A DNA stretch of 32,000 nt, from contig NZ_OZ239769.1 in NCBI RefSeq assembly GCF_965196625.1, positions 480,001 through 512,000 of the forward strand, read 5' to 3'. This stretch comes from Candidatus Saccharimonadota bacterium. Its GTDB lineage: Bacteria; Bacteroidota; Bacteroidia; Cytophagales; Amoebophilaceae. This document shows, in pieces, positions 1 through 32,000 of the stretch (position 1 is the first letter of the stretch; each line of letters opens with the position of its first letter). The notes under the pieces are model-generated. The model was not told the DNA's origin. It did no database searches and was given only the letters and a program-made list of their open reading frames with translations. A program made the position numbers and the translations under genes.

Positions 1-4
1 TACT

Positions 5-364
5 ATGGCTGTAAAAATAAGATTAGCTAGATGTGGCAGAAGACATCTAGCAGAGTACGACATCGTTGTAGCTGATGCACGGTCGCCACGAGATGGCCGT
101 TTTATAGAAAAAATTGGGAACTATAATCCCAACACAGCCCCTGCAACCGTTAAACTTAATGAGGCAAGTGCATTAAAGTGGCTTTTTCAGGGCGCACAGC
201 CCACTGATACGGTTAAAAACCTTTTATCTAAGCAAGGTGTAATGCTTAAAAAACATCTTCAGCTAGGTGTTATAAAGGGCGCTATTACCCAAGCACAAGC
301 AAATGAAAAATTGGCTAGTTGGAAAGCAGAGCGGGTCAAAAAAACAGCTGCTCATCGCCATTAG
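5..364 (+). CDS. rpsP: 30S ribosomal protein bS16
   Basis: 119-aa ORF with ATG at 5. The N-terminus [42 protein letters not shown] is the canonical S16 sequence, followed by a basic C-terminal extension. Confidence 0.95.
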
Positions 365-474
365 CGCATTACTTTAAATCTTCCTTGATGTATTTTGCTT
401 AGATGTTTAGTAGTGGCGCTGTACGTTTATAATTCAACTCATTAAGATCAAACTATAATAAAATAATTAATTAA

Positions 475-729
475 ATGAATAGGGAAGATATTATGGCTAA
501 GGTAGTAGCCATTGTTGTTGATAAACTAAATGTTTCAGCTCAAGAGGTTTTACCCACGGCCCATTTTGCAAATAGCCTAGGCGCCGATTCGCTAGACCAA
601 GTTGAATTGGTTATGGAGCTTGAGAAAGCATTTGATGTCTACATTAAAGATAATGAAGCTACCCATTTACAAACCGTGGGTAGTGTAGTAGATTATTTAG
701 AAGAGGCCTTGGCACAGCGTAAGGCTTAG
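475..729 (+). CDS. acpP: acyl carrier protein
   Basis: 84-aa acidic ORF with the phosphopantetheine attachment motif LGADSLDQVELVMELE. It lies directly upstream of fabF. Confidence 0.93.
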   Translation: MNREDIMAKVVAIVVDKLNVSAQEVLPTAHFANSLGADSLDQVELVMELEKAFDVYIKDNEATHLQTVGSVVDYLEEALAQRKA

Positions 730-741
730 TGTACCTTTTGT

Positions 742-1992
742 ATGTTACCCACAAGAGTAGTTATTACAGGACTAGGCGCTCTTACGCCCATTGGCAATAA
801 TGTTGCGGCATACTGGGATGGTCTGCTTTCCGGTCAAAGTGGTGCAGCACCCATTACGAAATTTGATACTGCAAAACATAAAACTAAGTTTGCTTGTACC
901 TTAAAAGACTATGATCCACATAACTACCTTGATGCAAAAGATGTTAGACGGATGGATCCATTTGCCCAGTATGCCATGGCAGCTGGGGATGAAGCGATAC
1001 AAAATGCCGAGTTAATCACCCCTTTAGTAGATAAGGAACGTGTAGGCGTCGTATGGGGTTCTGGCATAGGCGGGTTAGGTACTACAGAAGCAACCGTTTT
1101 AGAGTTTGCTGCCAATGGTATGGATCCCAAAATCAATCCCTTTTTTATTCCCAAGATTATACCAGATATTCCTTCTGGTCACCTATCCATTAAGTATGGC
1201 TTTAAAGGGCCCAACTTTGCTACAGTAGCTGCATGTGCCTCTGCAGTAAACGCCATAGTAACTGCTTTTCAATTGATTAAATTAGGGGATGCAGATGTAA
1301 TCGTAGCAGGTGGCTCAGAAGCGCCTATTATTCAAATCGGCATGGCTGGGTTCAATGCATTAAAGGCACTTTCTACACGCAATGAAGATTACTTAACCGC
1401 TTCACGTCCCTTTGATAAGACAAGAGATGGTTTTGTGATGGGAGAGGGGGCAGGTGCTTTAATCCTTGAGTCTTACGCGCATGCAAAAAAAAGAAAAGCT
1501 AAAATTTACGCCGAGGTAGTCGGTGTAGGGATGTCTGCAGATGCCTATCACATTACCGCACCAGATATGGGAGGCGTAATTTTAGCATTGCAACGTGCAT
1601 TAACCAGCGCTCGCCTTTCACCAGACTGTATAGACTACATTAATGCCCATGGAACCAGCACCCCATTGGGGGATCTTAATGAGATACAAGCCATTCAGCA
1701 TGTATTTGGTGCCCACGCCTATAAGCTCAACATTAGCTCCACCAAGTCAATGACCGGCCACTTACTGGGTGCGGCCGGCGCCATAGAGTCTATTGCCACT
1801 GTTTTAGCATTGTTGCATCAAGTAGTACCTCCAACCATTAACCATAACGTATTAGATGAATCCATTGATCCACAGATCAATCTAACTTTAAACAAGGCAG
1901 AAAAAAGATCCATCTTATTTGCGCAAAATAATGCATTTGGTTTTGGCGGACATAACGTTTCTATAATCTTCAAAAAATGGGAAGATTCCTAA
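742..1992 (+). CDS. fabF: 3-oxoacyl-ACP synthase II
   Basis: 416 aa. Active-site Cys context TVAACASAVNAI, the His motifs NAHGTSTPLGD and MTGHLLGAAG, and the C-terminal NAFGFGGHN. Confidence 0.95.
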   Translation: MLPTRVVITGLGALTPIGNNVAAYWDGLLSGQSGAAPITKFDTAKHKTKFACTLKDYDPHNYLDAKDVRRMDPFAQYAMAAGDEAIQNAELITPLVDKERVGVVWGSGIGGLGTTEATVLEFAANGMDPKINPFFIPKIIPDIPSGHLSIKYGFKGPNFATVAACASAVNAIVTAFQLIKLGDADVIVAGGSEAPIIQIGMAGFNALKALSTRNEDYLTASRPFDKTRDGFVMGEGAGALILESYAHAKKRKAKIYAEVVGVGMSADAYHITAPDMGGVILALQRALTSARLSPDCIDYINAHGTSTPLGDLNEIQAIQHVFGAHAYKLNISSTKSMTGHLLGAAGAIESIATVLALLHQVVPPTINHNVLDESIDPQINLTLNKAEKRSILFAQNNAFGFGGHNVSIIFKKWEDS

Positions 1993-2714
1993 GTTTACTC
2001 TATTACCTTTTTAGCAAGAAAGACCCCGCTGCACAACAGTTGGTCTCTTTTGTAAGAGCGGTTACTGGAATGGTGCCTTTAAACCTAGCCTTATATAAGG
2101 TAGCCCTTCAGCATAGCTCTATAGAAGAAGGGCATACCTCCAATGAACGGCTAGAATTTCTAGGCGATGCTATATTATCTGCCATTGTTGCAGACTACCT
2201 CTTTAAGAAATATCCTTTAAAAGAAGAAGGTTTTTTAACAGACATACGGTCAAGGTTGGTTAATAGGGATTCCTTAAATGGATTGGCACGTAAGATTCAT
2301 TTAGATAAGCTATTGCATTACGATGCAAATCTTATAAGAAAAAGTGGGCATAAATTTATTTATGGCAATGCATTAGAAGCACTGATCGGCGCCGTCTATT
2401 TAGATCATGGTTATGAGCGCTGTCAAAAATTTGTTATTGATCGCCTTATCGTCAATTATATAAGCCTCAAAGAGCTAATAGAACATGACACCAATTTTAA
2501 GAGTAGAATCATTCAATGGGCACATAAACACCACCTTCAAGTAGTCTTTAGGATTCTTGAGGAAAAACAGTATGAACACTATAAAGAATTTACCGCTCAA
2601 GTGCTTATGGATGAAAAAGTTATGGGAGAAGGAACAGGCAGAACTAAAAAATGTGCAGAACAAATGGCTGCCCAGCAAGCTTTAGCCCATACGGAACAAA
2701 CAGAAGCAAAATAA
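1977..2714 (+). CDS. rnc: ribonuclease III
   Basis: 245 aa. RNase III signature NERLEFLGDAIL and a C-terminal dsRNA-binding-like segment (GEGTGRTKKCAEQMAAQQAL). Overlaps the fabF end by 16 nt. The acpP-fabF-rnc order is conserved. Confidence 0.92.
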   Translation: MGRFLSLLYYLFSKKDPAAQQLVSFVRAVTGMVPLNLALYKVALQHSSIEEGHTSNERLEFLGDAILSAIVADYLFKKYPLKEEGFLTDIRSRLVNRDSLNGLARKIHLDKLLHYDANLIRKSGHKFIYGNALEALIGAVYLDHGYERCQKFVIDRLIVNYISLKELIEHDTNFKSRIIQWAHKHHLQVVFRILEEKQYEHYKEFTAQVLMDEKVMGEGTGRTKKCAEQMAAQQALAHTEQTEAK

Positions 2715-2768
2715 TAGCGGCCATTTTTGGTCATTATTCCTAAACGATCGCATTTATCTATAAAAATT

Positions 2769-4217
2769 ATGGCAAGAGAAGGGAAAGACATACGAGATAT
2801 TATTGATGCATCTGATTACCCATATGGCTTTGAGAGCAATATCCCGGTAGATGCCATTCCAAAGGGCTTAACAGAGGCGACCATTCGTCTGATTGCTGAG
2901 AAAAAAAATGAACCAGATTGGTTGCTCAAGCGGCGCTTACAGGCCTTTAACCATCTCTCTAAATTAAAAGAGCCTATCTGGGCAAAGGTGGCCTATCCAC
3001 CTATAGATTACCAAAACATTATTTATTATGCAGCCCCTAAACAAAAAATACAATTAAACAGTTTAGAAGAGGCTGATCCAGCCCTTTTGGCTACCTTTAA
3101 GCGCTTAGGGATCTCCTTAGAGGAGCAAAAAAGACTAACCGGTGTAGCGATGGATGTGGTGTTAGATAGTGTTTCTGTTGCAACTACTTTTAAAGATACC
3201 TTAAATAGGTTAGGGATTATTTTTTGTTCTTTTAGTGAAGCGGTTCAAAAACACCCAGACTTGATTCAAAAATACTTGGGTAAAGTAGTCCCCATGACCG
3301 ACAATTACTTTGCGGCCCTCAATACCGCTGTATTTAGTGATGGTTCCTTTTGCTACATTCCCAAAGGCGTTCATTGCCCTATGGAACTCTCCACCTATTT
3401 TCGGATCAATGCGGCCAATACTGGTCAATTTGAACGCACCTTAATTGTAGCAGAAGAAGATGCGTACGTGAGCTACTTAGAAGGATGCACCGCCCCTATG
3501 CGGGATGAGCACCAACTACATGCTGCCGTAGTAGAGATCTATGCTGAAAAAAAGGCCCATGTAAAATATGCTACTGTACAAAATTGGTATCCAGGCAATG
3601 AAGAAGGTGTAGGCGGGGTATATAATTTTGTAACCAAACGCGGCCTTTGTGCGGGTGCACATGCTAAAATTTCTTGGACACAAGTAGAAACAGGCTCAGC
3701 CATTACTTGGAAGTATCCTAGTTGCATTTTAATGGGAGATCATTCGGTAGGTGAGTTTTACTCTGTAGCCGTAACCAAGCACAAACAGCAAGCAGATACG
3801 GGCACAAAAATGATTCATCTAGGTAAAAATACGAAAAGTCGAATTGTAGCCAAGGGCATTGCAGCTGGTCACTCCAATAATAGCTATAGAGGCTTGGTCA
3901 AGCTCTCAGCTGGCGCAGCACATGCGACTAATTTTTCTCAGTGCGACTCTTTATTGATGGGCAATAACTGTGGTGCCCATACCTTTCCTTATATAGAAGT
4001 AAAAAACCCAACCGGGAAAGTAGCCCATGAAGCAACTACCTCTAAAATTAGCGAAGAGCAACTTTTTTATTGCAACCAACGTGGTATTGACCATGAAAAC
4101 GCCATTGCTCTGATCGTCAATGGCTACTGTAAAGAAGTACTCAACCAGTTGCCGATGGAGTTTGCTGTAGAGGCACAAAAGCTACTGGCACTTACCTTAG
4201 AAGGTAGCGTAGGCTAA
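2769..4217 (+). CDS. sufB: Fe-S cluster assembly scaffold protein SufB
   Basis: Full-length SufB-like sequence ([46 protein letters not shown]). The ORF opens at 2727, but the ATG at 2769 ([11 protein letters not shown]...) is the more plausible start. Confidence 0.92.
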
Positions 4218-4223
4218 GGCATG

Positions 4224-5453
4224 CTACGCCTCTAAATGGTCTTCATATACTTCATAATCATAGTCATCTATCATTCTGGTTACTTCATTGAAGTTAATGC
4301 CTAGCAATATAATGGCTTTTTGCCTGAGTAAGTAAGGCTTATAATACCCGTTTGCTTTGATTTGTGCTAAGGCTATTTTCCCGGCGGATTTATATTTGAT
4401 TTCTATAATGTAGATGGCACTTTCTACTTCTAAAACAATAGACCTCTTTTGAGCATCCATTTCTAATGACCTAGTGCACTTCTAATCGCATCCCGCTCTT
4501 GTACAAAAAGTCCTTTACACACTTTTCTAAACTGTATTGTATACTCCTCTGAAAAGAGGCTGCTATCTCTTTATTAGGAAACTTTAATGTATATAGGCTA
4601 GTAGATGCATCATAATCATGAATGGTTAGATAGCCCGTTTGAAACATCAATGATTTTAAGCTAATCTCACGCCTACTCCCTGTATACATGAGATCTTCTC
4701 TAGTAGCCTCTATTTGGAGGTTATCTATATTCAGATCGAATCTATCAGGATCTGCCAACATCTGGTTAATGAGTATGGTAGGGCTACCTGACTCATACCA
4801 GTAGTTTTCTAGTTTACCAGATTCTAAAAATTTTAGCGTAGAACATGGGTTGTATACACTTGCGCCATCTTCATAAAACTTATATCCATTGTAATAACTT
4901 GCTATGTGGCGCATAACTTCTAAATCCGTTATTTTTTTATTTTCTTTTGCACCATTGTTCAGCAATATCTGCTAAGTTTTTTGAGAATATGGCTACAATT
5001 TCTTGCTGCGTATAGCCAAACATGGCATCCGCTAGCCATATCTGCGACCAAATTAGAAAGCTTTGTTTTAAGCAAATGGCCTCTAAGTGTTAACCCATAT
5101 GTTGAAGCCACCTCTGTAAGCGTCTCTTCTAGAGACAATTGTAATAATTCTGCAGAGTCATTGGTTAATCTAGAATGGTCTAGTTTAATCACTGGATATT
5201 TCTTCCACTCATATCCATTTTCTGACTCACCTATATAACAATCCTTAAATACCTACTTGTCTCCACTGCATATAGTAGCCAGTGTATTGATAAACAATGA
5301 TTTCCCAAATCTCCTAGGCCGGGCTATAAATACAGGATTTCTTTTTTCAATTAGCCCTTGTGCATATCGTGTTTTATCTACATAATAGCCTGTTTCAATC
5401 ACTGATTGGACATCTGAATACCCAATAGGCAGTGCATTTGTCCTACGCATCAT
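4224..5453 (-). pseudogene. AAA-ATPase-like / PD-(D/E)XK (DUF1703-type) protein, broken into four ORF pieces
   Basis: Four consecutive minus-strand ORFs (5253-5453, 4959-5192, 4471-4965, 4224-4460) in different frames. The N-terminal piece carries LPIGYSDVQSVIETGYYVDKT and ARPRRFGKS (predicted AAA-ATPase N-terminus). The last piece carries the nuclease-core-like IYIIEIKYKS...ALAQIKANGYYKPY. Confidence 0.75.
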
Positions 5454-5528
5454 TTGTATCTTTTTAAACTTCTTTTGCTAGATTTTCTCAGCAATCAAGT
5501 TTCGAACAAGACCTGTTATTTAATTGTT

Positions 5529-6651
5529 TTACCCCCCATCATCATCTAGCTTTTCTACACGCCTTGACCGTGGCCATAAATAGTGTACAGCTAACATCAC
5601 CAGACCATTCACTAATACGCAAGGAAAGGTACCACTAGCCGTCAACAATAGAGGAGCCACCAATTTTCGCCAAGCGATAACAGCTAGTGCACCTGCAGCC
5701 ATACCCATTAGTGCATTACGTGCAGTAGTACGAAACCCTAAAACAGCCAAAATAAACGGAGCAGCTATTATGGGTATATAAAAACGATCAAACCAATTAC
5801 TCATAGTACGAATAGCAGAAAGCGTAGAACTATTTAAAGACAAGAAAATACCCAACACAGCAATAACTAGCATTGCCTATATAAGCTACCCTATAATGGG
5901 CAATACAGGACAAGTGCTTTTTAAGGCGCACACGGAGTAATATTGGTAATATATCATAGCTAATCATAACCGAACAGACATGCAGCCTAGAATCAGCTGT
6001 GGACATCGTAAGAGCTAATAAACAGACACAAAATATTCCTTTAAATAAAGGAGAAATATGCATCAATATATAATTTAAAGTCTCATTTTTTGGTATATCT
6101 GGTGGTAACCATGCAAAAACAAATGCACCAACAAGCATACAGCATAACATGATTACAAAACTAATCATACCAGCATATAAACATACTTTTTGGGCTTGAG
6201 CAGGCTCAGCAGCCATATAGATATGCTGCATATAGCCAGGCTCTATAAAGCCAAACATAAAGGTTAGATAACGCAACGTAAGCCCCAACTTGGTTTGACC
6301 GACAAACAGCCCATTCCATGTAAATTGCTTTTGAGTGGTTACAAAAGCAAACGTTTCACCAATTGGACGACCTGTCTTGATAAACATAAACCAGGCTAAG
6401 AGACAAATAAGGCCCACAAAAGTTATAGATTGCCATACATCCGTCAATACAACAGCACGGCTACCACCAAATATAGTATAGGCAATAAGTAGTATAGCAG
6501 CCAATATAGTAATGCATACTGGGTTCACTGAAGTTATACATCCACTTATAACCTGAGATAAGATATAAATCTGTGTAGCAATAAGGATAATAGAGTAGCA
6601 ACAACTCAATAAAGCAGTAATAGCTCTTGGATATTTTCCATAAAGGAACAC
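5529..6651 (-). pseudogene. sodium:solute symporter (SSS) family paralog, 5'-truncated and frameshifted
   Basis: ORFs 5830-6651 and 5529-5873 align by eye to aa ~115-465 of the 22449-26030 protein. Examples: GGSRAVVLTDVWQSITF vs GGIRSVTFTDVMQFITF; LALTMSTADSRLHVCSVMISYDIL vs IAMTMSTADSSLNSCATMLTHDLL; FILAVLGFRTTARNALMGM vs LLLAIFGFRGTSRTALIGM. The first ~110 aa and everything after the SSS domain are missing. Confidence 0.72.
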
Positions 6652-6654
6652 CTA

Positions 6655-7006
6655 GTTCTAGTAGAGATAATAAAATTTCTTCCCGCGCTACTCTTTTTTC
6701 AGTTCCATAATCACATAAGCATTCATAATCATGAGTTTCAGATTCGGAATCATATATATGGCCATCACATGGCAATGGAGCATCGTACATCGCTTGCGCC
6801 ACCATGGATAGCGGGGTTATACCCAATCGATTTGGCATACTGCAAATCTCTATTAGTTCGGCACCATTATTTCTAACAGCTTTCTTTAACCAATTTACTA
6901 AGCATTCTACTATGGCTAAATTAGCAGTATTAACCCCTAAATGGATAAGTGTGTTCTTATCATCTCCATGCTTTTGTAAAAAAGCTTGCTTTAGACCAAT
7001 CCTTCC
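6655..7006 (-). pseudogene. ankyrin-repeat protein remnant
   Basis: The minus-strand frame is open from 7006 (stop at 7007-7009). It reads ...FLQKHGDDKNTLIHLGVNTANLAIVECLVNWLKKAVRNNGAELIEICSMPNRLGITPLSMVAQAM..., two ANK-like repeats of the G-x-TPL/LIH...A...IV..L type. No credible start, and it runs out of frame into the SSS remnant. Confidence 0.45.
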
Positions 7007-7011
7007 CTATC

Positions 7012-7701
7012 AGCCGCTTGTAGTGAGCGGTTTAGCCTATGGGGCAGATATATGGGCCCATAAGCAAGCATTGGAAATGGGACTGACTACCGTAGCGGTA
7101 TTGCCAACCAGTTTGGACCAAATCTACCCTACTGCACACAAAAAAATAGCGATGGAGATGTGTGGGCTAAGAGGAGGCTTGCTTACAGAGTACCCTATAG
7201 GCAAGTGGACTGGGCGCCCATACTTTTGTGGCACGCAATAGAATTTTAGCTGGGCTGGCAGATGTAACCATAGTGATTGAGGCGAAAGAAAAAAGTGGTG
7301 CATTGATTACTGCCTATTATGCCAATAGCTACCATCGAGAAGTTTTTGCCTTGCCAGGTAGCATTTACTCAGCTACCTCGGCAGGATGCCATCGATTGAT
7401 TAAACGGAATCAGGCACACCTACTGACCTATATAGATGACTTAGCTTATATTATGAACTGGAAGGTGAACCATCAACCCAAAGTAGACATTTACCGTAAT
7501 GATCCACTTACAGAACCAGAGCAAATGGTTTTAAACCAGTTTCAGGAAACTACACAACCCATAACCGTTGATGGGCTAACAGAGGCTACCGCTTTGCCAC
7601 CTGGCGCATTACAAGCGGCATTGCTATCACTAGAATTACAAGGGTTATTACGGGCACTACCGGGTAAGCGTTTTATATTAGCACCTATGCATAAACAATA
7701 G
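7012..7701 (+). pseudogene. dprA: DNA-processing protein DprA (Smf), 5'-truncated and frameshifted
   Basis: DprA Rossmann-core motifs VVSGLAYGADIWAHKQALE...TVAVLPTSLDQIYP sit in ORF 6804-7241. ARNRILAGLADVTIVIEAKEKSGALITA...VFALPGSI sits in ORF 7228-7701. The frame changes in the CTTTTG run near 7222-7228. Homology begins only at ~7012, so the usual ~100-aa N-terminal part is absent. Confidence 0.8.
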
Positions 7702-7963
7702 ACTTCTTTTGAAACACTACTTCTGCTGGTAATTTGCACGTCGATCCGGTGCTCAAATCCTCATACATTTAGTACGCTCCGGTTTTCCGCGCCGTCTCTC
7801 CTACAAATTCCTGACCACAAGCAGCGTTTCAAAAGAAGTCTTCTGCTGGTAATTTGCGCGTCGATCTGGTGCTCAAATCCTCACGTACATTTAGTACGCT
7901 CCGGTTCTGCGCGCCATCTCTCCTACAAATTCCTGACATATAAGCAGCGTTTCAAAAGAAGTC
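7701..7963. repeat. tandem pair of ~120-nt palindromic (MITE/REP-like) units with 15-nt terminal inverted repeats
   Basis: Units 7721-7840 and 7841-7963 match at roughly nine of ten positions by eye. Each ends in GTTTCAAAAGAAGTC, and its reverse complement GACTTCTTTTGAAAC sits at 7701-7715. Inside each unit CTGCT/AGCAG, GGTAATTTG/CAAATTCC and GAT(C/T)(C/T)GG/CCGGTT arms can pair around an apical CGTAC-ATTTA-GTACG hairpin. Confidence 0.85.
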
Positions 7964-8035
7964 TCGTGAGATGTAAAGCATAATGCAAGAATTTAGCTAA
8001 ATTTGAAGCAGCTAAAACCTAACCCATCGATATAT

Positions 8036-8845
8036 ATGTTTAAAGTAGCCACCTTATACAAATTTGTCCCGCTAGATGACCTAGTAGCGCTACAACAAAA
8101 GCTGCAGTCGATATGCAAAACACTAACCGGCACACTACTTATTGCTTCAGAAGGGATTAATGGCACCATTGCTGGCCTGCCTGATCTACTAGACTATGCC
8201 ATGGCCGAGCTAAAAGTGATTCCAGCACTTAGCAACTTGTGGTATCAATATTCTACAGCCAGTGATAAGCCATTTCGCCGCCTAAAGGTTAGAATCAAAA
8301 AAGAGATTATCACCATGCACAAGCCGGAGGTGCAGTCGATGGGGCTACGTGGTCAGCACGTCTCAGCTGCAGACTGGAATGATAGATTAGACCAGGCAGC
8401 TGTTGTGGTTGATGTCCGAAACGACTATGAATATCGATTGGGCAGCTTTGAAGGTGCCTTAAACCCTAAAACAACCTACTTTAGTCAATTCCCTGCTTTT
8501 GTGGAAAGCCATTTAACTGCTTATAAAGACCAGCCCATTGCTGTGTTTTGTACGGGAGGCATCAGATGTGAAAAGGCATCTGCTTATATGCTTGCGAGTG
8601 GTTTCAAAGAGGTTTATCAGCTAAGCGGTGGCATTCTACAATATTTAGCCCATACGCAAGAAGATCTTTCCAGATGGAAAGGAGAATGTTTTGTATTTGA
8701 TGAACGCATATCCCTAGGCCATGGATTAAAAAAAGGAAGTAGCCTGCTTTGCTATGGCTGCCGTATGCCTTTAACAACAGAAGATCTAGACGAAAATTAC
8801 AAACCTGGTATTCGATGCAAATTTTGTCTAAAAAAAGAGAAATAA
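8036..8845 (+). CDS. trhO: rhodanese-domain protein of the UPF0176/YceA family (tRNA uridine(34) hydroxylase TrhO-like)
   Basis: N-terminus MFKVATLYKFVPLDD...LLIASEGINGTIAG, rhodanese active-site loop FCTGGIRCEKA, and a C-terminal Cys cluster (CYGC...CKFC). The ORF track opens at TTG 8003; the ATG at 8036 fits the family N-terminus. Confidence 0.82.
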   Translation: MFKVATLYKFVPLDDLVALQQKLQSICKTLTGTLLIASEGINGTIAGLPDLLDYAMAELKVIPALSNLWYQYSTASDKPFRRLKVRIKKEIITMHKPEVQSMGLRGQHVSAADWNDRLDQAAVVVDVRNDYEYRLGSFEGALNPKTTYFSQFPAFVESHLTAYKDQPIAVFCTGGIRCEKASAYMLASGFKEVYQLSGGILQYLAHTQEDLSRWKGECFVFDERISLGHGLKKGSSLLCYGCRMPLTTEDLDENYKPGIRCKFCLKKEK

Positions 8846-8874
8846 AGCATTTTTTAGCTCTTTCATCCCTAGCC

Positions 8875-9417
8875 CTATTCTAAAATCTGCTGAACCAGCC
8901 GACAAAGATCACCATAAGATTCTGCAAAGAGCGGACACATATTCCCAGTTGGACTATTTTTAATGCGTACACGACTGGCACTAAAAATTGAGCCAAAAAG
9001 CAGATCCAATTTATGAAGTGGATACCGAAACAACAAATGGTTTTGTTGGTTATGATCCTCACGCGTAGAGGGATCCATCATAATCGCTATTAATTTACAT
9101 AACTTATATTTGTCTTTCATAGTAGAAGCCAATTCGATAAAGTTTTCTAAACCAACTGGTACCATATTGTTGTGTTCAGGAAGAATCAGTACCAGCTTTT
9201 CTATGATGGCCAAGGTATCCCGTAGTGCCGTTGCCTTCTCTTCTTTAATCTGTAAAGGTTCGCTAGAAGAAGCGTTGATTACCTTTTCTAAATTTATGGT
9301 TTCTAATGCTGTATCACATCCCTTTGCTTCTAATGCACCAGCACACCAACAGCTAAAATTCTCTGGAAAGGAATTACCAGGCTCAGTTGTAGTAAGAATA
9401 AGAACCTTGGTTTTCAT
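8875..9417 (-). CDS. flavodoxin-fold protein, distantly NADPH-dependent FMN reductase-like (divergent)
   Basis: 180 aa. MKTKVLILTTT... beta-strand start and LVLILPEHNNMVPVGLENFIELAS, which resembles the TPEYNgsiPgvLKNaiDW segment of FMN reductases. The phosphate-binding GSxRxxS loop is not conserved. Confidence 0.35.
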   Translation of the reverse strand: MKTKVLILTTTEPGNSFPENFSCWCAGALEAKGCDTALETINLEKVINASSSEPLQIKEEKATALRDTLAIIEKLVLILPEHNNMVPVGLENFIELASTMKDKYKLCKLIAIMMDPSTREDHNQQNHLLFRYPLHKLDLLFGSIFSASRVRIKNSPTGNMCPLFAESYGDLCRLVQQILE

Positions 9418-18116: not shown

Positions 18117-18703
18117 TCATGGTAACTGCGCTGTATAAATTGGTTTTAAATCAGCTACTAATGCCTTTCTATGTTTATATGAAACATACTGCAAGCTATT
18201 CCTAATGGCATGAATCATATAGAGCTGATGGTCCGTTTTTGGGTATACAGCAGAAATGGCCTCGGACATACTTGGCAAATAAAGATAAGAGCTTATCATC
18301 TAAGCCAGGTATTCTTGTGTGACGCTTAGGTAATAAAACAGGTTCAAAAGTGGCTGCTCTATCTCTGGGGACATCAACTGATATCACCCTATTATCAGTT
18401 GATAACTTGCTTACTGGATAAGCCGTTACGTGCATTATCTGAAGCACTATACGCATACTTATTATAACCTAAATGGTTATCCATTTCTGACTTTAACGCT
18501 TTTTCTACAAGACGCTTACTTAATTGCTTGAGTAAGCCGTCTTGATCAAATAGGGTGGATAGATCTACGCCTGAGTCTATGAGAACATCTATGGCTTGGC
18601 TTATACCGTCTTTGGGTCTGTCTTTTCTTTTCATTCTGGTCAAGGATTATTGTTTAGATAAATATACAACCGAAAAAATATTTACACGACACTTAAGTAG
18701 ACA
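18117..18703 (-). mobile_element. IS256-family (Mutator-type transposase) element remnant, frameshifted, internally deleted and 3'-truncated
   Basis: Three overlapping minus-strand ORFs. These are the N-terminus ...LLKQLSKRLVEKALKSEMDNHLGYNKYA, then DVPRDRAATFEPVLLPKRHTRIPGLDDKLLSLFAK, then AISAVYPKTDHQLYMIHAIRNSLQYVSYKHRKALVADLKPIY. All parallel the intact transposase at 20559-21773, but ~130 aa of the catalytic core is missing. The terminal ATTTACAC motif near 18680-18703 resembles the intact copy's end. Confidence 0.8.
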
Positions 18704-18722
18704 GACCCGATCCTAAGGTATT

Positions 18723-18827
18723 AATGGCCAAAAACATGCACAAAGATCATGGTATGGTCATCAATGATATCTGTAAAACATTAAAAATTTCCAGAGCAAG
18801 TTTTTATCGATATGTTAATATATTATG
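18723..18827 (+). pseudogene. possible C-terminal HTH remnant of a serine recombinase/resolvase
   Basis: The 34-aa ORF MAKNMHKDHGMVINDICKTLKISRASFYRYVNIL resembles the resolvase HTH tail (I...L.ISR.T.YRY.). No catalytic domain lies upstream. Confidence 0.3.
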
Positions 18828-19206
18828 ATAATCATCAAAATTGTTTGTTAAAGACTTAGTTTTAGATTTTAATCTATACCCACTCTACTGCTATAAGACT
18901 TTCAATTTCGTTGGCTATATAAAACCAAAGTTACTTTTAATAAAAATACCCTCTCTAGTGAGGGTTAATACCGATAAGCATATTACCATTGCCTTAACGT
19001 GCTTTATTCTCCCTTTTCTGAGGCCACCCCAATTACTTATGATGGAACTATTTAAGGTCTTTTATAAAGTTTAAGGGAAAAAGCAAGTATCTACTATTGT
19101 ATTAGTCAGCATTTAATCCTATACTTTTAGTGTATGAAACATACCTATACGAATCACATATTTTATGTATAGTTGTATTGATGACACCTTGTAAACTTAT
19201 ACTGCT

Positions 19207-20293
19207 ATGAAGAAAATACAATTTACTTTCAACCTATTCCTACTTAATTTATTGGGAATAGCTTGTAGTGGACGTGTATCGTATCAACCTATGTTAAAAA
19301 ACATAATAAAAAATGATTACTTGCGTGATATGGATAGATATCCCATAAAATATGGAGAAAGTGGGGAGACAACCAACCGAGAAATAGGAAAGTGTAACAA
19401 TTTCAACTATAGATTCAAAAAAACTGGTCCAGATGGGAAAGGTAGACTATATGGGGAAGCATATCCTATATACCTCATGCAGCATCATACAGTTGCAGAC
19501 TTCAATCGTACTGTTGATATATTTACACAAGAAAAATATACAGTATCTGCTCATTATGTTATTGACACTAATGGGAGCATATATCGTTTTGTTGCGGATC
19601 CTTACAGAGCTTATCACGCAGGAATTGGTAGTTTGGCTGAAAGCTCTAAACTTAGTAGTGCTTTAGTATCTTATTCCGAACTACAAAATGATATGAATAG
19701 CTGGTCTATTGGAATTGAAAATGTAAACAATGGTAATCAGCCTTATACAGAGGCACAAATCAAGTCTAATGTAGAGCTGTCTACAATGCTTACTCAACAG
19801 CATAGGAACATTGATGCTAAACTAATGTTAGGGCATAGCGATTGGGCTCCAAGTAGAAAAATTGATCTAAATCCTTATTTCTTTTGGGACAAGTTGGCCA
19901 ACGCACAGGATGAACCATCTTTTAATGAACTTAACATTAATAAAAATTTTGGTGTATACCCCAGAAAAAAGGACTTAAGCATAAGTCCAAACCCTGATAT
20001 AGTAGTGTCTTATAAGGCAAAAGATAGTAGGTGTCACAAGATGAACAAGAATGGATCCAAAAGCTACGTGAATATGGATATAATATCAAAACAGATGGTA
20101 CTTATAATGATTCAGTCCGAGGAGCTATTTTAGCATTTAAAATACACCATTCTGGTGATGATATACTTCGTAATGATGCTTTACATAAGGATTGGGAAAA
20201 ATATATCATGGAAAGGAAGGATCTCTTTTATATCAGTTTGATGCGAACGATGGTAAATATCTAGATGATCTATTAGATCAGTTTTCTAAGTAG
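19207..20293 (+). pseudogene. N-acetylmuramoyl-L-alanine amidase (Amidase_2/AmpD-PGRP type) lipoprotein with C-terminal peptidoglycan-binding-like domain, frameshifted
   Basis: Lipoprotein-like leader MKKIQFTFNLFLLNLLGIACSG. Amidase_2 core SAHYVIDTNGSIYRFV...AYHAG...WSIGIENVN...LGHSDWAPSRKIDLNPYFFWDKLA. The frame changes near 20020-20031 into SQDEQEWIQKLREYGYNIKTDGTYNDSVRGAILAFK (PG_binding_1-like). There may be a second shift near 20225. Confidence 0.78.
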
Positions 20294-20530
20294 TTTCTTC
20301 AAAATGAACGTTAATATAGATTTATAGTATTTTATTTTTCAGAAAGCCTACTACTTTAATTATCAATTATTTTCTACGCTTGGCAGTAAATATAATTTTA
20401 GAGTACATAGGGTAGTATAAGCTTAGGATAGCCTTTGGGTAGCTGATTCAAATGGCTCACTTGAAACGTATCCCTACTTAATAGTGAGTTAAGGCTAGGA
20501 TCTTCTGGATAGTTAAGTAGTAGTGAGCCT

Positions 20531-21850
20531 GTAAATTATTTTGTGTAAGTGCCGTTTTTTAGGAGAATCTTCCCTCAAATTCGATAGCGAATCGATTCAG
20601 AGCCGCTCTCCAATCATGTAAAGACATAGTCCACTTTTGTGATGCCTTCTGTATGGCTAAATATACTACTTTTAATGCAGATTGGTCATTAGGAAAAATT
20701 TTACGGTTATTGATAGATTTTCTAATAACGCTATTGAGTGATTCAATGGCATTGGTCGTATAAATAATTTTTCGTATTTCATCAGGATAGTCAAAAATAG
20801 TTATAATGTTGCTCCAATTTTTATGCCATGAACGACTAATAGCTGGATATTTTTTATCCCATTTTTCACTAAAAATAAGAAGTGCTTCTTCCGCTTGCTC
20901 AAGAGAAATAGCGCGATAAATAACTTTAAGATCCGATGCGACGGACTTCATGTCCTTATAGGGTACATAACGTAACGAATTACGAATAAGATGAACAATG
21001 CATAACTGAATTTTGGTTTTTGGAAATACTGTATTAATAGCATCTGGAAATCCGGTTAATCCATCAACACAAGCAATAAAAATATCCTTAATGCCACGAT
21101 TATTTAACTCAGTTAATACTGAGAGCCAAAATTTTGCACCTTCGGTTTCTGCTATCCACAAACCAAGTAATTCTTTTTGCCCTTGACAATTAATGGCTAA
21201 TGCCAAATAAATTGATTTGTTGATTACGCGTTTATCTTGATGACACTTGATAACGATACAATCTAAATACAATATGGGATATACTGTTTCTAATGGACGA
21301 TTCTGCCAAACAGTAATCTCCTCAATAACAGATTCAGTTACTTTCGAAATTAAACTGTGTGATACCTCTGTACCATACAGCTCTTTGAATGTATCTGAAA
21401 TATCTCTGGTAGTCATCCCTCTAGCATAAAGAGCCAAAATTTGTTCATCAAATTCAGTGAAGCGAGTTTGCCCTTTGCGAATGATTTGAGGATCGAACGT
21501 GCTGTTTCGGTCACGTGGCGTATTAATTTCCATTTCGCCAAAATCACCCTTTAATCGCTTAGGAGAGTAACCATTACGGCTATTTCCCGTGTTCCTGCCT
21601 TCTATAGCATGCTTTTCATAGCCAAGATGATCCTCTAATTCTGCATCCATAGCACGTTCTACCGTGATTTTTAATAGTTGCTTGCTGAGAATAGCTAAAT
21701 CTTTTTCACTCTTAATAGACTTCGACAATTCATTTAGTAGATTTGGATCTATATTTATTTGTTGTTGTTCCATTGCTTATGACTCATTTATAACTAACGA
21801 TTTAATCCGTTAGATTAGTTAATAATAAGCATTTACACAATTTTATTTAC
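20531..21850 (-). mobile_element. intact IS256-family insertion sequence (~1.32 kb)
   Basis: Imperfect terminal inverted repeats: GTAAATTATTTTGTGTAAGTGC at 20531-20552 against the reverse complement of GCATTTACACAATTTTATTTAC at 21829-21850. They enclose a single 404-aa transposase ORF. The size is typical for IS256. Confidence 0.85.
20559..21773 (-). CDS. IS256-family transposase (Mutator type)
   Basis: 404 aa, uninterrupted. LEDHLGYEKHA, NTPRDRNSTFDPQIIRKGQTRF, YPILYLDCIVIK, FIACVDGLTGFPDAI, QLCIVHLIRNSLRYV, IYTTNAIESLNSVIRK. Confidence 0.93.
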   Translation of the reverse strand: MEQQQINIDPNLLNELSKSIKSEKDLAILSKQLLKITVERAMDAELEDHLGYEKHAIEGRNTGNSRNGYSPKRLKGDFGEMEINTPRDRNSTFDPQIIRKGQTRFTEFDEQILALYARGMTTRDISDTFKELYGTEVSHSLISKVTESVIEEITVWQNRPLETVYPILYLDCIVIKCHQDKRVINKSIYLALAINCQGQKELLGLWIAETEGAKFWLSVLTELNNRGIKDIFIACVDGLTGFPDAINTVFPKTKIQLCIVHLIRNSLRYVPYKDMKSVASDLKVIYRAISLEQAEEALLIFSEKWDKKYPAISRSWHKNWSNIITIFDYPDEIRKIIYTTNAIESLNSVIRKSINNRKIFPNDQSALKVVYLAIQKASQKWTMSLHDWRAALNRFAIEFEGRFS

Positions 21851-21854
21851 AAAC

Positions 21855-22313
21855 TCAAATATCTGTTGTAGGTAGGCTTCTTCCTGTTAAATTTTTAATG
21901 GTTATTGCCCTGTTTTCTTTATGAAAAGATAATATTTTCAGCTCGTCTAATGGAATTGTATCCGCTATATCTTGTATCTTTTTGTGTGGATAAGGTCTAA
22001 AGTTAAGGCCATACCATTTGGATTGCGCTAGACCATCCTGATTAGAAAATATTGTAAGCTGCTTTTTTTCACTAGCCCAGATGTCTGTTTGTAGAATCTG
22101 TTTAACGTAGTCTTGATCCCAAGGAGATGCAGTACCAAAAAAGCGTTCATGTAAATTCTTCAAATAAGATTGTTGTATCTGTTTCTCCAATAATGGTTTT
22201 TCATATCCCTTCTGATGTGGATTAATCCATTTGTCTGTCTCCTGTTGGCAAAATTCTATAGGAAAAAACTCCATTGAAATAAGATAAAAAAGGTGGTTAC
22301 GCTTGTATAGCAT
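21855..22313 (-). CDS. hypothetical protein, probably the N-terminal fragment of a gene interrupted by the IS (tentatively cell-wall hydrolase N-terminal domain-like)
   Basis: 152-aa ORF whose stop codon (21855-21857) lies 4 nt from the IS end at 21850. The sequence (...FGTASPWDQDY...AITIKNLTGRSLPTTDI) loosely recalls the N-terminal domain that precedes SH3b/NlpC-P60 modules. That assignment is from memory only. Confidence 0.4.
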   Translation of the reverse strand: MLYKRNHLFYLISMEFFPIEFCQQETDKWINPHQKGYEKPLLEKQIQQSYLKNLHERFFGTASPWDQDYVKQILQTDIWASEKKQLTIFSNQDGLAQSKWYGLNFRPYPHKKIQDIADTIPLDELKILSFHKENRAITIKNLTGRSLPTTDI

Positions 22314-22448
22314 TTAAAGTACCATGCTAAGGCTAATAGGTAACGGATAAGCTATAACTTACTTAACATTAATAAGATATAAAATAATATATTACAATAT
22401 TACAATTTGTATCTATCATTTCCCACATTCAACTAATAATAAATATCT

Positions 22449-25400
22449 ATGTTAACCTTATATATTCTGCCAACTATAGTCATATTCTTTCTGTTATTAA
22501 CATTAGTCGTAGGTATATACTATAGTGGTAAAATAACTTCCTTACGTGAATATGCAATAGGTAATAAAAATTTTGCTACTGCCACTTTAGTGGCTACATT
22601 ACTGGCCACACTTTATGGGGGAGGTGCCTTGATGCGTACTGTACAACAGATTTATAATCAGGGTATATATTATATTATTATATTGTTAGCAGACAGTATC
22701 TCTATTTGGATATGGACGCTACTTATACCACGTATGGGACCATTTATGTACCACCTTTCCACAGCAGAAAGCATAGGTAGCGTATATGGTACATGGCCTA
22801 GAATCATCTCTGCACTATTTGGTGTAGTACGCTCCCTTATAACTATTGTTACACAAATTAATGTAGTCACTTCAGCTGTTGCTATCTGTATACCTAAGAT
22901 AGATTCCTATGCTATTACAGTGGCCATTAGTCTAATTTTTGTTACCTATTCTAGTTTGGGCGGCATTCGTTCTGTCACCTTTACTGACGTTATGCAATTT
23001 ATCACCTTTACAATTGTTATTCCCTTTTTTACTTGGTATATGTATATACATACCAACCAGTCGGTAACAGAGATAATTGCCTGCTTAAAGTGTTCGACGA
23101 AATTTCAATTGGATGGTTTATTTCATCTCAATCGTAAATTTATTGGAGCATTTATGCTAATATTAGCGATCATAATACCTAGTGGAAGACCTAGTATGAT
23201 GCAACGGGTATATATGTCTTCTGGAGTTATACAAGCTAAAAAAGTTTTTTATTACACTAGCATTTTTAACCTACTTATAGTGGGTTTTATCATTTTCATC
23301 GGTTTATTTACCATTGTATCCATAAATCATTTAAGTATAGAAGAAATTTGGCCCTATATTGTCGGTCAATGCCCACCTATTCTGCAAGCATCCATTCTAA
23401 TTGGACTCATTGCTATGACTATGTCGACTGCTGACTCTAGTTTAAATAGCTGTGCTACCATGCTTACCCATGATTTACTTGCTAATATTTACTCAAAATG
23501 GTACATGTTATCAGAAAAAAATCAGTTATATATAGTAAGGATTTCCTCTCTAGTTACTGGTTTATTAGCTATGATAATAGCTTTTTACTGTAAAGATTTG
23601 TTCCGGTTACTTTGTTGGGCACTTCAAGTGTCCGTGCCTATTACAGCTGCTCCGCTATTACTAGCCATCTTTGGTTTTCGCGGCACTTCCCGTACCGCGT
23701 TAATCGGTATGGGTACAGGTGTGTTGACCATTCTAATATGGAACGAATTGGTTCAATCTTCTACTGGTATAGATGGTTCTGTCCTTGCCATGCTAGCAAA
23801 TGGTCTAGCTATGATGGCAGCTCATTATCTATCAAAAAAACCAAAAGATAGATGGTGGGTTGGAATAGATGATACATTTAAACAAATTAAACAAGAAAAT
23901 TCCCGTAAGCGTGCAGAACGCAAAGAAGCGATTAAGAATTATTGGACAAATAGAAAAGATACTTTAGCCAAGTTGATGCCAAGCCACACTACGATGGTAT
24001 ATGTAGGATTATATATTACCATTACTAGTTTGTTTACTTATTCTATGATTCGTATTACGGATCATGATGGCTGCTGGCTTACTATTCAGTTATTTGGATC
24101 AGCTTGTTGTTTAGGCTATCCATTTCTTTATGATATTTCCAAAAAAATAAGATCTATTCCCAGTTGGTTTATTGGCCTATACTGGTTAGTGGGTTTATCA
24201 GTTTATCTTCCTATAAGTTTGCTTTTTACCTGGTGGTATCCTCATGATCTTATCTTTACCTTATCCTTATCTTTTTCCCATTTATTCATAATCTTATGGA
24301 TTTTTCCTCTTTACATAGGTATAATGGTTATTGCCATTACATCATTAGTAGCTATTTATCCGATTTATGTTGCATGCTATTTTCCTTTATTAGGCTCTTT
24401 ATTACCATTATGTATGATGGGTATACTAGTATTTGCTATTATTATTTGCTTTAAAATCAAAGTAGGTAATATTACCACACAGAATATTTACCTAAAAAAT
24501 CAAGAAAAAATCAGAGAATCCCAACGAGTAAAAGCCTCCCTTTATGATGCAGCAATGGTTCCATCAAATGGTTCTGCTTCCCGTGCCCCTAAAGGTTATG
24601 GATTTATTTTAAATCAAGTAGTTGGTAAGATTGAGGAATCTATCTCCTTCTTAGATAATAATATTCCAATTTATAAGCAAGATTTACAAAGTATTATCAA
24701 TAAGTTTTATGATTGGATAGCCTATTTCAATAGGATGGAAAAACATAAGGATCATGTGCTGTTACAGCCTACTAAAATTACTTTCGATAAACTGATTCGT
24801 AAAGTGGAAGTGGCACTATCCCAAGAGATTATTAATCCACCTAGGGTTCTGTTAGAAACAATAAACGATGCTGATAAAAGCCTATCTATTATAGGCGATA
24901 TCAACCAATTAGTTTATTTATTGGTTCAATCTGTTTTACGGATCGGTAAAATAGAAAACGATATTCCATCAGTTGTTCGCATACAACTGTATCCTACTAC
25001 TTTGCGCTTTATACAAGCGGATCCTATTGATAACAGCTACCCTACCTTTATGGATTTTAAATCTACTGATCTGGTTATCAGCCATTCTACCGTTGATGCA
25101 AAAGCGTTACCTAAAGTAAAGAATCAATATGACGATCTCATGGATTATATGGGAACAAAAGGTAAACAGGAAGTTCCGCCATCCATAGATCTACAACAAC
25201 AAACCCTATCTACGATTATTGAAGCCCACTACGGATATTTAGAAGTTCCTGATGATACTAGAAAAAAAACTATGTTATTAGTATTGCCGAACAATGTTAC
25301 TGATATCCTCAGTAAGATGACTATTACCCTGCCTATAGATTCCTTAACCTTAGATGCGCCTGTTACACCAAAGGAACAGGCTGATTCGATGATGGAATTG

Positions 25401-26030
25401 ATGCAGTTCCATGATTACATTTCCAAAGTATCTATCCAAGAAGATCCTATTGACACAAAGACGATTTCAGGTTTGATTTTATTATTACGGAAACATTTTG
25501 GCTTTAAAAGGCATGCCTCTGGACAGTTGTTTTATGTTCGATCAGTAGGGATTGCTGCATTAGTGGTAGAATGGGTTTTTCACTCTCCTAAAGTGATTTA
25601 TGCTTCTTTGCTTTATGAGTTGGTTCGCCGTACTTGTTTGCCGCTTTCTTATATCAAGAAACATTATAATTTAGGTGTTTATGCCTTTGTGCTAAATGTT
25701 ATAGGTATAGATAAACGTCAAGACTTAGATCATCCTTCTTTGCTTTATGTAAAAAATCGATTGAAGGAAGCGATTAAAGAAGATCACGTACAGTTATCCA
25801 TTTTATTTATAAAATTTGCTGAACGGCTTTATGACCTACGCCATGCTTCAGGCTATATCCATCTAACAGAGGTTCAACATATGGCGCAAGAAACATTGGC
25901 TATAGATGTGCAAATAGCCAATACATACTTAGGAAAAGAGATAGGAATAGCTTTAGAACAAGCCGCCAAGCAGGCACTAGAGTATTATGAAAATACAAAT
26001 AAAAAAAAGGGTGTTGCAACAAAAACATAG
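22449..26030 (+). CDS. multidomain membrane protein: SSS (SLC5) transporter domain + six-TM block + degenerate histidine-kinase-like module + degenerate RelA/SpoT-type HD domain
   Basis: 1193 aa.
- aa 1-465: SSS family (GNKNFATATLVATLLATLYGGGALM; MTMSTADSSLNS).
- aa ~512-672: six further hydrophobic helices.
- aa ~700-960: DHp/CA-like layout without the H, N or G boxes.
- aa ~1005-1180: aligns with the SpoT/Rel hydrolase domain. HASGQLFYVRSVGIAALV matches GEPYITHPVAVA; VQLSILFIKFAERLYDLRH matches IRVILIKLADRTHNMRT; AQETLAIDVQIANTYLG matches ARETLEIYSPLAHRLG. Confidence 0.85.
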   Translation: MLTLYILPTIVIFFLLLTLVVGIYYSGKITSLREYAIGNKNFATATLVATLLATLYGGGALMRTVQQIYNQGIYYIIILLADSISIWIWTLLIPRMGPFMYHLSTAESIGSVYGTWPRIISALFGVVRSLITIVTQINVVTSAVAICIPKIDSYAITVAISLIFVTYSSLGGIRSVTFTDVMQFITFTIVIPFFTWYMYIHTNQSVTEIIACLKCSTKFQLDGLFHLNRKFIGAFMLILAIIIPSGRPSMMQRVYMSSGVIQAKKVFYYTSIFNLLIVGFIIFIGLFTIVSINHLSIEEIWPYIVGQCPPILQASILIGLIAMTMSTADSSLNSCATMLTHDLLANIYSKWYMLSEKNQLYIVRISSLVTGLLAMIIAFYCKDLFRLLCWALQVSVPITAAPLLLAIFGFRGTSRTALIGMGTGVLTILIWNELVQSSTGIDGSVLAMLANGLAMMAAHYLSKKPKDRWWVGIDDTFKQIKQENSRKRAERKEAIKNYWTNRKDTLAKLMPSHTTMVYVGLYITITSLFTYSMIRITDHDGCWLTIQLFGSACCLGYPFLYDISKKIRSIPSWFIGLYWLVGLSVYLPISLLFTWWYPHDLIFTLSLSFSHLFIILWIFPLYIGIMVIAITSLVAIYPIYVACYFPLLGSLLPLCMMGILVFAIIICFKIKVGNITTQNIYLKNQEKIRESQRVKASLYDAAMVPSNGSASRAPKGYGFILNQVVGKIEESISFLDNNIPIYKQDLQSIINKFYDWIAYFNRMEKHKDHVLLQPTKITFDKLIRKVEVALSQEIINPPRVLLETINDADKSLSIIGDINQLVYLLVQSVLRIGKIENDIPSVVRIQLYPTTLRFIQADPIDNSYPTFMDFKSTDLVISHSTVDAKALPKVKNQYDDLMDYMGTKGKQEVPPSIDLQQQTLSTIIEAHYGYLEVPDDTRKKTMLLVLPNNVTDILSKMTITLPIDSLTLDAPVTPKEQADSMMELMQFHDYISKVSIQEDPIDTKTISGLILLLRKHFGFKRHASGQLFYVRSVGIAALVVEWVFHSPKVIYASLLYELVRRTCLPLSYIKKHYNLGVYAFVLNVIGIDKRQDLDHPSLLYVKNRLKEAIKEDHVQLSILFIKFAERLYDLRHASGYIHLTEVQHMAQETLAIDVQIANTYLGKEIGIALEQAAKQALEYYENTNKKKGVATKT

Positions 26031-26166
26031 AAATATCTCTCATGGAAATTAAAAATAAGTACTTTTTTGTAACTTATAAGAATTAGTATTTTATATTTGT
26101 TCCTACAAATACATTTAAGTAATTATTCCTTTCTAACTATTTAATGCTTATTAGTAAGATATCTTT

Positions 26167-27114
26167 ATGACGGAAAACTTGAAACACGATGGTTTGGCAA
26201 AAAAAAATCTTTCTGATCCAATAGCTGCTCAGGAGTTTTTGGACCATTATTTACCATACTCCTGTAAATCATTATTAGATCTAAACACGCTTAAAATTGA
26301 GGAAGAATCATTTGTAGAAGAAAACTTAAAGCAAAAATTTAGTGATTTAGTATTCTCTATCAATACTAAAAATAATCAGAAAGCTTTCATATATATGCTA
26401 GTTGAGGCAGAGGTTAGCCCTAAGTATTGGACAGCGTTTAAGTTATGGAAATATATGTTTCTCTTACTTGAAAAACATAAGACGAAAAAGAAATCAAAAT
26501 TTCCACTAATAATTCCATTGCTCCTCTATCATGGTAATACACCTTTTACTGTCCCAAGAAATTTATGGGAGTTGTTTAGTGAACCTAGCCTTGCTAAAGA
26601 GCTGATGGGAGGAGATTATCAATTGGTAGATTTGTATGCTATGCCAGATGATGAGATCAAAAATAAGGCGCACCTTGGAATGATGGAATACTTTATGAAA
26701 TATGTTCACGTGCGTGATATGCTTAAGCTATGGGAGAAATTTTTAGAAAACTTTAAGTCTTGTATTCTACTAGATAAAGAAAAAGGTTATATTTATATAA
26801 GGAATTTTTTATGGTATACTGGCAGTAAATTACCAGAAGATAAATATCAAGATTTAGAAAATATTATAAGGGAACACATTCCTAAAGAGGATAAAGAAGC
26901 TCTTATGAGAACTATAGCACAAAAATATAGGGAAGAGGGTATCAAAATAGGGAAAGAAAAAGGTAAACTAGAGGGTATGAAGCTTGGAGAAAATAAAGGT
27001 AAACTAGAGGGTAAACTAGAGGGAGAAAATGAGAAAGCCATTTCTATCGCTAGAGCCATGCTTGCAAAGCGTTACCCGTTAGAAGATATTATTGCTCTTA
27101 CTGGTTTATCCTGA
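26167..27114 (+). CDS. Rpn/YhgA-like recombination-promoting nuclease (PD-(D/E)XK, Transposase_31 family)
   Basis: 315 aa. N-terminus HDGLAKKNLSDPIAAQEFLDHYLP, core FSDLVFSI...AFIYMLVEAEVSP...PLIIPLLLYHGNTPF, and a C-terminal E/G/K-rich repeat followed by AISIARAMLAKRYPLEDIIALTGLS. Confidence 0.82.
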   Translation: MTENLKHDGLAKKNLSDPIAAQEFLDHYLPYSCKSLLDLNTLKIEEESFVEENLKQKFSDLVFSINTKNNQKAFIYMLVEAEVSPKYWTAFKLWKYMFLLLEKHKTKKKSKFPLIIPLLLYHGNTPFTVPRNLWELFSEPSLAKELMGGDYQLVDLYAMPDDEIKNKAHLGMMEYFMKYVHVRDMLKLWEKFLENFKSCILLDKEKGYIYIRNFLWYTGSKLPEDKYQDLENIIREHIPKEDKEALMRTIAQKYREEGIKIGKEKGKLEGMKLGENKGKLEGKLEGENEKAISIARAMLAKRYPLEDIIALTGLS

Positions 27115-27184
27115 TCTCGCATTCAGGAGCTTGTGTAGGCCTACTTATAGCTATCCTATTCGTACCCGTTCATGGCAGTGATTT

Positions 27185-32000: not shown

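What the first reader, a model, noticed from the sequence alone, without database searches (positions are those of the whole stretch)
22449..26030. SSS transporter fused to a pseudo-histidine-kinase and a catalytically degenerate SpoT/Rel-type HD domain
One uninterrupted 1193-aa ORF joins four modules.
- aa 1-465 (nt 22449-23845): a full sodium:solute symporter domain.
- aa ~512-672 (nt ~23982-24462): a second six-helix membrane block.
- aa ~700-960: a cytoplasmic module with the length and hydrophobic periodicity of a DHp+CA sensor-kinase core. The expected phospho-acceptor His reads Q (GFILNQVVGKIEE), the N box reads LLVQSVLRIGK, and no G1/G2 glycine boxes are visible.
- aa ~1005-1180 (nt ~25460-25990): a domain that aligns convincingly with the (p)ppGpp-hydrolase HD domain of SpoT/Rel.

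The Mn-ligand positions of the HD domain are all replaced:
- HP His becomes R1031.
- HD becomes Y1056-E1057 (nt 25614-25619).
- ADR Asp becomes E1125 (nt 25821).
No synthetase domain follows.

SSS-domain sensor kinases of the CbrA type are known. I am not aware of an SSS + pseudokinase + pseudo-SpoT hydrolase architecture. It could be a transceptor that couples solute or Na+ flux to alarmone binding, or a relic signalling protein in a reduced genome. A decayed paralog of the SSS part sits at 5529-6651.
Basis: partly seen in the sequence, partly recalled or inferred. Interest (0 to 1): 0.8.

Follow-up and report, generated by a model that had tools for sequence, protein, structure and literature searches.

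The report
Symbiont transporter with dead signalling tail
This Cardinium endosymbiont gene encodes a sodium-solute transporter fused to a dead histidine-kinase-like module and a dead (p)ppGpp-hydrolase-like domain; the dead hydrolase domain is the best-conserved part, so it is still used, but the gene belongs to a large, already catalogued and uncharacterised family.

Summary
The 1193-aa ORF (22449-26030, +) is intact. It has a 13-TM SSS/SLC5 domain, a second 6-TM block, a DHp+CA histidine-kinase fold and a C-terminal RelA/SpoT-type HD domain.

- **Kinase module:** it lacks the phospho-acceptor His and the N, G1 and G2 boxes.
- **HD domain:** every metal or catalytic position is replaced (H→R1031, HD→Y1056-E1057, ED→R1060-R1061, D→E1125, HN→Y1128-D1129).

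The protein is not unique. It belongs to a family confined to Amoebophilaceae (Cardinium, Amoebophilus). I collected 164 full-length members, with up to at least 27 copies in one 1.19-Mb genome. Public annotation calls them "sodium:solute symporter", "HD domain protein" or, wrongly, "SpoT".

The family splits into two clades that coexist in the same genomes:
- one clade keeps canonical hydrolase motifs;
- the other, including this gene, carries the same fixed replacement set in 85-88 of 88 members at most positions.

The dead HD domain is the most conserved module (68% identity among paralogs, dN/dS 0.07-0.10). It is therefore a maintained pseudoenzyme, not a relic.

The most likely function is a host-nutrient importer with a non-catalytic regulatory or dimerisation tail. 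Ligand binding, including alarmone binding, is untested. I rate it a new variant of known kinds, of moderate interest.

The parts
22449..26030 (+). Complete ORF of 1193 aa plus stop codon. It is a member of the degenerate-HD clade of the Amoebophilaceae SSS / pseudo-kinase / HD family.
   Evidence: The closest public relatives are P0001 (92% identity, Logan/ENA), the truncated copy L004 in Cardinium sp. TP (92%) and P0002 from C. hertigii cEina3 (68%).
22449..23843 (+). aa 1-465: sodium:solute symporter (SLC5/SSS) domain with 13 TM helices. The TM8 motif MSTADS is nearly invariant across both clades.
   Evidence: Pfam SSF E 1.9e-11. TIGR00813 matches at 56 bits, below its cut-off of 184. The family profile hits CHT1 at 6e-21 and SiaT at 6e-18. 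Foldseek to SiaT 5nva gives target-normalised TM-score 0.84. Hydropathy. Invariant columns.
23844..23984 (+). aa 466-512: basic cytoplasmic linker helix (KKPKDRWW...RKRAERKEAIKNYW).
   Evidence: AF2 helices 475-500 and 502-508. This stretch lies between the hydrophobic blocks.
23985..24455 (+). aa 513-669: second membrane block of six TM helices. It is the most variable module among paralogues. The last helix continues as one long helix to aa 702.
   Evidence: Mean identity among Cardinium-type paralogues is 37%. No Pfam match.
24456..24758 (+). aa 670-770: signalling helix plus DHp-like helical hairpin (helices 717-733 and 740-766). There is no conserved His. The phospho-His column of ThkA falls near R712 in a disordered loop.
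   Evidence: Alignment blocks.
24759..25328 (+). aa 771-960: CA-like (Bergerat/GHKL-type) alpha/beta domain. D817 is kept. The N-box Asn positions read Q827 and R831. There is no G1 or G2 box, and the ATP-lid region is a low-confidence loop. The conserved AHYGY motif (aa 926-930) aligns with the 'HGG' motif of ZraS.
   Evidence: Foldseek gives 212 hits at E<=1e-3, the top ones almost all sensor histidine kinases. Profile hits to ThkA at 3.3e-6 and ZraS at 0.0096, with residue alignments. pLDDT is below 50 at aa 898-909.
25455..26024 (+). aa 1003-1192: all-helical RelA/SpoT-homologue (RSH) hydrolase-type HD domain, catalytically degenerate.
   Evidence: HD_4 E 2e-5. A profile of degenerate-type domains hits only RSH hydrolase structures, best 9e-14. 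It is the most conserved module, 68% mean identity. dN/dS 0.098, 0.071 and 0.102.
25539..25541 (+). Codon R1031, which replaces the 'HP' metal-ligand His.
   Evidence: R in 87/88 degenerate-clade members; H in 68/68 intact-clade members.
25614..25631 (+). Codons Y1056-E1057 (replacing HD) through R1060-R1061 (replacing the catalytic ED).
   Evidence: Y in 88/88. E/D/G at the Asp position. R in 81/88 at the Glu position. Y/H/R at the second Asp position. The intact clade reads H, D, E, D in 67-68 of 68.
25821..25835 (+). Codons E1125 (replacing the ADR Asp) through Y1128-D1129 (replacing HN).
   Evidence: E in 88/88, Y in 85/88, D in 88/88. The intact clade reads D, H, N in 67-68 of 68.
5541..6645 (-). 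Pseudogene fragment of another family member. Only the SSF part (equivalent to aa 112-475) remains, split over two frames. The N-terminus and the whole C-terminal 700 aa are missing.
   Evidence: tblastn gives 31% and 41% identity to the target. The best matches (45-47%) are other degenerate-clade paralogues. Pfam SSF E 6.4e-9.
20559..21773 (-). Intact IS256/Mutator-family transposase gene upstream of the target. It is genomic context, not part of the protein.
   Evidence: Pfam Transposase_mut E 3.8e-120.
26167..27114 (+). Rpn/YhgA-like (Transposase_31) gene immediately downstream. It is genomic context.
   Evidence: Pfam PF04754 E 2.5e-61.

Best explanation
**Shown.**
- The gene is an intact member of a gene family restricted to Amoebophilaceae.
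- Family members share one layout: a 13-TM SLC5/SSS symporter, a basic linker, a 6-TM block, a long signalling helix, a DHp+CA histidine-kinase fold and an RSH-type HD domain.
- The kinase fold lacks every catalytic motif in all members.
- An old duplication produced two clades that coexist in the same genomes. One keeps a canonical (p)ppGpp-hydrolase active site. The other, which includes this gene, has replaced all Mn ligands and catalytic residues with a different residue set that is fixed or nearly fixed at most positions (R, Y, R, E, Y, D).
- That dead domain is under the strongest purifying selection in the protein.

**Inferred.**
- The protein works as a Na+-coupled importer of a host-derived solute. 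Cardinium lacks most biosynthesis, and published transcriptomes show these genes expressed, some very highly.
- The cytoplasmic tail is a non-catalytic regulatory module. The DHp-like hairpin would dimerise the protein.
- The CA-like and pseudo-HD domains would act as a ligand- or partner-binding unit that modulates the transporter through the 6-TM block and the signalling helix. Alternatively they report the transporter's state.
- It neither phosphorylates anything nor hydrolyses alarmones.
For: **Domain identities.**

**No kinase motifs in any member, including the intact-HD clade.** Alignment blocks; no HisKA or HATPase_c in Pfam.

**Two clades.** The NJ tree gives two reciprocally monophyletic clades, and each key column is near-fixed within its clade.

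**Both clades occur in one genome.**
- Strain cHgTN10 has 14 degenerate plus 13 intact clusters on its 1,193,042-bp chromosome.
- In Cardinium sp. TP an intact copy, a degenerate copy and an SSF-only gene lie side by side.

**Purifying selection.**
- Mean identity among paralogues: HD 68%, SSF 56%, TM2 block 37%.
- dN/dS for the HD domain is 0.098, 0.071 and 0.102. Other modules range from 0.14 to 0.40.

**The transporter looks competent.**
- It has a complete LeuT-type fold, with TM-score 0.84 to SiaT.
- The TM8 motif MSTADS is nearly invariant.
- SSF dN/dS is 0.18-0.19.

**Expression and a role in nutrient uptake are proposed in the literature.**
- Selberherr 2022 (PMC8831229): 19 in Amoebophilus, regulated by life-cycle stage.
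Against: - No transport, binding or dimerisation has been measured for any family member, and the substrate is unknown.
- A variable membrane part combined with a highly conserved cytoplasmic tail is also what a sensor family with one common output would look like.
- The window alone cannot show whether this genome also encodes an intact-HD paralogue or any (p)ppGpp synthetase.
- dS is near saturation for two of the three comparisons. The third partner, L004, is itself a truncated pseudogene.
- The NJ tree is distance-based, midpoint-rooted and has no support values.
Confidence: 0.55

Rival explanations
1. Transceptor. The SSS domain mainly senses an external (host-cytosolic) solute or Na+. 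The pseudo-kinase / pseudo-HD tail passes that state to an unknown cytoplasmic partner by protein-protein contact. Net transport is secondary.
For: - The architecture parallels SSS-sensor kinases. One example is P0314 (SSF+HATPase_c), with 23% identity in the SSF part. Others are the Rickettsiales SLC5sbd+HK proteins (Driscoll 2017; Giengkam 2023).
- A long continuous helix runs from the last TM helix into the DHp-like hairpin, which is typical of signalling proteins.
- The conserved tail and variable membrane block fit a many-inputs, one-output design.
Against: - No catalytic output is left in this clade, and no partner is known.
- A dozen or more copies with a strongly conserved transporter core, in genomes that must import most metabolites, fits uptake at least as well.
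Confidence: 0.2
2. Nucleotide or alarmone receptor. The remodelled HD pocket still binds (p)ppGpp or a related nucleotide without a metal. The newly fixed R1031 and R1060 would hold the phosphates. Binding would gate solute import, coupling uptake to the stringent signal.
For: - The pocket residues were replaced by a new set that is fixed or nearly fixed at most positions, not randomised. The set includes two arginines.
- The SG of the RxSG loop and the aromatic residue at the guanine-stacking position are kept (S1024, G1025, F1028).
- The domain is the most constrained in the protein.
- From my own knowledge, not tested here: the catalytically dead HD domain of E. coli RelA is reported to bind pppGpp allosterically.
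- Amoebophilus has a long Rel in addition to its HD-domain expansion (Atkinson 2011).
Against: - The Arg-Lys pair that precedes SG in active enzymes is H1022-A1023 here.
- All four metal ligands are gone, and the metal normally holds the 3'-diphosphate.
- I could not determine whether Cardinium makes (p)ppGpp. No Cardinium long RSH appeared, but that is weak evidence.
- No binding data exist.
Confidence: 0.15
3. Pseudoenzyme partner. Dead-HD paralogues form heterodimers with intact-HD paralogues through the DHp-like hairpin and tune their hydrolase activity or localisation.
For: - Both clades coexist in the same genomes.
- They are adjacent in Cardinium sp. TP.
- The DHp fold is a dimerisation device.
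Against: - Copy numbers are very unequal in insect strains, for example 8 degenerate versus 1 intact in the Philonthus symbiont.
- The DHp-like region differs strongly between clades, with 14% identity.
- No interaction data exist.
Confidence: 0.08
4. Relic. The tail is decaying, function-less sequence left in a reduced genome.
For: - The window contains many pseudogenes, including a family member and dprA.
- The orthologue in strain TP is truncated and carries an in-frame stop.
Against: - The ORF is intact over 3.6 kb.
- The HD domain has the lowest dN/dS of all modules (0.07-0.10) and the highest identity among paralogues.
- The replacement residues are fixed in 85-88 of 88 members at five key positions (R1031, Y1056, E1125, Y1128, D1129), and R1060 in 81 of 88.
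Confidence: 0.03
5. Assembly chimera or mis-joined ORF.
For: The gene is flanked by mobile-element genes.
Against: The same four-module layout at the same length occurs in more than 160 proteins. These include chromosome-level Cardinium assemblies of 1.09-1.26 Mb.
Confidence: 0.01

Closest known systems
Degenerate-HD paralogues of Cardinium and other Amoebophilaceae, annotated 'sodium:solute symporter family transporter' or 'HD domain-containing protein' (e.g. P0002 C. hertigii cEina3, P0016 Cardinium sp. TP, P0048 cEper1)
   Same: Same four-module layout, same length (about 1160-1205 aa) and the same fixed replacement residues in the HD pocket. This gene is simply a further member.
   Different: It is 68% identical or less to any named NCBI protein and 92% identical to an unnamed Logan/ENA cluster. 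No member has been characterised.
Intact-HD sister clade in the same genomes (e.g. [quoted passage not shown] TP)
   Same: Same SSS, 6-TM, pseudo-kinase and HD layout. The kinase module is equally degenerate.
   Different: It keeps RxSGxPYxxHP, HDxxED and KLADRxHNxR, with Pfam HD_4 E 1e-26 to 1e-28 plus a PF01966 hit. It is about 25% identical to the target. It has no synthetase domain, so the 'bifunctional' label is wrong.
rickSpo small alarmone hydrolases (Atkinson et al. 2011, PMC3153485)
   Same: The HD-domain expansion in Ca. Amoebophilus asiaticus (15 RSHs: one Rel plus the rickSpo expansion) was placed in this subgroup. It very probably corresponds to the intact-HD relatives of this gene.
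   Different: That paper describes them as HD-only small hydrolases and does not mention the transporter fusion. This gene's HD domain is catalytically dead. I did not test subgroup membership phylogenetically.
Rickettsiales SLC5sbd+HK proteins (Orientia 'PutP': symporter + HisKA + HATPase_c + REC) (Driscoll 2017, PMC5615194; Giengkam 2023, PMC10732058)
   Same: An SSS transporter fused to a histidine-kinase module. These proteins have proliferated in obligate intracellular bacteria, and lateral spread to Amoebophilus and Cardinium has been reported.
   Different: [quoted passage not shown] Here the kinase motifs are absent, there is no REC domain, and an HD domain sits at the C-terminus. A direct evolutionary link was not demonstrated: hhalign of the middle module against P0314 found nothing.
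CbrA-type SSS sensor kinases (own knowledge)
   Same: An N-terminal SLC5 domain coupled to a cytoplasmic DHp+CA module.
   Different: CbrA has STAC and PAS domains and an active kinase that signals to CbrB. None of these was detected here.
Pseudo-hydrolase domain of E. coli RelA, and the histidine-kinase-fold proteins DivL and RetS
   Same: These are precedents for catalytically inactive RSH HD domains and for unorthodox kinase-fold signalling proteins that keep regulatory roles. The degenerate-HD profile matches RelA (5iqr, 3e-4). DivL (4q20) and RetS (6dk7) are among the structural matches.
   Different: Those domains sit in soluble or classical signalling proteins. Here both dead modules are combined and tethered to a transporter.

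Membership tests
Sodium:solute symporter family (SSS/SLC5, Pfam PF00474) | Significant match to the family profile over the full domain | tested here: met
   PF00474 matches aa 35-424, profile positions 1-406 of 406, E 1.9e-11, 43.9 bits against a cut-off of 22.8. The NCBIfam superfamily model TIGR00813 scores 56 bits, below its cut-off of 184, so the sequence is divergent.
Sodium:solute symporter family (SSS/SLC5, Pfam PF00474) | LeuT-type fold with about 13 TM helices | tested here: met
   The AF2 model has pLDDT of about 88-95 in this region. Foldseek to SiaT 5nva gives target-normalised TM-score 0.84 and rmsd 3.3 A; CHT1 gives 0.76. Hydropathy finds 13 TM helices.
Sodium:solute symporter family (SSS/SLC5, Pfam PF00474) | Na+-coupled solute transport activity and conserved Na2-site Ser/Thr in TM8 | tested here: inconclusive
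   The TM8 motif M325-S-T-A-D-S330 is nearly invariant in the family. Its spacing looks like the Na2 and Na3 sites of PutP and SiaT as I recall them, but I could not obtain a residue-level alignment to a solved SSS (one search found no single-sequence hit). Transport activity cannot be tested here.
Sensor histidine kinase (DHp/HisKA + CA/HATPase_c) | DHp helical hairpin followed by a CA alpha/beta sandwich fold | tested here: met
   Foldseek gives 212 PDB hits at E<=1e-3, the top ones almost all histidine kinases or their DHp+CA/CA fragments. The profile hits ThkA 3a0r at E 3.3e-6 and ZraS at 0.0096.
Sensor histidine kinase (DHp/HisKA + CA/HATPase_c) | Conserved phospho-acceptor His in DHp helix 1 | tested here: not met
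   The ThkA H-box column maps near R712, in an unconserved loop with pLDDT below 50. There is no His in aa 690-716 and no conserved His in helix 1 in any family member.
Sensor histidine kinase (DHp/HisKA + CA/HATPase_c) | ATP-binding N, G1 and G2 boxes | tested here: not met
   The N-box Asn positions read Q827 and R831. No DxGxG or GxGxG motif is present, and the lid region is a low-confidence loop. Pfam finds no HATPase_c or HisKA at E<=1.
RelA/SpoT-homologue hydrolase domain (Pfam HD_4 PF13328; small alarmone hydrolases) | Homology to the RSH hydrolase domain | tested here: met
   HD_4 E 2e-5, 24.8 bits, just under the gathering score of 27.2. A profile of degenerate-type domains hits only RSH hydrolase structures, best 9.2e-14. 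A whole-library phmmer search also reaches the N-terminal HD domains of long RSHs.
RelA/SpoT-homologue hydrolase domain (Pfam HD_4 PF13328; small alarmone hydrolases) | Mn2+ ligands H...HD...D and the catalytic ED and HN residues | tested here: not met
   The query reads R1031, Y1056-E1057, R1060-R1061, E1125 and Y1128-D1129. These are the same in 81-88 of 88 clade members at the fixed positions; the HD-Asp and second ED positions vary (E/D/G and Y/H/R). The sister clade is canonical in 67-68 of 68.
RelA/SpoT-homologue hydrolase domain (Pfam HD_4 PF13328; small alarmone hydrolases) | (p)ppGpp binding or hydrolysis | not testable with these tools
   Biochemistry is required. The sequence predicts no hydrolysis.
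CbrA-type SSS sensor kinase | STAC and PAS domains plus an active HisKA/HATPase_c, paired with a response regulator | tested here: not met
   Pfam finds no such domains, and the kinase motifs are absent. No response-regulator gene lies next to the ORF.
Rickettsiales SLC5sbd+HK (PutP-HK-REC) | Symporter + HisKA + HATPase_c + REC, with specific common ancestry | tested here: inconclusive
   No REC, HisKA or HATPase_c profile match. The SSF part of an SSF+HATPase_c protein (P0314) is 23% identical, E 8e-23, but the kinase parts did not align. No joint phylogeny was made.

The most novel reading that the evidence does not exclude
The dead HD domain has been repurposed as a metal-free receptor for an alarmone or another nucleotide. 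The fixed R1031 and R1060 would take the place of Mn2+. Binding would gate a host-nutrient importer through the pseudo-kinase dimer. The catalytically intact sister clade would meanwhile couple nutrient flux to alarmone destruction. Together they would form a transporter-embedded stringent-response circuit in an obligate endosymbiont.
Probability: 0.12. Interest if true: 0.8.

Novelty: new variant of a known kind. Interest (0 to 1): 0.5.

Why it matters
- **Abundance.** These proteins make up a sizeable share of Cardinium and Amoebophilus transporters, with up to at least 27 copies in a 1.19-Mb genome. [quoted passage not shown] They are currently treated simply as 'putative sodium/solute symporters' or mislabelled as SpoT.
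- **Corrected annotation.** Every member carries a dead kinase fold. One whole clade also carries a dead but strongly conserved alarmone-hydrolase fold. This changes how these proteins should be annotated and studied.
- **Natural experiment.** The family offers matched pairs of active and inactive RSH hydrolase domains tethered to transporters.
- **Alarmone field.** The intact clade would be a membrane-anchored, transporter-fused hydrolase. The dead clade would be a second example, after RelA, of a maintained pseudo-hydrolase.
- **Symbiosis research.** The family is a candidate link between host nutrient supply and symbiont growth control.

Tried and rejected
- **Single-sequence PDB searches** found nothing useful for the C-terminal half or the SSF part. 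Family profiles were needed.
- **Exact look-up** of the protein in public assemblies found no identical product.
- **hhalign** of the middle module against a genuine SSF+HATPase_c protein (P0314) found no alignment in the kinase part. A specific descent from that type of kinase is therefore not shown.
- **First dN/dS run against L004** was misaligned and was redone codon by codon.
- **Does Cardinium have a long RSH or any synthetase?**
  - The literature searches turned up only the mislabelled family itself and a Rel in Amoebophilus.
  - The supplement of Jimmy et al. 2020 was not held.
- **Rejected readings:** relic, chimera and ordinary active hydrolase. The reasons are given under the rival explanations.

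Full report
**1. What is at the coordinates**

The window carries one uninterrupted ORF at 22449..26030 on the + strand. It is 1193 aa with an ATG start. Homologues align from the first residue over 97-100% of its length.

The region is AT-rich, 32-37% G+C. An intact IS256/Mutator-family transposase gene (20559-21773, -) lies upstream. An Rpn/YhgA-like gene (26167-27114, +) lies downstream.

The organism is a Cardinium (Amoebophilaceae, Bacteroidota).
- All close homologues come from Cardinium.
- The nearest genome is Cardinium sp. TP from the mite Tyrophagus putrescentiae. Its copy (L004) is 92% identical over aa 518-1179.
- The rest of the window fits an endosymbiont. It holds housekeeping genes (rpsP, fabF, rnc, sufB, tgt, lptF/G, gatB, gyrA), ankyrin+RING proteins, IS fragments and several pseudogenes.

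**2. The four modules**

*(a) SSS domain.*
- Pfam SSF covers aa 35-424 with E 1.9e-11, above the gathering score.
- A family profile finds the choline transporter CHT1 (6e-21) and the sialic-acid symporter SiaT (6e-18) among solved structures.
- In the full-length AF2 model (mean pLDDT 80, pTM 0.68) this part has pLDDT of about 88-95. It superposes on SiaT 5nva with target-normalised TM-score 0.84 and rmsd 3.3 A.
- Family-averaged hydropathy gives 13 TM helices.

*(b) Linker and second membrane block.*
- A basic linker helix spans aa 475-508.
- A second block of six TM helices spans aa 513-669.
- The last helix runs on as one helix to aa 702.
- This block has no Pfam match. It is the most variable module, with 37% identity among paralogues.

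*(c) Kinase-like module.*
- An AF2 model of aa 690-1005 has pLDDT 79. It shows a helical hairpin followed by an alpha/beta sandwich.
- Foldseek finds 212 PDB chains at E<=1e-3. The top 50 are almost all sensor histidine kinases or their DHp+CA / CA fragments, including ZraS, RetS, CckA, HK853 and DivL.
- Sequence supports the same call. A profile of this module hits ThkA 3a0r at E 3.3e-6 and ZraS at 0.0096.
- In those alignments the conserved D817 matches the Asp before the N box, and the two N-box Asn positions read Q827 and R831.
- The family's invariant AHYGY motif matches the kinase 'HGG' motif.
- The ThkA H-box falls near R712, in a loop with no His, no conservation and pLDDT below 50.
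- No G1 or G2 glycine box exists. The lid region is a low-confidence loop.
- Pfam reports no HisKA or HATPase_c even at E<=1.
- All family members are degenerate in the same way, including those with an intact HD domain. The pseudo-kinase state is therefore ancestral to the family.

*(d) HD domain.*
- The single sequence matches Pfam HD_4 at E 2e-5 and 24.8 bits, just under the cut-off of 27.2.
- A profile built only from degenerate-type HD domains finds nothing but RelA/SpoT-homologue hydrolase domains in the PDB:

| Solved structure | E-value |
|---|---|
| B. subtilis Rel (8acu, 6yxa) | 9e-14 and 2e-13 |
| RelSeq (1vj7) | 1e-10 |
| A. baumannii protein (7qpr) | 6e-9 |
| Mesh1 (5vxa) | 3.6e-6 |
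| E. coli RelA (5iqr) | 3e-4 |

- A phmmer scan of 1.84 billion representatives with the C-terminal half also reaches the N-terminal HD domains of ordinary long RSHs.
- The ORF ends 13 residues after the domain, so there is no synthetase.

**3. The active site**

The alignment to Rel and a 164-sequence family alignment agree on these replacements:

| Canonical position | Query residue |
|---|---|
| 'HP' His | R1031 |
| HD | Y1056-E1057 |
| ED | R1060-R1061 |
| ADR Asp | E1125 |
| HN | Y1128-D1129 |

The Arg-Lys pair that precedes SG in active enzymes is H1022-A1023 here. S1024, G1025 and an aromatic residue at the Tyr position (F1028) remain.

**4. The family**

The protein is not an oddity. 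The first search returned 426 hits. The best 120 are almost all Cardinium proteins of 1160-1205 aa with precomputed Pfam SSF+HD_4.

Distant members (26-27% identity; Amoebophilus, Amoebophilaceae and Bacteroidota MAGs) keep the canonical motifs RxSGEPYxxHP, LLHDxVEDT and KLADRxHNMRT. They score HD_4 at 1e-26 to 1e-28 and also hit PF01966.

A search with one such protein from C. hertigii cHgTN10 (P0191) showed that this intact-HD type is itself widespread in Cardinium:
- 13 clusters on the 1,193,042-bp cHgTN10 chromosome;
- one or two in strains TP, cCpun, Nabis, Philonthus and cBcalN1.

A neighbour-joining tree of 164 full-length members, midpoint-rooted, gives two reciprocally monophyletic clades:
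- 88 (+1) degenerate members;
- 68 intact members, plus 7 with partial, apparently independent decay.

Column counts by clade:

| Position | Degenerate clade (n=88) | Intact clade (n=68) |
|---|---|---|
| HP His | R 87 | H 68 |
| HD His | Y 88 | H 68 |
| HD Asp | E 37, D 36, G 15 | D 68 |
| ED Glu | R 81 | E 68 |
| ED Asp | Y 33, H 31, R 22 | D 67 |
| ADR Asp | E 88 | D 67 |
| HN His | Y 85 | H 68 |
| HN Asn | D 88 | N 68 |

The degenerate clade also includes non-Cardinium Amoebophilaceae MAGs (P0100-P0109), so it predates the genus.

Both clades occur in single genomes. cHgTN10 has 14 degenerate plus 13 intact clusters. In Cardinium sp. TP an intact copy, a degenerate copy and a plain 476-aa SSF gene sit next to each other.

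The whole family is small on a global scale. Only 140 of 1.84 billion representative proteins match the C-terminal half at E<=1e-3.

**5. Selection**

Mean identity among Cardinium-type paralogues:

| Module | Mean identity |
|---|---|
| HD | 68% |
| SSF | 56% |
| DHp-like | 52% |
| CA-like | 43% |
| Second TM block | 37% |

Nei-Gojobori dN/dS of the window gene against three relatives:

| Comparison | HD | SSF | Second TM block | Pseudo-kinase |
|---|---|---|---|---|
| L001, cEina3 (68% aa identity) | 0.098 | 0.19 | 0.37 | 0.30 |
| L002, cOegibbosus (60%) | 0.071 | 0.18 | 0.40 | 0.25 |
| L004, strain TP (92%) | 0.102 | not available | 0.14 | 0.33 |

dS is near saturation in the first two comparisons. 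The third partner is itself 5'-truncated and carries an in-frame stop, so the values are rough. The ranking is nevertheless consistent. The dead hydrolase domain is a maintained pseudoenzyme, not a relic.

**6. What the literature already says**

- Brown et al. [quoted passage not shown] It has 18 homologues in Amoebophilus and 7, 3 and 2 in three Cardinium strains.
- Mann et al. 2017 (PMC5698495) report 12 putative sodium-solute symporters in cEper1. [quoted passage not shown]
- Selberherr et al. 2022 (PMC8831229) report 19 in Amoebophilus with life-cycle-dependent expression.
- Atkinson et al. 2011 (PMC3153485) recorded 'Rel[HS] + rickSpo[H] expansion' (15 RSHs) in Amoebophilus. They describe that class as HD-only small hydrolases.
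- Driscoll et al. 2017 (PMC5615194) describe SLC5sbd and SLC5sbd+HK proteins that have proliferated in Orientia and are shared laterally with Amoebophilus and Cardinium.
- Giengkam et al. 2023 (PMC10732058) define Orientia 'PutP' as symporter+HisKA+HATPase_c+REC.

None of the papers I could search describes the kinase-fold module in the Amoebophilaceae proteins, the split into live and dead HD clades, or the conservation of the dead domain. UniProt's 'bifunctional synthase/hydrolase SpoT' label for the intact clade is wrong, because no synthetase domain is present.

**7. How it most likely works**

*Shown:* the domain identities, the loss of all kinase and hydrolase catalytic residues, the fixed or nearly fixed replacement residues, the strong constraint on the tail, and a complete and constrained transporter core.

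*Inferred:* the protein is a Na+-coupled importer of a host metabolite. This fits with Cardinium lacking most biosynthetic pathways. The DHp-like hairpin would dimerise it. The CA-like and pseudo-HD domains would form a non-catalytic regulatory unit that acts on the membrane part through the continuous TM-to-cytoplasm helix.

What the tail binds is unknown. I hold four alternatives in decreasing order of likelihood:
- a sensor or transceptor role;
- a metal-free nucleotide or alarmone receptor, in which the two newly fixed arginines are suggestive but the canonical Arg-Lys pair is gone;
- a pseudoenzyme partner of the intact-HD paralogues;
- a relic, which is effectively excluded.

For the intact clade, a transporter-coupled alarmone hydrolase is the obvious hypothesis. 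That is not the protein in this window.

**8. Verdict**

Three points need correction.
- The phospho-His position was mis-assigned.
- The 'relic' option is refuted.
- The novelty was overstated, because the architecture is common and generically annotated within Amoebophilaceae.

The gene is a further member of an uncharacterised family. That family is a new variant combining two known kinds: SSS-kinase fusions and RSH hydrolases or pseudo-hydrolases. Interest is moderate.

**9. Limits**

- There is no biochemistry.
- The tree is distance-based and has no support values.
- AF2 coordinates could not be inspected, so pocket geometry is inferred from sequence alone.
- I could not determine whether Cardinium encodes any (p)ppGpp synthetase.

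Noticed in passing
window 14519-15754 (+) and 16023-17615 (+): Two adjacent genes encode ankyrin-repeat proteins with a C-terminal RING-finger-like domain. They look like eukaryote-like E3-ligase candidates for host manipulation. The RING matches are below Pfam's gathering scores.
   Followed up: partly
window 6804-7241 (+) and 7228-7701 (+): dprA (DNA_processg_A + DprA_WH) is split into two overlapping ORFs in different frames. It is probably a frameshifted pseudogene.
   Followed up: partly
window 4224-5453 (-): A string of short ORFs carries an AAA-ATPase_like N-terminus (PF09820, E 4.5e-17) and a PDDEXK_9 C-terminus (PF08011). This is a fragmented gene of the AAA-ATPase/PD-(D/E)XK type, lying next to the SSF pseudogene.
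   Followed up: partly
window 27185-27617 (-): Two overlapping short ORFs match different parts of an IS66-family transposase. This is a degraded IS element just downstream of the Rpn/YhgA-like gene.
   Followed up: partly
L013 8952-18969 (Cardinium sp. TP, contig JANAVR010000003.1): An intact-HD family member (P0298), a degenerate-HD member (1204 aa) and a plain 476-aa SSF gene lie side by side. A NUDIX hydrolase gene sits just upstream. I did not examine whether the clustering or the NUDIX neighbour has functional meaning.
   Followed up: no
L004 1-2156 (Cardinium sp. TP, contig JANAVR010000001.1): The closest orthologue of the target (92% aa identity) is truncated at about aa 518 and has an in-frame stop at aa 744. 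The same gene is a pseudogene in that strain but intact in the window.
   Followed up: yes
proteins P0163, P0169, P0179, P0207, P0248, P0289 (intact-HD clade): A few members of the otherwise canonical clade show partial and mutually different losses of the HD, ED or HN residues. This suggests independent, ongoing degeneration of the hydrolase site in some copies.
   Followed up: partly
window 17616-19206: About 1.6 kb has no ORF of 100 aa or more between the second ankyrin/RING gene and the amidase gene. I did not examine it. It may hold gene remnants.
   Followed up: no
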